From the NCBI GenBank assembly GCA_036557605.1, contig DATBHE010000074.1, positions 17,671 to 81,670 on the forward strand: a stretch of DNA of 64,000 nucleotides, given 5' to 3'. Every line of letters begins with the position of its first letter. Position 1 is the first letter of the stretch. This document shows, piece after piece, positions 1 to 64,000 of this stretch. The DNA comes from Pseudolabrys sp. GTDB lineage: Bacteria > Pseudomonadota > Alphaproteobacteria > Rhizobiales > Xanthobacteraceae. The position numbers were made by a program, and so were the translations under genes. The notes below the pieces were generated by a model, which was not told the origin of the DNA, did not search any database, and saw only the letters and a list, made by a program, of their open reading frames with translations.

Positions 1-311
1 GTAAGTGTCCAGCTGTATTCGAGCTGTTTGGTTCGCCACACACTTGAGATCCGGTCGGCATCGGGTCCCATCTCATGCCGATGCCGAGCTATCGCGGCGT
101 GGACATCAAACAGTGTCCCGTAGGCGTCAAAAACGAAAATCGACATCAATTCCTCCAAATGAGGATTTCATAGTCTTTTGCGGCGGCGCTACGTAAGATC
201 GCACCGTTAGCTCGTCATTGCCGGAATCGGCAATCCATGAACCTTCCGCTGTGGAAGCGCACCATGGAGGTGCTGGTCAAGCCCGCGCATGGCTTGTGAT
301 GGAGTGGGCCC

Positions 312-1172
312 ATGCCCGGACAAAATTGGTCGAAGACGTGGACCTTTTATGAAGGCGAATGGCACGAGGGCAATGTCCCGATTATGGGCGTGCGTGACCA
401 CGCGGCGTGGCTGTGTTCGTCCGTTTTTGATGGCGCCCGTACGTTCGAGGGCGTGTCACCGGACCTTGATCTACATTGCGCGCGAGTGAATGCCTCGGCT
501 GAGACCATGCATCTCAAACCTGTCGTCTCGGCCGAACATTGGCTCGAACTGACTCGCGACGGCGCCAAGCGCTTCGGCAAGGACGTGGCCCTGTATATCC
601 GTCCGATGTATTGGGCCGAACGCAGCGGGACGTTACTGGTCGCACCTGACCCGGAATCGACCAAATGGTGTCTGGCTCTTTACGAGGCCCCTATGCGAAA
701 GCCGGAGGGCTTCTCGGTGACGCTGTCGCCCTACCGTAAGCCAAGTCTCGAATGCATGCCGGTCAACGCGAAAGCAGGTTGCCTTTACCCGAACAATGCG
801 CGTGCACTTCTTGAAGCCAATACCCGCGGCTTTGGCAACTGCGTGGTGCTCGACCTGCTTGGAAATGTGGCCGAACTCGCCACGGCCAATATTTTCATTG
901 GCAAAGATGGCGCCGTACTCACTCCGGCGCCTAACGGCACGTTTCTCAACGGGATCACGCGTCAGCGCGTCATCAAGCTTCTGCGCGACGCTGGCGTAAG
1001 TGTGGTTGAAACCACGCTTAGCTATCGTGACATACAGAATGCGGATGAGATCTTCTCCACTGGTAACTACTCGAAGGTCATGCCGGTCAACCGTATCGAC
1101 GATCGCTCGTTGCAGCCGGGACCGCTCTATCGCAAGGCGCGAGAGCTCTACTGGGATTACGCGCATGCATAG
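312..1172 (+). CDS. Branched-chain amino acid aminotransferase-like protein (PLP fold-type IV)
   Basis: FDGAR motif, YIRP, catalytic Lys in NAKAGCLY, ELATANIF and LNGITRQ motifs of class IV aminotransferases. Confidence 0.9.
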   Translation: MPGQNWSKTWTFYEGEWHEGNVPIMGVRDHAAWLCSSVFDGARTFEGVSPDLDLHCARVNASAETMHLKPVVSAEHWLELTRDGAKRFGKDVALYIRPMYWAERSGTLLVAPDPESTKWCLALYEAPMRKPEGFSVTLSPYRKPSLECMPVNAKAGCLYPNNARALLEANTRGFGNCVVLDLLGNVAELATANIFIGKDGAVLTPAPNGTFLNGITRQRVIKLLRDAGVSVVETTLSYRDIQNADEIFSTGNYSKVMPVNRIDDRSLQPGPLYRKARELYWDYAHA

Positions 1173-1187
1173 CGGTAGCGACGGGCG

Positions 1188-2078
1188 ATGATGAGTGGTC
1201 CGATTGCCATCATCGGTCTGGGATTGATGGGCGAGGTGTATGCCCAGCGGCTCCTCGACGCAAAATTTCCTGTTATTGGTTTCGACATCGATCGCACCCG
1301 CTGTGAGCGGCTGACCGAAATTGGCGGCAAACCGGCTCAATCGATTGCGGAGCTTGCGAAAATTGCACGCTGCGTTGTCATCGCTGTCTTCAACACCGAT
1401 CAGGTCGAGGGTGTGGTGGAAAAGCATCTGCTACCGGCACTCGGTGAGGAGTCAGGAAAGATCGTTCTAGGTATGAGCACATGCGATCCTGACCAGATCG
1501 AAGCGCTTGCGGATCGCGTGATTCCCCGCGGCATTCGATATCTGGATATGCCTGTCTCCGGCACCAGCGATCAGGTGCGGCGCGGCGAGGGCGTGGCGCT
1601 CATTGGCGGCGATATCTCGATCGCGAATGAAGTCAAAGATGTGCTCGACGCCTTATTCGCACGACGTTTTCACATCGGCAAAGTCGGCGACGGCGGCCGC
1701 GCCAAGCTCGCCGTGAATTTGATTCTCGGTCTCAATCGTCTCGCCTTGGCCGAAGGTCTCGTCTTCGCAGAGCGCCTCGGACTTGACCCCGCAGCGTTTC
1801 TGGAGATCGCTCGAGGTTCGGCGTCGTATTCACAAGTGATGGACACGAAGGGCCACAAAATGGTGCGTGGAGATTTTTCACCGGAGGGCCGCATCCGGCA
1901 GACATTGAAAGATGCGCACCTCATGCTCGACCAAGCCTCTGCGGCCGGGCAGAAATTGTCCATGCTTGAGGTGCACGCCGGTGTTCTCGAGGCGTGCGTA
2001 CGTGCCGGTGAGGCCGACCTCGACAACAGCGCGGTCATCAAGGAGGTTCGTCGTCGTGGAAGCGCTAACCGCGCGTAA
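1188..2078 (+). CDS. NAD(P)-dependent oxidoreductase, 3-hydroxyisobutyrate dehydrogenase family
   Basis: GLGLMG Rossmann motif, DMPVSG, KLAVN catalytic Lys motif. Confidence 0.88.
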   Translation: MMSGPIAIIGLGLMGEVYAQRLLDAKFPVIGFDIDRTRCERLTEIGGKPAQSIAELAKIARCVVIAVFNTDQVEGVVEKHLLPALGEESGKIVLGMSTCDPDQIEALADRVIPRGIRYLDMPVSGTSDQVRRGEGVALIGGDISIANEVKDVLDALFARRFHIGKVGDGGRAKLAVNLILGLNRLALAEGLVFAERLGLDPAAFLEIARGSASYSQVMDTKGHKMVRGDFSPEGRIRQTLKDAHLMLDQASAAGQKLSMLEVHAGVLEACVRAGEADLDNSAVIKEVRRRGSANRA

Positions 2079-3042
2079 CCGGGACCGGCTTGCTTTCGGC
2101 CATTGAGCGAATTGTGGCTTCAAAGACACCGACAACATCCAGCATGTCGGTCGTCGAGACAGGGAAGGGCTTTCCGGTCTCGAGAGTCTCGGCGAAAGCC
2201 TCAAGCAGAATGCCAAGAGAGTCCGCCGGCGGATAAGTTTTAGTCTCTGGCTGGCTGCCGATCATTGCGATCGTGAGTGATGTCTCCTCGCGGGCTTCGG
2301 CTGAACCCTTGGTACCAAAGACATGGATGCGCCAGAACATCGGCGCAGCACGGACCGTGGCCAGCAGCCCGGTCGCGCCACTTTCGAATTGCACCATCGC
2401 TGCCGTAGCGTCGCGTGGATCGGGAGGCGGTTTCTGCGCGAAGACGCGGGCATCAACCTGTGCGATTGGTCCGACAAGATTCACGAATGCGTCGAGCACG
2501 TGCAACCCGGCACCGGTCATGCCGCCGCCGGGCGATTCTCGTGGATCGTCGCGCCAGCCACCTTTGACACGGATGGAATGCTCATTGCTGAAATTGCCCT
2601 CGACGTGCAGGATCTCGCCCAGTGTCCCGTCGGCGACAATCCGCTTCAGCGCGCGCATGCACGGAAAGCAGCGCTTGTTGTTGCCAAGCGCAAACGGCAC
2701 TCCGGCCTTTTTGGTGGCCTCGATGGCGCGTTTGGCTTCAGCAAGCGTGAGCGCGAGAGGCTTCTCACACCAGACCGGCTTGCCCGCCGCGGCGACCGCG
2801 GCGATCTGGCCCACGTGAAGGGAATGCGGAGTTGCGAGAAAGACTGCCTGCACGCGGGGATCGGCAACCGCTTCTTCGAATTCGGTTGATAGTTCGAACC
2901 CTTTGGCTGTCGCGAAATCGCGCACCAGCTCGGGCTCCTTGCTGACACCGCGGATAAAACGCAGGCGCTTGCTTTTGCCCTGTACCGCCTCGACGATATT
3001 TTTTCCCCACCGGCCAAGGCCGATGACGGCTGCATCGATCAT
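2065..3042 (-). CDS. Gfo/Idh/MocA family oxidoreductase
   Basis: AAVIGLGRWG, ATPHSLH, VWCEKP motifs; start placed at ATG 3042 (MIDAAVIG). Confidence 0.9.
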   Translation of the reverse strand: MIDAAVIGLGRWGKNIVEAVQGKSKRLRFIRGVSKEPELVRDFATAKGFELSTEFEEAVADPRVQAVFLATPHSLHVGQIAAVAAAGKPVWCEKPLALTLAEAKRAIEATKKAGVPFALGNNKRCFPCMRALKRIVADGTLGEILHVEGNFSNEHSIRVKGGWRDDPRESPGGGMTGAGLHVLDAFVNLVGPIAQVDARVFAQKPPPDPRDATAAMVQFESGATGLLATVRAAPMFWRIHVFGTKGSAEAREETSLTIAMIGSQPETKTYPPADSLGILLEAFAETLETGKPFPVSTTDMLDVVGVFEATIRSMAESKPVPVTRG

Positions 3043-3149
3043 GAAAGGGACAGCGAAATTACGTGAAGCGGAACCATGGATGGCACATAGTAGACAAGCT
3101 GATGCGCAAACGGCAATGCGCCGAAATTTCACAGGGGAAATAATGAATC

Positions 3150-3530
3150 ATGCAAGTCCAGGAGCAGAATGAGCGCGGACTCAAACTACGCGTCGATATG
3201 TTCGGACGGGAAGCCGTTGAAAAGCGTATGAACGCGTTCGGCGATTTTGGAAAGCCGCTGCAACACATCATCAATACCTATGCCTATGGCGACGTGTGGC
3301 AACGTCCGTCATTGGCGCCGGCGATTAAATCGCTTGTAATGGTCGCAATGATGGGGGCAGCTGGACACAACAATGAGTTGCGCGTGCACATCAAGGGCGC
3401 GCTGAAAAATGGCTGCTCCGCCGAGCAGATTCAAGACGTGCTTTTGCTTCTGACGATGTATTGCGGAATCCCCGCCGCCAATGAGGCACACCGCATCGCA
3501 GTCGATGTGCTGAACGAAGAGAAACGATGA
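3150..3530 (+). CDS. Carboxymuconolactone decarboxylase family protein
   Basis: YAYGDVWQRP...ELRVHIKGALKNG...YCGIPAA pattern of the PcaC/CMD family. Confidence 0.88.
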   Translation: MQVQEQNERGLKLRVDMFGREAVEKRMNAFGDFGKPLQHIINTYAYGDVWQRPSLAPAIKSLVMVAMMGAAGHNNELRVHIKGALKNGCSAEQIQDVLLLLTMYCGIPAANEAHRIAVDVLNEEKR

Positions 3531-3533
3531 GGA

Positions 3534-5174
3534 CTAAGGCGGCGGCTCGGTCAGCAGGTTCGGAACGGGGCGGCCTCGGATGTCATACACGCGGGCAAAA
3601 ACGATGCCTTCCCGCTCGATCTCAACAAGCACTGGTGCTGTGAGATCTCGGCAGTAAAATGTGCCGAGCACCATCGCGAAGTCCGCGCGCGTGGGCTCCC
3701 AAGTCGTTTCGAACTCGGGGCCGAGCGCGACTTCCGCCGGCCGTTGTGGTCCGCAGATCTCTACGATCCAGCGTCGAGCCGCGGGCCGCTTCAGGCCCAT
3801 GGTGTCGATCTTGGCACGCAATGCTTCGCTGGCCTGCTTAAAGGCAAGACCCCAGTAGTCGAGCATGTAGTTGTCGTGTGCCATTCGCACGCCGCCCGAC
3901 GCCCAGTTGAAGGCTGTGTATTGGTATGGATGCAGGCGCACCATGTCACTGATGGGCAAAGCCAGTCCGGCGCCCGAAAAAGCGGCGAATGCAGCCATAG
4001 CCCACTTACCGGCGGTTCTCGCGCGCTCGAACAACCATGCGCCAGAAAGTCCGCCGAGCACGGCGAACGGCGGCACCACAAAAACAAAATGACGCAATCC
4101 GTTATACAGAGCGGGATGCGTCGTCATCGCAATCAGCACCGGCAGAAAAGTCGATGCGATGAGCAGCACGTAGTTGGCCCGACGCGTCAGCGGCAACCGC
4201 TTCTGACCGGAGGCAATCAGAGCGCCGGCAGCCCCAACGATTCCAAGCACCAGCATGATTTCGGGTAGCTTCAAAATAAAAAGATGCGGCAGGTAGGTTG
4301 CCGGCATATCGGTCACGGCATAGAGCTTGCCTGCGTAAAGCTCTCGCCAAGGCTTTTCGAAGAACGTGTCGAAATATTCAGCAGCGCGGAACGGATTGAA
4401 CGGCGAAAGCACCGACCAGGGCCATAGCAATCCCATAATTACATAGCCGAAGATTAACGCCGGGATTGACCGCAGGACGAATGTGCCAAGTCTTGCCGAC
4501 GTCCGCTTGAGACCGAGCGCATTGATCTCGCCGGCAACGATCAGAGTCAGGGCAGCCAGCGCGCAGGGCGCTGCGATTCCCGCAAGGATGCGGGAGCCGA
4601 ACGCGAGGCCGAGCCCGGCCGCGAGGAGAGCGATTGTTGGAAGTCGCGGCTTCGGATACTCATCAAAGGCGCGCACGATGCCGAGCAGCAGCACCGTCAT
4701 GGCGGTGGCGAAGGGCGCATCCTTCGCGTTCATAAACATGTGGCCGTAGTAGAGCGGACAGGTGGCGAGCAAAACGAGTGCAATCAGTCCTGCCGTTGGT
4801 CCACCGAGCCGACGGCCGATGCGCCAGGTGACAATCAAGCCGATGATGCCCGTTAAGGCTCCGACAAGACGGCGCGTCTCAAACAAGCCGAATGGCGATA
4901 CCTTGGCGGCGATAGCCGCCGCCATATCGAAGCCGCCGCCATATTTATAGAGATTGACGAAAGAAAGGGCGCGCTTGTCGGAAAACCCGGAGCCGTAGAA
5001 TCCAAGGAGCAACTCTCCGTATTCGGAATGCGTGTAATCATCCCATCCGAGGCCATAGTCCCGGAACGTGAAAGCCGCGATGATTGCTACAATAGCGAGA
5101 ACGGCAAACGCGATTTGATCGGCGAATAAATCCGCCGATCGGTTGACAGGTGTTTTCGCAGAAGCTCGCGAGAT
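3534..5174 (-). CDS. GT-C fold membrane glycosyltransferase (GT39/PMT/ArnT-like); start codon uncertain
   Basis: Multi-TM protein with DYGLGWDDYTH, YGHMFMNAKD and YNGLRHF motifs; the reading frame is open upstream of TTG 5012 to the sodB stop; 5174 is an in-frame ATC. Confidence 0.75.
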   Translation of the reverse strand: MSRASAKTPVNRSADLFADQIAFAVLAIVAIIAAFTFRDYGLGWDDYTHSEYGELLLGFYGSGFSDKRALSFVNLYKYGGGFDMAAAIAAKVSPFGLFETRRLVGALTGIIGLIVTWRIGRRLGGPTAGLIALVLLATCPLYYGHMFMNAKDAPFATAMTVLLLGIVRAFDEYPKPRLPTIALLAAGLGLAFGSRILAGIAAPCALAALTLIVAGEINALGLKRTSARLGTFVLRSIPALIFGYVIMGLLWPWSVLSPFNPFRAAEYFDTFFEKPWRELYAGKLYAVTDMPATYLPHLFILKLPEIMLVLGIVGAAGALIASGQKRLPLTRRANYVLLIASTFLPVLIAMTTHPALYNGLRHFVFVVPPFAVLGGLSGAWLFERARTAGKWAMAAFAAFSGAGLALPISDMVRLHPYQYTAFNWASGGVRMAHDNYMLDYWGLAFKQASEALRAKIDTMGLKRPAARRWIVEICGPQRPAEVALGPEFETTWEPTRADFAMVLGTFYCRDLTAPVLVEIEREGIVFARVYDIRGRPVPNLLTEPPP

Positions 5175-5192
5175 GGGGCCCTTTGCGCTTGC

Positions 5193-5795
5193 CTATTTGA
5201 TTCCTGCGGCGAACAACTCTTCGACGTAATCCCAGTTCACAAGATGGTCCAAAAATGCCTTGAGGTAATCAGGGCGACGATTCCGATAATCGATATAATA
5301 GGAATGCTCCCAGACGTCGCAGCCCAGGATCGGTGTTGCGCCATGAACGAGTGGGTTTTCGCCATTCGGTGTCTTGCTCACGATCAATTTGCCATCCTTG
5401 ACGGCTAGCCATGCCCAGCCTGAGCCGAACTGGGTGACACCGGCCTGGGTGAAATCCTCTTTCATCTTGGCCACACCGCCGAGGTCACTTTCGATCTTGG
5501 CTTTAAGTTTCCCGGGGATCTTGTCGCCGCCGCCATTCGGCTTCATCCATTTCCAGAAGTGGGTATGGTTGTAATGCTGGCCGGCGTTATTGAAGAGGCC
5601 TGCATTCTTCCCGAACGAACCCTTCACCACCTCCTCGACGGATTTATTTTCGAGTCCGCTTCCTTCCAGAAGTTTGTTCCCGTTATCGACGTAGGCTTTG
5701 TGATGCTTGTCGTGATGGTATTCGAGTGTCTCGCGCGACATATATGGCGCGAGTGCGTCATGGGCATATGGAAGGTCGGGCAACTTGAACGACAT
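5193..5795 (-). CDS. sodB: Fe-type superoxide dismutase
   Basis: HHDKHH, AGQHYNH (Gln typical of Fe-SOD), DVWEHSYY; GAGGAGG SD before ATG 5795. Confidence 0.96.
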   Translation of the reverse strand: MSFKLPDLPYAHDALAPYMSRETLEYHHDKHHKAYVDNGNKLLEGSGLENKSVEEVVKGSFGKNAGLFNNAGQHYNHTHFWKWMKPNGGGDKIPGKLKAKIESDLGGVAKMKEDFTQAGVTQFGSGWAWLAVKDGKLIVSKTPNGENPLVHGATPILGCDVWEHSYYIDYRNRRPDYLKAFLDHLVNWDYVEELFAAGIK

Positions 5796-6098
5796 CATAT
5801 CCTCCTCAGTCGACAAACATGATTGCGGAATAAACCAGCCCTAGGGTGAAACTGGCCCGCCTTGGGCGAGTTCCTCAGTCAGCTAATTAGGCGGTGAGTC
5901 GGTTCTGGGCAATGTTTGAAATAGGCCGTTGGGGTGACTGTGGTTGCTCGCCCGCGTAATTGTAGTGTCTTTGGCCCAGCGCGCATCGTTACTTTGGTGG
6001 TTGCCGCAGGCACGCGAAAAAGCGAGAATTTGTCTTTGCCAGAAGAATTTAGCCCGAAAACCTGCGGCAAAAGGTACTGGTTAGAAGGGACGTAGATA

Positions 6099-6968
6099 AT
6101 GGCGATATTGCTGCTTAGCGTCGGTACGCTTGCCTTGCTTGCGGGACTAGTTATGGTCGGATTTGGTATTCCGATCAACGAATTCAGTTTCGGAAATACG
6201 CTTATCAGCGCGGGCACCACAGCTGCTGTCGGTGGCCTGATAGTTATCGCGCTAGGCGTGACTGTCGGGCAATTGCGACGGATCGCTGAATTGCTGACAA
6301 GTGAGCTATCGGACAGATTCTCGCAGTCAATGGACCTTTCGGAAGCAATAGACGGACCATCAATCGGCGGGTCGCTTGGTGTTGCTGTTGCGCCACGTTC
6401 AAGGCCTGAAGCGAATCTGGGTTCGTCGCCGAGTATTCCGGTTTCGAGAGAGGCGAGCCAAGAGCAGGCTCCAATGTTACGTAATCCGGAAGAAGCACCT
6501 ATAGCGGTAGAGGACGAAATTTCCTTATCGCCGCCTCAGCCGACCGGGACTTCAGTGTCCCCCGGGGCCATGCCGGCCGGCCTAACTGCGAAATCCCCGG
6601 CGAGTAAAAACCAGGAATTGGCGGCCGGCTGGAAGCCATCGTCAAGCCATTCCCAGGGATTGCCGCTTCGACCGCTCGAGCCCGCCAAGTTTGATGCAAT
6701 GTGGCCGGCCGAAGCAAAACCTCCCAAGGCCAAAGTCGATGACGCGAAGCAATCTCCGCCTGCACGTGATCCATTGGTTTCGGCGCCGAAACAGTCGGAG
6801 CCCGAAGCGGCAAAGCCACGCGCTGTCGCCATTCTCAAATCCGGCGTGGTCGATGGCATGGGTTACACGCTCTATGTCGATGGATCTATCGAGGCCGAAC
6901 TACCACAAGGTACCTTGCGGTTTGCGTCGATCCACGAGCTTCGGAGCCATCTTGAAAAGAATTCATGA
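6099..6968 (+). CDS. Membrane protein: two N-terminal TM helices, Pro/Ser-rich linker, short conserved-looking C-terminal domain
   Basis: 289-aa ORF with hydrophobic N-terminus, low-complexity middle and terminal ILKSGVVDGMGYTLYVDGSIEAELPQG segment. Confidence 0.8.
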   Translation: MAILLLSVGTLALLAGLVMVGFGIPINEFSFGNTLISAGTTAAVGGLIVIALGVTVGQLRRIAELLTSELSDRFSQSMDLSEAIDGPSIGGSLGVAVAPRSRPEANLGSSPSIPVSREASQEQAPMLRNPEEAPIAVEDEISLSPPQPTGTSVSPGAMPAGLTAKSPASKNQELAAGWKPSSSHSQGLPLRPLEPAKFDAMWPAEAKPPKAKVDDAKQSPPARDPLVSAPKQSEPEAAKPRAVAILKSGVVDGMGYTLYVDGSIEAELPQGTLRFASIHELRSHLEKNS

Positions 6969-7148
6969 CCCAACTTCGCTCGTAGCCAATGCCCATTGTT
7001 CTTCGTTTCTTCTTCCCAAAATGTACTTAGTCGCGTTCAACCCAATATTGTCGTACCAGACAAAGAGCTTTTTCTTGCAACTACAGAACTGGGATAGTAG
7101 TTTTAAATATTGGGGCTAGTCCACGGGTCGTCAGACGGGGCGGTTGCA

Positions 7149-7568
7149 ATGACAGACAGTACAGCCAGTGGAAACTACATCGAACTGACAGCTGAAATCG
7201 TCTCGGCCTATGTCAGTAACAACACTGTCCCGGCAGCAGAGATTCCTGGTCTGATCAACCAAGTTCACGCCGCGCTGACGCGAGTGTCCGGAAAGCCCGC
7301 CGAAGGTTCTGCCGAACCCCTCAAGCCGGCTGTGTCCGTAAAAAAATCAATTACGCCTGAATACATCGTATGCCTTGAGGACGGAAAGAAATTCAAATCG
7401 CTCAAGCGGCACCTGCGCACTCAGTACAACATGACCCCAGAGCAGTATCGCGAGAAATGGGGCTTAAACGCCGAATATCCAATGGTCGCGCCGAACTATG
7501 CTGCCGCACGATCGCAACTCGCAAAACAGATGGGTCTCGGACAGCAGCGGCGAAGACGGGCGAAATAG
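7149..7568 (+). CDS. mucR: MucR/Ros family transcriptional regulator
   Basis: [29 protein letters not shown] and YPMVAPNYA motifs; start ATG 7149. Confidence 0.96.
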
Positions 7569-7710
7569 TGACCTTGGCGACTATGCCTGGCTGAAATCCG
7601 GTCTGGTGGACTGTTTCGTTTTTCAATCGTTAGGCTCGGTACAAAAAAACTTATCCCCGGTCCTTCATTTTAGGCGATCTTATAGGTAAATAATCCTATG
7701 AGGGTCGTCC

Positions 7711-8079
7711 ATGGCTTTCCTTTGTTCAGAATTCAAACAGGCGGACCAGCGGCGCCGACCGCATGATCTCGCCGAGGCCCACCGCCGATTGATTGAAGAG
7801 ACTGTCGCAGCTGTTTTTGCTGTGCCAGTCGGAAAAATTCGCGCGCCCTCACGCGGGTCTGCTTCAGTCGCATTCGCGCGCCAGGTCGCAATGTATCTTG
7901 CCCATATCGTGCTGGGCCACAGTTATACCGCGATAGGTCACTCGTTCGGACGTGATCGGACGACCGTTGCTCACGCGTGTGCGTTGGTTGAGGACGTACG
8001 CGATAATCCACCGGCTGATTGTCTCTTAAGCGCACTAGAATGCGTCTTGGAGCCACTTGCTCGACAGGCCCGGGCATGA
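7711..8079 (+). CDS. gafY: DnaA C-terminal-like HTH protein; probable GafY (N-terminal half of a split GafA GTA activator)
   Basis: RQVAMYLAH...IGHSFGRDRTTVAHAC resembles the DnaA domain IV HTH; coupled by an ATGA overlap to the DUF6456 gene. Confidence 0.7.
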   Translation: MAFLCSEFKQADQRRRPHDLAEAHRRLIEETVAAVFAVPVGKIRAPSRGSASVAFARQVAMYLAHIVLGHSYTAIGHSFGRDRTTVAHACALVEDVRDNPPADCLLSALECVLEPLARQARA

Positions 8080-8702
8080 GGATCGCCGGCAAAAGTGGTT
8101 GCCCGCAGACGCCGGTGTCCGGCCAACCATCAATCGACGGGTTTCGAGCCCAGCACCTCGTTCTCGCGGAACGCGAAATTGCGGCGGAAAATGGCCCCGC
8201 CAAGGTTACTGTCGACGAAAATGAGAGTCCGCTGGCATGGCTTGCCCGACGGCGGGGACGCGATGGCCGGGCAATGATCGAGCCACACCAGTTGCAGGCC
8301 GGAGAGCGGCTACGAGCCGATTTCACGCGCGCTCTTCTTATGCCGCGTACAAGCTCGAATTGGTCAAATCCGCTGCCCGGCAATCGCCAAGCAAGCGGAC
8401 CGCGAACGGCTGTGTTGACGGAAACGATCGTCGCAGCCAAGCAACGCGTGCGCCACGCCCTTGATGCCGTCGGTCCGGAATTCGCGGGCCTGCTGCTCGA
8501 TGTCTGCTGTTTTCTAAAGGGCCTTGAAGTGGCCGAACGCGAACGTGCCTGGCCGGCACGCTCCGCAAAAGTCGTTTTGCAGTTGGCGCTCGACCGCTTG
8601 GCGCGCCACTACGGTTATGGCGCCCGTACCCGCGGTCCTGCGACTTCGAGTATACGGACTTGGCTCTCCGATGGCGCCCATTTTACCGTGACAAGCGACT
8701 AG
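8076..8702 (+). CDS. gafZ: DUF6456 domain protein; probable GafZ (C-terminal half of split GafA)
   Basis: ESPLAWLARRR, AGERLRADF, LLDVCCFLKGLE..ER...WPARSAKVVLQLALDRLARHYG; ATG 8076 overlaps the upstream TGA. Confidence 0.7.
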   Translation: MRIAGKSGCPQTPVSGQPSIDGFRAQHLVLAEREIAAENGPAKVTVDENESPLAWLARRRGRDGRAMIEPHQLQAGERLRADFTRALLMPRTSSNWSNPLPGNRQASGPRTAVLTETIVAAKQRVRHALDAVGPEFAGLLLDVCCFLKGLEVAERERAWPARSAKVVLQLALDRLARHYGYGARTRGPATSSIRTWLSDGAHFTVTSD

Positions 8703-9130
8703 GCGACGGCCGCCAAGGCGGCGGTGGCTTCGGTACGAATTCGCTGTACCATGGACCGCAGCCCGTTCGAGCGCTGAGGCGTGAGATTTTCTCGCAAGCC
8801 AATCCGATCGAAGATCTCCGTCGCATCAATGTCCAGGATCTCGCGCGCACTTTTGCCCGAATAGAGCGCAAGCAATATTGCAATCAGGCCGCGGACGATG
8901 TGAGCGTCGCTGTCACCTTCGAACGTGAGCACGGGTCCCGATGATCCGTTCGCCTTGACATGCGTGAGCAGCCAGACCTGGCTGGCGCAGCCTTGCACTT
9001 TGTTGGTTTCGGAATGCGCGCTTTCAGCCAATGGCGGGAGCGCTCGCCCCAGCTCGATCACGTAGCGGTAGCGGTCATCCCAGTCGTCGAGCACCGCGAA
9101 GTTGTCGACAATCTCGTCAATAGCGTTCAT
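8699..9130 (-). CDS. sufE: SufE family Fe-S assembly sulfur acceptor
   Basis: VQGCASQVW catalytic Cys, GDSDAHIVRGL, LTPQRSNGL. Confidence 0.95.
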   Translation of the reverse strand: MNAIDEIVDNFAVLDDWDDRYRYVIELGRALPPLAESAHSETNKVQGCASQVWLLTHVKANGSSGPVLTFEGDSDAHIVRGLIAILLALYSGKSAREILDIDATEIFDRIGLRENLTPQRSNGLRSMVQRIRTEATAALAAVA

Positions 9131-9217
9131 GACGCATCATATATACGTTCGCGTCAGATGCCGCCAATAGATCGGTGAGGACGATGATGACGCGAAAGCA
9201 GCTTGAATATTGAATAT

Positions 9218-9625
9218 CTACGCTGCCGGTCCGTTGGCCCGTGCCTCACGGCGGGGTGGCAGCGGGACTGGTGCGTGCCAGCCCGGCGCCATGTCGGCCG
9301 GCGTCAATGTGCCCTGGCCGACAGTGGCTGAGGACTTGTTATCGCCCATTTCCGCCGATTTCTCTCGAAGCTTCATAATGAACTCATAGAGAGTACGTGC
9401 GCCGGCCTCGGCCTTGTGACCGAGAGCGACCGCTACCTTGCCTCCGGTGACGCAGGCATCGGGTTGACGCTCGCAAAATCCCCGCGCATCGGAAACGGCT
9501 GCGCTCGCAAGCGTCACAGCTTCCGACGCAGCAATTTGTGCTTCAGGATTTGTCGACTTCTTGCTACTTGGCAGCAGCACGCAGACGACGCACAGCCAAA
9601 ATGCCATTCGCAGAAGGAAGAACAT
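9218..9625 (-). CDS. DUF5330 domain protein
   Basis: MFFLLRMAFWL N-terminal TM, FCERQPDAC motif, GTLTPADM tail. Confidence 0.8.
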   Translation of the reverse strand: MFFLLRMAFWLCVVCVLLPSSKKSTNPEAQIAASEAVTLASAAVSDARGFCERQPDACVTGGKVAVALGHKAEAGARTLYEFIMKLREKSAEMGDNKSSATVGQGTLTPADMAPGWHAPVPLPPRREARANGPAA

Positions 9626-9982
9626 AAGCCTACCCCGGACGACGATCCCCGGCAGCAGATGCGCTGCCTTTGAGCTAAACCCTAGCAGACAGCACTAAAA
9701 CTGTTATTGGAAAGACGATGCGCTTTTTGCTCAATTTCGATAGAAATTTTAGTCAAAGTTGAATCATTCGTTGCCGCGAAAATTTGCCCGATGGTCGGGA
9801 ATCCGGTGTCTATCAGCCGCTTTTCGACATTCGATATGGTTACCGGATCGGTAAGGATCGGCGACAGCTGGCAGTCAGTTCGCACGGTGACAACTGAAAT
9901 TTCACCATGACCTGCAAATAGCTTCTCAGTCGTTTCCCCGACGGGTTCAGACGATGCATGTACGGGTCACCGAGGCCGACTT

Positions 9983-9997
9983 TTAGCCTTCGCTTAA
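9983..9997 (+). promoter_or_regulatory. CtrA-box-like site (TTAG-N7-TTAA)
   Basis: TTAG ccttcgc TTAA, one mismatch to TTAA-N7-TTAA, 67 bp upstream of the 10064 ORF. Confidence 0.55.
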
Positions 9998-10063
9998 GTC
10001 CCTTTGCCCTAAGGTCCGCCTGAAGACAGGGGCGCGTTTGTTCATCAAGACGCGACGGGACGG

Positions 10064-10207
10064 GTGCGTTTCCTCACGCCAATATGGAATTACGTCGATG
10101 GCTTGGTTCCCGCCGGGGTACCAAACATACGACAGCTCCGGGCTCGGACGGAACGCTGTCGCGATATTGCATATGTATCAAATGATCGGGTGAAAAAAAG
10201 TGCCTAG
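10064..10207 (+). pseudogene. 47-aa ORF; probable internally deleted remnant of the divJ-type PAS histidine kinase gene
   Basis: Hand translation MRFLTPIWNYVDGLVPAGVPNIRQLRARTERCRDIAYVSNDRVKKSA*; stop overlaps the GTG start of the next gene; sits where related genomes carry the kinase (recalled synteny). Confidence 0.55.
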
Positions 10208-10916
10208 ACGTTCGAGTCGGAGAAGTTCTGCCAATTCAAACGGCCTCGGCAGGATGGCTGGGGCGATCGCGCAACATCCGCGCGAATTCGTAGCGATAGT
10301 GATGTCAACCGTCGCTGTCTTCGCGATCGCCATCAACGCCTTGTTCCTGCAAAAAGGCCCGCATCCCGCGCCAATCTTTGCAACACGTCCATTGCTACAT
10401 CGAGAGGCAGCTCTGCCGCCACGTTTGTCGTCCATTCCGGGCAGCCTCGCAAGTGACATGGCCGCCCAAGGCCGGTTGCAGCTGGTTGCAAACATACAGC
10501 GCGAACTGGCGCGCAAAGGATTTTATGACGGCCCAACCGATGGCATTTGGGGATCAAAAACCGACGCCGCAGTACGAGATTTCATTCAGACGTCCGGATC
10601 CAAAGTGAATCCGGAAGCAAACGAGAATCTGCTTCGCGCAGTCACAACGTACACTGCAAGGCCCGCGCCTGCATCGACTGCGGTGTCTTCGGACCCCATT
10701 GCCAAGCTCATCGCGCCGTCCAAACGGATGGTGGCGGTACAACGCGCACTTGCCGACTTTGGCTATGGCCAGATCAAGGCAACTGGCGTCTACGATCCCG
10801 AAACCCGTAGCGCCATTGAGAAGTTCGAGCGCGATCATCATCTGCCCGTTACCGGTCAAATGTCTGATCGTCTTTTGCGCGAGCTTGCCGCAATGACCGG
10901 CCGTCCGCTCGAGTGA
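10200..10916 (+). CDS. Peptidoglycan-binding protein (N-terminal TM plus two PG_binding_1 domains, no catalytic domain)
   Basis: IQRELARKGFYDGPTDGIWGSKTDAAVRDF and VQRALADFGYG...TRSAIEKFER repeats. Confidence 0.88.
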   Translation: MPRRSSRRSSANSNGLGRMAGAIAQHPREFVAIVMSTVAVFAIAINALFLQKGPHPAPIFATRPLLHREAALPPRLSSIPGSLASDMAAQGRLQLVANIQRELARKGFYDGPTDGIWGSKTDAAVRDFIQTSGSKVNPEANENLLRAVTTYTARPAPASTAVSSDPIAKLIAPSKRMVAVQRALADFGYGQIKATGVYDPETRSAIEKFERDHHLPVTGQMSDRLLRELAAMTGRPLE

Positions 10917-10952
10917 ATGGCCTCACCACAGTAGCTCGTGCTACTGAAGCCA

Positions 10953-11303
10953 ATGCGGTTGAAAAGTGGAATCTGGGTGGCAGCCTATCTACGCCGCTGT
11001 AACGTTGAGGGGGTTTTTGCGGCGGTACGGCGGCGTGGCGCCGAAGAAGCGGGGGCCATTTTTGTGAAAGTTAACCGGCTCGACGGCACCGGGACTCTTT
11101 ATGGCCCGGCGCCTCAGACGGCATTTGATGAGGCGCAACCGGCCGACCGGATGTTTGTTGCTCTTGTAGGGCGGGATACGCCGGCACACGAAACAGATAT
11201 CGAAGCGCGGTTAATACGGGAAGTCCGCTTTGATCCGGACCTTTGGCTGATCGAGATCGAAGACCGTGCGGGCCGCAGTTTTATCGATAATGTCGTTCAA
11301 TAG
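10953..11303 (+). CDS. DUF1491 family protein
   Basis: MRLKSGIWVAAYLRR...RRGAEEAGAIFVK...FDPDLWLIEIEDR. Confidence 0.9.
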   Translation: MRLKSGIWVAAYLRRCNVEGVFAAVRRRGAEEAGAIFVKVNRLDGTGTLYGPAPQTAFDEAQPADRMFVALVGRDTPAHETDIEARLIREVRFDPDLWLIEIEDRAGRSFIDNVVQ

Positions 11304-11306
11304 CTT

Positions 11307-12164
11307 TTAGCGGGCGCTGGCTTTGGTTTTTGCAAGTCGTTCTTTCGACTTGCTGGCAGGATAGGCCGGCGTGCGCAGGTCAGATGATCGGACGCCGCTG
11401 CGCTCATCGTCCCAGTAGATGGCCTGGTGTCTCGCGTGCGGGCCAGCAGATGTCGACTGCCAGATTGCGACCATTCGCTCAGCAGCAGCAGGGTTAAGTT
11501 CATCAAACAGTCGAGAGAGCTCAAAAATGCGCTGAACCGATTGGCCGATAGTCGGATTTAGGAACAGAAGGATTCGCTGAAGCACTTCACCTTTCATTCC
11601 GAGCGCTTTTGCCGTGACAACGATAGGTTCTCCTGAATTGTCATATGTAATTCGTTCAGCGAGTGATCTGCCAATATTGAGTGCGTGCGCGAGTACGCGG
11701 CTGAATTCCGCCGGATTGCGTCGCAGCACAGCCCCTTCCAGACGCCTGACCAATTCCGCTCCCGATGGCATCGGTCGGCGCCTTGCCGGATAAGATACGA
11801 CGTCGAGATTTGTGAGGATCAGGCGACGGTCATCCGGGGCGGCCGAGAAAAACAATTCGACGAGATCTGCCCTCGTTTCATTTATCTCATCAGGCCGGCC
11901 GTCGAGCTTCTGAAGGAGCATTGCGGGAGCGTTTGAGTATTGCCGAAGCTTGTCGGCGACAAGCGCGTGCGTTGTTGAATCGATCGAATCAATGAGACCG
12001 AGCATCAGTTCGACGTACTGGGTTTCTTCTTCGGCCGTGTGCATTGGCCGATGCGTGTATAGGTCGGTAAGTACCCTCGCCAGGGTGGAACGTACGTCGA
12101 CGCCATCCCGGCAGGCCAAATCGACCAGGCTGTCGAGGGTTACGGACGCGGAACACTTCGCCAT
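11307..12164 (-). CDS. DUF2336 domain protein
   Basis: LDSLVDLACRDGVDVRSTLARVLTDLY...GEPIVVTAKALG...ILLFLNP pattern; start ATG 12164 preferred. Confidence 0.75.
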   Translation of the reverse strand: MAKCSASVTLDSLVDLACRDGVDVRSTLARVLTDLYTHRPMHTAEEETQYVELMLGLIDSIDSTTHALVADKLRQYSNAPAMLLQKLDGRPDEINETRADLVELFFSAAPDDRRLILTNLDVVSYPARRRPMPSGAELVRRLEGAVLRRNPAEFSRVLAHALNIGRSLAERITYDNSGEPIVVTAKALGMKGEVLQRILLFLNPTIGQSVQRIFELSRLFDELNPAAAERMVAIWQSTSAGPHARHQAIYWDDERSGVRSSDLRTPAYPASKSKERLAKTKASAR

Positions 12165-12209
12165 ATTTTTACGCCGGCACTGCAGATAGGCAACATTAGC
12201 CACCGCTCG

Positions 12210-12226
12210 TTAGCGGAGCGTTAACC
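12210..12226 (+). promoter_or_regulatory. CtrA-box-like site (TTAG-N7-TTAACC)
   Basis: TTAG cggagcg TTAA CC between the divergent DUF2336 gene and the 12305 ORF. Confidence 0.6.
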
Positions 12227-12304
12227 TTGCAAGTCCTTTAATTGCACAAGATGCCGGTCTGGCGGCCCTGAGGAAACAACGCCGGGGCGGAACGGGGGAC
12301 TGCA

Positions 12305-12496
12305 ATGGGCGAAATCATCCGATTTCCCGACGAGACGAATCCGCGCGGTAAATACGTCGATGCAAATACAGAACCGGCGACCGTGATCATCCTTCCCGTC
12401 ATCCGTATCGAGCGCGATCCGGACGGCTCAAACGGTCTTGAACCGCACAGCGGAAACAATCCTGGCAGACGTCGCCGCCGTCGGGCCGCGCGCTGA
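12305..12496 (+). CDS. Small hypothetical protein (63 aa)
   Basis: GGGGA SD upstream; MGEIIRFP start, TVIILPVIRIER core and Arg-rich tail. Confidence 0.7.
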   Translation: MGEIIRFPDETNPRGKYVDANTEPATVIILPVIRIERDPDGSNGLEPHSGNNPGRRRRRRAAR

Positions 12497-12520
12497 CAGA
12501 CCCGACATCGCACAACCAGA

Positions 12521-13279
12521 ATGAAATATTTCTTGCCACCCCCAGCGCGAGCGAAGGTGCGGTGGCAAGTAATTGCACTCGCGATATTTGCGTTTCTTGG
12601 GGGATGCGCAAATTACGACTTTGGCGAAGTCCACCCGGTGCTGGTGACGGATGGAATTCATGACTGGATTGGCCGCGATTCAGGCGGCCCCCATCCGGTT
12701 CCTCCATCACGCTTCGAATATACCGATGATGAGCGTTCTCTTCGGGACCTCGCGTATCCGCTTATCGAGCCGCCATTTGATCGACAGCAATGGTACTCGG
12801 TCGCGGGGGAATATGGCTTATATCGTACGGATTCAGCGGATCACGGGCGTTACTACGAACGGTTACGGTCTACCTGGCATCGCTCGCCGTCGTCGCGCTA
12901 CTCACAACTCATCGACGACATTCGCAACGACATCACCCGAATGTCGCAATTTTTTGAAACGGCCGGACGTGTGATCGATATAGACCAAAAACGTCAAAAG
13001 AGCCTGAGTTATGTAACCGCGCTTGGCAAAAAGGAGCGTCAAAACGCCCTCCGTCGCATCAGAGAAAATGCGCATGTCGTGGCGATCGTTCAGCAGAGCC
13101 TTTCCGATCGAGTCGCGTCATATCAGTTTGCGCTGGAGCGCCTTGTTATCGCTACGCCGTCGCCGCAAGCGGTGGAAGTCGAGCGATCAATCAATTTGCT
13201 GCAAAATCACATCGCGCGCTATTATCAAAATCTTCCGCCCCCCTGGACTCGCGACCGTAGCCTCGCTGCGGCAAACTAA
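12521..13279 (+). CDS. Hypothetical lipoprotein
   Basis: Signal peptide with lipobox LGG-C; helical C-terminal region. Confidence 0.75.
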   Translation: MKYFLPPPARAKVRWQVIALAIFAFLGGCANYDFGEVHPVLVTDGIHDWIGRDSGGPHPVPPSRFEYTDDERSLRDLAYPLIEPPFDRQQWYSVAGEYGLYRTDSADHGRYYERLRSTWHRSPSSRYSQLIDDIRNDITRMSQFFETAGRVIDIDQKRQKSLSYVTALGKKERQNALRRIRENAHVVAIVQQSLSDRVASYQFALERLVIATPSPQAVEVERSINLLQNHIARYYQNLPPPWTRDRSLAAAN

Positions 13280-13280
13280 T

Positions 13281-13847
13281 TCATTTACGCGATCGAGCCG
13301 GTTCGGTTTGCCTTACGCATCGGGAGGCGGCGACTGCGCTCTGCGCAGCAGGCATTAATCCAGGTTCAGGCGCCATCGCGCGGATAGCGATCAGCCCGGT
13401 GAGTGTCGGGGACTCAACGATCAACCGGTCTGCGGCAGTTATTTCTTCGTCCTCGGGCACCTGTTCGTGCTGTGCGGGTGTCATAAGGTCGAGCTCAATG
13501 ACGCGGCGGCCGGCGGCGCGATCATTGATGGCGTAGTAGGCGACGTCGTACCGGGTGTAGAAGGAAACGGAAGTATAGGCTGGACTGACCGGCACCGTGA
13601 GCTTCAGCGAGCCCTCGGATAGATCGTACCTGCACACTGCACTGGCGAAAGCCGGATCCATGAACGGCATGATGGCTTTTTCAGGCGAGGGAGCGGGCAA
13701 AGGTACGACCGTGTTCACGGGAGCGAGGGGAGTGAGCCGAGCATACGCATCCTGCGTCGCTGTGCGCGGCAAGATGATAACGGTCGCGAGATGTACGATC
13801 CCGCCGAGCAAGGCGCCGCCTATCAATAGAAGCAGCCAGCGAATCAT
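13281..13847 (-). CDS. DUF1254 domain protein
   Basis: N-terminal TM, PFMDPAF..AVCRYDLSEG motif; ATG 13847 overlaps the stop of the DUF1214 gene. Confidence 0.82.
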   Translation of the reverse strand: MIRWLLLLIGGALLGGIVHLATVIILPRTATQDAYARLTPLAPVNTVVPLPAPSPEKAIMPFMDPAFASAVCRYDLSEGSLKLTVPVSPAYTSVSFYTRYDVAYYAINDRAAGRRVIELDLMTPAQHEQVPEDEEITAADRLIVESPTLTGLIAIRAMAPEPGLMPAAQSAVAASRCVRQTEPARSRK

Positions 13848-14422
13848 GGGCAGCTCCTGGTCGAGACGGTGGGCATGGGCACTTCCCGCCCAGCCTTTGT
13901 CGAGACGCCAACAGCCGTGTCGTACAGACGAAGCACCAGCTGGTAGCGTTCGATGCCGCCGGTTGGCAGCCAATTTCCAGGATTGGCGCGTGGCGCCACA
14001 ACAATCTCGAAATTGCCGTCGGCGCGGCGCACTATTTCCTCACTTGTGAATCCGTAACGGTTAATTGAATTCGCGATGAGAGCGCCGTCGCTGTTGTACA
14101 AAGTGAGGGTCCAGAACCTGGCCGCCGGAGTGATGCCGGACAGGATGACTTCACAACGGCCATCCAGAGGTTTCCCATTGTCGTCGGCCTCAACGGTAAA
14201 GGACACTCCGTCGCCAAGCGCGACTGGCAATCGCCCTGTGCGCGCAATCGACGCACGCGCGTAAGGGTCAGCGTCGACCGTTCCCGTCTTCGGCCAGGCG
14301 GTCCAGCCTTCGATTGGCAGAGCGCCAAATGCCGCACCGCGGCTGAGAGCAAAATAAGTCATGCCCAGTCCGACGAATGTCGCAACAGCGAGAGCAAACA
14401 ACGTTCCGATTAGCAGACGCAC
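13844..14422 (-). CDS. DUF1214 domain protein
   Basis: N-terminal TM; ADPYARA, ARFWTLTLY, PGNWLP and LVLRLYD motifs. Confidence 0.85.
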   Translation of the reverse strand: MRLLIGTLFALAVATFVGLGMTYFALSRGAAFGALPIEGWTAWPKTGTVDADPYARASIARTGRLPVALGDGVSFTVEADDNGKPLDGRCEVILSGITPAARFWTLTLYNSDGALIANSINRYGFTSEEIVRRADGNFEIVVAPRANPGNWLPTGGIERYQLVLRLYDTAVGVSTKAGREVPMPTVSTRSCP

Positions 14423-14494
14423 GATCGATCCGCCGGCATGTGGAAATTATCATTCTGTCGGGAGAGACTACGCCGACCGCCAGACAGCGGCCAA

Positions 14495-16753
14495 TTAGTT
14501 ATGGTTGCCAAATGCGCGTCCCTCCAATGAGACGGCAAGTGCACCCTCTGTTTGGACCGCCTGAGCCTGCTTGTCCTTACCCCTCGAAACTGTCGGACGG
14601 GCAGGCGGGAGCGGTCCGAGCGCGCGATTTGCGTCATCCAGCATACGCTCGACACGCACCAGGATTTCGGCACCCCGCTTGGTAAGGAGCGCGGGGCGCG
14701 GCGGAGGCTGGTTATCGCCCGGTTTCGATTTAACTTCGGCGACCGCTGGCTGCTGCCGTTCCTGCGGCACAGGGATGCCAGGAAGTTGTTTCAGTTCGAT
14801 TCCCTGATGTGCATAGGCCATAATTTTGTGCCACGTCATGGCCGGAAGCGAGCCGCCCGTCATGCGATTCGTCGATTGATAGTCGTCGTTTCCAAACCAC
14901 ACACCGCATACGAAATTGCCCGTGTATCCCATGAACCAGGCGTCTCGATACGCGTTCGTGGTACCTGTCTTGCCGGCTGCAGCCACGCCGTCGAGGCGTG
15001 CGCGGCGCCCGGTGCCGTTCTCCACCACGCTGTTCATCATTTTGATCATGTCTGCGGCGACGCCAGGGGGCAGCGCCTGCCGCGGCTTCGGTCCGTCTCG
15101 ATCGAAGCGCCATACGAGTTCGCCCGTTCCGGTCCGCACTTCCAGGATGGCGTGCGGTGTAACTGCCTTGCCCAGGTTCGGGAAAGTGGCATAGGCGCCA
15201 GTGTGATCGAGCACGGTGACCTCATCGGCACCGATCGGTAAGGAAGGCGTATCAGGCAGCGGCGTGCGAATACCCATATCGTGTGCGGTCTTGACAATGC
15301 GTGCCCGCCCGACCTTGGCGTTGCCGTGACCAATCGAAATCGACAACTTCACTGCAATCGTATTGACCGAGTGGGTGAGGGCCTGAATCAGCGTCATCGA
15401 ACCCGCGTAGCCGTGGCCATAGTTGTGAGGACACCAGTTGCCGATGCACACCGGACCATCAACCACGATCGATGTCGGTTTCATGCCATTTTCCAGCGCC
15501 GTGGCGTAAACATATGGCTTGAACGATGAACCGGGCTGACGCATCGCATCCGTCGCACGGTTGAATTGACTTGCGCCGTAATCGCGCCCGCCAACCATGG
15601 CGCGCACGGCGCCATCCACATCCATCAGGACAGCCGCAGCCTGCTTCGCGTGATATTCCTGACCGTATTGCCGTAACGAGCTTTCAACCGCCGCATCAGC
15701 GTTGTTCTGGAGACTCATATCAAGCGCGGTGCGGACCACGAACACCCGCTCTGTCATTGACTTCGGAAACGTGTCGACGAGCTTTTTCATTTCGTCAAAA
15801 GCCCAGTCGAGATAATAATTTGGCGCCCGGTCGTCCCGACGATCCACCGGCGTGGCCGGATGGCGGCGAGCACCGAAAACCTGGCCTTCCGTCATCATGT
15901 TGGCTTCGACCAGGTTGTCGAGCACGACGTTGGCGCGTGCGCGCGCAGCCGGCAGGTTGATGTGGGGTGCGAATTTTGTCGGAGCCTTGAACAAGCCGGC
16001 GAGCATCGCCGCTTCGGCCAGATTCACGTCGCGCGCTGACTTGTTGAAATAATATTGAGCCGCGGCGTCGACGCCGAATGCGCCACCACCCATGTAGGCG
16101 CGATCGAGATAGAGCTTAAGGATTTCATTTTTGGTGAGGCGGGCTTCAAGCCACATCGCAAGGAAGGCTTCTTTCACCTTTCGTTCGAGTGTGCGCTCGT
16201 TGTTGAGGAATAGATTTTTGGCAAGCTGTTGTGTAATCGAAGAGCCGCCTTGCACGACGCCGCCCGCTCTGGTGTTTGCTACCAGCGCGCGCGCCGTACC
16301 GGCGAGATCGATTCCGAAGTGTTCATAGAAACGCCGGTCTTCTGTCGACAGCACAGCCTTGATCAGATGATCAGGAAATTGATCGAGCGGAATCGAATCG
16401 TTATGCCGGATCCCGCGCGAGCCTACTTCGTTGCCGTAGCGGTCCAGGAAAGTCACCGCCAATTCGGATTTTTTCAACCAGTCATCGTCCGAAGTCTCGC
16501 GGAATGCGGGGACAGCAAGCGCCAGCAATACAACCAATCCGAACGCCCCGAGTGTTGCGCCTTCCGAAAACAATTCATTGAGCCAGCGCCGCCAGCCGGA
16601 GACGTGGAAACGGTCCATGAAGGTTGAAAAGCGCTCGTAAGTTTCGCGAGCGCCCGAAGCCCCCCGGAACAGGCTGAAGTCGATCCATGAGTCCAGCCGG
16701 AGCAGGAATCGCTTGATGCTGGACTTCCAGTCCTCGGGGAACAGTTCGCGCAA
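14495..16753 (-). CDS. Class A (PBP1A-family) penicillin-binding protein, transglycosylase/transpeptidase
   Basis: TG motifs EDRRFYEHFG, GGSSITQQLAKN, RKVKE; TP motifs SSFK, SVN, KTG. Confidence 0.95.
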   Translation of the reverse strand: MRELFPEDWKSSIKRFLLRLDSWIDFSLFRGASGARETYERFSTFMDRFHVSGWRRWLNELFSEGATLGAFGLVVLLALAVPAFRETSDDDWLKKSELAVTFLDRYGNEVGSRGIRHNDSIPLDQFPDHLIKAVLSTEDRRFYEHFGIDLAGTARALVANTRAGGVVQGGSSITQQLAKNLFLNNERTLERKVKEAFLAMWLEARLTKNEILKLYLDRAYMGGGAFGVDAAAQYYFNKSARDVNLAEAAMLAGLFKAPTKFAPHINLPAARARANVVLDNLVEANMMTEGQVFGARRHPATPVDRRDDRAPNYYLDWAFDEMKKLVDTFPKSMTERVFVVRTALDMSLQNNADAAVESSLRQYGQEYHAKQAAAVLMDVDGAVRAMVGGRDYGASQFNRATDAMRQPGSSFKPYVYATALENGMKPTSIVVDGPVCIGNWCPHNYGHGYAGSMTLIQALTHSVNTIAVKLSISIGHGNAKVGRARIVKTAHDMGIRTPLPDTPSLPIGADEVTVLDHTGAYATFPNLGKAVTPHAILEVRTGTGELVWRFDRDGPKPRQALPPGVAADMIKMMNSVVENGTGRRARLDGVAAAGKTGTTNAYRDAWFMGYTGNFVCGVWFGNDDYQSTNRMTGGSLPAMTWHKIMAYAHQGIELKQLPGIPVPQERQQPAVAEVKSKPGDNQPPPRPALLTKRGAEILVRVERMLDDANRALGPLPPARPTVSRGKDKQAQAVQTEGALAVSLEGRAFGNHN

Positions 16754-16964
16754 GGCGTGATGCTCTTGAAACAGACGTCGGCCAAACGACCGACAACAAT
16801 TTTAGCCGATCAGCGGACGGACGGCCAATGCCGCAATTCCGGCCGGTTGAAACCAAGGTGAACGGAAAATACCGTCAAAAATGGCCGAAATGAGCCTCCT
16901 CGGGCATGCGATGACGTGTTACTCGGGAAAAGCTAAAACCTGAAACCCCTCAAGGATTCGTTGT

Positions 16965-17507
16965 ATGACCGCCCCGCACCCCCCGTTTTGGCGCCGCAAA
17001 GCCATGTCGGAAATGACGCCGGCAGAATGGGAGAGTTTGTGCGACGGCTGTGGGCGCTGTTGCCTGAACAAGTTGATCGACGAGGATACAAATGAAACGG
17101 TGTTCACCGATGTCGGTTGCCGGTTACTCGACTGTAACAGTTGCCGTTGTCGTGACTATGCCCGCCGTCAGTCAAAAGTGAAGGATTGCGTGCGGTTGAC
17201 GCCACGCAACGTCAGCCGCCTGAAGTGGTTACCGCCGACCTGCGCTTATCGACTGGTGGCTGAAGGCAAAGACCTAGCCTGGTGGCATCCGCTGGTGTCC
17301 GGCGATTCAGAAAGCGTGCATCGCGCCGGCGTGTCGGTGCGCGGCCGCGTCGCAGCGAGCGAAGCCGACGTATCGGATGACCGCCTCGAGGAATACATTG
17401 TCAGTTGGCCGGGCAAATGGCCGAAGGGCACACGTCGAGCGCCGCTAACTCGAGGTGATTCCGCGCAAGCCCATCAACGTCCCCGCGGAACGATCGCAAA
17501 ATCATAG
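16965..17507 (+). CDS. ycgN: YcgN/UPF0260 cysteine-cluster protein
   Basis: [30 protein letters not shown]. Confidence 0.9.
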
Positions 17508-18283
17508 GCACGCGGTTCGGCCGCACCGTAAAACGAATAGTGCCACCATTCGCGGAAGTAGTTGGCAAAGCCGTGTCGGCGCATCGCCGATTGCAGCACA
17601 AGACGCCAGTGCCGTTGTTCGGGCAAGATCGCGCTGTTGGTGCCGTAGCTTCTTGTATCAAAACAGTCAAAGCCGGTGCCCATGTCAATGCTGTTATCAG
17701 GAGCGCGGTCGATTGCGGGGCCGGTGCAAGGGCCGTATTGCGCGGCCGGATCAAATCTCGGTGTGGGTGACGCTGGCAAACTGACCAAGGTGAGGTCGAC
17801 TGCGGTACCGGTCGAATGCCGTGATTGAGCGGCGATAAATCCAAGCGCGAAAAGGTTGCGTTTGTTCAGTGCCGGATAAAATCGGCGACTGATCGTGGCG
17901 TCATTTCCATCATGCGCCCAGGAGATCATGGCACGGACAGCTCGGATTGGGCGGTAGCAGTCATAAACCTTCAAGCTCAGGTTTTGCCGCTTCAGATCGA
18001 ACTGAACCTGCCTGAGCGCTTCTGCCGTTTCGCGTCGAAGCACGCACTCAGGTGACGTATAGCCGGGTAGGGGATGTCCCGTGAAATTGTCGTGCGTCGC
18101 ATAGCGGATATCCTGCACGATGCTCGAATCAACATCGCGAAGATAGACAAAGCCGGGTGCAAGCATGTCGCGCGCACTTGCGATGGTCAAATCCAAGTGA
18201 GCACCAAGAAGAGCGAGCATCGCACAGCTGAAGCCCAGCAATGATCGGCGCGACGCTCGCTGTATCATGCTATATCCGCACAT
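17474..18283 (-). CDS. ddpX: M15 family D-Ala-D-Ala dipeptidase (VanX/DdpX-like) with N-terminal export signal
   Basis: [16 protein letters not shown] (SxHxxGxAxD), EWWHY zinc motifs; start at 18283 or 18268. Confidence 0.88.
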
Positions 18284-18372
18284 AGCACCCCCGCGCCTCC
18301 GCGTCTTGCTTTGCCGGAACTGCCGAGGCATTCAGCACATTGTCGGTAGCCAAATCTTTTCGAACCACACCT

Positions 18373-19917
18373 ATGACCTCAGTAAAAGCGAAATCCAGGT
18401 CGCGACCAGCACATGTAGAGACGCAACTCGAGGCAGGCGCGCTGAGCCATACCGAAATCCGCGCGATCGTGATTGGCATAATGCTGGCGATGTTCCTGGG
18501 GGCTCTTGACCAAACGATCGTGGCGACCGCTCTACCGACTATTGGACGTCATTTCGGAAATCTAGAAGATCTGTCCTGGGTTGTGACAGCCTACCTTCTC
18601 ACCGGCACCGCGGTTACGCCTCTCTACGGCAAACTGGCCGACATCCACGGCCGGCGCGTCATAATGCTTGCGGCGATAGGCATTTTCGTGACGGGATCAG
18701 TCGCTTGCGCCCTGGCACCAAACATGTCCAGCCTCGTGATCGCGCGCGCGTTTCAAGGCCTCGGTGGCGGCGGGCTCATGGCGCTCGCTCAAACGATCAT
18801 CGCTGACATTGTTTCTCCTCGCGAGCGGGGCCGTTACCAAGGTTACATTGGCGCAGTTTTCGCGTTGTCGTCCATTGGCGGTCCGGTACTCGGTGGATTT
18901 CTCACCGAACACATCGATTGGTCACTGATTTTCTGGATCAATCTGCCGCTCGGATTGTGCGCTCTCGGCATGACTTCGAATGTACTGCGACGCGTGCCTT
19001 ATCAGCCGCGCAAGCACCGGCTCGATATCATAGGCGCTCTTTTGATGATGGCGGCCGCGGTTGCGCTCCTGTTTGCATTAACCTGGGGCGGTCGTCGTTT
19101 CGAATGGATTTCGCCACAGATCGGCGCGTTATTGTTTGGCTCTGCCGCCCTCTGGGGTCTGTTTGCATGGCGGCTGGTGAAGACACGCGAACCATTCCTG
19201 CCGCTTGCCGTTCTCGGCAACCCCGTCGTTCGTTGCGCGGCACTGGCGGGCGCCTGCAATATGGGGACGCTCGTCGGGATGACGATTTTCGTGCCGCTCT
19301 ATTTCGAGGTGGTACTGCATCTTTCGGCGAGCCAATCGGGCATGGCGCTGATCCCGCTGATGGGGGCAACTGTTACGTTCTCAACCATTACCGGCCGGAT
19401 GATGACGTATGTCGTTCATTACAAGCGTATGTCGCTGGTCGGGCTTTCGCTCTCAATTTTGTCGCTCGTGCCGCTCGCCATATGGCCGTCCTCGATGCCG
19501 ATGGCGATTGTACTGATGCTGTTGCTGCTTGTTGGATCAGGTCTTGGCACTGTGTTTCCGGTTTCTACCGTCTGCATGCAGAACGCTGTACCTCGCTCTC
19601 AAATGGGAATCGCCACCGGCGCGGCGAACTTCTTCCGCTCCTTGTTTTCTGCGCTTGTCGTTGCCGTGTTGGGAGCCATCGTTCTCGGCGGCCTTGGCGG
19701 AGTGGCCGGCATGTCGGTCGAGATGCTGGCCCGGACAGCTTCGGCGCCCGAACTTGCGTACGCATTTCGGTTTGTTTTTCTCGCCTGCGCGCTGGTGCTT
19801 TCGTTCGGCATGGCATTTCTCATTTCGATGGAAGAGCGGCCGCTCAAGGGTCCGTCGGGGCCCTCACAAGCCGCAACCGCGCCAACGGCGCCCGCGACTC
19901 CGATTCCGGCTGAATGA
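18373..19917 (+). CDS. DHA2/MDR family MFS efflux transporter (14 TM)
   Basis: LDQTIVATALPTI, GKLADIHGRR, RERGRYQG, GPVLGG motifs. Confidence 0.92.
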   Translation: MTSVKAKSRSRPAHVETQLEAGALSHTEIRAIVIGIMLAMFLGALDQTIVATALPTIGRHFGNLEDLSWVVTAYLLTGTAVTPLYGKLADIHGRRVIMLAAIGIFVTGSVACALAPNMSSLVIARAFQGLGGGGLMALAQTIIADIVSPRERGRYQGYIGAVFALSSIGGPVLGGFLTEHIDWSLIFWINLPLGLCALGMTSNVLRRVPYQPRKHRLDIIGALLMMAAAVALLFALTWGGRRFEWISPQIGALLFGSAALWGLFAWRLVKTREPFLPLAVLGNPVVRCAALAGACNMGTLVGMTIFVPLYFEVVLHLSASQSGMALIPLMGATVTFSTITGRMMTYVVHYKRMSLVGLSLSILSLVPLAIWPSSMPMAIVLMLLLLVGSGLGTVFPVSTVCMQNAVPRSQMGIATGAANFFRSLFSALVVAVLGAIVLGGLGGVAGMSVEMLARTASAPELAYAFRFVFLACALVLSFGMAFLISMEERPLKGPSGPSQAATAPTAPATPIPAE

Positions 19918-19967
19918 AAATGCCCTGCCGCGAGCTTGGGCGTCTCAGCAGCTCTGACCCGACTAGG

Positions 19968-20873
19968 TCAAGACCTAACGAAAGTGCCGTCCCGCAACTC
20001 TGAGACCGCTTGCTGAAGCTCTGCCTGTGTATTCATGACAATTGGTCCATACCAGGCGACAGGCTCCTTAATTGGCTTGCCTGAGACGAGCAGAAACCGG
20101 ATGCCATCATCGCCGGCCTGGACGGTGATCTCGTCGCCTGCGTCGAACAGGACTAGCGAACGGTCACCAGCAGGTTCCCGAAATAGGATTTCCTCGCCAT
20201 TGATTTGCTTTTCGGTGAGGACACCAAATGGCTCGGAAGAAGAGGCGAACTTGCCGTCACCTTCAAACACATACGCAAAGCCGTGCCGGTCGAGTTCAAC
20301 CTGAAGTGTTTTCCGCTTGTTCGGAGGTACAAACACGTCGAGATAACGCGGATCTGCTGCAACGCCGTCGACGGGACCTTTTTTACCCCAGAACTCGCCG
20401 CAGATGACCCGCACGCTCGTGCCGTCATCATCTACAACCTCTGGAATCTCGGCGCCCTTGATGTCCTGATAGCGCGGCGCCGTCATTTTGAGTGAGGACG
20501 GTAGATTCGCCCACAGCTGAAACCCGTGCATCCGTCCCTGCGCATCGCCCTGCGGCATTTCCTGATGCATGATACCACGTCCGGCAGTCATCCATTGCAC
20601 GTCGCCGGCGCCAAGCGAGCCGCGATTGCCGAGACTGTCTCCGTGCTCCACCGTTCCCGACAGGACGTAGGTTATAGTCTCGATGCCGCGGTGCGGATGC
20701 CAGGGAAAACCTGCCAGATAGTCGGTCGGCCGCTCATTACGAAAATCGTCTAGCAGCAGAAAAGGATCGGTATCCGAAGTTTCACCAAAGCCGAAAGCGC
20801 GGCGCAGCTTTACTCCCGCTCCCTCGATCGTAGGTTGGGACTGTACAATGCGTTTGACGGGACGGACGGACAT
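19968..20873 (-). CDS. Pirin family protein
   Basis: DPFLLLD, HPHRGIETITY, QWMTAGRGIMHQE; start MSVRPVKR at 20873. Confidence 0.93.
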   Translation of the reverse strand: MSVRPVKRIVQSQPTIEGAGVKLRRAFGFGETSDTDPFLLLDDFRNERPTDYLAGFPWHPHRGIETITYVLSGTVEHGDSLGNRGSLGAGDVQWMTAGRGIMHQEMPQGDAQGRMHGFQLWANLPSSLKMTAPRYQDIKGAEIPEVVDDDGTSVRVICGEFWGKKGPVDGVAADPRYLDVFVPPNKRKTLQVELDRHGFAYVFEGDGKFASSSEPFGVLTEKQINGEEILFREPAGDRSLVLFDAGDEITVQAGDDGIRFLLVSGKPIKEPVAWYGPIVMNTQAELQQAVSELRDGTFVRS

Positions 20874-21064
20874 CGAAACGATCAACCTTGTTGGGCAAGG
20901 CGCCTCAAGAGGAAAAATAATCCTTTCGGTGGAACGTGCCATTCATATACGGAACTTCATATAGGGCTTTCGTACACGAACGAAAGGCTTGAAAGCGCAT
21001 GCGTTCACCCATCTATCAACCGTTTGGATGATGGGATAGAGGCTTCTCCGACCAATCGGCCAAA

Positions 21065-21089
21065 CAGGCCGCATGGTTCATGCGGCCTG
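21065..21089. terminator. Perfect 11-bp stem-loop downstream of the flgIJN operon
   Basis: CAGGCCGCATG-gtt-CATGCGGCCTG; no clear U-tract. Confidence 0.45.
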
Positions 21090-21199
21090 CCATGTCTTGT
21101 CCTATGGGACTGAGCGTGGGCGAAGTGTGGGTGGCTTTGAGATCAGCCTTCACGGGGCCGGGATCCCAGCGCCGAATGCAGCGTCGACAGGAAAACTGA

Positions 21200-21670
21200 T
21201 TACAGCGAGCGGCTGAGCGCGAGCGGTTCGCTTGTTTTTGTGCTTGGAGACAGCGCTCTGCCGTTGGCGCCATAAGTCGATGGCGCCTGTTTGCGGGCAA
21301 GCTCCCCTGAAACTCCGCGGATAATCCCTTCCGACACCGCGTGGGCCGTGGCCAGGACGGTGAGGTTTGTCCGCAGCAGATCGTGGAACCTGTTGTGACG
21401 TTCGCGCACCCGATCAAAGGCATTTGGGATCCAGCGAACAATCTTGTCTTTTTCCGCTCTCACACGTTCATTTTCGACCGCATAGAGGCGGGCAAATTCG
21501 ATCTTGGCCTCGCTCAAGGTCCCTGCATCGCGAAGCTTGCCCGCACGCACACGCTCCGTCTCTTCGGCGAGAGTCCGTTCCAGCCGATCCATGATGTCTT
21601 CCAGGGTGGCAATGGCCCTTTCGGCATCATCGGCGTTGACGATCGAACCTCGCAGATCGGCTGTATTCAT
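21200..21670 (-). CDS. flgN: FlgN-like flagellar export chaperone
   Basis: Helical 156-aa protein coupled to flgJ by an ATGA overlap; NLTVLATAHAVSEGIIR..PSTYG tail; position after flgIJ. Confidence 0.6.
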   Translation of the reverse strand: MNTADLRGSIVNADDAERAIATLEDIMDRLERTLAEETERVRAGKLRDAGTLSEAKIEFARLYAVENERVRAEKDKIVRWIPNAFDRVRERHNRFHDLLRTNLTVLATAHAVSEGIIRGVSGELARKQAPSTYGANGRALSPSTKTSEPLALSRSL

Positions 21671-21999
21671 GGTCGCGCCTCCTGCTGCGCCAGGAGCGAA
21701 CGATAAACCTGGTCGGCGATTCCTATCCCGCCGGATTTGGCGAACGACTTGGCGTATTCATCGGTAAGCATCGAGCGCCAGACGCCGACGGCACCGTTGC
21801 CACCGAAAGGACCGTCGCCCTCGATGCCGGTGAACATATTTTGGAACATTGAATTGAGAAATACGGCTTCGAAATCCTGCGCCGCTACGCGCGCTTTTGC
21901 GTTCTTGGTCGGACCGGGCGTCTTGGCGGCGGACATACTGTTTGCAAGAACGTCCAGCGGCTTGAAGCCGGGCACGGGGATGCTGAGAGCGCCAGCCAT
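21667..21999 (-). CDS. flgJ: Short FlgJ (rod-binding domain only, no muramidase domain)
   Basis: AAQDFEAVFL..MF...WRSMLTDEYAK...GGIGIAD Rod-binding motif; directly after flgI. Confidence 0.88.
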   Translation of the reverse strand: MAGALSIPVPGFKPLDVLANSMSAAKTPGPTKNAKARVAAQDFEAVFLNSMFQNMFTGIEGDGPFGGNGAVGVWRSMLTDEYAKSFAKSGGIGIADQVYRSLLAQQEARP

Positions 22000-23111
22000 C
22001 ACATTACCTCGATTTCAGCCTGGATCGCCCCTGCGGCCTTTATCGCCTGCAGGATGGTAATCAGATCGCGTGGCCCAATGCCCATGGCGTTAAGGCCGTC
22101 GACGACCTGCTGTAGGGAGACACCTTCCTTGACGACGAACATTTTCTTGCCGTCCTCCTGGACGCCGATGCTGGTCCGCGGCACGACTCTCGTTCGTCCG
22201 CCGCGCGAGAAGGGCAGCGGCTGGCTGACCTCAGGTGCTTCCGAAACCGTCACCGTCAGATTGCCTTGCGCGACCGCGACCGTTGACACCCGTACATCGC
22301 GCCCGATCACGACGACGCCCGAACGCTCATCGATAACGATGCGGGCCGGCAGATCCGGTTCGACCTGTAACTGTTCGATTTCGGTCAGGAAGCTGACGAT
22401 ATTGGCTGTCGACTTGGCCGGCACCGTAATCACAACGGTCGACTGATCGATCGGCTCCGCGCTTGGCGAGCCGATGTAGTCATTAATGGCAGCTGCGATG
22501 CGTTTGGCCGTCGTGAAGTCCGGATTGCGCAAGGCCATGCGCAACTGGCCCAGCCGATTGAGGGTGAAATCGATCTCGCGCTCGATCAGTGCGCCATTGG
22601 CGATACGCCCGACGGTTGGTACACCGCGCGTGATCTTGGCTGCTTCGCCCTCGGCCTGAAAACCGCCGATTGCCAGGGATCCCTGTGCAACGGCGTAGAC
22701 ATTGCCGTCGGCCGCCAGCAAAGGCGTCACCAGAAGAGTTCCGCCCTGCAGACTTTTCGCATCGCCCATTGCGGACACGGTCACGTCGATGCGAGTTCCT
22801 TGCGTGCCGAAGGCCGGAAGGTTCGCCGTCACCATCACCGCCGCGACGTTTCCCGTGCGGATCGTCTGGCCACGAATGTTCACGCCGAGCCGCTCGAGCA
22901 TTGCGGTCAGTGATTGCTTGGTGAAGGGAATATTGTTGAGGGTATCGCCGGTGCCATTGAGGCCCACGACCAAGCCGTAGCCGATCAGCTGATTCTGCCG
23001 CACGCCCTCGATGTTGGTGAGATCCTTGATGCGCGACGTCGCCCCGGCACTAACCGGGACGCACAACGCGAGGATCACGACCAGGCATGCAGCCTGCAAC
23101 GCCTTCGTCAT
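21999..23111 (-). CDS. flgI: Flagellar P-ring protein
   Basis: RIKDL..IEGVRQNQLIGYGLVVGLNGTGD; LITILQAIKAAGAI. Confidence 0.97.
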   Translation of the reverse strand: MTKALQAACLVVILALCVPVSAGATSRIKDLTNIEGVRQNQLIGYGLVVGLNGTGDTLNNIPFTKQSLTAMLERLGVNIRGQTIRTGNVAAVMVTANLPAFGTQGTRIDVTVSAMGDAKSLQGGTLLVTPLLAADGNVYAVAQGSLAIGGFQAEGEAAKITRGVPTVGRIANGALIEREIDFTLNRLGQLRMALRNPDFTTAKRIAAAINDYIGSPSAEPIDQSTVVITVPAKSTANIVSFLTEIEQLQVEPDLPARIVIDERSGVVVIGRDVRVSTVAVAQGNLTVTVSEAPEVSQPLPFSRGGRTRVVPRTSIGVQEDGKKMFVVKEGVSLQQVVDGLNAMGIGPRDLITILQAIKAAGAIQAEIEVM

Positions 23112-23149
23112 CACTGCTCCCCAATGTGACGTCTGACTATCCCTGAAGA

Positions 23150-23166
23150 TGCGAACAGCGTGCCAG
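23150..23166 (-). promoter_or_regulatory. Sigma54 -24/-12 promoter of flgI
   Basis: Minus strand CTGGCACGCTGTTCGCA: GG-N10-GC. Confidence 0.7.
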
Positions 23167-23256
23167 ATCAGATTCAGCGTCAAGTCGCTGGCAAGACTTG
23201 AGGTTTTTACCGCCGCCGCGCAGCCGGCGCGCCGTGCAGGCGGCACAAAGGGCCGC

Positions 23257-23275
23257 GGCGGTAATTTTTGCCGGG
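23257..23275 (-). promoter_or_regulatory. ftr-like (FlbD-binding) element
   Basis: Minus strand CCCGGCAAAAATTACCGCC, about 100 bp upstream of the flgI sigma54 site. Confidence 0.55.
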
Positions 23276-23278
23276 TTA

Positions 23279-23297
23279 TTTACCGGCCATTAACCAT
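23279..23297 (+). promoter_or_regulatory. CtrA box upstream of fliX
   Basis: TTTA ccggcca TTAA CCAT. Confidence 0.65.
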
Positions 23298-23355
23298 ACC
23301 GGCTCAGGCTCCGAGGTATTCGGGAACCGATCCGTCTTCGGTGGGGAACATCGCC

Positions 23356-23766
23356 ATGCGCATCTACGGTCCGAACGGAACCGCACTGGCCGCGCCGCCA
23401 GCCACATCGCGGCGGAGCGCTAGTGGCTCTTTCAGCGTAAGCGAGCAGGAAATGCCGCGCAGCTCTCCGGCCGCAACTTCACTGCGGGCGATTTCAACCA
23501 TAGATGCGCTTATCGCGCTGCAGGGAGTGGAGGACCCGACCGAGCGGAAAAAACGTGCGGTCGCCAAGGGGCGTAATGCGCTCGACATGCTCGACACCCT
23601 TAAACTTGGCCTTCTCGATGGAAGCATAGATCAATCGACCCTCGCGCGCCTAAAAGTCGCTTCCGAGGGTCTGACCGAAGCGTCAGGGGACGAAGGCCTT
23701 GACCTCGTGCTGGGCGAAATCGACCTGCGCGTTGCTGTCGAGTTAGCCAAAGCCGGAATTCGCTGA
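23356..23766 (+). CDS. fliX: Flagellar assembly regulator FliX
   Basis: IDALIALQGVEDPTERKKRAV.KGR..LD.LD.LKLGLLDG...IDLRVAVELAK; divergent from flgI. Confidence 0.92.
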   Translation: MRIYGPNGTALAAPPATSRRSASGSFSVSEQEMPRSSPAATSLRAISTIDALIALQGVEDPTERKKRAVAKGRNALDMLDTLKLGLLDGSIDQSTLARLKVASEGLTEASGDEGLDLVLGEIDLRVAVELAKAGIR

Positions 23767-23947
23767 GCCTCAGGCTTGGGTCCCTGCTTGGTCTCTTTTT
23801 AAGAAGTCATTGAACTACCAATAAAATTGGTTCATGCCCGTGAAATCACGCGGATATTGTCCACTGGTTGATGGACGTATATAAGCCTGCCGCTCGGAGG
23901 GGGCGGTACAAGGCGCCCAAGAACAAAAACCAGGGAGTAGGTGGGAA

Positions 23948-24361
23948 ATGTTGGCCAAAACAAAAAACTATCGGCCGTCAGACAAAGAGCCGTTCATGAA
24001 TGAGCGCCAGCGCGAATATTTTCGCGCCAAGTTGCTCGCCTGGAGAGAGGACATCCTCAAGGAAGCCAAGGAAACACTGCAGCATCTTCAGGAAGAGAAT
24101 CAAAATCACCCGGATCTCGCCGACCGTGCTTCATCCGAGACCGACAGGGCCATCGAACTGCGTGCTCGCGATCGTCAACGCAAACTGATTGCCAAAATCG
24201 ATGAGGCGCTCACACGCATCGACGACGGCACTTATGGCTATTGCGAAGAAACCGGCGAGCCGATTTCGCTGCGCCGACTTGAGGCCCGGCCGATTGCGAC
24301 GCTGTCGGTCGAAGCGCAGGAACGGCATGAGAGGCGAGAACGCGTTTACCGCGATGACTGA
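23948..24361 (+). CDS. dksA: RNA polymerase-binding protein DksA
   Basis: YRPSDKEPFMN, DLADRAS acidic tip, GYCEETGEPI..RRLEARP. Confidence 0.96.
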   Translation: MLAKTKNYRPSDKEPFMNERQREYFRAKLLAWREDILKEAKETLQHLQEENQNHPDLADRASSETDRAIELRARDRQRKLIAKIDEALTRIDDGTYGYCEETGEPISLRRLEARPIATLSVEAQERHERRERVYRDD

Positions 24362-24390
24362 ACAGACATAACCGTGATTTTCTGAAGCTG

Positions 24391-24418
24391 TTGCCCGGCA
24401 TGTTGCCGGGCAATTTTT
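24391..24418 (+). terminator. Rho-independent terminator after dksA
   Basis: TTGCCCGGCA-tgt-TGCCGGGCAA followed by TTTTT. Confidence 0.75.
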
Positions 24419-24548
24419 GATGATGCGCGTCGAGGTCCACACGACGAAGCGCGGTCTCCGGCCGGGGAGCAGCCGGAGACCGCGTCGTGGACGCCGTTTA
24501 CGCTCGCGCGATGCGAAACGGCGCGGGAGCCCGATGCGCTACACGGGA

Positions 24549-25295
24549 CTAGAATGGAAGCAATATGTCGAAGATCTGCTCGCCATAGCGGCTCTGTTGC
24601 ACGTCAGTAATCTGGCCGCGGCCTCCGTACGCGATACGTGCCTGCGCGATCTTGTTCGAATCGATCGTGTTGTCGCTCTCGATGTCCTCCGGTCTCACAA
24701 TTCCTGCCACAATGAGTTCGCGCACTTCGAAATTTACGCGAATTTCCTGCTTGCCTTCGATCACCAGGTTTCCGTTCGGCAAGACCTGCGTCACCACGCC
24801 GGCGACATTTGTGCGAAGCTCTTCCGATCGATCGACCGATCCTTTGCCATTGCCGGTCGTACTTGAATCGGCGGTGAAGATGCGCGTCGGCACCGGCGTA
24901 TTCATAATCGGCACTTTTGGTTTGCCGAAGAAGTTGGCAATGCCGGAATCCTCGGTCATCGTCCGGCTTCGCTTGGTCTCATTGTCGATATTGGCCTTGT
25001 CGGTGATGTTGACTTTCACGGTGAGAATGTCGCCCACCTGGTGCGCGCGCTGATCCTTGAAGAACGCGCGCGAACCGTTACGCCACAGTGAGTTTGGATT
25101 GTATGCCGCAGGCTGAGCTGCGGGCATGGGCATCTGGACCGGCTTGTAACCGGGCCGTGTGGTTGGATTGTTCACCGCGGTCAATGGCGGCTGCTCACCG
25201 ATCGATTTGAGCCGATCGACGTAGGCGCAACCATTGAGAAGGGCGCTTGCGAGCGCGGTCAGGACGGCGCGACGCATAACCATAACGACTTTCAT
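24549..25295 (-). CDS. flgH: Flagellar L-ring protein
   Basis: Lipobox LNGC, FFKDQRAHQVGDILTV, IAQARIAYGGRG; start uncertain (25319 or 25295). Confidence 0.96.
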   Translation of the reverse strand: MKVVMVMRRAVLTALASALLNGCAYVDRLKSIGEQPPLTAVNNPTTRPGYKPVQMPMPAAQPAAYNPNSLWRNGSRAFFKDQRAHQVGDILTVKVNITDKANIDNETKRSRTMTEDSGIANFFGKPKVPIMNTPVPTRIFTADSSTTGNGKGSVDRSEELRTNVAGVVTQVLPNGNLVIEGKQEIRVNFEVRELIVAGIVRPEDIESDNTIDSNKIAQARIAYGGRGQITDVQQSRYGEQIFDILLPF

Positions 25296-25371
25296 GACTT
25301 TGCTTTCACTTTGATGCACAAGATTCTCGACGCGATGATACGAATGCCGGACGGAACGAAGTCACCGGCGG

Positions 25372-26388
25372 TCAGTGCGCATTCGTACTGGCTGAGCCAG
25401 CAGGTGTATTGGCAGCGAGCCTCGGCGAGCCGCTCGTGACCGCCACGCGCCCGGGTCCGATGATGACCCCGTGAACCAGGCGTTTGGAATGCTCATTGAG
25501 AACGCTGATGACATCGCCTTCAACGCCGCCCTCGTTCGCCCGTCCGCGTATCGTGAGGACGATTCCGGGGGCTTCGTAGACAAGCGTGACGGATTCGTTT
25601 CGTTGAATCAGGTCAGGTTTCATCAAGTCCGCGGCGCGCAGTGGACGGCCGCCTTGAAGAGTCCCGCGCGCAGCAAGGCCTGCAGCGTCTTCGCGTCTGG
25701 TAATGATGTCACGGCCGACTTCAGCTCGGGGCCGCCGGTCCATGACAACATCAGCGGCCTTTATGATGGTGCCGCGCTCAATCGTTCTTCCGATTGTCGC
25801 AATTTCCACCATTGGAGTAGCCCGGCCGGCGAAACGGAGCACGCTCCGTTTGCCGGAAGCGGCAGGAATCTCGATCATGGCATCGAAGCGGGCACTGCGA
25901 GCATCGTAGTCGATGTGAGTGACCCGAGGTTCGCCGACGGCCGAAGGTTCCACGTAGATTGTTCGTGTGTCCTGTCCGAGGTTGACGACAATGTCTTTGC
26001 TGGCTCCGAGGTTGAATCTTGCCGAAAGCGCCCGCGCAATAAGGGCTTCGATATCTGCTGACGGCACTGGCCGGCTTGCGCGCGTGACCACCACTTCGTC
26101 GAGGCCTGCAGTATCGATCCCGATCAGGGCATGATCGCGGATCGCATTGAGCACGGCGTCCGTCGACACCGTGCCGGTATGGCCGAGGTCGGGGGCGCGA
26201 AAAATCGGCACGGCAGCGACAACACCTGCGTTTTCGATGAGATCGCCAATACGCACGATGTCGCCATGAATGACTGCCTTTGCCTTCAGCACTGGCCGTC
26301 CTGGATCGGGCTGGACCGTCGTTTGTGCATTTGACGGGGCCACGAACGCGGCCCATGCGAGGAATGCGGCAAGGAATAGGCGGATCAT
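25372..26388 (-). CDS. flgA: Flagellar P-ring formation chaperone
   Basis: Signal peptide, SAF-like domain, LIQRNESVTLVY..PGIVLTIRGRA; between flgG and flgH. Confidence 0.9.
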   Translation of the reverse strand: MIRLFLAAFLAWAAFVAPSNAQTTVQPDPGRPVLKAKAVIHGDIVRIGDLIENAGVVAAVPIFRAPDLGHTGTVSTDAVLNAIRDHALIGIDTAGLDEVVVTRASRPVPSADIEALIARALSARFNLGASKDIVVNLGQDTRTIYVEPSAVGEPRVTHIDYDARSARFDAMIEIPAASGKRSVLRFAGRATPMVEIATIGRTIERGTIIKAADVVMDRRPRAEVGRDIITRREDAAGLAARGTLQGGRPLRAADLMKPDLIQRNESVTLVYEAPGIVLTIRGRANEGGVEGDVISVLNEHSKRLVHGVIIGPGRVAVTSGSPRLAANTPAGSASTNAH

Positions 26389-26397
26389 GGTTTGACC

Positions 26398-27186
26398 TCA
26401 GCGCATCAGATTGGAAGTGGCCGACAGCATTTGGTCGGCCGCGGAGATGACTTTGGCATTCATTTCGTAGGCACGCTGTGCAGCAATCAGGTCGGAAATC
26501 TCGCTTACCGCCTCGACATTCGCCTGCTCGAGAAAGCCCTGCTGAAGGTTGCCAAATCCATCCGTATTTGGATTACCGTTCTGCGGCGCACCCGAGGCTG
26601 GTGTTTCGAGATACATGTTGTCGCCGATGCTCTGGAGGCCGGCTTTATTTACGAAAATCGCCAGTTCGATCTGTCCGACCTGGCTGGGCGTGTTGGAGCC
26701 CGGTTGGGTCACGAAAACCTGACCTTGGGAATTGACGGACACGGACATCGCGTTTTGCGGGATGGTGATGCCAGGCTGCACCAGGTTTCCCTGCGCGGTT
26801 ACTAGACGCCCTTGGGCATCGAGTTCCAACGAGCCGTCGCGTGTGTAGGAGGTGCGGCCATCGGGCAACAAGATCTTGAAAAACCCTTCGCCACGGATGG
26901 CGAGGTCGAAGTCCTTGCCCGTCTGTGTGAGCTCACCTTGGCTCATAAGTCGCGGCGTACCGACTGTCTTGACGCCTGAGCCGATCTCGATGCCCGCCGG
27001 CAGAATATTTCCTTGAGCCGACGTCTGGGTGCCGACGCGGCTGACATACTCGTAAAGCAGATCCTGGAATTCAGCGCGCTGACGCTTGTAGCCGGTCGTG
27101 CGCATGTTGGCGATGTTGTTCGAGATGACCTGAACATTGAGTTCCTGGGCCATCATCCCGGTCGCTGCGGTGTGGAGTGCTCGCAT
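26398..27186 (-). CDS. flgG: Flagellar distal rod protein
   Basis: MRALHTAATGM..ISNNIANMRTTGYK; LEQANVEAV.E..LI.AQRAYEMN. Confidence 0.97.
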   Translation of the reverse strand: MRALHTAATGMMAQELNVQVISNNIANMRTTGYKRQRAEFQDLLYEYVSRVGTQTSAQGNILPAGIEIGSGVKTVGTPRLMSQGELTQTGKDFDLAIRGEGFFKILLPDGRTSYTRDGSLELDAQGRLVTAQGNLVQPGITIPQNAMSVSVNSQGQVFVTQPGSNTPSQVGQIELAIFVNKAGLQSIGDNMYLETPASGAPQNGNPNTDGFGNLQQGFLEQANVEAVSEISDLIAAQRAYEMNAKVISAADQMLSATSNLMR

Positions 27187-27207
27187 GGGTTATTCTCCTG
27201 CTGACGC

Positions 27208-27975
27208 TCAGGCCGGCACGTCGGCGAGCTTGTCGATCGCCGAACTTTGCAGGGCCGTTTGCTGTGCGAGCATCGTCGCAATTTGTGTGTAGTTACGTGT
27301 GACCTCGATCATGCGCGTCATTTCCATGACTGCGCGCACGTTGGATTTCTCGATCGAACCCTGCAGGATGCCCGACGTCTTATCGGATTGCGGCGTTACA
27401 CCCGCCGGCGCGAGAAAGACGCCGTTTCCTTCCTTTTGAAGTTGTGTCGGTTGATCAAAGCTCACGAGGCGCAACTGGCCGCGTTGTGATTCCGTTGCCG
27501 CAGTATTGCCTTCGCGTACGCTGATAGTGCCGTCTCTGCTGATGGTGATATCCCGATCCTTTGGCTGAAAGGTAATTGGTCCGGATTCACCCAGGACCTG
27601 GTATCCCTGACTCGTAACCAGTTCACCGCTGCTGTTAATCTGCAAAGCGCCATTGCGTGTGTAGCGTTCGCCGTTAGGCGTCTGCACGGCAAGGTAACCG
27701 CGGCCATCGATCGCGACATCGAGTGCATTTCCGGTGTGCTCAAGCGCGCCTTGGCTGAGGTCGACCCAGGTTGCACGGTCCTGCACAAAACTTACGAGTT
27801 GGTCGGGCCCGGTGAAGGTTTCAGCGCGCGCTGTCGGGCTGATGTATTCCTCGAAGACCGCGCCGTCGGACTTGAATCCGGTGGTGTTGAGATTGGCGAG
27901 GTTGTTTGCGATCACGTCGAGTTCGCGTGCTAACGCGACCTGGCGTGACAGTCCGACAAGAAGTGCGTTGTCCAT
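27208..27975 (-). CDS. flgF: Flagellar proximal rod protein
   Basis: LDVIANNLANLNTTGFK, TGNALDVAI, IEKSNV; start MDNALLVGLS. Confidence 0.95.
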   Translation of the reverse strand: MDNALLVGLSRQVALARELDVIANNLANLNTTGFKSDGAVFEEYISPTARAETFTGPDQLVSFVQDRATWVDLSQGALEHTGNALDVAIDGRGYLAVQTPNGERYTRNGALQINSSGELVTSQGYQVLGESGPITFQPKDRDITISRDGTISVREGNTAATESQRGQLRLVSFDQPTQLQKEGNGVFLAPAGVTPQSDKTSGILQGSIEKSNVRAVMEMTRMIEVTRNYTQIATMLAQQTALQSSAIDKLADVPA

Positions 27976-28078
27976 CGCTGGCTCCCCTGACGGTCTGGCA
28001 AGTGTCGGCCCTCCCGAGGCCGGCATTGACCACACCCGAGGCCACAAGCTCTCCCAAGCCTGCAGCCGGCAATCACTT

Positions 28079-28095
28079 TGCAGCCATCATGCCAA
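28079..28095 (-). promoter_or_regulatory. Sigma54 -24/-12 promoter of flgFGAH
   Basis: Minus strand TTGGCATGATGGCTGCA: GG-N10-GC. Confidence 0.65.
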
Positions 28096-28178
28096 GATGA
28101 AAAACGACGCAAAATCAGATATTTAAGAGCAGTCTGAGCGGTGGTCCGAGCGGCAAAAACAACCATTCGATGACCTGA

Positions 28179-28197
28179 CCCGGCAAAACTTTCCCTC
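28179..28197 (+). promoter_or_regulatory. ftr-like element between flgF and fliL
   Basis: CCCGGCAAAACTTTCCCTC about 90 bp upstream of the flgF sigma54 site; TTAACCAT half-site at 28222-28229. Confidence 0.45.
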
Positions 28198-28340
28198 CGC
28201 CCGCAACCGGGAAAGCATCTGTTAACCATACCGACCTACCTTCGGCCGCAAGGGGTGCGCGAGGGCGCGCAGCCGCGGTGTTTCGCCAACAAACAACGTC
28301 GCTTGCCGTCCCGCCCAAAGCTCGCGAACCGGGGTTATCC

Positions 28341-28880
28341 ATGGCAGCCAAGGCGAAACCGGCAGACGCTGAACAAGACGACAAGCCGGAAGACGAAACC
28401 GAGCAACCGGCATCGACGTCCAAATTCAAGTTCAATCTGAAGTTCAAGATGCCGTCGCTGAAATGGATGATCATTGGCGGCGCCGGCCTTCTTGTTCTCA
28501 TCGGCGGTGGCGGCGGCGCCTACTATTTCCTGAAGGGATCCGGGCACAAGGAACCGCAAGTTGCGGCCAAGCCGGCCACTTTCGTCGATTTGCCCGACGT
28601 GCTCGTCAACCTTTCGAATTCCGGCGGCGACCGCACCCAATATCTCAAGGTCAAAATCGTCCTTGAACTGCCGGATTCGAGTCTGGTGCCGCAAATTCAG
28701 CCCCTGATGCCGCGGGTCATGGATGCCTTTCAGACCTATCTGCGGGAGCTGCGGCCGACCGATCTCGACGGTTCGGCAGGCCTGTATCGCCTAAAGGAAG
28801 AACTGACGCGCCGCGTCAACGCTGCGGTCGCGCCCAACCACATCACGGCGGTGCTGTTCAAGGAAATCGTCGTCCAATGA
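28341..28880 (+). CDS. fliL: Flagellar basal body protein FliL
   Basis: Single TM, FVDLPDVLVNL, YLKVKI.LE, DGSAGLYRLKEEL..RVN. Confidence 0.94.
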   Translation: MAAKAKPADAEQDDKPEDETEQPASTSKFKFNLKFKMPSLKWMIIGGAGLLVLIGGGGGAYYFLKGSGHKEPQVAAKPATFVDLPDVLVNLSNSGGDRTQYLKVKIVLELPDSSLVPQIQPLMPRVMDAFQTYLRELRPTDLDGSAGLYRLKEELTRRVNAAVAPNHITAVLFKEIVVQ

Positions 28881-28917
28881 CGGCAAGCGCGAAGTAAGAA
28901 GCAGGCGGCTCGGAACA

Positions 28918-30123
28918 ATGGCGACAAAAGACCAGATCGACCAGGACGCACTCGCCGCAGAATGGGGACTTGCGCTGGAGTCGGATACCGGCGCTGCTCC
29001 GGCGAATTCAGACGCAACCGCTGCATCCGCAGATGATGCAGCCGCGCAATGGGCGGCAATGGCCGACGATCCGGGTGGTTTGCAATCCGCAAAGGGCGGA
29101 GCTGAGCGCATTCTCAACCAGGAAGAAATCGACAGCCTGCTCGGCTTCAGCCTTGCTGATGTCTCGCTCAACGACAATTCCGGCATCCGCGCCATCATCG
29201 ACTCGGCGATGGTGTCCTATGAACGGTTGCCGATGCTGGAAATCGTCTTCGACCGCCTTGTGCGGTTGATGACAACGAGCTTGCGAAATTTCACCTCCGA
29301 CAACGTCGAAGTCTCGCTCGACCGCATCACCTCGGTACGCTTCGGCGACTACCTCAATTCTATCCCGCTGCCGGCTATTCTCGCGGTCTTCAAGGCCGAA
29401 GAATGGGATAACTTCGGCCTCGCAACCATAAATTCGAGCCTGATCTACTCGATCATCGACGTTCTCCTTGGCGGCCGCCGAGGGCAGAGCTCGATCCGGG
29501 TCGAGGGCCGGCCTTACACGACGATCGAAACGAATCTGGTCAAACGTATGATCGAAGTCGTGCTGGCGGATGCCGAGCTTGCTTTCAAGCCGCTGTCACC
29601 GGTGAAATTCAATATCGATCGTCTGGAAACCAACCCGCGATTTGCCGCCATTTCGAGACCTGCCAATGCCGCAATTCTGGTGCGGTTGCGCATCGATATG
29701 GAAGACCGCGGCGGGACCATCGAGTTGTTGCTGCCCTACGCTACCATCGAGCCGATACGTGCCGTGTTGCTGCAGATGTTCATGGGCGAAAAGTTCGGCC
29801 GCGACGAGATCTGGGAAGGACATCTCGCGACCGAAATAGGGCAGGCACAGATCGGCGTTGACGCCGTTCTCTACGAAGCACAGCTGCCATTGCGTCGGAT
29901 GATGGGACTCAATGTCGGCGATACGCTCATGCTTGAGATCAAGCCTGAAGCAATGGTTTCCGTGCGATGCGGCGACATCACGCTGACGGAGGGCCGCATG
30001 GGGCGTGTCGGCGATCGGGTTGCCGTTCGCGTCTCGAAGCCGTTGCGCAAGCCGCGCACGACCTTCGCCATGTTCGAAAAAGCCGATGAGACAACAACCA
30101 CCACTCCAATGGAGGTTCCGTGA
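28918..30123 (+). CDS. fliM: Flagellar motor switch protein FliM
   Basis: LNQEEIDSLL, ERLPMLEIVFDR, C-terminal SpoA domain. Confidence 0.96.
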   Translation: MATKDQIDQDALAAEWGLALESDTGAAPANSDATAASADDAAAQWAAMADDPGGLQSAKGGAERILNQEEIDSLLGFSLADVSLNDNSGIRAIIDSAMVSYERLPMLEIVFDRLVRLMTTSLRNFTSDNVEVSLDRITSVRFGDYLNSIPLPAILAVFKAEEWDNFGLATINSSLIYSIIDVLLGGRRGQSSIRVEGRPYTTIETNLVKRMIEVVLADAELAFKPLSPVKFNIDRLETNPRFAAISRPANAAILVRLRIDMEDRGGTIELLLPYATIEPIRAVLLQMFMGEKFGRDEIWEGHLATEIGQAQIGVDAVLYEAQLPLRRMMGLNVGDTLMLEIKPEAMVSVRCGDITLTEGRMGRVGDRVAVRVSKPLRKPRTTFAMFEKADETTTTTPMEVP

Positions 30124-30551
30124 GCTACCATTACGGTTTTCTGGTCGAGACCATGGTTTCGGTCCTGCTGCTGCTCACGATCCTGTATTGCGTCCGGCTC
30201 AACAAGCAGCTTCGTCTTCTTAAGGCTGATGAGAGCTCGCTGCGTGCGACAATCTCCGAGCTGGTGACAGCGACAGAAATTGCCGAGCGCGCGATTGCCG
30301 GGCTGAAAACGATGATGCATCAGGGCGAGCAAGCATTGGGCGAGAAACTCGAAAGAGGTGAGGTGCTTTCTGCCGAGCTGAATCTCCATCTGAGTGCGGG
30401 CAATCAACTGCTGGCGAGGCTTGTGCGTATCGCCGGCGTTTCCCGCCCACCGGGTGATTCTCCAGCGGTTCAAGATGCCAAGGCCGTAGCGGCGGCCGCG
30501 CAGGCATTCGCCGACCGCGCGCGCATGCGACTGAGCGACCAGGCCGCATGA
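30120..30551 (+). CDS. DUF6468 domain protein
   Basis: N-terminal TM (VSVLLLLTILYC.RLNKQL..LK) plus coiled coil; coupled to fliM. Confidence 0.75.
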   Translation: MSYHYGFLVETMVSVLLLLTILYCVRLNKQLRLLKADESSLRATISELVTATEIAERAIAGLKTMMHQGEQALGEKLERGEVLSAELNLHLSAGNQLLARLVRIAGVSRPPGDSPAVQDAKAVAAAAQAFADRARMRLSDQAA

Positions 30552-31420
30552 CCCGATTTGCACGCGACGTCCGGCTGATTCCGATCGTGCTCTTCGCCAC
30601 GGTCAGCTTGCTCGCCCTCAAAGTATCCGGCCTGGTGTTCGACGGCGGCTATACCCTCGCCGAGCGGATGCAGGCGCGATACAGGGGCGACTTGAGGATC
30701 ACGTCGGCGGACAGCGTGCCTGATCAGCCAAAAATCGTTTTTGCGGACAGAGAGGGAAAGGGAGACGGCAAACGCCCGGTCCAATCCTGGGCCCAGGAAA
30801 TGTTCCGATTCAATGAAGGCAGCACAGGCGACGTTACCGGATCGGTCGGCGCTGAAGAAAAACCGAGCGATCCCGCGCTCAGGGTAAGTGACAAACCGCC
30901 CGATGCGACAAAGCTGGAAATGGCGGGAGCTGCCATTCCACTTGAGCCCGGCCGAATTGCCTCACCGGGCGAGCGTGCGATTCTGGAGCGCCTTCAAAGC
31001 CGCAGGCAGGAGCTCGATACCCGCAACCGCGAGCTGGAGATGAGGGAAAATCTGCTCAAGGCTGCGGAGAAACGACTTGAGGCCAAAGTGGCCGAACTCA
31101 AAAATACGGAAAGCCGCGTCAGCACTGCAATGGGTACGCGTGACAAGGTGGAGGCTGAGCGTTTCAAAAGCATCGTTTCCATGTATGAGAACATGAAGTC
31201 CAAGGATGCAGCTCGGATTTTCGACCGGCTCGACATGAAAATTCTGGTCGATGTTTCCACGCAGATAAATCCCCGGAAGATGTCTGAAATCCTTGGGCAA
31301 ATGTCGCCTGAAACGGCCGAGCGACTGACTGTCGAGCTTGCTAACCGGGCCAGTGCACAGCCGAAGACGCAAAGCCCAGATCAGTTGCCGAAAATCGAGG
31401 GCAAGCCTACGGCCAATTGA
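30548..31420 (+). CDS. motE: MotE family (FlbB-like) protein
   Basis: TM, coiled coil, then IVSMYENMKSKDAARIF and KMSEILGQMSPETAERLT (MgtE_N-like MotE signature). Confidence 0.8.
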   Translation: MTRFARDVRLIPIVLFATVSLLALKVSGLVFDGGYTLAERMQARYRGDLRITSADSVPDQPKIVFADREGKGDGKRPVQSWAQEMFRFNEGSTGDVTGSVGAEEKPSDPALRVSDKPPDATKLEMAGAAIPLEPGRIASPGERAILERLQSRRQELDTRNRELEMRENLLKAAEKRLEAKVAELKNTESRVSTAMGTRDKVEAERFKSIVSMYENMKSKDAARIFDRLDMKILVDVSTQINPRKMSEILGQMSPETAERLTVELANRASAQPKTQSPDQLPKIEGKPTAN

Positions 31421-31441
31421 TCTCTCCGGCGGGGCCCACGG

Positions 31442-31456
31442 TTAACGCCGCGTTAA
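31442..31456 (+). promoter_or_regulatory. Perfect CtrA box
   Basis: TTAA cgccgcg TTAA, 53 bp upstream of the TPR gene. Confidence 0.75.
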
Positions 31457-31508
31457 ACGCCCAACCTTAGGCTGCCGTGGCTGGCATTTTCGCCGGCCGG
31501 AACGGGTC

Positions 31509-34500
31509 ATGACGTTTTTGCCATTCAGGCTTAAGCGGCTGTTCGTGCGCAAACGCGCGCGCTCGTGTCCACGCATCAATATAAGACAGACGATCACGGC
31601 AATAGCCGGACTTGCTTTCGCTTGTGTGCTTGCGTCTGCCCACGAAGCGAGCGCTGACGATCCGATCAAAGGCGAGGTCAAGGCAATTTCCGACGGCGGC
31701 TTTGTGCGGCTGCTCTTTCATTTCGATGAGGCCGTCGAAGCCACTGTCCGCGTTTCGGGTGCGATCATCATCATCAACTTCAAGAAGCCGGTCGCTGTGG
31801 CCGTTGAAAAGCTTAATGCGGCAGCTCCGGACTATGTCAGCGCTGCGCGGCGGGATCCGGACGGAGGCGCAATTCGGATCGCACTGACGCGCAAGGCGAA
31901 AGTTAATACGATTGCTGCAGCCGAACGGCTCTACATCGACCTTCTGCCCGACACCTGGAAGGGAGCGGCACCTGGGCTGCCGCAGGAGGTGATCGACGAA
32001 CTTGTGCGGCGTGCTCGCGAGGCCGAAAGCCAGTTACATCAGCAGCGAATTGCCGACAAGCAAAGGAAGCCGCCAGTCGTCCGCGTGAAGGTCGCGGTGC
32101 AGCCTACCTTTATCCGTTACACTTTTACGATGCCCGGTACGGTCAATGTCGTTCCTGAACGCGCCGACGGCAGGGTGACGCTTAATTTTGACCAGCAGGT
32201 CAACTGGGATCTCGCCGACGCAAAAGCGTCATTACCGGCGACAGTAAAGTCGATCGAATCCGAGGTCGACTTTGAAGCCGTGGCTGTCGTCTTTACGCTC
32301 AACGGAACACCGCAGGTCCGGACGTTCCGCGAAGATCGAAGCATCATTGTCGATATCGGGACCGATGGCGCTGCCAAACCAAAGTCGACAGAGGGAAGCG
32401 CGAAACAGCCTGTCGTAGCTGAGGGGGCACCTGCGACCGTGCGGCCCGAGACGAAAGCTGCGAGCGAGGGGGCGACGCCGGCCGACCCAAGAGCGGCAGC
32501 TGCCGTGTCCCCAGCCATAAAGTCCGTGCCGGTTCAGGAAACACCCGTTGAGCAGGCAAAAAGGAAGGATTCGCCGGCTGCGATCATCGAAGCCCATGGG
32601 GCGTCACCATCTGAGCCAAAGGAGCCAGCGGAAGCCCCATCCGCACAGACCGTGCCCGCGGCATCACCGGTTACGACTCCCGCGTCTCCGGCTCTATCGC
32701 CTGCAGCAGCGCAAGCCGATGCGGGTCCGGCTCCCGCATCTGCCGCGCCAGCGGAGATCGCCAGGTCGACACAGCGCGCACCGGCAGCGCAATCTGTTTT
32801 GCCTGCGCCCAATCCCAACGCCGTCGTCGTGGCGGGTGTACGGCAATCCGGCGAGACGATGCGTCTCGCGTTTCCTTTTGCGGTTGCAACACCTGCTGCG
32901 GTCTTCCAACGCGCGGAGACAATGTGGCTAGTGTTCGACACGCCGGCGCAGATCGATTTAACCGCATTACAAGCTGAGAACGATAACGGCGTGCGAGAAG
33001 TGCTGTTCGATCGCGCAAAAGACGGCGCTGCGATTATCCGTCTCAAGTTGACGCGGCCTAGAATGAGCAGCCTTGCCGCCGATGGGCCGGGCTGGACCGT
33101 CACGATCGCCGATTCGATCACGGAATCTTCGCGGCCGCTTACTGTTGCGCGCAGCATTGTCGGCAAGAATCGCGCAAGTCTGGCCATTCCGTTCGATGAT
33201 CCCCGTGCCATTCATGACATCACGGATCCGGATGTTGGCGACCGGCTGATGATCGTCACCGCACTGGCACCGGCGCGCGGCTTCCTCAAGGCGCAGGACT
33301 TCGTTGAACTGCGTGCCTTGCCTTCAACGCATGGGATTGTGGTGCAACCCATTGCTGATGACATCACCGCGGAGCTTGGAGCCGACAAGATCAGTATCAG
33401 CCGGCCCGCCGGACTGTCGTTGTCCGCGACAGCGCTCGGCCAACAGCCGGTGACGACCAATTTCCGGGCTTATACGTTCGACACCCAGTTATGGGGCTAT
33501 GACCGCGATGCGCCGTTCAATTCCCGTCAGGCCGAATTGATCCGGCTCGCCGCCGCAGCGCCTCTATCGAAGCGTCGGCATGCCCGGCTGAATCTTGCTC
33601 GCTTCTATCTTGCGAAGGACATGGCGCCGGAAGCCAAGGCGGTGCTCGATTTGGCGCTTTCCGATCAGCGCGGATCGGAAGACGTGACAGGCAGCGTTCT
33701 AACTGCCGTCGCCGATGTGATGCTCGATCGCCCGGAAGAGGCACTCAAGGTTCTGGCCAAACCACAGGTCGGGAACCAACAGGATGCGCCCGTCTGGCGG
33801 GCTATTGCTTTGGCACGCCAGGGGCGGTGGTCCGACGCACAAAAGATTTTCAAGACCATAGGCGCAGCTATCGGCGCCCTGCCGATCGAACTGCAGCGTA
33901 TGGCGATGAAGGAGGAATTACGATCGGCCATTGAGTTGCGCGATTTCAATATGGCCACGAAGGTCGCCAGCGAAATTGAGACCGTCGGCGTGAGCGCGGC
34001 ACTGGAGCCGACGATCAATGTGTTGATCGGCCGGCTATATGAAGGTCTCGGACGAAACGAGGATGCGCTCTCGAGCTATCGAGCGGCGGCAACATCGGGC
34101 AACCGGCGAGCTGCTGCGCAGGGACGCCTGCGCGAAATCATACTCACGTTTGCGAGCGGAGGCATTGGGCGCAAAGATGTCATCAATGACCTTGAAACGT
34201 TGACGACGGTATGGCGCGGCGATGAGACGGAGACTGAAGGCCTTAAAGTGCTTGCGCATCTTTATACCGAAGATAGCCGATACCGTGACGCCTTCCATGT
34301 CATGCGTACGGCTCTGCTTGCCCATCCCAATTCGGATATGACGCGCAAGATTCAGGATGAGGCTGCTGGCACGTTCGAAAGCCTTTTCCTTGGCGGCAAG
34401 GGAGAGGCGCTTCCGCCGATTGAGGCCCTCGGCCTCTTCTATGATTTCCGCGAACTGACTCCGATCGGGCGGCGGGGTGACGAAATGATCCGCAGGCTCG

Positions 34501-35372
34501 CCGACAGGCTGGTCTCAGTTGATCTTCTCGATCAAGCGGCCGAGTTGCTCCAGCACCAGGTCGATCATCGTCTGCAGGGCGCGGCCCGCGCCCAGGTCGC
34601 AACGCGCCTTGCTGTTGTCTATTTGATGAATCGCAAGCCGGATCGGGCGCTGGCTACGCTGCAGGCAACGCGCGTGTCCGACCTGTCAAACGACCTGCGC
34701 GACCAACGGTTGCTGCTCGAAGCGCGGGCCTTATCCAACATAGGGCGGCACGAGCTGGCGCTTGAATTGATTGTCAACGTCAGCAGCCGCGAAGCGATAC
34801 GATTGCGGTCGGATATATTATGGGCAGCGCGCCGCTGGCGAGACGCCGGTGAGCAGATCGAGCTGTTTTACGGCAATCGCTGGCGAGAGTTCGCACCGTT
34901 GAATGAGATCGAGCGCTCGGACATCTCGCGCGCGGCGATTTGTTACGCGCTCAGCGAGGAAGCGATTGGCGTAGCGCGTCTGCGCGAGAAGTATGAAGCA
35001 AAGTTTGCCGACGGTCCGGATCGCCGTGCTTTTGAGGTCGTGACTGCGCCCGTCGGCACGAGCGGCACTGAATTCCAGGATATTGCCAAAAAGATTGCAA
35101 GCATCGACACTCTTGATGCGTTCCTTCGCGATCTTGGGACGCGCTATCCGGATGCATCAGCGGCGCCGGCGGGCGAGGGGGCTACCGCCGCCGCCGGTAA
35201 CGGCAAGGCTGCGACAAGCAATGGAAGTGCTGGGGCGACAACTGGCGCCGAGACCCCGAATGCGGCGTCTTCCCCGTTGCCTCCAAAAGCGCCGGCCGGC
35301 GTGCCGCTCAAGCCCGATAAAGAGCCGACCGGCTCGATCCGGCAACTGCCCAAGCGCGCGACGGCACGCTGA
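31509..35372 (+). CDS. Large exported tetratricopeptide-repeat protein of the flagellar locus
   Basis: Signal-like N-terminus, repeated beta-rich modules, Ala/Pro linker, C-terminal helical TPR-like repeats. Confidence 0.8.
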   Translation: MTFLPFRLKRLFVRKRARSCPRINIRQTITAIAGLAFACVLASAHEASADDPIKGEVKAISDGGFVRLLFHFDEAVEATVRVSGAIIIINFKKPVAVAVEKLNAAAPDYVSAARRDPDGGAIRIALTRKAKVNTIAAAERLYIDLLPDTWKGAAPGLPQEVIDELVRRAREAESQLHQQRIADKQRKPPVVRVKVAVQPTFIRYTFTMPGTVNVVPERADGRVTLNFDQQVNWDLADAKASLPATVKSIESEVDFEAVAVVFTLNGTPQVRTFREDRSIIVDIGTDGAAKPKSTEGSAKQPVVAEGAPATVRPETKAASEGATPADPRAAAAVSPAIKSVPVQETPVEQAKRKDSPAAIIEAHGASPSEPKEPAEAPSAQTVPAASPVTTPASPALSPAAAQADAGPAPASAAPAEIARSTQRAPAAQSVLPAPNPNAVVVAGVRQSGETMRLAFPFAVATPAAVFQRAETMWLVFDTPAQIDLTALQAENDNGVREVLFDRAKDGAAIIRLKLTRPRMSSLAADGPGWTVTIADSITESSRPLTVARSIVGKNRASLAIPFDDPRAIHDITDPDVGDRLMIVTALAPARGFLKAQDFVELRALPSTHGIVVQPIADDITAELGADKISISRPAGLSLSATALGQQPVTTNFRAYTFDTQLWGYDRDAPFNSRQAELIRLAAAAPLSKRRHARLNLARFYLAKDMAPEAKAVLDLALSDQRGSEDVTGSVLTAVADVMLDRPEEALKVLAKPQVGNQQDAPVWRAIALARQGRWSDAQKIFKTIGAAIGALPIELQRMAMKEELRSAIELRDFNMATKVASEIETVGVSAALEPTINVLIGRLYEGLGRNEDALSSYRAAATSGNRRAAAQGRLREIILTFASGGIGRKDVINDLETLTTVWRGDETETEGLKVLAHLYTEDSRYRDAFHVMRTALLAHPNSDMTRKIQDEAAGTFESLFLGGKGEALPPIEALGLFYDFRELTPIGRRGDEMIRRLADRLVSVDLLDQAAELLQHQVDHRLQGAARAQVATRLAVVYLMNRKPDRALATLQATRVSDLSNDLRDQRLLLEARALSNIGRHELALELIVNVSSREAIRLRSDILWAARRWRDAGEQIELFYGNRWREFAPLNEIERSDISRAAICYALSEEAIGVARLREKYEAKFADGPDRRAFEVVTAPVGTSGTEFQDIAKKIASIDTLDAFLRDLGTRYPDASAAPAGEGATAAAGNGKAATSNGSAGATTGAETPNAASSPLPPKAPAGVPLKPDKEPTGSIRQLPKRATAR

Positions 35373-35441
35373 CCGAAATTCCTTGTTCTCCTTTGAACGG
35401 CTCCGGCAGTGCCCTCCCGGCGCGCGTGCGATATCCGATTG

Positions 35442-36725
35442 TCAGTTCAGAACCAGACGCGGCAACCAAAGAGACAGCGCCGGAATATAGGTGACCAGAA
35501 AGAGCACAATCAGCATTGGGATGTAAAATACCAGTATGCTCCTCGAGACGGCCTCCATTGAGACCTTTCCAATCGCACATCCGACGACCATGGTCGGACC
35601 GACCGGCGGCGTTAGTAACCCGATGCCAAGATTGAGGATCATGATGATGCCGAAATGGATCGGGTCAACCCCAAATGACTTGATCACCGGCAGGAAGATC
35701 GGGGTGCAGATCAAGAGCATCGGTGCGAGGTCCATGAATGTGCCGAGAAGAAGCAACAGCACATTGACCCAGAGCAAAAAGGTGTATTTGTCGCTCGAAA
35801 TATCGACAAAGAACTTTGTGGCGATCGCCGGCACTTGCAACAGCGCCATCATGTAGCCGAATGCGATCGAGAATCCGATCATGATCATGACCATGCCGAT
35901 CGTGCGGATGACGCGGCCTATCAGTTTCGGGATCTCGCTCCAGCCGACATCTCGATAGACAAACATCGTTACGAGAAACGCGTAAACGCACGCGACCGCG
36001 CCGGACTCCGTCGGCGTAAAGACGCCCGATAGAATGCCGCCGAGGATGATCACGACGGTCACCATGCCCCAGACGGCATCAAGGGCAATTTTGCCGGCCT
36101 CACGCAACGAGACAAACTCGCCTTTAGGGAAATTCTCCCGGTGAGCGATGATCAGGACGAGAACAACCAGTGAGAGGCCCAGCAGCAGCGCCGGAATGAT
36201 TCCGGCCATGAACAGGTGCGCGACCGAAATCGTGCCGCCGGCTGCGATCGAATAGATGATCATGTTGTGTGAGGGCGGTACCAGAAGCGGTTGCAGCGAG
36301 CCGGAAATCGTAACATTCACAGCGAACAGACGCGGATAGCCCATCTTGATCATCTGCGGGATCATGACGCCGCCGACGGCGGCCGTGTCCGCCACCGAGG
36401 AACCCGAAATGCAGCCGAACATCGTCGAAGCCACGATGTTGACGAGCGCCATGCCGCCTCGGATGGCGCCGACAAAGACCTTGGCGAGATTGATCAGCCG
36501 GGCCGCCATTCCGCCGACGGCCATGATCGCGCCGGTCAAGATGAAGAACGGGATTGCCAACAGCGAAAAACCGCTCATGCCGCCGGCGACTTTGAGCATC
36601 ACCGCCTCGAGCGGAATGCCGGAGTAAAGGGCGCTGAGAATTGCGGCAATACCGAGCGCATAAGCCACGGGCATGCCGATGAGGCAAACAACGGTAAAGC
36701 TGCCAACGAGAATGAGAATATCCAT
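35442..36725 (-). CDS. dctM: TRAP transporter large permease
   Basis: LLAIPFFILTG, GSSVADTAA, PPSHNMIIY, TPPVG. Confidence 0.95.
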   Translation of the reverse strand: MDILILVGSFTVVCLIGMPVAYALGIAAILSALYSGIPLEAVMLKVAGGMSGFSLLAIPFFILTGAIMAVGGMAARLINLAKVFVGAIRGGMALVNIVASTMFGCISGSSVADTAAVGGVMIPQMIKMGYPRLFAVNVTISGSLQPLLVPPSHNMIIYSIAAGGTISVAHLFMAGIIPALLLGLSLVVLVLIIAHRENFPKGEFVSLREAGKIALDAVWGMVTVVIILGGILSGVFTPTESGAVACVYAFLVTMFVYRDVGWSEIPKLIGRVIRTIGMVMIMIGFSIAFGYMMALLQVPAIATKFFVDISSDKYTFLLWVNVLLLLLGTFMDLAPMLLICTPIFLPVIKSFGVDPIHFGIIMILNLGIGLLTPPVGPTMVVGCAIGKVSMEAVSRSILVFYIPMLIVLFLVTYIPALSLWLPRLVLN

Positions 36726-36735
36726 GAATGGCCTG

Positions 36736-37257
36736 TTATTCCGTCGTCAGGCCGCTGACGGTCTCTGCTTCAGGCTCGGCAAAGAATTTCTGCGTCATGA
36801 ACCGTTCAATGACGAGAAGTGCCGTCAGCCCTCCGCCGATCGGTATAGGGAGATAAGTGATGCCCACCCTCAGTAATGGGAATTCGGCAATCGTCTGATT
36901 CCAGGTCGCCTCGACCAGTTTGATGCCCCATATCAGCATGAAGATGTTTGTCACGAGCATGCACAGTTCGAGCATCCAGCCGAGATAAGACTTCGCCGGC
37001 CCCTTGAGAAAAGCAGGAAGCACCCCGACGCCGATGTGCAGATATTCGCGATAACAGACGACCGCCGAGAGAAACGACAGTACGATCATCAGCAGGATCG
37101 CCATGGGCTCAGGCCATGAGGCGGCGCTGTTGAGGACGAAGCGGCAAAAGACGCCGTATGGAATGATCAGCGTTATGATGACAAGACAGGCGCCGGCCAC
37201 GAACTCGCAGGCGCGATGCAGCGAATCCATCGCCCGGATGTATTGTGCTTTCATCAT
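36736..37257 (-). CDS. dctQ: TRAP transporter small permease
   Basis: Four TM, RFVLN...SWPE, HIGV. Confidence 0.92.
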   Translation of the reverse strand: MMKAQYIRAMDSLHRACEFVAGACLVIITLIIPYGVFCRFVLNSAASWPEPMAILLMIVLSFLSAVVCYREYLHIGVGVLPAFLKGPAKSYLGWMLELCMLVTNIFMLIWGIKLVEATWNQTIAEFPLLRVGITYLPIPIGGGLTALLVIERFMTQKFFAEPEAETVSGLTTE

Positions 37258-37272
37258 GTCCCCGTGAAAACC

Positions 37273-37310
37273 GGCCAGGTCCGCTGCGATAAGCCCGCGT
37301 GAACCTGGCC
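37273..37310. other. Intercistronic stem-loop between dctP and dctQ
   Basis: GGCCAGGT ... ACCTGGCC inverted repeat. Confidence 0.4.
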
Positions 37311-37329
37311 AGTCAGATGGTCTGCAGCT

Positions 37330-38319
37330 CTATTTCACTTCCTGGATACGCTTGACCGTCTCGGCGTACTTCGGGCCGTACTTATCCCAAACCGGCTTGA
37401 CCGCATCCTGGAAAGCCTTTTTGTCGGAATCGGAGATCGGGATGATCTGAATGCCGGCGGCTTTGGCCTTGTCCATTGCCTGCCTTTCATAAGCTTCCCA
37501 AAGCTTGCGTTCTTCTTGCTGTGCTTCCTTCGAGAATTTGACAAGTGCAGCCTGGTCCTCCTTCGACATGGCATCCCAGGCCTTCTTCGAGAACACGAGC
37601 ATTTCCGGCACGATCAGATGCTCGTCCACCGTATAGAACTTTGCGACCTGAAAATGATTGTCGAACACGAAACTCGGCGGATTGTTTTCGGCGCCGTCAA
37701 CCACGCCGGTTTGCAGGGCGTTGAAAACCTGATCGTATCCCATCGCAACGCCATTGCCGCCCATCGAGTTGGCCATGTCGACAAACATCGGATTACCCAT
37801 GACCCGGAATTTCAGTCCCTTGAGATCGGCAATGGTCTTGATGGGCTTCTTGGTGTTGTAAAAGTTGCGGGCACCGGCATCCATCCAGCATAGACCGATC
37901 AGGCCCTTGCCGCTGTTGGTGACCTTGTCGAGCAACTCCTGGCCGATCGGCCCATCGATTACCTTTTGCATGTGAGTCGTATTGCGAAAAACGTACGGCA
38001 GATTGAAAACGTTCAGATCGTCGATGACCGGTCCGAGCGCACCCACCGACACACGCGCGAACGCAATCGCGCCGACTTGCGCCTGCTCGATCGCCTCCTT
38101 TTCTCCGCCGAGTTGCATCGACGGATACATCTGGACACTGTAGCGACCGTTCGTCGCCGCCGAGAGTTTCTTCCCGAGGTTTTCGACCGCGACTACGGTC
38201 GGATAGCCGGCTGGATGAACATCAGAAGCTTTAAGAATGGTTTGAGCAAGTGCGGTGCTGGAAAGATGCGCCGCAGCCAGAAAGCCGGCGGCAGAGATCG
38301 CAGCGCGGACCTTCATCAT
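37330..38319 (-). CDS. dctP: TRAP substrate-binding protein, probably for sugar acids/uronates
   Basis: ASDVHP.GYPTV, QLGGEKE, GARNFY, KFRVM (conserved Arg), DGAENN; next to udh. Confidence 0.92.
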   Translation of the reverse strand: MMKVRAAISAAGFLAAAHLSSTALAQTILKASDVHPAGYPTVVAVENLGKKLSAATNGRYSVQMYPSMQLGGEKEAIEQAQVGAIAFARVSVGALGPVIDDLNVFNLPYVFRNTTHMQKVIDGPIGQELLDKVTNSGKGLIGLCWMDAGARNFYNTKKPIKTIADLKGLKFRVMGNPMFVDMANSMGGNGVAMGYDQVFNALQTGVVDGAENNPPSFVFDNHFQVAKFYTVDEHLIVPEMLVFSKKAWDAMSKEDQAALVKFSKEAQQEERKLWEAYERQAMDKAKAAGIQIIPISDSDKKAFQDAVKPVWDKYGPKYAETVKRIQEVK

Positions 38320-38408
38320 GGATATTCCTCCCGAGCATGTGTGGATCGCGGCTTTACGTGGATTGTGGACAGCCAAGATTCATTGAACCAGTTCACTGTG
38401 CGTGCTAA

Positions 38409-38429
38409 TCATCAGGTCATATGATGACC
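38409..38429. promoter_or_regulatory. Candidate GntR/FadR operator
   Basis: Nested inverted repeats TCATCA-N7-TGATGA and GGTCAT-ATG-ATGACC between the divergent dctP and regulator genes. Confidence 0.5.
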
Positions 38430-38455
38430 GTACCTTCAAGCGAGATGTCAAGACG

Positions 38456-39205
38456 TTGCCCAGGCGTAGTCCTAAAAATCTCAGCCTTTTGCGGCCACTC
38501 GATGCGCCACGCCGGCTGACTGCGGAACTCGTTGCTAGGCTTACAGCTGACATCACCAGCGGAAAGCTTGCTCCGGGAGCGCAACTGCCGACCGAGCAAG
38601 AAATGATAGCCGCAACCGGGGTGAGCCGCACCGTGGTTCGCGAAGCAGTCGCGGCGTTGCGGGCAGATCGGCTGGTCGTTACGCGCCAGGGCGTGGGTGC
38701 GTTCGTCGCCAACCAGGTGCGCCGCCCGTTCCGCGTCGATTTCGACGAGCGCTCGCCTCTTGGCGAAGTTCTCAATGTCATGGAACTGCGCACTGGCGTG
38801 GAGGTTGAGGCAGCTGGACTCGCCGCCGAGCGTGCTTCCCCGGCTCAGGTCAAAAAAATTGCGGACCGATTTGCCGCCATACAGGCCGCCATTGACCGCG
38901 GCGAAAACGGCGTTGATGAGGACTTCTCATTCCATTGTGCGATCGCAGAAGCCACCGGTAACCCGCAGTTCAATCGGTTTCTGGAATATCTCGGCCGTTT
39001 TATCATTCCCCGTCGTACCATCTGGAAAGATGCGCAGCCTGCCGCACGCCGTCAGCAACTCGATACCTTCCAGAAGGAACACGCACAAATTCTCCACGCG
39101 ATACGGCAAGGATCGGTGACGCAAGCACGAACGGCAATGCAGCGTCACTTGCTCAACAGCCGTGCGCGCTATGAGAAACTCGCCCCCGAAAACGGGATCC
39201 AATGA
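38456..39205 (+). CDS. FadR/GntR family transcriptional regulator
   Basis: GAQLPTEQEM...GVSRTVVREA wHTH; FCD domain FHCAIAEATGN; start uncertain (TTG 38456 chosen). Confidence 0.92.
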   Translation: MPRRSPKNLSLLRPLDAPRRLTAELVARLTADITSGKLAPGAQLPTEQEMIAATGVSRTVVREAVAALRADRLVVTRQGVGAFVANQVRRPFRVDFDERSPLGEVLNVMELRTGVEVEAAGLAAERASPAQVKKIADRFAAIQAAIDRGENGVDEDFSFHCAIAEATGNPQFNRFLEYLGRFIIPRRTIWKDAQPAARRQQLDTFQKEHAQILHAIRQGSVTQARTAMQRHLLNSRARYEKLAPENGIQ

Positions 39206-40023
39206 CAGCCATGCAAAGAATTTTGATCACCGGAGCCGCCGGCGATATCGGCACGCGATTGCGCAGGCTGTTGAATGGCGTTTATCCAAATATCCGATCG
39301 AGCGATATCAGGACACCGGCCGATCTCGGCGCGGACGAAGACTTTGTCGCCGCAGATCTTGCGGACCTCGCGCAAGTAAAAAGAATCGTCACCGGTGTCG
39401 ATGGCGTAATCCACCTTGGCGGTTTCTCCGTAGAAGGTCCGTGGGAAACCATCCACAGGTCCAACATCGTCGGCTGCTATAATCTGTTCGAAGGCGCGTA
39501 CCGCGCAGGTGTCAGTCGCGTGATATTTGCTTCATCAAATCATGTGATTGGGTTCTATCGTCGCGATCAAAAAATCGGTGTCGACGTCACAGTTCGTCCC
39601 GACAGCCGTTACGGCGTCAGCAAGGCATTCGGCGAAGCGCTCGGCGCTCTTTACGCCGACAAACACGGATTGCGCGTAACATGTATTCGTATCGGCAATG
39701 TCAATGACAAGCCTATCGATAAGCGGCGACTGTCGATCTGGATCAGCCCGGAAGATCTGACACAGCTTGTCCGGATCGGACTTGAACATCCGGACATTCA
39801 CTTTGAGATCTTTTACGGCGCCTCCGACAACTCGACCGGCTGGTGGGACAACAGCAATGCCAGACGCTTCGGCTACCGTCCGAAAGCACGCTCGGAAGAC
39901 TTTCGCGCAGAGGCTATGGCGGCGGAATCAAAGCTTCCCGTCGATCCGGTCGCGGAACAATTTCAGGGCGGATCCTATTGCTCGGACGAGTACGACGCCG
40001 ATCGCAAAAGGGATGCTGGCTAA
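39202..40023 (+). CDS. udh: Probable uronate dehydrogenase (extended SDR)
   Basis: ITGAAGDIG, FASSNHVIG, VRPDSRYGVSK (YxxxK), RRLSIWISPED. Confidence 0.8.
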   Translation: MTAMQRILITGAAGDIGTRLRRLLNGVYPNIRSSDIRTPADLGADEDFVAADLADLAQVKRIVTGVDGVIHLGGFSVEGPWETIHRSNIVGCYNLFEGAYRAGVSRVIFASSNHVIGFYRRDQKIGVDVTVRPDSRYGVSKAFGEALGALYADKHGLRVTCIRIGNVNDKPIDKRRLSIWISPEDLTQLVRIGLEHPDIHFEIFYGASDNSTGWWDNSNARRFGYRPKARSEDFRAEAMAAESKLPVDPVAEQFQGGSYCSDEYDADRKRDAG

Positions 40024-40778
40024 GATCCATAGCTTTGGATCAGCGAACCGGCGACCAGGCTCCAGCCGTCGACCAGGACGAAGAAAATCAATTTGAAAGG
40101 CAACGAAACGACGACCGGCGGCAGCATCATCATGCCCATCGACATGAGCACCGACGCCACGACCAGATCGATAATCAGAAAAGGCAGGAACAGCAGGAAG
40201 CCGATTTCGAACGCGCGCTTGAGTTCGGAGATCATGAAAGCGGGTACCAGCACCCGTAGCGACAAATCATCAGGCTTGGCCGGTTCCGCTTCCTTTGCCA
40301 TATCGACAAAAAGCTTCAGATCCTTGTCCCGCACGTTCTTCTGCATAAAAGCGCGCAGGGGCTGGGAGCCGCGCTCGAAGGCCTGCTCGGCCGTTATTTC
40401 ATTGGCCACCAAAGGCCGAATCCCAGAATCGTACGTTCGCTGCAGTGCCGGGCCCATGACGAAGGCGGTCAGGAACAGGGCCAACGACACGATAACGGCG
40501 TTCGGCGGAGCGGTGGCGGTGCCCAGCGCGGTGCGTAGCAGCGACAGAACGACCACTATGCGGGTAAAGGACGTCATCATGACCAGAATTGACGGCGCTA
40601 GAGAAAGCACCGTCAACAGCGCAATCAGTTGGATCACGCGTTCGGTCAGCCCATTGCCTTGACCAAAATTGACACTGATATCCTGCGCGACGGCCGTTGT
40701 AGTCAGCGCTGCGAGGATCCCTGCTACCCCGACCGCCACCGTCGTCAGACGGACACGGCGGTCGGAAGCACCTGTCAA
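40020..40778 (-). CDS. fliP: Flagellar export gate protein FliP
   Basis: MMTSFTRIVVVL, PAFMISELKRAFEIGF, LPFKLIFFVLVDGW. Confidence 0.97.
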   Translation of the reverse strand: MTGASDRRVRLTTVAVGVAGILAALTTTAVAQDISVNFGQGNGLTERVIQLIALLTVLSLAPSILVMMTSFTRIVVVLSLLRTALGTATAPPNAVIVSLALFLTAFVMGPALQRTYDSGIRPLVANEITAEQAFERGSQPLRAFMQKNVRDKDLKLFVDMAKEAEPAKPDDLSLRVLVPAFMISELKRAFEIGFLLFLPFLIIDLVVASVLMSMGMMMLPPVVVSLPFKLIFFVLVDGWSLVAGSLIQSYGS

Positions 40779-41680
40779 GATTTTCCCGGAGGACGGCCTA
40801 ACAAACTGGCCATCTCCTCTTCGAGATTTTCGTACAGATTTTTTCCGGGCGTGGCAGGAGGCTCCGTCCTCGGCTCGGTCTTGAAATCAAATTTTGGCTC
40901 AGGCTTCGATTCAAACTTTGGCTCGACGCGCGCACGCAATTCGCGCTGGGGCGAGCGCGCCGTGATATCGGCGCCTTTGGCTGGCGTAGTCGCTCCAGCC
41001 AGGGGATCGGTGACGGCGGGCCGGCCTTCGGCCGGTGATGGACGCCTCAAGGCCGCTTCGAGCTGGTGCGCCATTTCCGCGAGATTATGGTCGGCCTGCG
41101 CCGAGGGCTCGTGCAAAGGCGTTACGGTGCGCGCCGGCGTTTCCGGGCGTGCCGCAGGGCCAGCTACGTCGGGTGGATTGAGCCGCGTTGACAGTTCAGA
41201 GGCGAGGCTATCAGACGGGCGAGGACGGCCGGGTTCGGGCCATGAGTCTTCAGTAGCCGGGGAACGATAGGGACGCGACGCAGGCGTCGGTTCGGTCGCG
41301 GGCTGCAACGGCCAGCCATTCTCCATCGTCGGTGCTTGGCGGGCTGCTGCTTCGCCGGCAGGAGTGCCGCGTGCGACGTCGCGGGCCGCAAGGGCGCGCA
41401 CAATATTTGGTTCGACGACGAGGTCGGTCGGTCCGCCAATCATCAGAAGATGTTCGATGTTGTCGCGGCGGATCAGGACCAGCCGGCGCCGTCCGTCAAC
41501 GGTGGCTGCGTCGATTACAGCGAGTCGCGGCTGCCGTCCGCGTGACGCACTTCCAAGACGGTTTGCTCCAAAGCGACGCACCAGCCAGGCGGTGAGACCA
41601 ATCAGGGCGAGCACGACCAAGAAGGCGATGAAAAACCTGGCAGCCAGCGGCATCTCGGCGCCAAACAAGCTCTCAAACAT
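40775..41680 (-). CDS. fliO: FliO with a long Pro-rich C-terminal extension
   Basis: TM then RLAVIDAATVDGRRRLVLIRRDNIEHLLMIGG. Confidence 0.85.
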   Translation of the reverse strand: MFESLFGAEMPLAARFFIAFLVVLALIGLTAWLVRRFGANRLGSASRGRQPRLAVIDAATVDGRRRLVLIRRDNIEHLLMIGGPTDLVVEPNIVRALAARDVARGTPAGEAAARQAPTMENGWPLQPATEPTPASRPYRSPATEDSWPEPGRPRPSDSLASELSTRLNPPDVAGPAARPETPARTVTPLHEPSAQADHNLAEMAHQLEAALRRPSPAEGRPAVTDPLAGATTPAKGADITARSPQRELRARVEPKFESKPEPKFDFKTEPRTEPPATPGKNLYENLEEEMASLLGRPPGKS

Positions 41681-41737
41681 CAATGCGCTCCGTTTTCCCG
41701 CTAGCGTTCACAGAGAATCGACGAATGGTTAATTACG

Positions 41738-41756
41738 CTAGGCACTATTTGCCGAC
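41738..41756 (-). promoter_or_regulatory. ftr-like element at the fliO promoter
   Basis: Minus strand GTCGGCAAATAGTGCCTAG, adjacent to a TTAACCAT half-site (41725-41732). Confidence 0.5.
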
Positions 41757-41763
41757 CTGAATA

Positions 41764-41779
41764 CTAACAGAGGATTAAC
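41764..41779 (+). promoter_or_regulatory. CtrA-box-like site
   Basis: CTAA cagagga TTAA C. Confidence 0.45.
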
Positions 41780-41865
41780 AAATAAAGTGGCAATTTAAGG
41801 TTGGCCCGGAATTACGGCGATTTATCCGGCCCGGCCACCTGAAGCGGAATCTCCCGGCTGCTCCT

Positions 41866-41906
41866 TTTACCCCCCGTTAACCATCCGCCCGGCAAAGTCT
41901 GCCTAG
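41866..41906 (+). promoter_or_regulatory. CtrA box plus ftr-like element upstream of flgB
   Basis: TTTA ccccccg TTAA CCAT (41866-41884) followed by CCCGGCAAAGTCTGCCTAG (41888-41906). Confidence 0.6.
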
Positions 41907-41947
41907 CGCGGTCTCTGCCGCTGCGGGGGCCTGTCGAGGAGAGGGTG

Positions 41948-42358
41948 ATGGCGATTACCGATATTCCAATCCTGTCGATGTTGCGCACCAGGCTCGACTG
42001 GTCCCAGGCGCGACAACGTTTGCTTGCCGAAAACGTTGCCAACGCCGACACGCCGAATTTCCGCGCGCACGATCTTGCGCCTCTGAAATTCGATGACCCG
42101 GCGCGTAACACATCCACGATGGTTTCGGGCATCTCGCTCACGCGCACTGATAGCGGCCATATTGAGGGCGTCGGGCTCAGTCAGTCACCGTTCGCAAATG
42201 GAAACGCGCGGATATACGAGGTGCGGCCCGCCGGCAACGCCGTAAATCTCGAAGAGGAAATGATGAAGGTGGCGTCCAATCAGATGGACTTTCAGGCGGC
42301 GACCGCCCTGTACACGCGCAGCCTCAACCTCATCAAGACCGCCCTTGGCAAGCGCTAG
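41948..42358 (+). CDS. flgB: Flagellar rod protein FlgB
   Basis: AENVANADTPNF, GNAVNLEEEM. Confidence 0.96.
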   Translation: MAITDIPILSMLRTRLDWSQARQRLLAENVANADTPNFRAHDLAPLKFDDPARNTSTMVSGISLTRTDSGHIEGVGLSQSPFANGNARIYEVRPAGNAVNLEEEMMKVASNQMDFQAATALYTRSLNLIKTALGKR

Positions 42359-42378
42359 TCTGTTTCAGGAGAACGATC

Positions 42379-42789
42379 GTGGATTTCATCAAGACCCTTA
42401 CGATCGCCGCATTCGGCCTGCGTGCCCAGGCAGGGCGCATGCGCATCATTTCGGAAAATATCGCAAACGCGGATTCCACGCCGCAGCGGTCAGGAGGCGA
42501 TCCTTATCGCCGCAAGATTCCGACCTTTCGAAGCGAGCTTGACCGCACGCTCGACACGCGGGTCGTTGAATTGGGTCGGGTGAAGACCGATTCGTCGGCT
42601 TTCCGGATCAAGCACGAACCGGGACATCCTGCTGCCGACGGCAACGGCAACGTCAAATATCCCAACGTCAACCCGCTGATTGAAATGACGGATATGCGCG
42701 AGGCCCAACGCTCATACGAAGCCAACATCAACGTCATCAGCGCCACACGACGCATGATTCAACGCACCATCGATATTCTCAAAACCTGA
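42379..42789 (+). CDS. flgC: Flagellar rod protein FlgC
   Basis: ISENIANADST, PGHPAAD, YPNVN..EM..AQRSYEAN. Confidence 0.97.
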   Translation: MDFIKTLTIAAFGLRAQAGRMRIISENIANADSTPQRSGGDPYRRKIPTFRSELDRTLDTRVVELGRVKTDSSAFRIKHEPGHPAADGNGNVKYPNVNPLIEMTDMREAQRSYEANINVISATRRMIQRTIDILKT

Positions 42790-42803
42790 AAGGCACCGTA
42801 ACG

Positions 42804-43127
42804 ATGCCCACACCGCTCGCTGCTGCAAGCACTTATGCCAGTGTCGCGCGTATCGCCTCCGATTCAGCGTCATTGGCCGTCATCCGGCAACCTGCGGAGG
42901 CGAAAGGCGAGACGAGTTTTGCTTCCGCGCTTAAAGATGCTGTCGGCTCAGTCGTGGAAATGGGCCGCAAGTCTGACGCCCAAACGCGGGCTGCGGCCAA
43001 TGGAAAAGCCAACATTGTCGACGTCGTTACTGCCGTTTCCGAAACGGAAGTCGCAATCGATGCGGTAGTGGCCGTGCGCGACCGCGTCATTCAGGCCTAC
43101 GAAGACATCATGAAGATGCCGATCTAG
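42804..43127 (+). CDS. fliE: Hook-basal body protein FliE
   Basis: DVVTAVSETEVA...VRDRVIQAYEDIMKMPI. Confidence 0.95.
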   Translation: MPTPLAAASTYASVARIASDSASLAVIRQPAEAKGETSFASALKDAVGSVVEMGRKSDAQTRAAANGKANIVDVVTAVSETEVAIDAVVAVRDRVIQAYEDIMKMPI

Positions 43128-43137
43128 GTATTGAACA

Positions 43138-43401
43138 ATGACGGGTCCGGAAGTTCTCGACGTCTCCCGCGATGCAATCATCACGCTTATCGTCGTTGCA
43201 AGCCCTGTCATGCTGGTCGGCCTTGCCGTTGGTGTTGCCATTTCGCTGCTGCAGGCTCTCACGCAAATCCAGGAAATGACGATCGCCTTCGTTCCGAAGA
43301 TCCTCGCGATCTTTCTTTCACTGCTGATTGCGTTGCCGTTCATGGCAGAGAAGCTGCACGCTGAGATGCTACGAATTGCTGCGCGCATCGTCAGTGGTTA
43401 G
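43138..43401 (+). CDS. fliQ: Flagellar export protein FliQ
   Basis: ISLLQALTQIQEMTIAFVPKI. Confidence 0.97.
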   Translation: MTGPEVLDVSRDAIITLIVVASPVMLVGLAVGVAISLLQALTQIQEMTIAFVPKILAIFLSLLIALPFMAEKLHAEMLRIAARIVSG

Positions 43402-43406
43402 CCACG

Positions 43407-44177
43407 ATGCGGGTCGACATCTCATTTTTACCGGCGCTCGCGGCCGCATTCCTGCTCGCGTTTGCACGCGTGGGCGCAATGGTGATGCTGCTACCCGGCA
43501 TTGGCGAGCAGACGATGCCTTCGCGGGTACGGCTTGGTATTGCGCTGGTACTCACCGCAATACTGCTTCCGGCGCATCAGAAGGCCTACGCGATCGACCT
43601 TAAGGCGATCGGTCCGGTCCTCGTTCTTCTTTTTCAGGAGATCATCGTTGGTGCAGTGCTCGGCCTGACGGCGAGACTCGCGATTTCCGCCCTGCAGGTC
43701 ACGGGCTCCGTCATTGCCCAGCAACTCGGCCTTGGGTTTGTCACCGCCGTCGATCCGACACAAAATGAACAGGGAGTTCTTGTCGGAAATTTCCTGACCT
43801 TGCTTGGCGTTGCATTGGTTTTTGCGACGGACATGCATCATCTCGTCATTGCGGCCATGAATGACAGCTACTTGATCTTTCAGCCAGGCGAATTGCCGCT
43901 TATGGGAGATGCGGCACAACACATTACACGCATCGTAGCGACAGCATTCCGCATCGGCATTCAGTTGTCTGCGCCGTTTTTGGTGTTCGGGCTGCTGTTC
44001 AATCTCGGTCTCGGAATATTGTCACGCCTGATTCCGCAGATGCAGGTGTTCTTCATCGGGCTGCCTCTGTCCATCATTCTGGGCCTGCTGCTCCTCCTGA
44101 TCGTGATCGGCACCATGATGGGCACCTTTGTGGACTATCTGAATGGTGTCGTCTCCGATCTTGCTCCGCGCGCCTGA
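43407..44177 (+). CDS. fliR: Flagellar export protein FliR
   Basis: FARVGAM..LPG, GSVIAQQLGLGF, LGILSRLIPQMQVFF. Confidence 0.96.
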   Translation: MRVDISFLPALAAAFLLAFARVGAMVMLLPGIGEQTMPSRVRLGIALVLTAILLPAHQKAYAIDLKAIGPVLVLLFQEIIVGAVLGLTARLAISALQVTGSVIAQQLGLGFVTAVDPTQNEQGVLVGNFLTLLGVALVFATDMHHLVIAAMNDSYLIFQPGELPLMGDAAQHITRIVATAFRIGIQLSAPFLVFGLLFNLGLGILSRLIPQMQVFFIGLPLSIILGLLLLLIVIGTMMGTFVDYLNGVVSDLAPRA

Positions 44178-44189
44178 CTAGGAGCCTGC

Positions 44190-45266
44190 ATGGCGGAAGA
44201 AACCGGCGAATTCGATAAAACAGAAGAACCTACCCAGAAGCGGCTTGAAGAGGCGCTCAAACGCGGCGACGTAGTCAAAAGCCAGGAGGTAAACACCTGG
44301 TTCGTGATTGCGGGTGCAGCACTCATGTTGATGGCGTTTTCCGGTCCGATGAGCCGGGATCTCGCAGCCACGATGCGTGGGCTCATTGCCAATTCCTACA
44401 GTATCAGCGTCGATGGACCGGCCTTGCCGCGCCTATTTCTGAAAATCGGCGGTGAGATGGCGGTGGCCGTCGCCGTCCCGTTTCTTCTTCTGATCGTTGC
44501 TGCCATAGCCGGCAACGTCGTCCAGCATCGCCTGGTATGGTCCTATGAGGTCCTGGCGCCGAAACTTTCCAAGGTCTCCCCGCTTGCCGGGCTCAAGCGC
44601 ATCTTTTCCAGACAGGCGCTGGTCAATCTGGGAAAAGGCCTCGTCAAGCTGGCGGTCGTCGGCACAGTGATGACGGTGCTTATGTGGCCTGAGCGAGGAC
44701 GGCTGGAGGCGCTAACGCGAAGTGATGCTGCAGCGATCATACCAGTCTCCTTGACGCTGGCGCTCAAGATGCTCGGCGCTGTGGTCGCCATGCTCGCTTT
44801 TGTGGCCGCGGCTGACTACCTGTTCCAATACCGGCAGTGGCACGAGCGGCAGAAGATGTCGCTGCGGGAATTGAAGGAGGAATTCAAGCAGACCGAAGGC
44901 GATCCGGCCATCAAGGGCAAGATGAAGCAGGTCCGACAAATCCGGATGCGCCGACGTATGATCGCAGCGGTCCCCAAAGCCGCCGTTGTCATCACAAACC
45001 CGACACACTACGCGGTCGCCCTTGAATATGAACGAGGGATGGATGCCCCGGTGTGCGTTGCAAAAGGTGTGGATGCCCTTGCCCTCAAGATCAGGGAGGT
45101 TGCCGGCAAGCACTCGGTTCCGATCGTGGAAAACCCGCCGCTCGCCCGCGCGTTGCATGCTACCGTGGAAATCGATCAGCAGATTCCACCCGAGCATTAT
45201 AAGGCCGTTGCCGAAGTGATCGGCTACGTAATGAGGCTGCGACGGACGATCTCGCCCAGGCGCTAA
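44190..45266 (+). CDS. flhB: Flagellar export switch protein FlhB
   Basis: KTEEPTQKRL, TEGDP, NPTH autocleavage motif. Confidence 0.97.
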   Translation: MAEETGEFDKTEEPTQKRLEEALKRGDVVKSQEVNTWFVIAGAALMLMAFSGPMSRDLAATMRGLIANSYSISVDGPALPRLFLKIGGEMAVAVAVPFLLLIVAAIAGNVVQHRLVWSYEVLAPKLSKVSPLAGLKRIFSRQALVNLGKGLVKLAVVGTVMTVLMWPERGRLEALTRSDAAAIIPVSLTLALKMLGAVVAMLAFVAAADYLFQYRQWHERQKMSLRELKEEFKQTEGDPAIKGKMKQVRQIRMRRRMIAAVPKAAVVITNPTHYAVALEYERGMDAPVCVAKGVDALALKIREVAGKHSVPIVENPPLARALHATVEIDQQIPPEHYKAVAEVIGYVMRLRRTISPRR

Positions 45267-45341
45267 AAACGATATTTAAATGCAGGAAAACGCCCGCGCC
45301 GCCCCTTGCGCCGACAGGGCGCCTTAAGGCACTCAGGGTCC

Positions 45342-47939
45342 ATGGCAGGTCACGATCCGTCAGCGCCGGCGCAAGTGGCAGAGCGTGCGGACCCGCACGA
45401 GCGCAAGGCGTTTGACAAAAGCCAGGAGGGCTCGAGCGGCGGTTCGATTGGTCTGTTGCTTCTGGTGGCGCTGGCCCTGATCGGCGCCGCCGGCGGTCTG
45501 ACGTGGGTCAGCCGTGACTACGTAGAAGCCTACGTCCTTGCGCTGCTCGCGACCCTCGGAACGATCGGTGTGCTCGCGCTGTTTGCGGCGGCGACAGGGA
45601 TCCTGCGATTTGCGGGCAAAGATCAGGGAAATCCCTTGCTGAAGGCCGTGGTCGACGGCGCATTCGACGGGATCCTGGTGACCGACCACAGCGGTCGCGT
45701 CCTGTACGCAAACGCGACCTACCTTGATCTGATCGGCGCAACAGACATGCGGGACGTTCGGCCGATCGAACGCGTCTTCATCGGCGACCCGGACGTGTCG
45801 GAGTCGATCTACAGACTTCTCAAGGCCGCGCGTGAAGGACGGCGGCTGCAGGAAGAGGTCAGGGTCACCGGAATAGCAGGCGAGGGCGCCCGGTGGCTGC
45901 GCATGCGTGTGCGGCCGCTCGGTGAGAGACGCCGCGATGCGCGCACGACAGTGTGGTCGATCGCCGATGTGACGCGGGACCGCGAGCGTCAGGAAAATGT
46001 GTTTCAGGAGCTGCAATATGCCATCGACTATCTCGACCACGCCCCGGCGGGATTTTTCTCGGTCGATGCGGCAGGCGACATCGTCTACCTGAATGCGACG
46101 CTCGCGTCATGGCTCGACCATGATCTCGCTCAGGTCGGCACCGGCTCGCTCAAACTGGCCGACATCGTCGCGGGAGAAGGCGCCGCGCTGCTCACCGCAT
46201 TCAGTGCGGCCCCAGGTGAAGTGAGGACCGAGGTGCTCGACTTTGACCTCAAGACCCGGGGCGGCAAGCCAGTGCCCGTGCGGCTGTTTCACAAAGTCGC
46301 CTTCGGTGCCGACGGCGCAGCTGGCGCGTCGCGCACGCTGGTGCTCAATCGGGCAAGAGGCGACGGCAGCGATCCGCAACGCGCGGCCGAAGTCCGCTTC
46401 ATGCGATTCTTTCAGAACACACCGATGGCCATTGCGACTGTTGACAAGACGGGCCGTATTGCGCGCAGCAATGCGCGATTCGCGAGTGCGTTCGAAGGGC
46501 TCCTCAAGAGGGACGACCGCTCTATCCTTTCGGTGGTCGTCGGGCGCGACCGACCCGTGCTGGAAGCCGCGATCCGCAAAGCTGCCGAGGGGCAGAGTGA
46601 TATCGCGCCGGTCGAGGCGGCCTTGACCGGAAGCGCCGAACGCTGGGCGAATTTCTTCGTCCTGGCCATCGAGGAGCAAGATCGCGACGGGGAAGCCGCC
46701 ATCGTCTACGCACTGGAAACGACGGCGCAACGCACGCTCGAGAATAGAATTCAGCAACAGCAGAAGATGGAATCGGTTGGACAGCTCGCGGGCGGCATTG
46801 CCCACGATTTCAACAATGTGCTGTCAGCCATCATGATGGCGACTGATTTTCTTCTCAACGCCCACAAGCCGACGGATCCTTCGTTCAAGGATATTATGCA
46901 GATCAAACAAAATGCCAATCGGGCCGCGGCGCTCGTACGCCAGCTACTGGCATTCTCACGCAAGCAGACATTGCGTCCGCAGGTGCTGGATCTCGGCGAA
47001 ACCTTGAGCGACCTGGGAATGCTGCTCAAGCGTCTGATTGGCGAAAAAGTTGCGCTCGAAATCGTACATGGGCGCGATCTGTGGCCGGTGAAAGCAGATA
47101 TTTCACAGTTCGAACAGGTGATTGTGAATCTCGCCGTCAACGCGCGCGACGCCATGCCCGATGGTGGCAGGCTCACAGTCCGCACCGCCAATGTCGGCGC
47201 CGACGAATGCGCCAAGTTCGATTACAAGGGCATGCCCAAAGCGGACTATGTGCTGGTTGAAGTCAGTGACACTGGTACTGGCATTCCGCCGGAGATCATC
47301 GACAAGATATTTGAGCCATTCTTCACCACCAAGGAAGTCGGGAAAGGAACCGGACTGGGACTCTCGACGGTTTATGGAATAGTCAAGCAGACGGGTGGAT
47401 TCATCTACGCGGAGTCGGAATCAGGCTGGACGTCGTTTCGCATTTTCCTTCCGCGCCATGTTCCGGGCGCGGAGGAAGTTCTCGCGCAGATTCCGGCAGC
47501 GGACTCTCCTGCAATCGCCGATGCCATGTCGGCTGCGCACTCAATGGCGCGGGCCGCGACTGCAGATCTCACGGGGCAGGGCACAATTTTGCTGGTCGAG
47601 GATGAGGAAGGGCTGCGCGCGCTCAATGCGCGCGGTTTGTCCTCCCGCGGGTATACAGTGTTGGAAGCGAGCAACGGCATGGAAGCCATCGAGACCTTCG
47701 ACAAACACGGTCACGTTGACCTTGTCGTGTCGGACGTCGTCATGCCCGAAATGGATGGACCGACATTGCTCAAGGAGCTTCGCCAACGTGACCGGAACGT
47801 GAAGATTATTTTCGTCTCCGGTTATGCCGAGGAGGCGTTCAGTAAAAACCTGCCCAGTCAGGAGCAGTACGCGTTCCTCGCCAAGCCTTTTACGCTCAAG
47901 CAGCTGGTTGCCGAAGTCAAAAAAACGCTGGTGCAGTGA
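45342..47939 (+). CDS. cckA: Cell-cycle hybrid histidine kinase CckA
   Basis: Two TM, PAS domains, H-box AGGIAHDFNN, HATPase GKGTGLGLS, REC domain (VEDE, SDVVMP, KPF); directly after flhB. Confidence 0.92.
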   Translation: MAGHDPSAPAQVAERADPHERKAFDKSQEGSSGGSIGLLLLVALALIGAAGGLTWVSRDYVEAYVLALLATLGTIGVLALFAAATGILRFAGKDQGNPLLKAVVDGAFDGILVTDHSGRVLYANATYLDLIGATDMRDVRPIERVFIGDPDVSESIYRLLKAAREGRRLQEEVRVTGIAGEGARWLRMRVRPLGERRRDARTTVWSIADVTRDRERQENVFQELQYAIDYLDHAPAGFFSVDAAGDIVYLNATLASWLDHDLAQVGTGSLKLADIVAGEGAALLTAFSAAPGEVRTEVLDFDLKTRGGKPVPVRLFHKVAFGADGAAGASRTLVLNRARGDGSDPQRAAEVRFMRFFQNTPMAIATVDKTGRIARSNARFASAFEGLLKRDDRSILSVVVGRDRPVLEAAIRKAAEGQSDIAPVEAALTGSAERWANFFVLAIEEQDRDGEAAIVYALETTAQRTLENRIQQQQKMESVGQLAGGIAHDFNNVLSAIMMATDFLLNAHKPTDPSFKDIMQIKQNANRAAALVRQLLAFSRKQTLRPQVLDLGETLSDLGMLLKRLIGEKVALEIVHGRDLWPVKADISQFEQVIVNLAVNARDAMPDGGRLTVRTANVGADECAKFDYKGMPKADYVLVEVSDTGTGIPPEIIDKIFEPFFTTKEVGKGTGLGLSTVYGIVKQTGGFIYAESESGWTSFRIFLPRHVPGAEEVLAQIPAADSPAIADAMSAAHSMARAATADLTGQGTILLVEDEEGLRALNARGLSSRGYTVLEASNGMEAIETFDKHGHVDLVVSDVVMPEMDGPTLLKELRQRDRNVKIIFVSGYAEEAFSKNLPSQEQYAFLAKPFTLKQLVAEVKKTLVQ

Positions 47940-47945
47940 TCGTCG

Positions 47946-48101
47946 CTACACGCGCCCGGTCAGGGCGAGAATGATCACGACGATAAGCAGCACGCCAAAC
48001 AGACCGGACGGTCCATAGCCCCAGCCGCTACTGTACGGCCAGCGCGGGATCGCCCCGATGAGCGCGAGGATGAGCAGAATGATGAGTATTGTACCAAGCA
48101 T
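47946..48101 (-). CDS. DUF3309 family small membrane protein (51 aa, below the ORF-track cutoff)
   Basis: Hand translation MLGTILIILLILALIGAIPRWPYSSGWGYGPSGLFGVLLIVVIILALTGRV*. Confidence 0.88.
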   Translation of the reverse strand: MLGTILIILLILALIGAIPRWPYSSGWGYGPSGLFGVLLIVVIILALTGRV

Positions 48102-48228
48102 AGTTGTGCCCCATGGATTGCGGTCGGCAAGTCACGACCGCGGTTGCCAAGCTTGAAGAATCCGCTGCAACAACGATCTGCTCGGAGCAAGGTTCCCAAA
48201 TTGGGGCGGCGGGCGGACCCAATGGCCT

Positions 48229-48480
48229 CTAGCGGCAGGATTGCGTGAGGCGAACCTTGGCAAACATGCTTGGCTCGAACCGGCAAAATCCGGAGTGAGA
48301 ATCCGCCGGACCTTGAAAGTACTCGCGTTCCGGCGTGTCCGCAGACGGCTTGGTCGACAATTCCATGTTCCTGCGAATGTGGGCCATTGGATCGGGCAGG
48401 TATGACGGATCGACGGGCGCGGGCTTCGCAACTGCAGCAGCCGTGTTCAGAGCCAAGGCAATGGCGAGCATATATTTCAT
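48229..48480 (-). CDS. Small secreted hypothetical protein (83 aa)
   Basis: Signal peptide MKYMLAIALALNTAAAVA; TAAGGAG SD; two C-terminal Cys. Confidence 0.65.
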   Translation of the reverse strand: MKYMLAIALALNTAAAVAKPAPVDPSYLPDPMAHIRRNMELSTKPSADTPEREYFQGPADSHSGFCRFEPSMFAKVRLTQSCR

Positions 48481-48481
48481 G

Positions 48482-48517
48482 GCCGAGTCTCCTTATCGAA
48501 GCCGAGTCTCCTTATCG
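48482..48517. repeat. 17-bp direct tandem repeat (period 19) containing the SD of the 48480 gene
   Basis: GCCGAGTCTCCTTATCG at 48482-48498 and 48501-48517. Confidence 0.85.
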
Positions 48518-48677
48518 GACGAAGAAGCAAATGCTTGGATGCGCGGACGTTCCATTGCCGCCCCATAATATTCACGTGAGATGCTGGGCAATTCGCCGCG
48601 GTCTGGCTTGATTTCAGCCCTTACAAATTGGCGGCCGCGTACATATTCTACGCGCCCATGATGTGGGGGAAAGCTAC

Positions 48678-49601
48678 GTGATGATCCGCTACAGATTGCT
48701 GATCGTTTTTGCGACGGTTGCTGCCGGACTTGCGCTTGTCGCCGCCGATGCCAACGCTCGTGCGGGTGGGGGCTTCTCGGCTGGGAGCCGCGGCATGCGC
48801 ACCTTCTCCGCGCCACCCGTTACGCGTACTGCGCCGACCACAGCTGCGCCGATTCAACGAACGATAACGCAACCACGTGCTGCAAATACGGTAGGTCAGG
48901 CATCGACCCGACCGGGACTGTTCGGGGGCGGATTGTTGGGCGGTCTAGCGGCGGGTTTCCTTGGTGCGGGCTTGTTCGGCCTTTTATTCGGGCACGGGTT
49001 TTTCGGCGGGATGGCTGGTCTTGCTTCCGTCCTCGGACTGATGCTGCAAATCGTCCTCATTGTAATTATCGCGAGAATGCTGTTCGCGTGGTGGCAGCGG
49101 AAGCAAATGCCTGTGCCCGCTTATGCCGGCGGGCATCGCGCGACCGGTCATTCTTTTAGCGGTCTTGGTGGCATGGTCGTCGGCCAAGCTTCGTCCGGCG
49201 AACCGCTTACGATCGGCAAAGCGGATTACGACGCGTTTGAGAGCTTGCTTGGCGAAATTCAGTCGGCCTATTCAGCCGAAGACATCAACGCGCTGCGGAC
49301 CAAGGTGACGCCTGAGATGCTGTCCTATTTTTCAGAACAGCTCGCCGAGAATGCCGGTCGCGGCCTTGTCAACAAGATTGACGGCGTTCGGCTCGAACAG
49401 GGCGATCTGGCCGAGTCCTGGCGTGAAGGTCAGGTCGAATATGCAACCGTTGCTATGCGATTCGCGCTGGCCGATCGGATGGTCGACCGTGTTACCGGTC
49501 GCGCAGTTGAGGGTGGTTCGCCCACGCAAACAACTGAATTGTGGACGTTCATGCGTGCCCCCGGCGGCAAGTGGCTGCTTTCCGCGATCCAGCAAACATA
49601 G
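48678..49601 (+). CDS. TIM44-like domain protein
   Basis: GGGFSAGSRG..T Gly-rich N-terminus, TM, C-terminal NTF2-like TELWTFMR..GG.WLLSAIQQ. Confidence 0.88.
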   Translation: MMIRYRLLIVFATVAAGLALVAADANARAGGGFSAGSRGMRTFSAPPVTRTAPTTAAPIQRTITQPRAANTVGQASTRPGLFGGGLLGGLAAGFLGAGLFGLLFGHGFFGGMAGLASVLGLMLQIVLIVIIARMLFAWWQRKQMPVPAYAGGHRATGHSFSGLGGMVVGQASSGEPLTIGKADYDAFESLLGEIQSAYSAEDINALRTKVTPEMLSYFSEQLAENAGRGLVNKIDGVRLEQGDLAESWREGQVEYATVAMRFALADRMVDRVTGRAVEGGSPTQTTELWTFMRAPGGKWLLSAIQQT

Positions 49602-49623
49602 AACTGATCTTTCACGACGATTC

Positions 49624-49956
49624 TTAAACGTTTTCCACGACCTTGTTAGTGGAGGAAGTGACGTCTGCCATGGGCCTTGCGTTTGCACGTACACGTTCGT
49701 CAAGCCATGAATCAAACTTTACCCCGATCTCCCGCGGCTTGCGCCATATCACCCGACAACGCCGGCGGGTCGATCCGTTCTCGGCGAGCAGCAACAGGAA
49801 AGTGTCCGGGATCGCTTCCGAGTCGGGGATGTTGATATGCGCCCCGTTGCTCGAAATGTTGGTAATGATGCATTCGCATCGCTGTCCGGCCTCCGGCATG
49901 AGCCAGGCAGCACGGTGTAACCGGTGGCGTCGCGTCTTGCGTTTGTCTCCGCGCAT
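49624..49956 (-). CDS. Stand-alone PilZ domain protein
   Basis: RKTRR (RxxxR) and NISSNG (D/NxSxxG) c-di-GMP-binding motifs; CRVIWR...GVKF. Confidence 0.88.
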   Translation of the reverse strand: MRGDKRKTRRHRLHRAAWLMPEAGQRCECIITNISSNGAHINIPDSEAIPDTFLLLLAENGSTRRRCRVIWRKPREIGVKFDSWLDERVRANARPMADVTSSTNKVVENV

Positions 49957-50282
49957 GGTGCCCCGCGGGCGTCACATTGAGTCGAACGGCCTTACAGCGT
50001 TCAGGTTCTGTTAATTGTTGCGGATCGGCGGCAGGCAACTGTAACAAGTAGCCTTTACAAATTCATAAAACGTTATTCGACGGCGCTGATCACGCTTAGA
50101 ACCGTTGACCTTGCAGCGAAATACGTTTATGTCGCCGCCCGCAACCTGGTTTTCGGCCTTAACTTGCTGCCACGCTCCCAGTTTCGGGCTACGCCTCAAG
50201 TGAACTCCCAAAAACTTGGCTTGTGACCGCCAACGCGATGACGCGTCGGCGTTCAACAGGAAAGCGTGAAAGGAAACTCTTG

Positions 50283-50486
50283 ATGCCTGTCGGAACTGTG
50301 AAATTTTTCAATACTCAAAAAGGCTACGGCTTCATTCAGCCGGACGATGGTTCGAAAGACGTTTTTGTGCACATCACGGCCGTGGAGCGTGCTGGAATGC
50401 GCTCGTTGGTCGAGGGTCAGAAAATTACCTTCGAAATCGTCACCGAGCGCGGGAAGCAGGCCGCCGGCAATTTGCAGCCGGTCTGA
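50283..50486 (+). CDS. Cold-shock protein (CspA family)
   Basis: GTVKFFN..KGYGFI (RNP1), DVFVHI (RNP2). Confidence 0.96.
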   Translation: MPVGTVKFFNTQKGYGFIQPDDGSKDVFVHITAVERAGMRSLVEGQKITFEIVTERGKQAAGNLQPV

Positions 50487-50506
50487 CCGTATTGCAGTCT
50501 TGAAGC

Positions 50507-50537
50507 AAAAGCCCGGCGGGATACGCCGGGCTTTTTT
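50507..50537 (+). terminator. Rho-independent terminator after csp
   Basis: AAAAGCCCGGCG-ggata-CGCCGGGCTTTTTT. Confidence 0.85.
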
Positions 50538-50617
50538 CGTCCAATACATTTAAAGTGTCACTTTTAAAGTGTTGCATTCGAGCGTGGACACGGGGACATT
50601 GTGACAAGAGGGGAGAT

Positions 50618-51031
50618 ATGACCATGGATATTATTGCTTGCGGGTCGCGTCCCTCCCGCCGAATGGGACCGCCGAGTTTCACCGGAACGGTTTGGCAGGA
50701 CCCTATTATTCAGGCGCCCGATCCGGCGCGTATTCGATCTGCATGGGTCCGCTTCGAGCCCGGTGCCCGAACGGCTTGGCATACCCATCCGCTCGGACAG
50801 ACCCTTTTCATCACGTCCGGTATTGGCCGTGTTCAGACCTGGGGCGGCCCGGTGCGCGAGGTTCGTGCCGGCGACACCGTCTGGATTCCGCCGGGTGAGA
50901 AACATTGGCACGGTGCTACCGCCGAGCATGCGATGGAACATCTTGCGATGCAGGAGGCTCAGGGTGGCGAACATGTCACCTGGCTCGAGCCTGTGACCGA
51001 CACGCAATATTCGGGCAAGTCCGCCGGCTAA
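50618..51031 (+). CDS. Cupin (hydroxynitrile-lyase-like small cupin family)
   Basis: FTGTVWQDP, FEPGARTAWHTHPLGQTL, PGEKHWHGA. Confidence 0.9.
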   Translation: MTMDIIACGSRPSRRMGPPSFTGTVWQDPIIQAPDPARIRSAWVRFEPGARTAWHTHPLGQTLFITSGIGRVQTWGGPVREVRAGDTVWIPPGEKHWHGATAEHAMEHLAMQEAQGGEHVTWLEPVTDTQYSGKSAG

Positions 51032-51137
51032 ACGGCCGATCAACGACTCGTGATTGCCCGGAATACATCCATCAATATTGTTGTTGTGTCTCCCGATGGC
51101 GGGGCAACGGGTCCTGCCGATAGCGGGAGGATTAGTA

Positions 51138-51794
51138 ATGAAGTTTCGACTCGGCGCGTCGTTGGCGGCTTGCGCAATGGTAGTTTGCTCCGCCTCCGCC
51201 GACGCTCAACAATCAAATATGTCGTTCTTTCTAACGAGCGTTGGACCAGGCAAGGGTGCTGACCTTGGTGGGTTGGCCGGCGCCGATCGTCATTGCCAGC
51301 AGCTCGCGGCATCGGTGGGGGCCGGTGCGAAGACGTGGCATGCCTATCTCTCCACGCAAGGTGCCGGCGCAGTAAATGCGCGTGACCGGATTGGTAGGGG
51401 ACCCTGGGTCAATGCAAAAGGTGTAACGATTGCAAAGGACGTTGCAGAGCTGCATGGAGCCAACAATCTAACCAAGCAGACGGCACTCAGTGAAAAAGGC
51501 GAAGTGAACAACGGTAGGGGGGACACGCCGAACAAGCATGACATTCTTACCGGTTCGCAGCCCGACGGCACCGCTTTCGCCGGAACTGATGATCGCACCT
51601 GCAAGAATTACACGAGCAGCACGCAAGGCGCGGTCATGGTCGGACACGCCGATCGGCAAGGCCTGCGCGATGACGAACCGTCCAAGTCCTGGAACTCGTC
51701 GCACCCTTCGCGCGGGCCGGATGGCGGCTGCTCGCAGGCGGACCTCCGTAGCACTGGAGGCGATGGGTTGCTGTATTGCTTTGCCGTAAATTAG
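51138..51794 (+). CDS. Secreted endostatin/C-type-lectin-like fold protein
   Basis: Signal peptide; GGLAGADRHCQQLA...TWHAYLS, HDILTGS, LLYCFA terminus. Confidence 0.72.
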   Translation: MKFRLGASLAACAMVVCSASADAQQSNMSFFLTSVGPGKGADLGGLAGADRHCQQLAASVGAGAKTWHAYLSTQGAGAVNARDRIGRGPWVNAKGVTIAKDVAELHGANNLTKQTALSEKGEVNNGRGDTPNKHDILTGSQPDGTAFAGTDDRTCKNYTSSTQGAVMVGHADRQGLRDDEPSKSWNSSHPSRGPDGGCSQADLRSTGGDGLLYCFAVN

Positions 51795-51817
51795 CAGGAT
51801 TATTTTGGGTACCGACT

Positions 51818-51848
51818 CCGGCGAAGTGGGTATTTTCCGCTTCGCCGG
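51818..51848 (+). terminator. Stem-loop after the endostatin-like gene
   Basis: CCGGCGAAGTGG-N7-CCGCTTCGCCGG with one G-U pair, T-rich run downstream. Confidence 0.5.
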
Positions 51849-51984
51849 CGTTTCTGCTTTTTTCCATAAAACGGTCGTGGTATCGAACTACTGATTTCGG
51901 CCGTGCTTTGCGTGATTTGCCGGGGGAAACAACGAGTGGGGGAGCCTCTGTGCCGAACTGGGCGGCCGGAGGCACAATAGGGCG

Positions 51985-53268
51985 ATGCCGCAAATCGAAA
52001 ACGTATTGCTCCTTTTTGGAGACGCACTTCTTTACTTCGTTGCGTTGGCTGCACTCCTGAGGGCACGAACACGCCTGGGGCTCGGTGCGTTTTTCTGCAC
52101 CCTCGGCGTGATGCATTTCCTCGAGACCTATCTCGCCAGCATTCTTTACGTCTCACTGCCGTTTGACATCGTCAGCTCGCCGGGTTCGACGGTGCTCTTT
52201 ACCGGCAAGCTGATGATGTTGTTGCTCCTCTACATCCGCGAGGACGCAGTTGTCGTACGGCAGCCGATCTACGGTCTCTTGTTCGGCAACGTGCTTTTGT
52301 TCGCACTTGCCTTCGTCATGCGTCACCACATACCGGCTGCGCTCGTGCCCGGGCGTGCCGCGGATTTCGCCTTTCTCAACGAGATGGGCGCTCTGATGGT
52401 GTGGGGAACGGCAATTCTGTTCTTCGACTGTCTTCTCATCATTCTGCTTTATGAGCGTTCAAGAACATGGTTCGGCGACCATGTATTTCCGCGCATTGCC
52501 TTATGCGGAGCGCTGGTGCTCACATTCGATCAAGCTGCATTCTTCGTCGGACTGCACATGCTCACCGGTGCGGGCCTTGATGTCCTGGTCGGTGGCTGGT
52601 TTGCCAAAATGGCGGCAGTCGCGCTTTATTCGGTTCTTGCCGGCTTCTACCTCATGTATTTCGAGCGGCCGCTCAGGCGTCACGCGGAAGCCCCGCGCAT
52701 ATGGGATGTTTTCGACACGCTGACCTATCGCGAGCGTTACGAGAATCTCCTCGCGCGTACCGGCTGCGACTCGCTCACAGGCGCGCTCGACCGGCAGTCA
52801 CTCGAGGTGCATGGCCGCCGGGCGGTCGAGCATGCCGCCGCCGCGGGTCGACAGCTCGCGCTGCTGCTCATCGATATCGATCATCTCAAGCACCTGAACG
52901 ATCGGTTCGGTCACGGCGCGGGTGACAGAATCCTCAAGCGGACCGTGCTCGACGTCATTGCGACTGTGCGGATGTCCGACTTCATTTATCGGTTCGGCGG
53001 GGAAGAATTTGTCGTTATTGCCGACGGCCTTAATATCGATGATGCGTTGACCCTGGGCGAGCGCATTCGGCGACGCGTTGCGTCCAGCGGCAGCGAGGCC
53101 GAAGGCCGGCTTACTGTCAGTATCGGCATCGCCCATTGCCCGCGCGACGGGAGAGATTACGAAACGCTGTCTGATGTTGCCGACAGACGACTCTATGAGG
53201 CGAAAGCGGCCGGCCGAAATTGCGTCGTCGGCGGCGAGAAAAGCGTACGCCTCGTTCACGCCGGCTAG
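51985..53268 (+). CDS. Membrane diguanylate cyclase (GGEEF) with multi-TM N-terminal domain
   Basis: DIDHLK..ND.FGH.AGD, RFGGEEF, I-site RMSD, ADRRLYEAK; about 7 hydrophobic helices N-terminal. Confidence 0.92.
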   Translation: MPQIENVLLLFGDALLYFVALAALLRARTRLGLGAFFCTLGVMHFLETYLASILYVSLPFDIVSSPGSTVLFTGKLMMLLLLYIREDAVVVRQPIYGLLFGNVLLFALAFVMRHHIPAALVPGRAADFAFLNEMGALMVWGTAILFFDCLLIILLYERSRTWFGDHVFPRIALCGALVLTFDQAAFFVGLHMLTGAGLDVLVGGWFAKMAAVALYSVLAGFYLMYFERPLRRHAEAPRIWDVFDTLTYRERYENLLARTGCDSLTGALDRQSLEVHGRRAVEHAAAAGRQLALLLIDIDHLKHLNDRFGHGAGDRILKRTVLDVIATVRMSDFIYRFGGEEFVVIADGLNIDDALTLGERIRRRVASSGSEAEGRLTVSIGIAHCPRDGRDYETLSDVADRRLYEAKAAGRNCVVGGEKSVRLVHAG

Positions 53269-53398
53269 CGGGATTATCAATTTCGGAACGAAGACGACCG
53301 TGGCGGCTTGTGCCGACCCCCGTGGTCTTGCTTCAATGGGATCGGCGCGCGCCTGTGTGTCAGGGCAAGCACGGCAATGGCGCGCGAATGGTGCTCTT

Positions 53399-54109
53399 AT
53401 GCGTTATCAATTGTTCTATTGGCCGGAAATCCAGGGACGTGGCGAGTTTGTGCGCCTTGCGCTCGAAGATGCGGGCGCTACCTACGACGATGTGGCCCGT
53501 AAAGCGGGTGGCACGGACCGCATGCTTGCGATGATGAAGGGTGGGCGCGACAAACATCCGCCGTTCGCCCCGCCTTTTCTGAAAGCGGGCAAGCTCGTGA
53601 TCGCGCAGGTCGCCAATATCCTTTTCTATCTCGGACCTCGCCTGAAACTTGCCCCCCGGGACGAAATCGGACGAGTATGGCTTCATCAACTCCAGCTGAC
53701 CGTCACGGATTTCGTGAAAGAAATCCATGACACACACCATCCGGTGGGTTCGGGCCTTTATTACGAGGACCAGATGCCGGAAGCGAAGCGCTATACCGGA
53801 AACTTCCTCAGCGAGCGCGCGCCAAAATATCTCGGTTATTTTGAGACCGTGTTGAGGAAGAGCAAAGGACCTTATTTGCTTGGTCGCAAAGCGACTTATG
53901 CAGATTTATCGATGTTTCAGTTGATCGAAGGGCTGCGTTACGCCTTCCCAAGGGCAATGAAAGATATCGAGCGAAAGGTGCCTGGCGTGGTCTCTGTTCG
54001 AGACAAGGTTTCAGAGCATCCGCGCATCAAATCCTACCTCGGGTCACCGCGGCGGCTCGCCTTCAACGAAATGGGGATTTTTCGTCGGTATCCGGAATTG
54101 GATGGTTGA
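53399..54109 (+). CDS. Glutathione S-transferase
   Basis: LFYWPEIQGRGEFVRLALE, PFAPPFL, IAQVANIL, TYADLS. Confidence 0.9.
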   Translation: MRYQLFYWPEIQGRGEFVRLALEDAGATYDDVARKAGGTDRMLAMMKGGRDKHPPFAPPFLKAGKLVIAQVANILFYLGPRLKLAPRDEIGRVWLHQLQLTVTDFVKEIHDTHHPVGSGLYYEDQMPEAKRYTGNFLSERAPKYLGYFETVLRKSKGPYLLGRKATYADLSMFQLIEGLRYAFPRAMKDIERKVPGVVSVRDKVSEHPRIKSYLGSPRRLAFNEMGIFRRYPELDG

Positions 54110-54117
54110 CTGCGAGA

Positions 54118-54594
54118 CTATCCTTGCGCCGCCAGCGCCTTGCCGCCGGCGGTCGCCGGCTTTGCCGATATCAACGTGAATGCAATCACGCAGGGTTCGC
54201 TGCCTTTATTAATCCAGTTGTGAATTGTGCCACGCTGCACGAGCACATCGCCGGCCTTCAGATGGACGCTTGTGCCGTCCAGGTCCATGTCGATCTCGCC
54301 GGCTATCACGACGGCATAGTCGATCGAGTCAGTGCGGTGATTGCGCGGCGCTACACCAGGAGCGAAACTGACGATCCGAAACACTGTTCCGTTTGGAATC
54401 GTCGTTCCGATCTTCTCGCTGGAGGGGTCGACCTCGCCGTCGTTATCGACCGGGAAGCCCTGGCTGGACCAGATCACGCTGTAAAGCGCACCAGGACGTT
54501 GCGATGTAACATTCTTGACTGTCTCGTCGATCAGCACTTTCGCACGGCCGTGTTCATCGTGTCCGGTGACGACGCGTCGGATGTTCAGGCTCAT
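54118..54594 (-). CDS. Cupin domain protein
   Basis: IRRVVTGHD, HRTDSIDY, GDVLVQRGTIHNWIN. Confidence 0.9.
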   Translation of the reverse strand: MSLNIRRVVTGHDEHGRAKVLIDETVKNVTSQRPGALYSVIWSSQGFPVDNDGEVDPSSEKIGTTIPNGTVFRIVSFAPGVAPRNHRTDSIDYAVVIAGEIDMDLDGTSVHLKAGDVLVQRGTIHNWINKGSEPCVIAFTLISAKPATAGGKALAAQG

Positions 54595-54617
54595 GGACTT
54601 CTCCCAGAATTGCCGAA

Positions 54618-55559
54618 TTACAGAGACTCATCAGCGGGCAGGGGCTTTCTGCTGGTTTCGTGCCACAGCAGAAACAAACCGGAACCCACCACGATCGCCG
54701 AGCCGCCCAGAAGTGTCAGCGTCGGCACGTCTCCCCAGAAAATAAAGCCGAGTGCAGCCGACCAGACCAGCATGAAATAATAAAATGGACCGACCGCAGA
54801 AGGCGGAGCAAGCGATAACGCCCGGGTCCACCAGTATTGGCCGACGGCATTGATGATGCCGTTGCCGATCAATGCGGCGGTATCAACCGGAGCGGGCCAG
54901 GCGAAGAAAAACGGCAATGCCAGCGTAAAAAACAACGTGAGAAAGATCATCTGATACATGGTGAGGGTTTCAGCGGATTCCGTCGTCGTCATGCCGCGCA
55001 CGGCCGCTGTAACGCTGCCGAACAGCACGGCGTTGGCAAGCGCGAACATGGCGCCGAGACGGAAACTATCGGCGCCTGGAGCTGCCACCAGCAAGACGCC
55101 AAGAAAGCCAGCTGCAAGCACGGCCAGCCGCGCAAAGTCGACCTTCTCCTTTAGCCATATCGCCGCGAACAAGGTTGCAAAGAGGGGCGACGAGAAGTTG
55201 ATGGCAACGGCGCCGGCCAGCGGCATCAATCCGAAGGCGATGATGATCAGGCTTTGCGCGGCCGCCTGCGTCGCGCTGCGTGCGACATGATCGCCCAGAC
55301 GGTTTGTGCGCAGCACCGTGAGGCCCGTCCGTGGCAGGATCAGCACGGCACATGTCGCCAGCGACGCGCTGGCGCGGAAGAACAGGACCTCAACGAAGGA
55401 ATATTCGGCCACCTGCCATTTTGACAGGGCGCTTGAGACCGCAAACATCACCGTCGCACCCAGCATGAACAGGATGCCCAGCGAAATACGATCGGTGCGG
55501 CCACCGGCTCGTTCGAGGCTGTTGGAGGTCAAGGAGAGGGCCCCGGGGGAAGAGGTCAC
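54618..55559 (-). CDS. DMT/EamA family transporter
   Basis: Ten TM in two EamA repeats; INFSSPLF..LFA.IWLKEKV. Confidence 0.9.
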   Translation of the reverse strand: MTSSPGALSLTSNSLERAGGRTDRISLGILFMLGATVMFAVSSALSKWQVAEYSFVEVLFFRASASLATCAVLILPRTGLTVLRTNRLGDHVARSATQAAAQSLIIIAFGLMPLAGAVAINFSSPLFATLFAAIWLKEKVDFARLAVLAAGFLGVLLVAAPGADSFRLGAMFALANAVLFGSVTAAVRGMTTTESAETLTMYQMIFLTLFFTLALPFFFAWPAPVDTAALIGNGIINAVGQYWWTRALSLAPPSAVGPFYYFMLVWSAALGFIFWGDVPTLTLLGGSAIVVGSGLFLLWHETSRKPLPADESL

Positions 55560-55647
55560 TGCCTAGCACGAGCAAACTTTCGTGGGCAGCGTCAAAATCG
55601 AATAGCGGGCCTGCGGAACATCTGTGGTGGGTGCTTGCGGCTCTAGG

Positions 55648-56124
55648 CTATCGACTGGTGCGTCGCAATCGGCCGAGCCTGATAGCACGGCGCTTTTTTG
55701 CGGCACGCGCCTCCCGCTGTTTGCGGGCGCGGCGTCGGCGGCAACGCCTGCATCGGCAATTCGAGCGGCCGATGACGTATTTGAGATAATCGTTGCCATA
55801 GTCGTATGTGATTTCCTCGTCGGGATTTATGTTACGCAATGCCCGGATGAACACGCGCCCACCGTAAGTGTAGGTCTCGGCATTCGGGTTGCAGGCGTGG
55901 TTGGCGTAGCGTGCGATATTGCTACGTGGCGAGCCGTCAATGGTGACGTCCGCATTGATCTCATAGAGATAGCGATTCCCGCGCCGCTCGAGTCGTCCTG
56001 CTTCCTCGGCGCTCACGCGTGGGCCGCGATACTCGACGATTCTTTCGCCTTTCTTGATCGGCCTGACAGCGAAAAGACCTAGACCGGTAATCGAACGGCC
56101 GACGCGGAATGATTTTCGTGGCAT
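55648..56124 (-). CDS. SET-domain protein-lysine methyltransferase with post-SET Cys motif and basic tail
   Basis: GLGLFA, ARYANHACNPNA (RxxNHSC-like), EEITYDY, CRCRRC; start MPRKSF at 56124. Confidence 0.92.
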   Translation of the reverse strand: MPRKSFRVGRSITGLGLFAVRPIKKGERIVEYRGPRVSAEEAGRLERRGNRYLYEINADVTIDGSPRSNIARYANHACNPNAETYTYGGRVFIRALRNINPDEEITYDYGNDYLKYVIGRSNCRCRRCRRRRARKQREARAAKKRRAIRLGRLRRTSR

Positions 56125-56859
56125 TTCGGAATAGAAGCGATGACGACGACGGCGATGACAGATGAAGGGCTGCAGGTCAATCCGGCGGCTCCGTTGAACC
56201 GGCACTCCACGGACAATCCGGCCGCACTTTCAGGCATCGGGCAACGGTGAGGCGCAGTCTAGTGGACGAACCGGCCGGCCCAATTCAGAAAAGCGCTGAA
56301 TTGATCCGGATAGACTATGAAATAAATCACCAGCGCCACTGGGGCCAACATGAAAGCCAAGTCTCGCATGGGGAATCACCCTGCGCGCGTTGAATCTGCA
56401 TACTCCTTTTCCAGGAGCCAAGTAACGTCAATATCAACGGCCGTAAAAATTTCGGTTCATCCCCGACCGGTTTTGCTGTGCTTCTTTGGAACAACGACGT
56501 GCTTAGGCCCTGCACCGGTGCCGCCATACCGTGGGACGGACAGCAGATCGGGCCCGAAGCTGCTGGCCGATGCAACTCGGCTCAGTGCAGGCTCGAAGCG
56601 ATTCTGGCAACGGTCTGCGCCGGCAATTCACGACTCCATTCATCATAGCTCCTGATGGGGAGCCAGCGGCCACACCTTCCGACACCTGCGGCGTTATCTC
56701 CGAGGATTAGGCATAGCTTGCGGCTCTCCTCTTCTTGTTTGTCTTTTCCCGCTCCTGAGCGCTACCCGCCGCGAGTCTAACAGATGTGCGGATCGAATGG
56801 CTTTTCATCGGCACAAGGCGGGGTTATGACCCTGCAAAATGGCCATTCTGGAGATTTTC

Positions 56860-58500
56860 ATGAGCGCGCCTGCCCCGGTCGTTTCACCTTACAACCACAC
56901 ACCGCTGTTTCCGCTGGGGCCGGACCAGACGCCTTACCGAAAGCTCGATGTCGGTGGTGTCAAAGTCGAAAAGGTGATGGGCAAGGACATGCTGATGATC
57001 GAGCGCGAAACGTTGCGCGCTCTCTCGGAGACCGCGTTTACCGATATCAATCATTTGTTGCGGCCCGCGCACCTCAAGCAGTTGCGCAGGATTCTTGACG
57101 ACCCAGAGGCATCCGATAACGATAAATTCGTCGCCTACGATTTTCTCAAGAACGCCAATATCGCCGCCGGCGGTGTGCTCCCGATGTGCCAGGACACCGG
57201 TACGGCCATCATCATGGGCAAGAAGGGCCGCATGGTTTTCACTGCGGGCGACGACGAGGCCGCGCTTGCTGAGGGCGCTCGAGACGCCTACCTGAAAAAA
57301 AATCTGCGCTATTCGCAGCTCGCGCCGATCTCCATGTTCGAGGAGAAAAATACAAAATCCAACATGCCGGCGCAGGTCGAGATCTATGCGGAAGGGGAGG
57401 ATGCCTACAAGCTTCTATTCATCGCCAAGGGAGGCGGTTCGGCCAACAAGGCGTTTTTGTTTCAGGCCACGCCGTCGATCCTCACGCCTGACCGCATGCT
57501 CGCTTTTTTAAAAGAAAAAGTGCTTACGTTGGGCACTGCTGCATGCCCGCCTTATCATCTCGCCATCGTCATCGGGGGCACGTCTGCGGAACTCACGATG
57601 AAGACCGTGAAGCTTGCCTCAACCAAATATCTCGACGAACTGCCGACCAAGGGCAGCGAGGATGGCCATGCCTTCCGCGATCTCGAGATGGAGGCGGAGG
57701 TGCTGAAGATGACTCAGTCGACCGGCGTCGGTGCGCAGTTCGGCGGGAAGTACTTCTGCCACGATGTGCGCGTGATCCGCCTGCCACGACATGGCGCATC
57801 ATTGCCGATCGGGCTCGGCGTGTCCTGCGCGGCCGACCGGCAGGCATTGGGCAAGATCACAAAAGACGGCGTTTTCCTAGAGGAGCTCGAGCATCACCCC
57901 GCGCAGTATTTGCCCGACGTCGACCAGGAAAAGCTCGGCGGGCAGGTGGTGAAAGTCGACCTGCGCCGGCCGATGAAGGAAATCCTCGCGCAGCTTTCGA
58001 AATATCCGGTGAAGACACGGCTGTCGCTGACGGGCACCATGATCGTCGCGCGCGATCTCGCGCATGCCAAGTTGCGCGAGCGGCTGGAAGCAGGGAAGGG
58101 GATGCCCGAGTATTTCAAGAATCATCCGATCTACTATGCGGGTCCGGCGAAGACGCCGCAGGGCTACGCCTCCGGTTCGTTTGGCCCGACGACTGCGGGG
58201 CGAATGGACAGCTACATCGATCAATTTCAAGCTGCCGGTGGCTCAATGATCTCGCTCGCCAAAGGCAACCGGTCCGCGCAGGTGCGCGATGCATGCAAGA
58301 AGCACGGTGGCTTCTACCTGGCCTCCATCGGGGGTAGTGCTGCAAAGCTTGCGCAGCAATGCATTAAGAAGGTCGAGGTGCACGAATATCCCGAGCTCGG
58401 CATGGAAGCGATCTGGAAAATCGAGGTCGAGGATTTTCCGGCTTTCATCGTTATCGACGACAAAGGCAATGACTTCTTCAGGGAATTGAACCTGGGCTAA
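56860..58500 (+). CDS. fumA: Class I (Fe-S) fumarate hydratase
   Basis: [42 protein letters not shown]. Confidence 0.95.
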
Positions 58501-58534
58501 CGAGTCGCGGGTGTTGTACGACGCGCAAAATGAA

Positions 58535-58566
58535 GCGGCGGCCCTTTTGGGCCGCCGCAGCTTTTT
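58535..58566 (+). terminator. Rho-independent terminator after the fumarase gene
   Basis: GCGGCGGCCC-tttt-GGGCCGCCGC then AGCTTTTT. Confidence 0.75.
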
Positions 58567-58717
58567 CAAACTTCCAGTCCTACTGGAAAAGTTTCATTGC
58601 ATTGATCAACGTTTGCAGAACGCCGAGGGTTAGCGGGATACCCACGAATCCCCAAGCCAACGCAAGTTGCAACGTTGTAGTGCCTTCCTGATTCTGGTTC
58701 GACATGTGCGTTTCTCC

Positions 58718-60118
58718 TTACGCCCTAGCCGCGGCTGGCGCGGTCGTCGGATCCTTGGCACGAGCATCATTCGCTTTCATGTGGAAACGCGCGTCGACTG
58801 CTTTGACAAGGAAATTGCAGATAAAGCCGATTACCAGCAGGCCCGCCATGATGTACATGGTCGTGTTGTAGGCCTGCGCCTTCGGCACCCCGTGCGTGAT
58901 GTTGTACTCGCGAATGTAGTTCACGAGCACCGGACCGAAGATGCCGGCCATCGACCACGCCGTCAGCAAGAGGCCGTGAATGGCGCCAACGTAACGCGTG
59001 CCAAACATGTCCTTCAGGTAGGCAGGCACTGTTGAGAAGCCGCCGCCATACATGCTGATGATGATCAGGAAAGCGCAGACGAATCCGACCACGCTGCCGA
59101 TAGAGCCGGTGTACGGCACGAGGCAGTAAAGGAAGAAGCCGAGCACCATGAACACGAAGTAAGTGTTGCGGCGGCCGATGTAGTCCGACGTGGAGGCCCA
59201 GAAAAAGCGGCCGCCCATGTTGAAAAGACTCATCAGGCCGACAAAGCCCGCAGCCGCCACCGGCGTGATGTGCCCGGGGAACATCTCCTGGCTCATCGCG
59301 GAGGCCTGTCCGAGCACGCCGATGCCAGCCGTCACGTTAAGGCAGAGTACCCACCAGATCAGCCAGAACTGCGGCGTCTTCAACGCGTCATAGACGAATA
59401 CGTCGTTCTTGGTGATCAATTTCTGCGCCTGCACCGGTGGTGTGTAACCTTCCGGCTTCCAGCCAGGGGCCGGCACACGCACGATGATCGAACCCACGAT
59501 CATGAAGAAGAAGTATACGACACCGAGCACGATGAAGGTTTCGGCAACGCCGACATGCGTGGCGGTCGTGAACTTGCTCATCAACCAAACCGAAAGCGGT
59601 GAGGCAATGAACGCGCCTCCGCCGAAGCCCATGATAGCCATGCCCGTCGCCATGCCGGGGCGATCGGGAAACCATTTGATCAGGGTTGATACCGGAGAAA
59701 TGTATCCGATGCCGAGAGCAATACCGCCAAGCACGCCGTAACCCAGGTAGATGATCCATAGCGTGTGCGCATAGACACCTACCGCTGAGATGAAAAAGCC
59801 ACCTGCCCAGCATAATGCGGCAGTGAACATTGCCCGGCGCGGGCCGCCTTCCTCAACCCAACGACCGAAGACCGCCGACGAAACGCCAAGAAAAAAAATG
59901 GCAATCGAGAATATCCAGCCAAGCTGGGTGAGCTTCCAGTCATTAGGCGCGGACTGGCTTATGCCGATAAGCTTGGTCATCGGCAGATTGAAAACACTGT
60001 AGGCGTACGCTTGCCCGATGCACAGGTGAACGCATAACGCAGCTGGCGGCACCATCCAGCGGCTATATCCCGGTTTTGCGACCGTGTGCTCTCGGTCGAG
60101 GAATGACAGTACACCCAT
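58718..60118 (-). CDS. OFA family MFS transporter (OxlT-like oxalate/formate exchanger family)
   Basis: HLCIGQAYAYSVF, LIKWFPDRPGMATG, YGGGFST.PAYL.DMFG. Confidence 0.88.
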   Translation of the reverse strand: MGVLSFLDREHTVAKPGYSRWMVPPAALCVHLCIGQAYAYSVFNLPMTKLIGISQSAPNDWKLTQLGWIFSIAIFFLGVSSAVFGRWVEEGGPRRAMFTAALCWAGGFFISAVGVYAHTLWIIYLGYGVLGGIALGIGYISPVSTLIKWFPDRPGMATGMAIMGFGGGAFIASPLSVWLMSKFTTATHVGVAETFIVLGVVYFFFMIVGSIIVRVPAPGWKPEGYTPPVQAQKLITKNDVFVYDALKTPQFWLIWWVLCLNVTAGIGVLGQASAMSQEMFPGHITPVAAAGFVGLMSLFNMGGRFFWASTSDYIGRRNTYFVFMVLGFFLYCLVPYTGSIGSVVGFVCAFLIIISMYGGGFSTVPAYLKDMFGTRYVGAIHGLLLTAWSMAGIFGPVLVNYIREYNITHGVPKAQAYNTTMYIMAGLLVIGFICNFLVKAVDARFHMKANDARAKDPTTAPAAARA

Positions 60119-60269
60119 TGATCGATATCTCCCCTTAGGCTCTTTATGTTTGTTAAGAGCTACGCGATTGCGGCAGGCAATCAGAAAATGTGCACGCCTT
60201 CGCATCAAGCAGGTAAACGCAATCCTGCTATTGCAAAGTGCAATCGGCGTTTGATGTGGGCTGACTTGT

Positions 60270-61172
60270 CTAGGCGGCGGGCAGCAATCCGTGTGGCGCG
60301 CGTGCTCTCGCTTCTTCGATTAGCGAGGTGAGGGCCGGTTGGACGGGATAGCGGTCAGAGACGACGAGTCCGATCGTGTGGAAAACATCGGGTTCGACAA
60401 TCGGAATGGCACGCAACGCGTCGGTCAATTCAACGGACTCGAGAGCCGAATTGGGAACAATGCTTGCCCATTGGCCAACGCGTACATGTGCCATCAACGC
60501 GCTCAAGGAATCGGTTTCCAATACCGGCGTTGGTTCAATGCCGATACGCCTGAGAATACTGTCTACAATGCGCCGGCTCTGCAGGTCACGGCCCAGGAGA
60601 CACAGAGGAGTTTCGGCGGCTTGCGCCCATGTGACACGATCTGCGGTCCCGAGCGGACCCGACTCAGTTGTCAGCAAAAGATATTCTTCCCGATAGATCG
60701 GAATTGCGCTGACATCCCCAATCGGTTCGTTACTCAGGTAGGTGACGCCAGCATCGATCTCTCGTTGGCGCAACATGTTGAGAAGCACTGTCGACGTTCG
60801 CCCAAGAACGGTGAAGCGGATATTCGGATGGCGCGCCTGCAAGGGAACAGTGAGCTTGGCGACAAGCGGCATCGCAGAGTGAATTGCGGCGATGCGCAGA
60901 TGAGACTCCGCGCCGTCCTTAAGGCCGAGGATATCCTGGCGCATTGCGCGTGCATCGCCGACGAGACGATGAGCCCAGAGCAGTACGCGTTCGCCTTCAG
61001 GCGTGAATCCCTGAAAGCGGGAAGCGCGTTTTACTAATGGCGTGTTGAGGGTCTGCTCGAGGCTTTGAATACCGAGTGAAAGAGTTGGCTGAGCGACGCC
61101 GCAACTTTCGGCAGCGCGTCCGAAATGTTGCTCTCGTGCGAGCGCTATCATGAATTCCAGCTTTTCAAGCAT
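60270..61172 (-). CDS. LysR family transcriptional regulator
   Basis: HFGRAAESCGVAQPTLS HTH; start MLEKLEF at 61172. Confidence 0.93.
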   Translation of the reverse strand: MLEKLEFMIALAREQHFGRAAESCGVAQPTLSLGIQSLEQTLNTPLVKRASRFQGFTPEGERVLLWAHRLVGDARAMRQDILGLKDGAESHLRIAAIHSAMPLVAKLTVPLQARHPNIRFTVLGRTSTVLLNMLRQREIDAGVTYLSNEPIGDVSAIPIYREEYLLLTTESGPLGTADRVTWAQAAETPLCLLGRDLQSRRIVDSILRRIGIEPTPVLETDSLSALMAHVRVGQWASIVPNSALESVELTDALRAIPIVEPDVFHTIGLVVSDRYPVQPALTSLIEEARARAPHGLLPAA

Positions 61173-61591
61173 TGACGATCCGCCCTGATATTGCCGATTT
61201 TTGCCCCGGCGCACCCTATTCTTTGAAAACAGCGAGTGTAAAGGCAGCCGGTTCCGGTCCGTTAATGGGCGACATGAGTGCTGTCGCGACTTTCATTGGC
61301 GAATACAATCACATTATTCGATTTATCTATGTTGACGTATTGGTCGAAAGTTTAACTCAGCGTCAGTCTGCGACTGCGTATCGCCGATGCTCGAATACCT
61401 TCCGCGGACTGCATCGACGAAAGTGGCATTGACCGGAACCCGATCACAGTCGGCAATGCAGCCTCGAAATGGTATTTGGCGACTTGCATCGTTGTGCAGC
61501 GGTGCGGGATTCGATGCATTCGATAGAGCAACGATAAAAGCCAAAAAATTCGGGGGCGACTCGAATTTTGTTTCAACGGGAGGAAGAAAAA

Positions 61592-62944
61592 ATGTCACGC
61601 ACGCATGATTCCGGCGCAGTATCGCGCCGGACACTGTTGCAGGCCGGCGCCGGCTTGGCGGGCGGCGCACTGTTGCCGTCCGCTTTCCCGCTTCCGGCCT
61701 TCGCCGTCGGCGATCAGCCGCCGATCGGCACCTGGCCGGAGGGCTCGAAGGGTAGTTCTGTCACAGTCAGCATCGCGGTGCCTCGCACCGGTACGTATGC
61801 CGTGCAAGGAGAAGACGAACTCAAGGGCTGGCAGCTTGCCGTCGAGCACATCAATTCGGGTCATGAGTTGATCCGCAAGATCTCGCCGAAAACTAAGAAG
61901 GGTGTGCTCGGCAAGGAAGTAAAAATTGTCGTCGCCGACTCGGGCGCCAAGCCGAACACGGCGGTGCAGGCGCACCAGCACGCCATCACCGAGAACAAGG
62001 CCGTGCTGCTCACGGGCTCGACTTCCTCGGCCGTGGCGGTGGCGACCAACAAGCTCGCGCAACGCGAGCATGTGCTTTACGTCTCCGGCATTTCCGGCTC
62101 GAACGACACCACCGGCAAGGACTGCGTGCGTTATGGTTTCCGCCAGAACTTCTATGGCGAAACCGCGGCCAACGCGATCGGCCCGGTGCTCGTCAAGGCC
62201 TTTGGAAAGAACAAGAAGGCGGCGTTCATGACGCCGGACTACACCTACGGTCACACCGTCACCAAGTCGGTCAACGAGTACCTGACCAAGAACGCCGGTT
62301 GGCAGCAGGTCACCGACCAGGTGTCGCCGCTGGGTACGCAGGACTTCAGCCAGTATCTGACGAACATCGCAAACTCCGGCGCCGAGTTCATCATCAATGT
62401 GAACTGGGGCCGTGACGCGGTGCTCTCGGTGCAGCAGGCGAAACAGTTCGGCCTCACGCCGAAGATGAAGATGGTCATCCCGTACCAGATCCCATTCCTG
62501 GCGAAGGAAGCCGGTCCAGAGTTGATGGCAGGCGTTTTTGCGGCCACCGACTATTGGTGGACGCTGGAAGACAAATATCCGCTGGCAAAGATTTTCAACG
62601 CGGAGTTCGTCAAGAAATACGGCTACCATCCCGAGTGGGGCGCGGAGAATGCCTACACCAGCTTCGCGCACTGGGCCCGTATGGTCGAAGAGGCGGGCAC
62701 GTTCTATCCGCCGGCGATCATCAAGCAGTACGAAAAGGGCGAAACCATTCCATCGTTGGTTGGCGATGTGCACTATCGTCCGCAGGACCACCAGTGTGTT
62801 CGTCCCGTCGTCATCGTCCGCGGCAAGGCGCCGAAGGACATGAAGAACAAGGAAGACTTCTGGGAAGTCCTGGAAGTTGTGCCTGGGGCGCCATTGATGC
62901 AGAAGCCCGACGCGTTCGGCTGCAATCTCGGCGACTACGTATGA
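61592..62944 (+). CDS. ABC transporter substrate-binding protein (LivK/amide-type), Tat-exported
   Basis: SRRTLL twin-arginine signal; VAVPRTGTYA..GEDE, DYTYGH, VNWG. Confidence 0.88.
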   Translation: MSRTHDSGAVSRRTLLQAGAGLAGGALLPSAFPLPAFAVGDQPPIGTWPEGSKGSSVTVSIAVPRTGTYAVQGEDELKGWQLAVEHINSGHELIRKISPKTKKGVLGKEVKIVVADSGAKPNTAVQAHQHAITENKAVLLTGSTSSAVAVATNKLAQREHVLYVSGISGSNDTTGKDCVRYGFRQNFYGETAANAIGPVLVKAFGKNKKAAFMTPDYTYGHTVTKSVNEYLTKNAGWQQVTDQVSPLGTQDFSQYLTNIANSGAEFIINVNWGRDAVLSVQQAKQFGLTPKMKMVIPYQIPFLAKEAGPELMAGVFAATDYWWTLEDKYPLAKIFNAEFVKKYGYHPEWGAENAYTSFAHWARMVEEAGTFYPPAIIKQYEKGETIPSLVGDVHYRPQDHQCVRPVVIVRGKAPKDMKNKEDFWEVLEVVPGAPLMQKPDAFGCNLGDYV

Positions 62945-62953
62945 TGTGAATGG

Positions 62954-62982
62954 ATCCACCTCCGCCTGGGGCGGGGGTGGAT
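62954..62982 (+). other. Intercistronic stem-loop after the SBP gene
   Basis: ATCCACCTCCGCC-tgg-GGCGGGGGTGGAT (13 bp, one G-U). Confidence 0.6.
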
Positions 62983-63128
62983 TTTCTGCGTCACGGCCGG
63001 AAATCGCGAGCGACCGTAAGGCCGCCGATGTTTGCCCCGGCCGTGAACGCATCGTTTGCCGCGAAGAAATCGTTGAGGCCGACTGTCAGGTCGGGCGAGG
63101 CGATTGCGGGCACGAATGGGACGGCATC

Positions 63129-64000
63129 GTGATAAACTGGGGCAACTTCATCTCGCAGTGCTTCAACGGGCTGGTGCTTGGCGCCTTGCTTGCGCTGATC
63201 TCCTCCGGCCTGACCATCATTTACGGCACGCTCGGCGTCCTTAACCTCGCACATGGTGCTATGTTCATGCTGGGCGGTTACGCCGGCTGGCTTGCATACA
63301 GTTATACTGGCTCATTCCTCGTTGCAGTGGCCGCCGGATCGCTGTTCGTAATGGTGGTCGGCATTGTCGTAGAGCGGGTGATCATCCGCCATTTCTACAG
63401 TCGTCCGCACGAGGATCAGCTGCTCGTGACCTTCGGTCTCGGGATCGTATTCGTCGAAGCAGTCCGGTTCTTTTTCGGCAGCCTGTCCAAAATGATGCCG
63501 CCGCCTTCATCGCTCGTCGGCATCGTGAACCTGGGCTTCATGTTCTACCCGACCTACCGCATCGCGCTGCTGGGCATCGTTGCCGTTGCGCTGATTGCGC
63601 TCTACATCGTGCTTTACCGCACCCGCATCGGCATGATCGTGCGCGCCGGCATCGAAGATGCGGTGATGGTCGATTCGCTCGGCATTGATGTCTACAAAAT
63701 CTTCATGCTGGTGTTCGGCATAGGCTCGATGGCGGCGGGCTTCGCGGGCATCGTGAACGCGCCAGTCGTGGCAATCGCTCCCGATGTTGGTGAGTCGATC
63801 CTGGTGCAGACTTTCGTGGTGGTTGTGATCGGCGGTGTCGGCTCGTTCCCCGGCGCGGTGCTTGGTGGATTGATCGCCGGCCAGATCATCAGCATCACGT
63901 CGATGATCGATCCCGCTTACTCCTACGTCATGCTTTTTGCGGCGATGGTCGTGGTCTTGGTTGTCCGCCCGTACGGACTGCTAGGCACCAAAGGCCGCGA
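63129..64000 (+). CDS. LivH-like ABC permease (runs off the window end; not in the ORF track)
   Basis: GTG start; MINWGNFISQCFNGLVLGALLALISSGLTIIYGTLGVLNLAHG...VVIGGVGSFPG...RPYGLLG. Confidence 0.9.
   Translation, partial: MINWGNFISQCFNGLVLGALLALISSGLTIIYGTLGVLNLAHGAMFMLGGYAGWLAYSYTGSFLVAVAAGSLFVMVVGIVVERVIIRHFYSRPHEDQLLVTFGLGIVFVEAVRFFFGSLSKMMPPPSSLVGIVNLGFMFYPTYRIALLGIVAVALIALYIVLYRTRIGMIVRAGIEDAVMVDSLGIDVYKIFMLVFGIGSMAAGFAGIVNAPVVAIAPDVGESILVQTFVVVVIGGVGSFPGAVLGGLIAGQIISITSMIDPAYSYVMLFAAMVVVLVVRPYGLLGTKGR

Follow-up and report, generated by a model that had tools for sequence, protein, structure and literature searches.

A 47-codon reading frame in Pseudolabrys very probably marks the deletion of a DivJ-like kinase gene that was lost several times in the genus

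An unannotated 47-codon open reading frame (ORF) at positions 10064 to 10207 (forward strand) of a Pseudolabrys contig is very probably a real deletion scar, the remains of a DivJ-like histidine kinase gene whose two ends were probably kept for the expression signals they carry for the downstream genes. The window, meaning the whole 64,000-nucleotide stretch of DNA analyzed here, belongs to contig C74 of genome G000, a metagenome-assembled genome (MAG) of 144 contigs that is 92% complete. The kinase body has been deleted from this genome and, with different junctions, from other members of the genus; the flanking signals are retained, and G000 keeps divK and cckA.

Results

A head-and-tail ORF overlaps the start of a PG-binding gene

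The first-pass annotation of this DNA had noticed the ORF in the gap upstream of a PG-binding gene, and had read it as what is left of a DivJ-type kinase after an in-frame excision. Our ORF reading, translation and protein alignment confirm the coordinates and give an identical translation: the frame opens with a GTG at 10064, runs for 47 codons and closes with a TAG at 10205-10207. This stop lies within GTGCCTAG, and because the PG-binding gene begins with a GTG at 10200, the two frames overlap by 8 nt. The ORF consists of 17 head codons and about 20 tail codons of a kinase gene, without sensor, phospho-acceptor His or ATPase. Its 47-aa product matches no Pfam family, and so has neither a HisKA phospho-acceptor domain nor HATPase_c, and it contains no hydrophobic segment (maximum 19-residue Kyte-Doolittle mean 0.67).

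Every neighbor named in the annotation is matched by Pfam. On the left are genes for MucR (7110-7568, forward), a DnaA_C-type HTH protein (7711-8079, forward), DUF6456 (8019-8702, forward), SufE (8699-9130, reverse) and DUF5330 (9218-9625, reverse), the last being the divergent left neighbor of the slot. On the right are an intact PG_binding_1 gene (10200-10916, forward), whose start the remnant stop overlaps, an intact DUF1491 gene (10938-11303, forward) that is probably in the same operon, and a DUF2336 gene (11307-12203, reverse). The distance from the DUF5330 start (9625, reverse strand) to 10200 is 574 bp. The HTH and DUF6456 ORFs as listed, the latter from a TTG at 8019, share 61 nt; Pfam matches DUF6456 only from residue 64 on, so the real start of that gene is probably further downstream.

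The remnant matches both ends of a kinase encoded at the same position in relatives

A DNA search of 30 related genomes showed that in most genomes of the genus the flanks of this slot lie ~1.67 kb further apart, and that the extra DNA is a single gene encoding 601-671 aa. The encoded protein starts with (V)SFLTPVWNYVDALVHP, ends in NDRVKKSA and contains PAS, HisKA and HATPase_c domains (Pfam), and its gene overlaps the PG-binding gene by 8 nt, as the remnant does. Both the synteny and the kinase termini that the annotation had given for rhizobia are thus present in genomes of the same genus. Against a relative's 611-aa kinase, BLASTP aligned remnant residues 3-15 with residues 10-22 (77% identity, E 4e-6) and remnant residues 29-47 with residues 593-611 (68% identity, E 3e-6). 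Both ends of the remnant match the kinase termini in all eight relatives tested, bearing out the proposal that each half derives from the syntenic gene.

Local pairwise alignment of protein and DNA sequences locates the junction. The retained 5' end of the kinase gene, MRFLTPIWNYVDGLVPA, spans 10064..10115 on the forward strand and includes the ancestral GTG (protein alignment, and DNA alignment to G008, G083, G104 and G099). The retained 3' end, TERCRDIAYVSNDRVKKSA with its stop codon, spans 10148..10207 on the same strand, includes the next gene's ribosome-binding stretch and start, and is kept in the other scars described below. Start and tail have thus both survived, with the ancestral GTG and the TAG overlap in place. 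Between them lies a junction zone at 10116..10147 (forward), outside the ancestral frame, where DNA alignment shows that ~1.67 kb coding for the transmembrane (TM), PAS, HisKA and HATPase_c regions is missing. This zone encodes GVPNIRQLRAR and bears at most a shifted resemblance to the ancestor, with a net 5-nt gap. The annotation had placed an in-frame excision near 10109; the net outcome is indeed in frame, but the cut at 10109 is not clean, since the head continues to 10115 and the tail frame resumes only at ~10148. The off-frame stretch at 10116-10147 therefore indicates a complex deletion event, albeit one that is in frame overall.

The slot kinase of relatives is probably a DivJ ortholog

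In eight of eight slot kinases, four to seven hydrophobic segments fall within residues 38-216 and are accompanied by an H-box, SHELRTPLNAIIG. The protein has the layout of DivJ, with membrane segments followed by HisKA with the conserved His and then HATPase_c, in about 600 aa. Among NCBIfam models it scores best, at 253-270 bits, with NF050805 (cell cycle sensor histidine kinase DivJ); the next-best families are generic kinases near 209 bits. For the slot kinase only, the NF050805 alignment runs from model positions ~41-64 to ~525-527 and includes the membrane part. These scores are far under the equivalog cut-off of 1000, which is tuned to Caulobacter and, among 14 control genomes, was passed only in Caulobacter. 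Over the kinase core, a ~770-aa paralog nearly equals the slot kinase on this model (243-258 bits), and in genome G081 a ~800-aa PleC-like paralog slightly outscores it. The DivJ-type identity proposed at first reading agrees with the top model match and with the reach of the alignment into the membrane part. Overall, we consider the lost slot kinase a probable DivJ ortholog.

Contigs from separate metagenomes bridge the junction

The full-length slot kinase aligns in G000 only to paralogs, only over the kinase core and at no more than 44% identity. Its sensor half has no match at all in this 92%-complete assembly, indicating that no second copy of the slot kinase is present there, although a relocated copy could lie in the unassembled part of the genome. 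The window stretch is also contained in public soil-metagenome runs, where separately built Logan contigs, possibly from the same samples as the MAG, bridge the junction: a 2541-nt contig from run X2 (depth 14.8, 0 differences), a 2188-nt contig from run X4 (depth 17.2, 1 difference) and a 198-nt contig from run X5 covering 9989-10186 (depth 5.1, 0 differences). No joints were reported for these contigs, and depth across the junction is level with that of the flanks. In runs X1 and X4, loose ends at 10064 and 10098 run at low depth into ALVHPAAQQD after a different upstream sequence; they represent a co-occurring related Pseudolabrys with an intact kinase head, not the G000 organism. Since contigs from separate runs bridge the junction, assembly collapse is very unlikely. 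The annotation had left open an assembly artifact and a locus-specific gene loss: these contigs speak against the former, and the latter is supported.

The slot kinase has been lost repeatedly in Pseudolabrys

The sensor half of the kinase was found in 128 of 150 Pseudolabrys species representatives. Besides G000, six genomes (G003, G134, G121, G077, G154 and G135) have an emptied slot between intact flanks, and the junctions differ from one emptied slot to another. The G000 scar, with its head of 17 aa and tail of ~20 aa, is in frame and keeps the GTG. That of G134 (head ~26 aa, tail ~20 aa) is likewise in frame with the GTG kept, as a 52-aa ORF with an overlapping stop. G003 (head ~5 aa, tail ~37 aa) is in frame and has lost the GTG; G121 (head ~80 aa, short tail) is out of frame; and G154 (head ~7 aa, tail ~50 aa) has lost the overlapping stop through a change of TAG to CAG. 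In G077, decayed head and tail sequences are spread over three frames with an internal stop, and in the closed 2.9-Mb genome G135 the slot is empty, with no recognizable remnant. The G121 and G077 scars finish 7-25 nt short of the next gene, and the sisters G121 and G154 each retain sequence that is missing from the other. Three of five scars with a readable remnant are in frame where one in three would be expected by chance, a count that is not distinguishable from chance yet leaves some room for read-through selection. Start, frame and overlapping stop are all kept in only two of the five readable scars, those of G000 and G134.

To place these losses we used nine flanking proteins (2231 columns) for a maximum-likelihood tree of 37 genomes. 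There, the sister group of G000 (100/99) consists of the kinase-bearing genomes G142, G008, G083, G104, G061 and G099, and the other scars fall at four further places: G003, G077 with G134, G121 with G154, and G135. Moreover, G122, the sister of G121 and G154, has an intact slot kinase gene encoding 608 aa. The tree requires five changes, four of them forced by starred branches, and AU tests of groups that were named after the tree had been seen reject a single clade of scar-bearing genomes (p < 1e-50). The kinase thus appears to have been lost about five independent times in Pseudolabrys. Neither this recurrence nor the fact that the in-frame state is not general had been foreseen in the annotation.

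Some genomes were set aside. G063 was rejected as a kinase-less genome, as the C-terminal half of its kinase gene sits on another contig. Contig ends leave G016 and G114 (broken at the slot) and G060 and G148 (broken before it) unclassified, as is G059, which carries its kinase on a different contig from the flanking genes. The G059 kinase (contig C42) is only 50% identical in the sensor half and lies apart from the DUF2336 and PBP1A genes (L082), which in other genomes border the slot; there is no PG-binding or DUF1491 gene beside DUF2336, and this locus appears rearranged. Decay at the G077 locus (contig C151; L035 / L054) exceeds the kinase, in that DUF5330 is also broken and aligns only in the fragments 1-18, 74-113 and 109-124. 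The locus is present twice in two genomes: G013 has it on two contigs (C27 and C28), one copy with the kinase split into frames of 358 and 340 aa, and G095 has two full kinase copies on contig C1 (about 158519 and 2973540) with PBP1A pieces beside both. These double loci represent either duplication or mixed strains in MAGs.

Upstream blocks and the gene's 3' end persist after kinase loss

Across the 430-570 bp upstream of the kinase start, blocks are nearly unchanged in 13 of 13 species aligned, whether the kinase is present or not. The CtrA-like box that the annotation had reported at 9983..9997 (forward strand; TTAGCCTTCGCTTAA, TTAG-N7-TTAA) is present, one mismatch from TTAA-N7-TTAA. It is part of a conserved block, CTTAGCnTTCGCTTAAG, is kept with or without the kinase, and has unchanged half-sites and only single-base spacer changes in all 13 species. 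Matches to TTAR-N7-TTAA occur four times in the 64 kb against 0.5 expected. Further conserved elements on the forward strand are an inverted-repeat block, ATGGTTACC-N6-GGTAA, at 9836..9854, the block AAATTTCACCATG at 9897..9909, and a 5' leader at 10029..10063 that combines a hairpin-like stretch (GGGGCGCG..GACG) with a GGGAC Shine-Dalgarno-like site before the GTG; CCTAAGGTCCGC is another conserved upstream block in the same 13-species alignment. The block at 9836-9854, nearly invariant across the 13 species, resembles a degenerate TTAACCAT-type site.

Searches for other signals gave little. Rfam at permissive thresholds found no match in 9400-10400, and a sigma-70 scan of 9600-11400 found no promoter-like site. 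A "terminator-like" match at 10017-10034 was rejected, as it is the conserved leader hairpin and scores no better than shuffled sequences. A second TTAG-N7-TTAA box, TTAGCGGAGCGTTAA, lies at 12210-12224 in a divergent gap, upstream of DUF2336 (start at 12203, reverse) and before a 252-aa ORF at 12521.

At the other end, the last ~25 nt of the kinase gene, which include the PG-binding start, are present wherever a scar has a readable remnant, and the PG-binding and DUF1491 genes are full-length throughout the genomes inspected. These observations are most simply read as a single transcription unit, past or present, of the kinase, PG-binding and DUF1491 genes. The upstream control blocks and the kinase 3' end would then most likely serve the PG-binding and DUF1491 genes. 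With the frame preserved in just three of the five readable scars, and start, frame and overlapping stop together in just two, the peptide and its frame are probably not selected; the 47-aa peptide is most likely a scar rather than a product under selection. Selection for an in-frame peptide was accordingly set aside, the other scars being out of frame or without a start.

Kinase losses coincide with missing pleD

Other parts of the circuit are in place. The cckA gene lies in the window (45306-47939) and, as the annotation had suggested, looks intact, passing its family cut-off at 1225 bits. G000 has a divK gene with 92% identity to that of G009, and scar-bearing genomes have divK at 80-93%, except G003, in which divK was not found. 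Among the kinases that G000 also retains, one is PdhS-like (NF041593, 631 bits), another, of 760 aa, has a DivJ/PleC-type core, and a third is 527 aa long. A search of the genome for divJ, pleC and pdhS thus returned PdhS-like and PleC/DivJ-core kinases but no copy of the slot kinase.

The exception is pleD, which follows divK in G009, G081 and G119. Searches failed to find it in G000, anywhere in the G000 clade (apart from a fragment in G142), in G122 or in any scar-bearing genome, and nothing pleD-like follows divK at the divK loci of G000, G008, G121 and G135. In G000 itself, outside the window on contig C44 (84000-91000; L089), divK adjoins DUF3572 as in relatives, with pleD missing. In a wider search of 151 Pseudolabrys genomes, 33 yielded no pleD. 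Among the tree genomes, 16 have both pleD and the slot kinase, eight lack pleD and have the kinase, six lack both, and none has pleD without the kinase. Five pleD-bearing genomes (G133, G160, G159, G131 and G004) were left unscored; these have no kinase match and DUF1491 was also not found, the region being unassembled or lost whole.

By parsimony, pleD loss precedes kinase loss both in the G000 clade and in the clade of G077, G134, G122, G121 and G154. The association between the two losses is not significant in an independent-pairs test, in which four contrasts are too few for significance. We also compared divergence against the same four outgroup genomes: in pleD-less lineages (the G008 clade and G122) divergence of the kinase is 1.44-1.59 times that of the flanking proteins, and in pleD-bearing lineages of the same subclade 1.13-1.24 times. 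Constraint on the kinase is possibly relaxed where pleD is missing. The replicated pattern of erosion, pleD and then divJ, is suggestive but not statistically secured. The notion of a rewired cell-cycle circuit fares only partly well: missing pleD lends it weak support, and divK, cckA and PdhS/PleC-type kinases remain.

Discussion

We propose that the ancestral slot held a gene for a membrane-bound PAS histidine kinase of ~605 aa, the probable DivJ ortholog, transcribed together with the PG-binding and DUF1491 genes under a promoter region that contains the CtrA-like box. One or a few deletions would have taken out ~1.67 kb of the kinase body. What survived upstream would be what the downstream genes need, namely the promoter/operator blocks, the 5' leader and the first 17 codons; downstream, the last ~20 codons would have survived with the ribosome-binding stretch and the overlapping PG-binding start. 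Deletions may have been tolerated only when they spared the promoter and leader and the translation signals of the next gene. With its start, Shine-Dalgarno-like site and overlapping stop intact, the 47-aa frame may still be translated, probably without a function of its own.

Loss of the kinase may have been tolerated because the PdhS-like and PleC/DivJ-core kinases that remain could act on DivK in its place, and PleD, the other DivJ substrate, would already have been missing from the clade. Such a loss is plausible given that DivJ and PleC are dispensable in Hyphomonas (PMC7200025) and that Rhizobiales carry several DivK-directed kinases (PMC7003649). This locus alone is no surprise, as gene loss by deletion is an ordinary, known kind of event and DivJ is dispensable in several model alphaproteobacteria.

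Could the short frame instead be selected as a leader ORF, in which the GTG start and the TAG in GTGCCTAG couple or re-initiate PG-binding translation, so that frame, start and stop are functional and the peptide sequence is not? The GTG, the GGGAC site and the 8-nt stop/start overlap are all intact in G000, the whole ORF is in frame despite the net 5-nt offset in the junction zone, and G134 independently keeps a 52-aa in-frame ORF with start and overlapping stop, with G003 also in frame. Against this, the scars of G121 and G077 are both out of frame and stop 7-25 nt short of the next gene, the start codon is gone from G003 and the overlapping stop from G154, so that start, frame and stop are not conserved together across independent scars. 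Three in-frame scars of five cannot be told from chance, and the last ~25 nt would be conserved anyway, as they hold the ribosome-binding stretch and start codon of the next gene. We therefore regard a selected leader ORF as improbable. An assembly or binning artifact, in which a full kinase exists and the locus was collapsed through repeats or mixed strains, we consider extremely improbable. The genome is a 144-contig MAG, and the same soils do hold a relative with an intact gene head (the ALVHPAAQQ loose ends at 10098), but in each of three runs a contig spans the junction, with 0-1 differences and the same depth as the flanks, the G000 flanks show no joints or alternative forms, the upstream sequence of the relative differs, and six assemblies from other projects have comparable scars.

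A further question is whether the lost gene, though real, was a functional DivJ. It could have been another PAS kinase near mucR and sufE, with a retained paralog as the true DivK kinase, and its loss would then say nothing about the circuit. The NF050805 score of 268 against a cut-off of 1000, the almost equal core score of the ~770-aa paralog, and the strong constraint on divK even without the slot kinase all point that way. Nevertheless, the slot kinase is alone in matching the DivJ model across the membrane region, its size and layout match DivJ, and the CtrA-like box upstream recalls S. meliloti, in which CtrA binds and activates divJ (PMC4433202). Moreover, in every genome with a verified loss the search for pleD came back empty, and pleD encodes a substrate of DivJ: Caulobacter DivJ phosphorylates both DivK and PleD (10.1101/2020.04.29.069633). 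A kinase other than DivJ thus seems unlikely, though less so than either of the preceding alternatives, and we retain the reading of the remnant as the scar of a DivJ-like kinase gene.

If so, these genomes may amount to an experiment that nature has replicated, removing one arm of the DivJ-PleC-DivK-PleD module, pleD and then divJ, while divK, cckA and the PdhS-type kinases stay. A tentative history, possible but short of one we would favor, is that pleD was lost first and made DivJ expendable. The selected role of DivJ here would have been mainly in the PleD/c-di-GMP branch, with DivK still constrained and served by PdhS/PleC-type kinases; the kinase would have evolved faster and then been deleted repeatedly, and what remained each time, the CtrA-box promoter and the gene ends, would be an expression cassette for PG-binding and DUF1491. 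The pattern yields a testable order of events and a testable claim on which substrate keeps DivJ selected. It also suggests that the real client of the conserved CtrA-like control region may be the uncharacterized PG-binding/DUF1491 pair. The label that suits the 47-aa ORF in an annotation is kinase pseudogene remnant rather than new small protein.

Among known systems, DivJ of Caulobacter vibrioides and Sinorhizobium meliloti (NF050805) is the closest counterpart of the intact kinase in relatives, which shares with it a length of about 600 aa, N-terminal membrane segments, the H-box and HATPase_c, and whose gene lies a few genes from mucR with a CtrA-like box upstream. The relatives' kinase differs in the PAS domain that separates its membrane part from HisKA, and in scoring far below the equivalog cut-off. 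In S. meliloti, redundancy is known between DivJ and CbrA. The PdhS/PleC/CbrA family of Rhizobiales offers a second parallel, as G000 keeps a PdhS-like kinase and two with a DivJ/PdhS-type core, and DivJ, PleC, PdhS1 and PdhS2 are redundant in A. tumefaciens (PMC7003649). The G000 paralogs, however, lie at other loci, none has the membrane sensor of the slot kinase, and their phosphorylation of DivK is only putative. Finally, the locus resembles known deletion scars that spare downstream expression signals: promoter, leader, first codons and last codons with the next ribosome-binding site are kept, the body is gone, and further decay is seen in relatives. Unlike in those cases, here one gene has been struck repeatedly within one genus, with a different junction each time.

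What the first reader, a model, noticed from the sequence alone, without database searches (positions are those of the whole stretch)
51985..53268. Diguanylate cyclase whose sensor looks like a VUT/YhhQ (queuosine-precursor) transporter
Seen: an intact GGEEF active site and RxxD I-site behind about 230 aa of membrane domain. Helix by helix this domain follows the pattern I associate with VUT family (Vut_1, COG1738/YhhQ) transporters: ...PGSTVLFTGKLMMLLLLYIREDAVVVRQPIYGLLFGN... matches G-x3-(F/Y)-x3-FL-x2-D-x3-E-x-YG-x3-AR-x5-GF, and RIALCGALVLTFDQAAFF...GGWFAKM matches R-x3-ST-x3-Q-x2-D-x3-F...x-K. E. coli YhhQ imports preQ0/preQ1. Inference: a transporter-derived sensor (transceptor) linking a small-molecule or nucleobase cue to c-di-GMP. 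I know of no characterised example.
Basis: partly seen in the sequence, partly recalled or inferred. Interest (0 to 1): 0.65.

Follow-up and report, generated by a model that had tools for sequence, protein, structure and literature searches.

The report
Vitamin-transporter-like sensor on a diguanylate cyclase

Summary
The ORF at 51985-53268 (+) is real: 427 aa, with GGEEF at residues 338-342 and an RxxD I-site at 329-332. Its membrane part is a full-length match to Pfam PF20973 VUPS, "Vitamin uptake-like sensor" (E 1.2e-78), followed by GGDEF (E 1.5e-34).

- Profile-profile comparison gives 97% probability, E 5e-11; reversed and shuffled controls score 21 or less against 78.
- The two Pfam models cross-hit each other's members.
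- Five near-invariant residues are shared in register.
- The AlphaFold model (pLDDT 94) and a model of a genuine Vut_1 transporter find the same three viral VUT-type structures.

The design is not new. VUPS is a curated family with more than 500 clusters at 50% identity, fused to GGDEF, PAS-histidine kinase, GAF and HD-GYP outputs. This scan has already reached the same verdict three times on other DNA. A transporter-derived diguanylate cyclase receptor, Sd-Amt1, has been characterised.

Nothing links this gene to queuosine. The genome's true Vut_1 gene sits beside queC, whereas this gene has no queuosine neighbours and no riboswitch. The ligand remains unknown.

Small additions from this work: a conserved juxtamembrane LTYRxxYE motif outside the Pfam boundary, a predicted 7-TM topology, and a predicted dimer through the membrane domain.

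The parts
51985..53268 (+). Complete CDS of the VUPS-GGDEF diguanylate cyclase (427 aa, P0001)
   Evidence: ORF list and translation. Same-length relatives at 72-95% identity, all annotated PF20973+PF00990.
52036..52653 (+). VUPS (vitamin uptake-like sensor) membrane domain, residues 18-223. The whole membrane module is residues 1-225: seven helices plus a beta-hairpin at 56-64.
   Evidence: Pfam PF20973: 263.9 bits, E 1.2e-78, model positions 1-206 of 206. AF2 model pLDDT 94.1, pTM 0.89. hhalign to Vut_1: 97%, E 5e-11 and 9e-11. Foldseek hits to viral VUT-type models. Positive-inside pattern of the loops.
52705..52743 (+). Conserved cytoplasmic juxtamembrane motif D-x-F-x2-L-T-Y-R-x-R-Y-E (residues 241-253), at a fixed distance before the GGDEF domain. 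Probably the signal-transmitting helix.
   Evidence: The core L-[TS]-[YF]-R-x2-[YF]-[ED] is found 20-27 residues after TM7 in 64 of 78 VUPS proteins with a cytoplasmic extension, including 38 of 43 long PAS/kinase proteins. It matches only once in 25,203 other downstream residues. It lies outside the Pfam model boundary.
52765..53220 (+). GGDEF diguanylate cyclase domain, residues 261-412
   Evidence: PF00990 E 1.5e-34. TIGR00254 E 1e-40.
52969..52980 (+). I-site RxxD (R329-M-S-D332), for allosteric product inhibition
   Evidence: Regex on the translation: RMSD lies five residues before GGEEF.
52996..53010 (+). Active-site GGEEF (residues 338-342)
51818..51848 (+). Terminator-like hairpin between the upstream lectin-like gene and this gene, which suggests the cyclase gene is its own transcription unit
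   Evidence: 13-pair stem with 9 G-C pairs. This is a consensus match only; the number of such sites in the region is not above the shuffled expectation.

Best explanation
The gene encodes a VUPS-GGDEF diguanylate cyclase. Shown: an N-terminal membrane module belonging to Pfam family VUPS, which is a diverged homologue of the VUT/YhhQ (Vut_1, TC 2.A.88) transporter fold, is fused through a conserved juxtamembrane helix to a GGDEF domain with an intact GGEEF active site and an RxxD I-site. Predicted: seven membrane helices with the N-terminus outside and the C-terminus in the cytoplasm, and a homodimer held by membrane helices 1, 2 and 4. Inferred mechanism: a small molecule binds in the membrane-embedded cavity inherited from the transporter, which is lined by the residues shared with VUT proteins (D87, R92, D182, F186, K208). 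Binding shifts TM7 and the LTYRxxYE helix. That shift changes how the two GGDEF domains of the dimer face each other and so switches c-di-GMP synthesis, and the I-site limits output through product inhibition. The ligand is unknown, and nothing here points specifically to queuosine precursors.
For: Family assignment: PF20973 E 1.2e-78 over the full model, PF00990 E 1.5e-34, TIGR00254 E 1e-40. Homology to VUT: hhalign 97.1%, E 5e-11, 159 columns, reproduced with an independent Vut_1 alignment at 97.0%, E 9.1e-11. Reversed and block-shuffled controls score <=21.3 against 77.7. Four of 83 VUPS proteins also hit the Vut_1 model (best 6.7e-9), and the VUPS model scores 29.1 bits on a true Vut_1 gene. 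Shared near-invariant residues: D87/D57, R92/R69, D182/D154, F186/F158, K208/K186. Fold: the VUPS model (pLDDT 94.1) and a true Vut_1 model (pLDDT 89) find the same three BFVD entries in the same order with similar TM-scores, one of them named 'Putative vitamin uptake transporter'. Sensor role: the same module precedes PAS/HisKA/HATPase (27-43 members), GGDEF (24), GAF, REC and HD-GYP in 83 diverse members. Topology: Lys+Arg averages 2.0-2.6 in alternate loops against 0.01-0.7 in the others. Dimer: ipSAE 0.69, best of 3 controls 0.00; the mark was reached by 21 of 30 proteins solved as pairs of one chain and 0 of 23 solved as single chains. The interface lies wholly within residues 2-127 and includes the VUPS-specific conserved G32, G41, Y96 and N102. 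Catalytic motifs. Precedent for the mechanism: Sd-Amt1, an Amt-HAMP-GGDEF ammonium receptor (PMC11152129).
Against: No ligand, transport or enzyme activity has been measured for any VUPS protein that I could find; no paper in the held library names the domain. PDB holds no related structure (best Foldseek E 0.29; no sequence relative), so the cavity and the position of the shared residues within it are inferred, not seen. D87 and R92 sit at the cytoplasmic end of the helix pair, so they may serve gating or signalling rather than ligand binding. The Asn of the DxLTGLxNR guanine-contact motif is Asp269 here and in the nearest clade, with unknown consequence. The dimer model was made without an alignment and places no confident contacts between the GGDEF domains.
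Confidence: 0.75

Rival explanations
1. The sensor specifically detects queuosine precursors (preQ0, preQ1 or queuine), as YhhQ transports them, coupling queuosine salvage to c-di-GMP.
For: Homology to the family whose characterised members carry preQ0/preQ1 or queuine (PMC5372724, PMC11130926). The charged core residues are retained.
Against: There are no queuosine genes next to the gene here or in relatives, and no preQ1 or other riboswitch in 49500-54500. The genome makes queuosine de novo (TGT, QueC, QueF), and its genuine Vut_1 gene, not this one, lies beside queC. VUPS lacks the VUT E-x-YG segment and has its own conserved set: SPGS, E86, Y96, N102, D148, E157. The YhhQ authors themselves stress that specificity differs between VUT subgroups and cannot be read from sequence.
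Confidence: 0.08
2. It is a true transceptor: the membrane module still transports its substrate and signals while doing so.
For: The five residues most conserved in VUT transporters are retained. The two Pfam models cross-hit each other's members.
Against: A 7-residue deletion removes the segment holding the only Gly that is invariant across the Vut_1 alignments. There is an extra N-terminal membrane helix. Sequence is highly conserved across very different output architectures, which is typical of dedicated sensor modules. One sampled 'stand-alone' VUPS protein is a split sensor kinase and the other cannot be judged. The characterised analogue Sd-Amt1 is described as a receptor.
Confidence: 0.1
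3. The membrane module binds no specific ligand. It serves as a dimerising membrane anchor or reports a bulk membrane property such as lipid state or membrane potential.
For: The predicted dimer interface lies entirely in the membrane domain, and no ligand is known.
Against: Buried charged residues (D87, R92, D148, D182, K208) are 94-100% conserved across members only about 30% identical overall. That is costly in a membrane and hard to explain for a mere anchor.
Confidence: 0.12
4. The membrane domain belongs to another known sensor family (MASE, 5TMR-LYT, 7TMR-DISM), and the VUT resemblance is only the compositional similarity of membrane helices.
For: In the language-model atlas, MASE1 and 5TMR-LYT clusters appear far down the list (scores 0.62).
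Against: The Pfam scan at E<=10 lists only VUPS for the membrane part. Reversed and shuffled controls remove the hhalign signal. The fold search is reciprocal with a true VUT model.
Confidence: 0.01
5. The GGDEF domain is catalytically dead and acts only as a c-di-GMP or GTP receptor.
For: The Asn of DxLTGLxNR is Asp269.
Against: GGEEF, the FGHxxGD aspartate, AKxxGRN and the I-site are all intact, with strong scores against the diguanylate cyclase models.
Confidence: 0.04

Closest known systems
Pfam PF20973 VUPS (Vitamin uptake-like sensor) proteins, in particular the VUPS-GGDEF architecture
   Same: Full-length match far above the cut-off. All family-wide conserved residues are present. Same architecture as thousands of database proteins already labelled PF20973+PF00990 and as 24 of 83 diverse representatives.
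   Different: Nothing substantive. It is the Pseudolabrys-type orthologue (87-90% identity to Pseudolabrys MAG genes). No member of the family appears to have been characterised experimentally.
VUT family / Vut_1 PF02592 / COG1738: E. coli YhhQ (QPTR), the preQ0/preQ1 transporter (PMC5372724)
   Same: Homologous fold and helix order, including the beta-hairpin before the D...R helix pair. Shared D, R, D, F and K residues in register. hhalign 97%. Same Foldseek targets.
   Different: This protein does not reach the Vut_1 model at all, and BLASTP gives E about 0.8. A 7-residue deletion removes the E-x-YG segment. A full extra N-terminal membrane helix gives 7 TM with the N-terminus outside, against 6 TM in YhhQ. 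It has a cytoplasmic output domain and no queuosine gene linkage.
Sd-Amt1, an ammonium-transporter module fused via HAMP to a diguanylate cyclase (PMC11152129)
   Same: A transporter fold repurposed as a membrane receptor that controls a GGDEF domain by dimerising it. This is a characterised precedent for the proposed mode of action. An Amt-PAS-GGDEF-EAL gene even lies beside a VUPS-GGDEF gene in locus L036.
   Different: Unrelated transporter fold (Amt trimer), a HAMP linker instead of the LTYRxxYE helix, and a known ligand (ammonium).
Membrane-embedded sensor modules of c-di-GMP enzymes and histidine kinases (MASE1-12, 5TMR-LYT, 7TMR-DISM; MASE9-12 are described in bioRxiv 10.1101/2021.11.05.467447)
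   Same: Promiscuous multi-helix N-terminal modules with conserved charged residues inside the membrane, which the authors of that paper take to bind ligands within the membrane.
   Different: No sequence relationship was detected. Unlike these, VUPS has an identifiable transporter ancestor.

Membership tests
Pfam PF20973 VUPS | Score above the curated gathering cut-off over the whole model | tested here: met
   263.9 bits against a cut-off of 27; model positions 1-206 of 206, residues 18-223. Also found by the genome search at 266.2 bits.
Pfam PF20973 VUPS | Family-wide conserved residues (R28, G32, G41, SPGS 65-68, Y83, E86-D87-A88, R92, Y96, N102, G141, D148, E157, D182, F186, K208, Y222) | tested here: met
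   All are present in P0001 except position 25 (Leu where 90% have Phe); alignment of 83 representatives about 30% identical to it.
Pfam PF20973 VUPS | N-terminal membrane module followed by a cytoplasmic signalling output | tested here: met
   GGDEF at residues 261-412. Positive-inside pattern puts the C-terminus in the cytoplasm. The architecture survey shows the same layout with PAS, kinase, GAF and HD-GYP outputs.
VUT / Vut_1 PF02592 (YhhQ, QPTR) | Score above the Vut_1 gathering cut-off | tested here: not met
   No Vut_1 hit for this protein even at E<=10. Four of 83 relatives do hit it.
VUT / Vut_1 PF02592 (YhhQ, QPTR) | Homology detectable at profile level and the same fold | tested here: met
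   hhalign 97.1% and 97.0% with clean controls. Reciprocal Foldseek hits to the same three viral VUT-type models.
VUT / Vut_1 PF02592 (YhhQ, QPTR) | Signature loop D-x3-E-x-YG-x3-AR between helices 2 and 3 | tested here: not met
   D87 and R92 are retained, but a 7-residue gap removes E-x-YG, including the Gly that is invariant in the Vut_1 alignments.
VUT / Vut_1 PF02592 (YhhQ, QPTR) | Conserved D-x3-F in helix 5 and Lys in helix 6 | tested here: met
   D182/D154 (100% in both families), F186/F158 (96% and 95%), K208/K186 (98% and 90%).
VUT / Vut_1 PF02592 (YhhQ, QPTR) | Six transmembrane segments (UniProt topology of YhhQ cited in PMC5372724) | tested here: not met
   The model has seven long helices, with loop charges fitting N-out/C-in. 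In the Vut_1 model the first helix is only 12 residues. This rests on prediction only.
VUT / Vut_1 PF02592 (YhhQ, QPTR) | Genomic association with queuosine genes or a preQ1 riboswitch | tested here: not met
   Neighbours are CSD, cupin, lectin-like, GST, cupin and EamA genes. No riboswitch. The genome's true Vut_1 gene is the one beside queC.
VUT / Vut_1 PF02592 (YhhQ, QPTR) | Transport of preQ0/preQ1/queuine | not testable with these tools
   Needs uptake or complementation assays.
Active GGDEF diguanylate cyclase (PF00990) | GG(D/E)EF active site and domain model match | tested here: met
   GGEEF at 338-342. PF00990 E 1.5e-34; TIGR00254 E 1e-40.
Active GGDEF diguanylate cyclase (PF00990) | RxxD I-site five residues upstream of GG(D/E)EF | tested here: met
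   R329-M-S-D332 followed by five residues and then GGEEF.
Active GGDEF diguanylate cyclase (PF00990) | Guanine-contacting Asn (DxLTGLxNR) and Asp (FGHxxGD). Their roles are recalled from the PleD literature, not checked here. | tested here: inconclusive
   Asp314 is present. The Asn position is Asp269 here and in the nearest clade, and Asn in most other VUPS-GGDEF proteins.
Active GGDEF diguanylate cyclase (PF00990) | Dimerisation, needed to join two GTP-loaded domains | tested here: met
   Prediction only: ipSAE 0.69, best of 3 controls 0.00. The mark was reached by 21 of 30 proteins solved as pairs of one chain and 0 of 23 solved as single chains. The interface lies in TM1, TM2 and TM4.
MASE / 5TMR-LYT / 7TMR-DISM sensor modules | Match to any of their Pfam models | tested here: not met
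   None is listed for residues 1-245 at E<=10.

The most novel reading that the evidence does not exclude
The VUPS cavity still recognises a VUT-type micronutrient, either a 7-deazapurine such as preQ0/preQ1/queuine or a vitamin-like compound. This protein and its thousands of relatives would then couple external micronutrient availability to c-di-GMP or two-component signalling, with the LTYRxxYE juxtamembrane helix as the common transmission element. That would be a first ligand for an entire uncharacterised sensor family.
Probability: 0.12. Interest if true: 0.55.

Novelty: new member of a known kind. Interest (0 to 1): 0.2.

Why it matters
It matters little as a discovery, because the domain, its name and its relationship to vitamin-uptake transporters are already in Pfam, and this protein is a typical member. 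It has modest value as a pointer. VUPS is a widespread sensor module (more than 500 clusters at 50% identity; kinases, cyclases and HD-GYP phosphodiesterases) with no known ligand and no solved structure. Orthologues at about 50% identity exist in cultured, tractable Alphaproteobacteria (Mesorhizobium loti, Roseibium aggregatum), so finding its ligand is feasible. The shared D/R/D/F/K core, the conserved juxtamembrane motif and the predicted membrane-domain dimer give concrete targets for mutagenesis.

Tried and rejected
- **Pairwise BLASTP** of the membrane domain against E. coli YhhQ and the genome's own Vut_1 protein: not significant, E about 0.8. The relationship is visible only with profiles.
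- **Sequence search of PDB** with the VUPS domain and with YhhQ: no relatives.
- **Foldseek against PDB:** nothing significant. Best E 0.29; the ECF S-components PanT 4rfs_S and BioY 4dve_A reach only TM about 0.36 at 9 A rmsd. A link to ECF S-components could not be shown here.
- **Literature:** no paper in the held library names VUPS or PF20973. The paper defining MASE9-12, whose Pfam accession (PF20972) is adjacent, does not mention it. I could not trace the source of the Pfam entry.
- **The search for related loci with alignment A2:** failed because no stretch was conserved enough. It was rerun with the single protein.
- **Conserved gene neighbourhood as a clue to function:** rejected. The lectin-like and GST neighbours occur only in close Xanthobacteraceae relatives. 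Among 30 loci at about 50% identity, no neighbour is shared by more than 7.
- **Stand-alone VUPS proteins as possible free transporters:** one is a split sensor kinase and the other lies on an 895-bp contig, so this gives no support.
Full report
**The object.** The window has an ATG-initiated ORF at 51985-53268 (+) encoding 427 residues. Database relatives at 95% down to 72% identity are the same length and align end to end, so the gene model is sound. The nearest named relatives are genes of Pseudolabrys sp. MAGs (87-90% identity). The window's assembly is 3.86 Mb in 144 contigs and 92% complete.

**Domain assignment.** Pfam gives two domains. PF20973 VUPS, "Vitamin uptake-like sensor", covers residues 18-223 with E 1.2e-78 and all 206 model positions. 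PF00990 GGDEF covers residues 261-412 with E 1.5e-34. NCBIfam agrees on the cyclase (TIGR00254, E 1e-40) and has no model for the membrane part. The GGDEF domain carries these motifs:
- DSLTG at 262
- FGHGAGD at 308
- RMSD at 329-332, five residues before GGEEF at 338-342 (canonical I-site spacing)
- AKAAGRN at 406

One deviation: the Asn of the usual DxLTGLxNR motif is Asp269 here and in the nearest clade.

**Is the VUT/YhhQ relationship real?** A Pfam name is not a test, so I tested it independently.
- Pairwise BLASTP to E. coli YhhQ and to the genome's own Vut_1 protein is not significant.
- An exhaustive phmmer search with residues 1-240 found 512 clusters at 50% identity. I aligned the membrane domain of 83 diverse members that carry a complete domain (A2).
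- I built a Vut_1 alignment from YhhQ plus genes recovered with the Vut_1 model from genomes of the same phylum. hhalign of A2 against it gives 97.1% probability, E 5e-11, over 159 columns.
- With the template reversed, the query reversed, or blocks of columns shuffled, the score falls from 77.7 to 21.3 or less.
- The tool's own hhalign, using a Vut_1 alignment without YhhQ, gives 97.0%, E 9.1e-11, in the same register.
- The two Pfam models cross-hit. Four of 83 VUPS proteins also match Vut_1 (best 6.7e-9), and the VUPS model scores 29.1 bits on a gene that is a strong Vut_1 match.
- Five positions are near-invariant in both families and aligned: D87/D57, R92/R69, D182/D154, F186/F158 and K208/K186.

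**Fold.**
- AlphaFold2 on A2 gives a confident model: pLDDT 94.1, pTM 0.89, seven long helices and a beta-hairpin at residues 56-64.
- PDB contains nothing comparable (best E 0.29) and no sequence relative of YhhQ.
- In the viral predicted-structure library, three entries stand two to three orders of magnitude above the rest. They are H9YPT0 (TM 0.75, rmsd 3.6 A), A0A8S5QJH9, named "Putative vitamin uptake transporter", and A0A1U9WRB1.
- Two of these carry no name, so I modelled a genuine Vut_1 protein (pLDDT 89) and searched the same library. It returns the same three entries in the same order with similar scores. The sensor domain therefore resembles VUT-fold proteins about as well as a real VUT transporter does.
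- The two models share the order helix, beta-hairpin, helix pair, loop, three helices. The difference is at the N-terminus: a 12-residue helix in Vut_1 and a full membrane helix in VUPS.

The second motif (R...ST...D...F...K) is in the right register: R170, C174/G175, D182, F186, K208. The first is only partly right. D87 and R92 match the VUT Asp and the Arg of "AR". VUPS lacks seven residues that in VUT hold E-x-YG, including the invariant Gly, so Y96-G97 is not the VUT "YG".

**What kind of module it is.** In the 83 representatives the same N-terminal module precedes these outputs:
- PAS domains: 43 members
- HATPase_c / HisKA: 29 / 27 members
- GGDEF: 24 members
- GAF: 9 members
- receiver domains: 8 members
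- HD-GYP: 1 member

One further protein has 1,685 residues with many PAS and GAF domains. This is the signature of a promiscuous sensor input.

Alternate loops carry 2.0-2.6 Lys+Arg on average and the others 0.01-0.7. That fits seven membrane spans with the N-terminus outside and the output domain in the cytoplasm.

Beyond the Pfam boundary I found a conserved juxtamembrane motif, D-x-F-x2-L-T-Y-R-x-(R/K)-Y-E (residues 241-253 here).
- It lies 20-27 residues after TM7 in 64 of 78 members with a cytoplasmic extension, including 38 of 43 long PAS/kinase proteins.
- It matches only once in 25,203 other residues of the same proteins.
- In the 14 direct VUPS-GGDEF fusions that could be measured, TM7 and the GGDEF start are 38-46 residues apart, mostly 40-41.

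A homodimer prediction scores ipSAE 0.69, with the best of 3 controls at 0.00. That mark was reached by 21 of 30 proteins solved as pairs of one chain and by 0 of 23 solved as single chains. The symmetric interface lies entirely in residues 2-127 (TM1, TM2, TM4). It includes the VUPS-specific conserved residues G32, G41, Y96 and N102, which suggests these are conserved for dimerisation.

**Mechanism (inferred).** A dimeric membrane receptor binds a small molecule in the cavity inherited from the transporter. The signal passes through TM7 and the LTYRxxYE helix to the pair of GGDEF domains, and the RxxD site gives product inhibition. A characterised precedent for a transporter fold repurposed in this way is Sd-Amt1, an Amt-HAMP-diguanylate cyclase ammonium receptor (PMC11152129).

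**The queuosine idea.** The genome has TGT, QueC and QueF. It also has one genuine Vut_1 gene, which lies directly beside queC and overlaps it on contig C50. That is the classic queuosine linkage described for YhhQ (PMC5372724).

The VUPS-GGDEF gene has no such link.
- Its neighbours are a cold-shock gene, a cupin, a secreted lectin-like protein, a GST, a second cupin and an EamA transporter.
- A terminator-like hairpin precedes it.
- No riboswitch is found in 49500-54500.
- The neighbourhood is kept in close relatives but not around more distant VUPS-GGDEF genes. Among 30 loci at about 50% identity, no neighbour is shared by more than 7.

The ligand is therefore open, and a queuosine precursor is only one possibility of low probability.

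**Distribution.** Strong VUPS matches occur in 4 of 151 sampled genomes of the phylum, counting this one, all in the window's own order, and in none of 14 model organisms. At least 576 loci encoding relatives exist in the species-representative genome set. They include cultured Mesorhizobium loti, Roseibium aggregatum, Shinella, Phyllobacterium and Sphingobium strains at about 50% identity.

**Novelty.** Pfam names the domain for exactly this relationship, database relatives carry the annotation, and three earlier reports of this scan on other genomes reached the same conclusion. I could find no publication or experiment on any VUPS protein in the held library. The family is therefore known but uncharacterised. 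This gene is an ordinary new member.

Noticed in passing
window 49624-49956 (-): A 110-aa single-domain PilZ protein (PF07238, E 1.7e-8) with visible RxxxR and NxSxxG motifs lies about 2 kb upstream of the cyclase gene. A homologue is present in 17 of the close-relative loci. It is a possible local c-di-GMP receptor, but the link is untested.
   Followed up: partly
window 51138-51794 (+): A secreted protein with no Pfam hit lies immediately upstream. The language-model atlas places it in 'putative lectin' clusters (score 0.98), some of whose members carry DUF1554 or Endostatin. It co-occurs with the cyclase gene only in close Xanthobacteraceae relatives (24 loci).
   Followed up: partly
window 52705-52743 (+); alignment A1: The juxtamembrane motif D-x-F-x2-LTYR-x-(R/K)-YE follows the VUPS domain whatever the output domain (64 of 78 members). 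It lies outside the Pfam model boundary, so the functional sensor module seems about 30 residues longer than the Pfam domain.
   Followed up: yes
G000 contig C50, about 15641-16893 (-); locus L002 1459-2082 (-): The genome's only genuine Vut_1 (YhhQ-type) gene lies directly downstream of queC, overlapping it, probably in one operon. This fits a queuosine-precursor transporter.
   Followed up: partly
L036 669-3902 (+): In a metagenomic relative, the gene immediately upstream of a VUPS-GGDEF gene encodes a 1,077-aa Ammonium_transp-PAS-GGDEF-EAL protein. Two different transporter-derived c-di-GMP sensors sit side by side.
   Followed up: no
window 50171-50538 (+): A sub-threshold match to the cspA thermoregulator RNA (38.8 bits against a gathering score of 78, E 1.4e-7) spans the leader and coding region of the cold-shock gene.
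   Followed up: no
L118 2007-2684 and 2763-4340 (+): A 225-aa 'stand-alone' VUPS gene is followed 79 nt later by a PAS-GAF-HisKA gene. This is either a naturally split sensor kinase or a frameshift in the assembly.
   Followed up: no
window 52789-52791 (residue 269): The Asn of the GGDEF DxLTGLxNR motif is Asp in this protein and its nearest clade, whereas most other VUPS-GGDEF proteins keep Asn. The effect on nucleotide binding is unknown.
   Followed up: partly
window 45306-47939 (+): A large hybrid sensor histidine kinase ORF of 877 aa lies upstream, and the syntenic relative L035 carries the corresponding PAS-HisKA-HATPase-receiver gene. Together with the PilZ and cyclase genes, this makes the region rich in signalling genes.
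   Followed up: no
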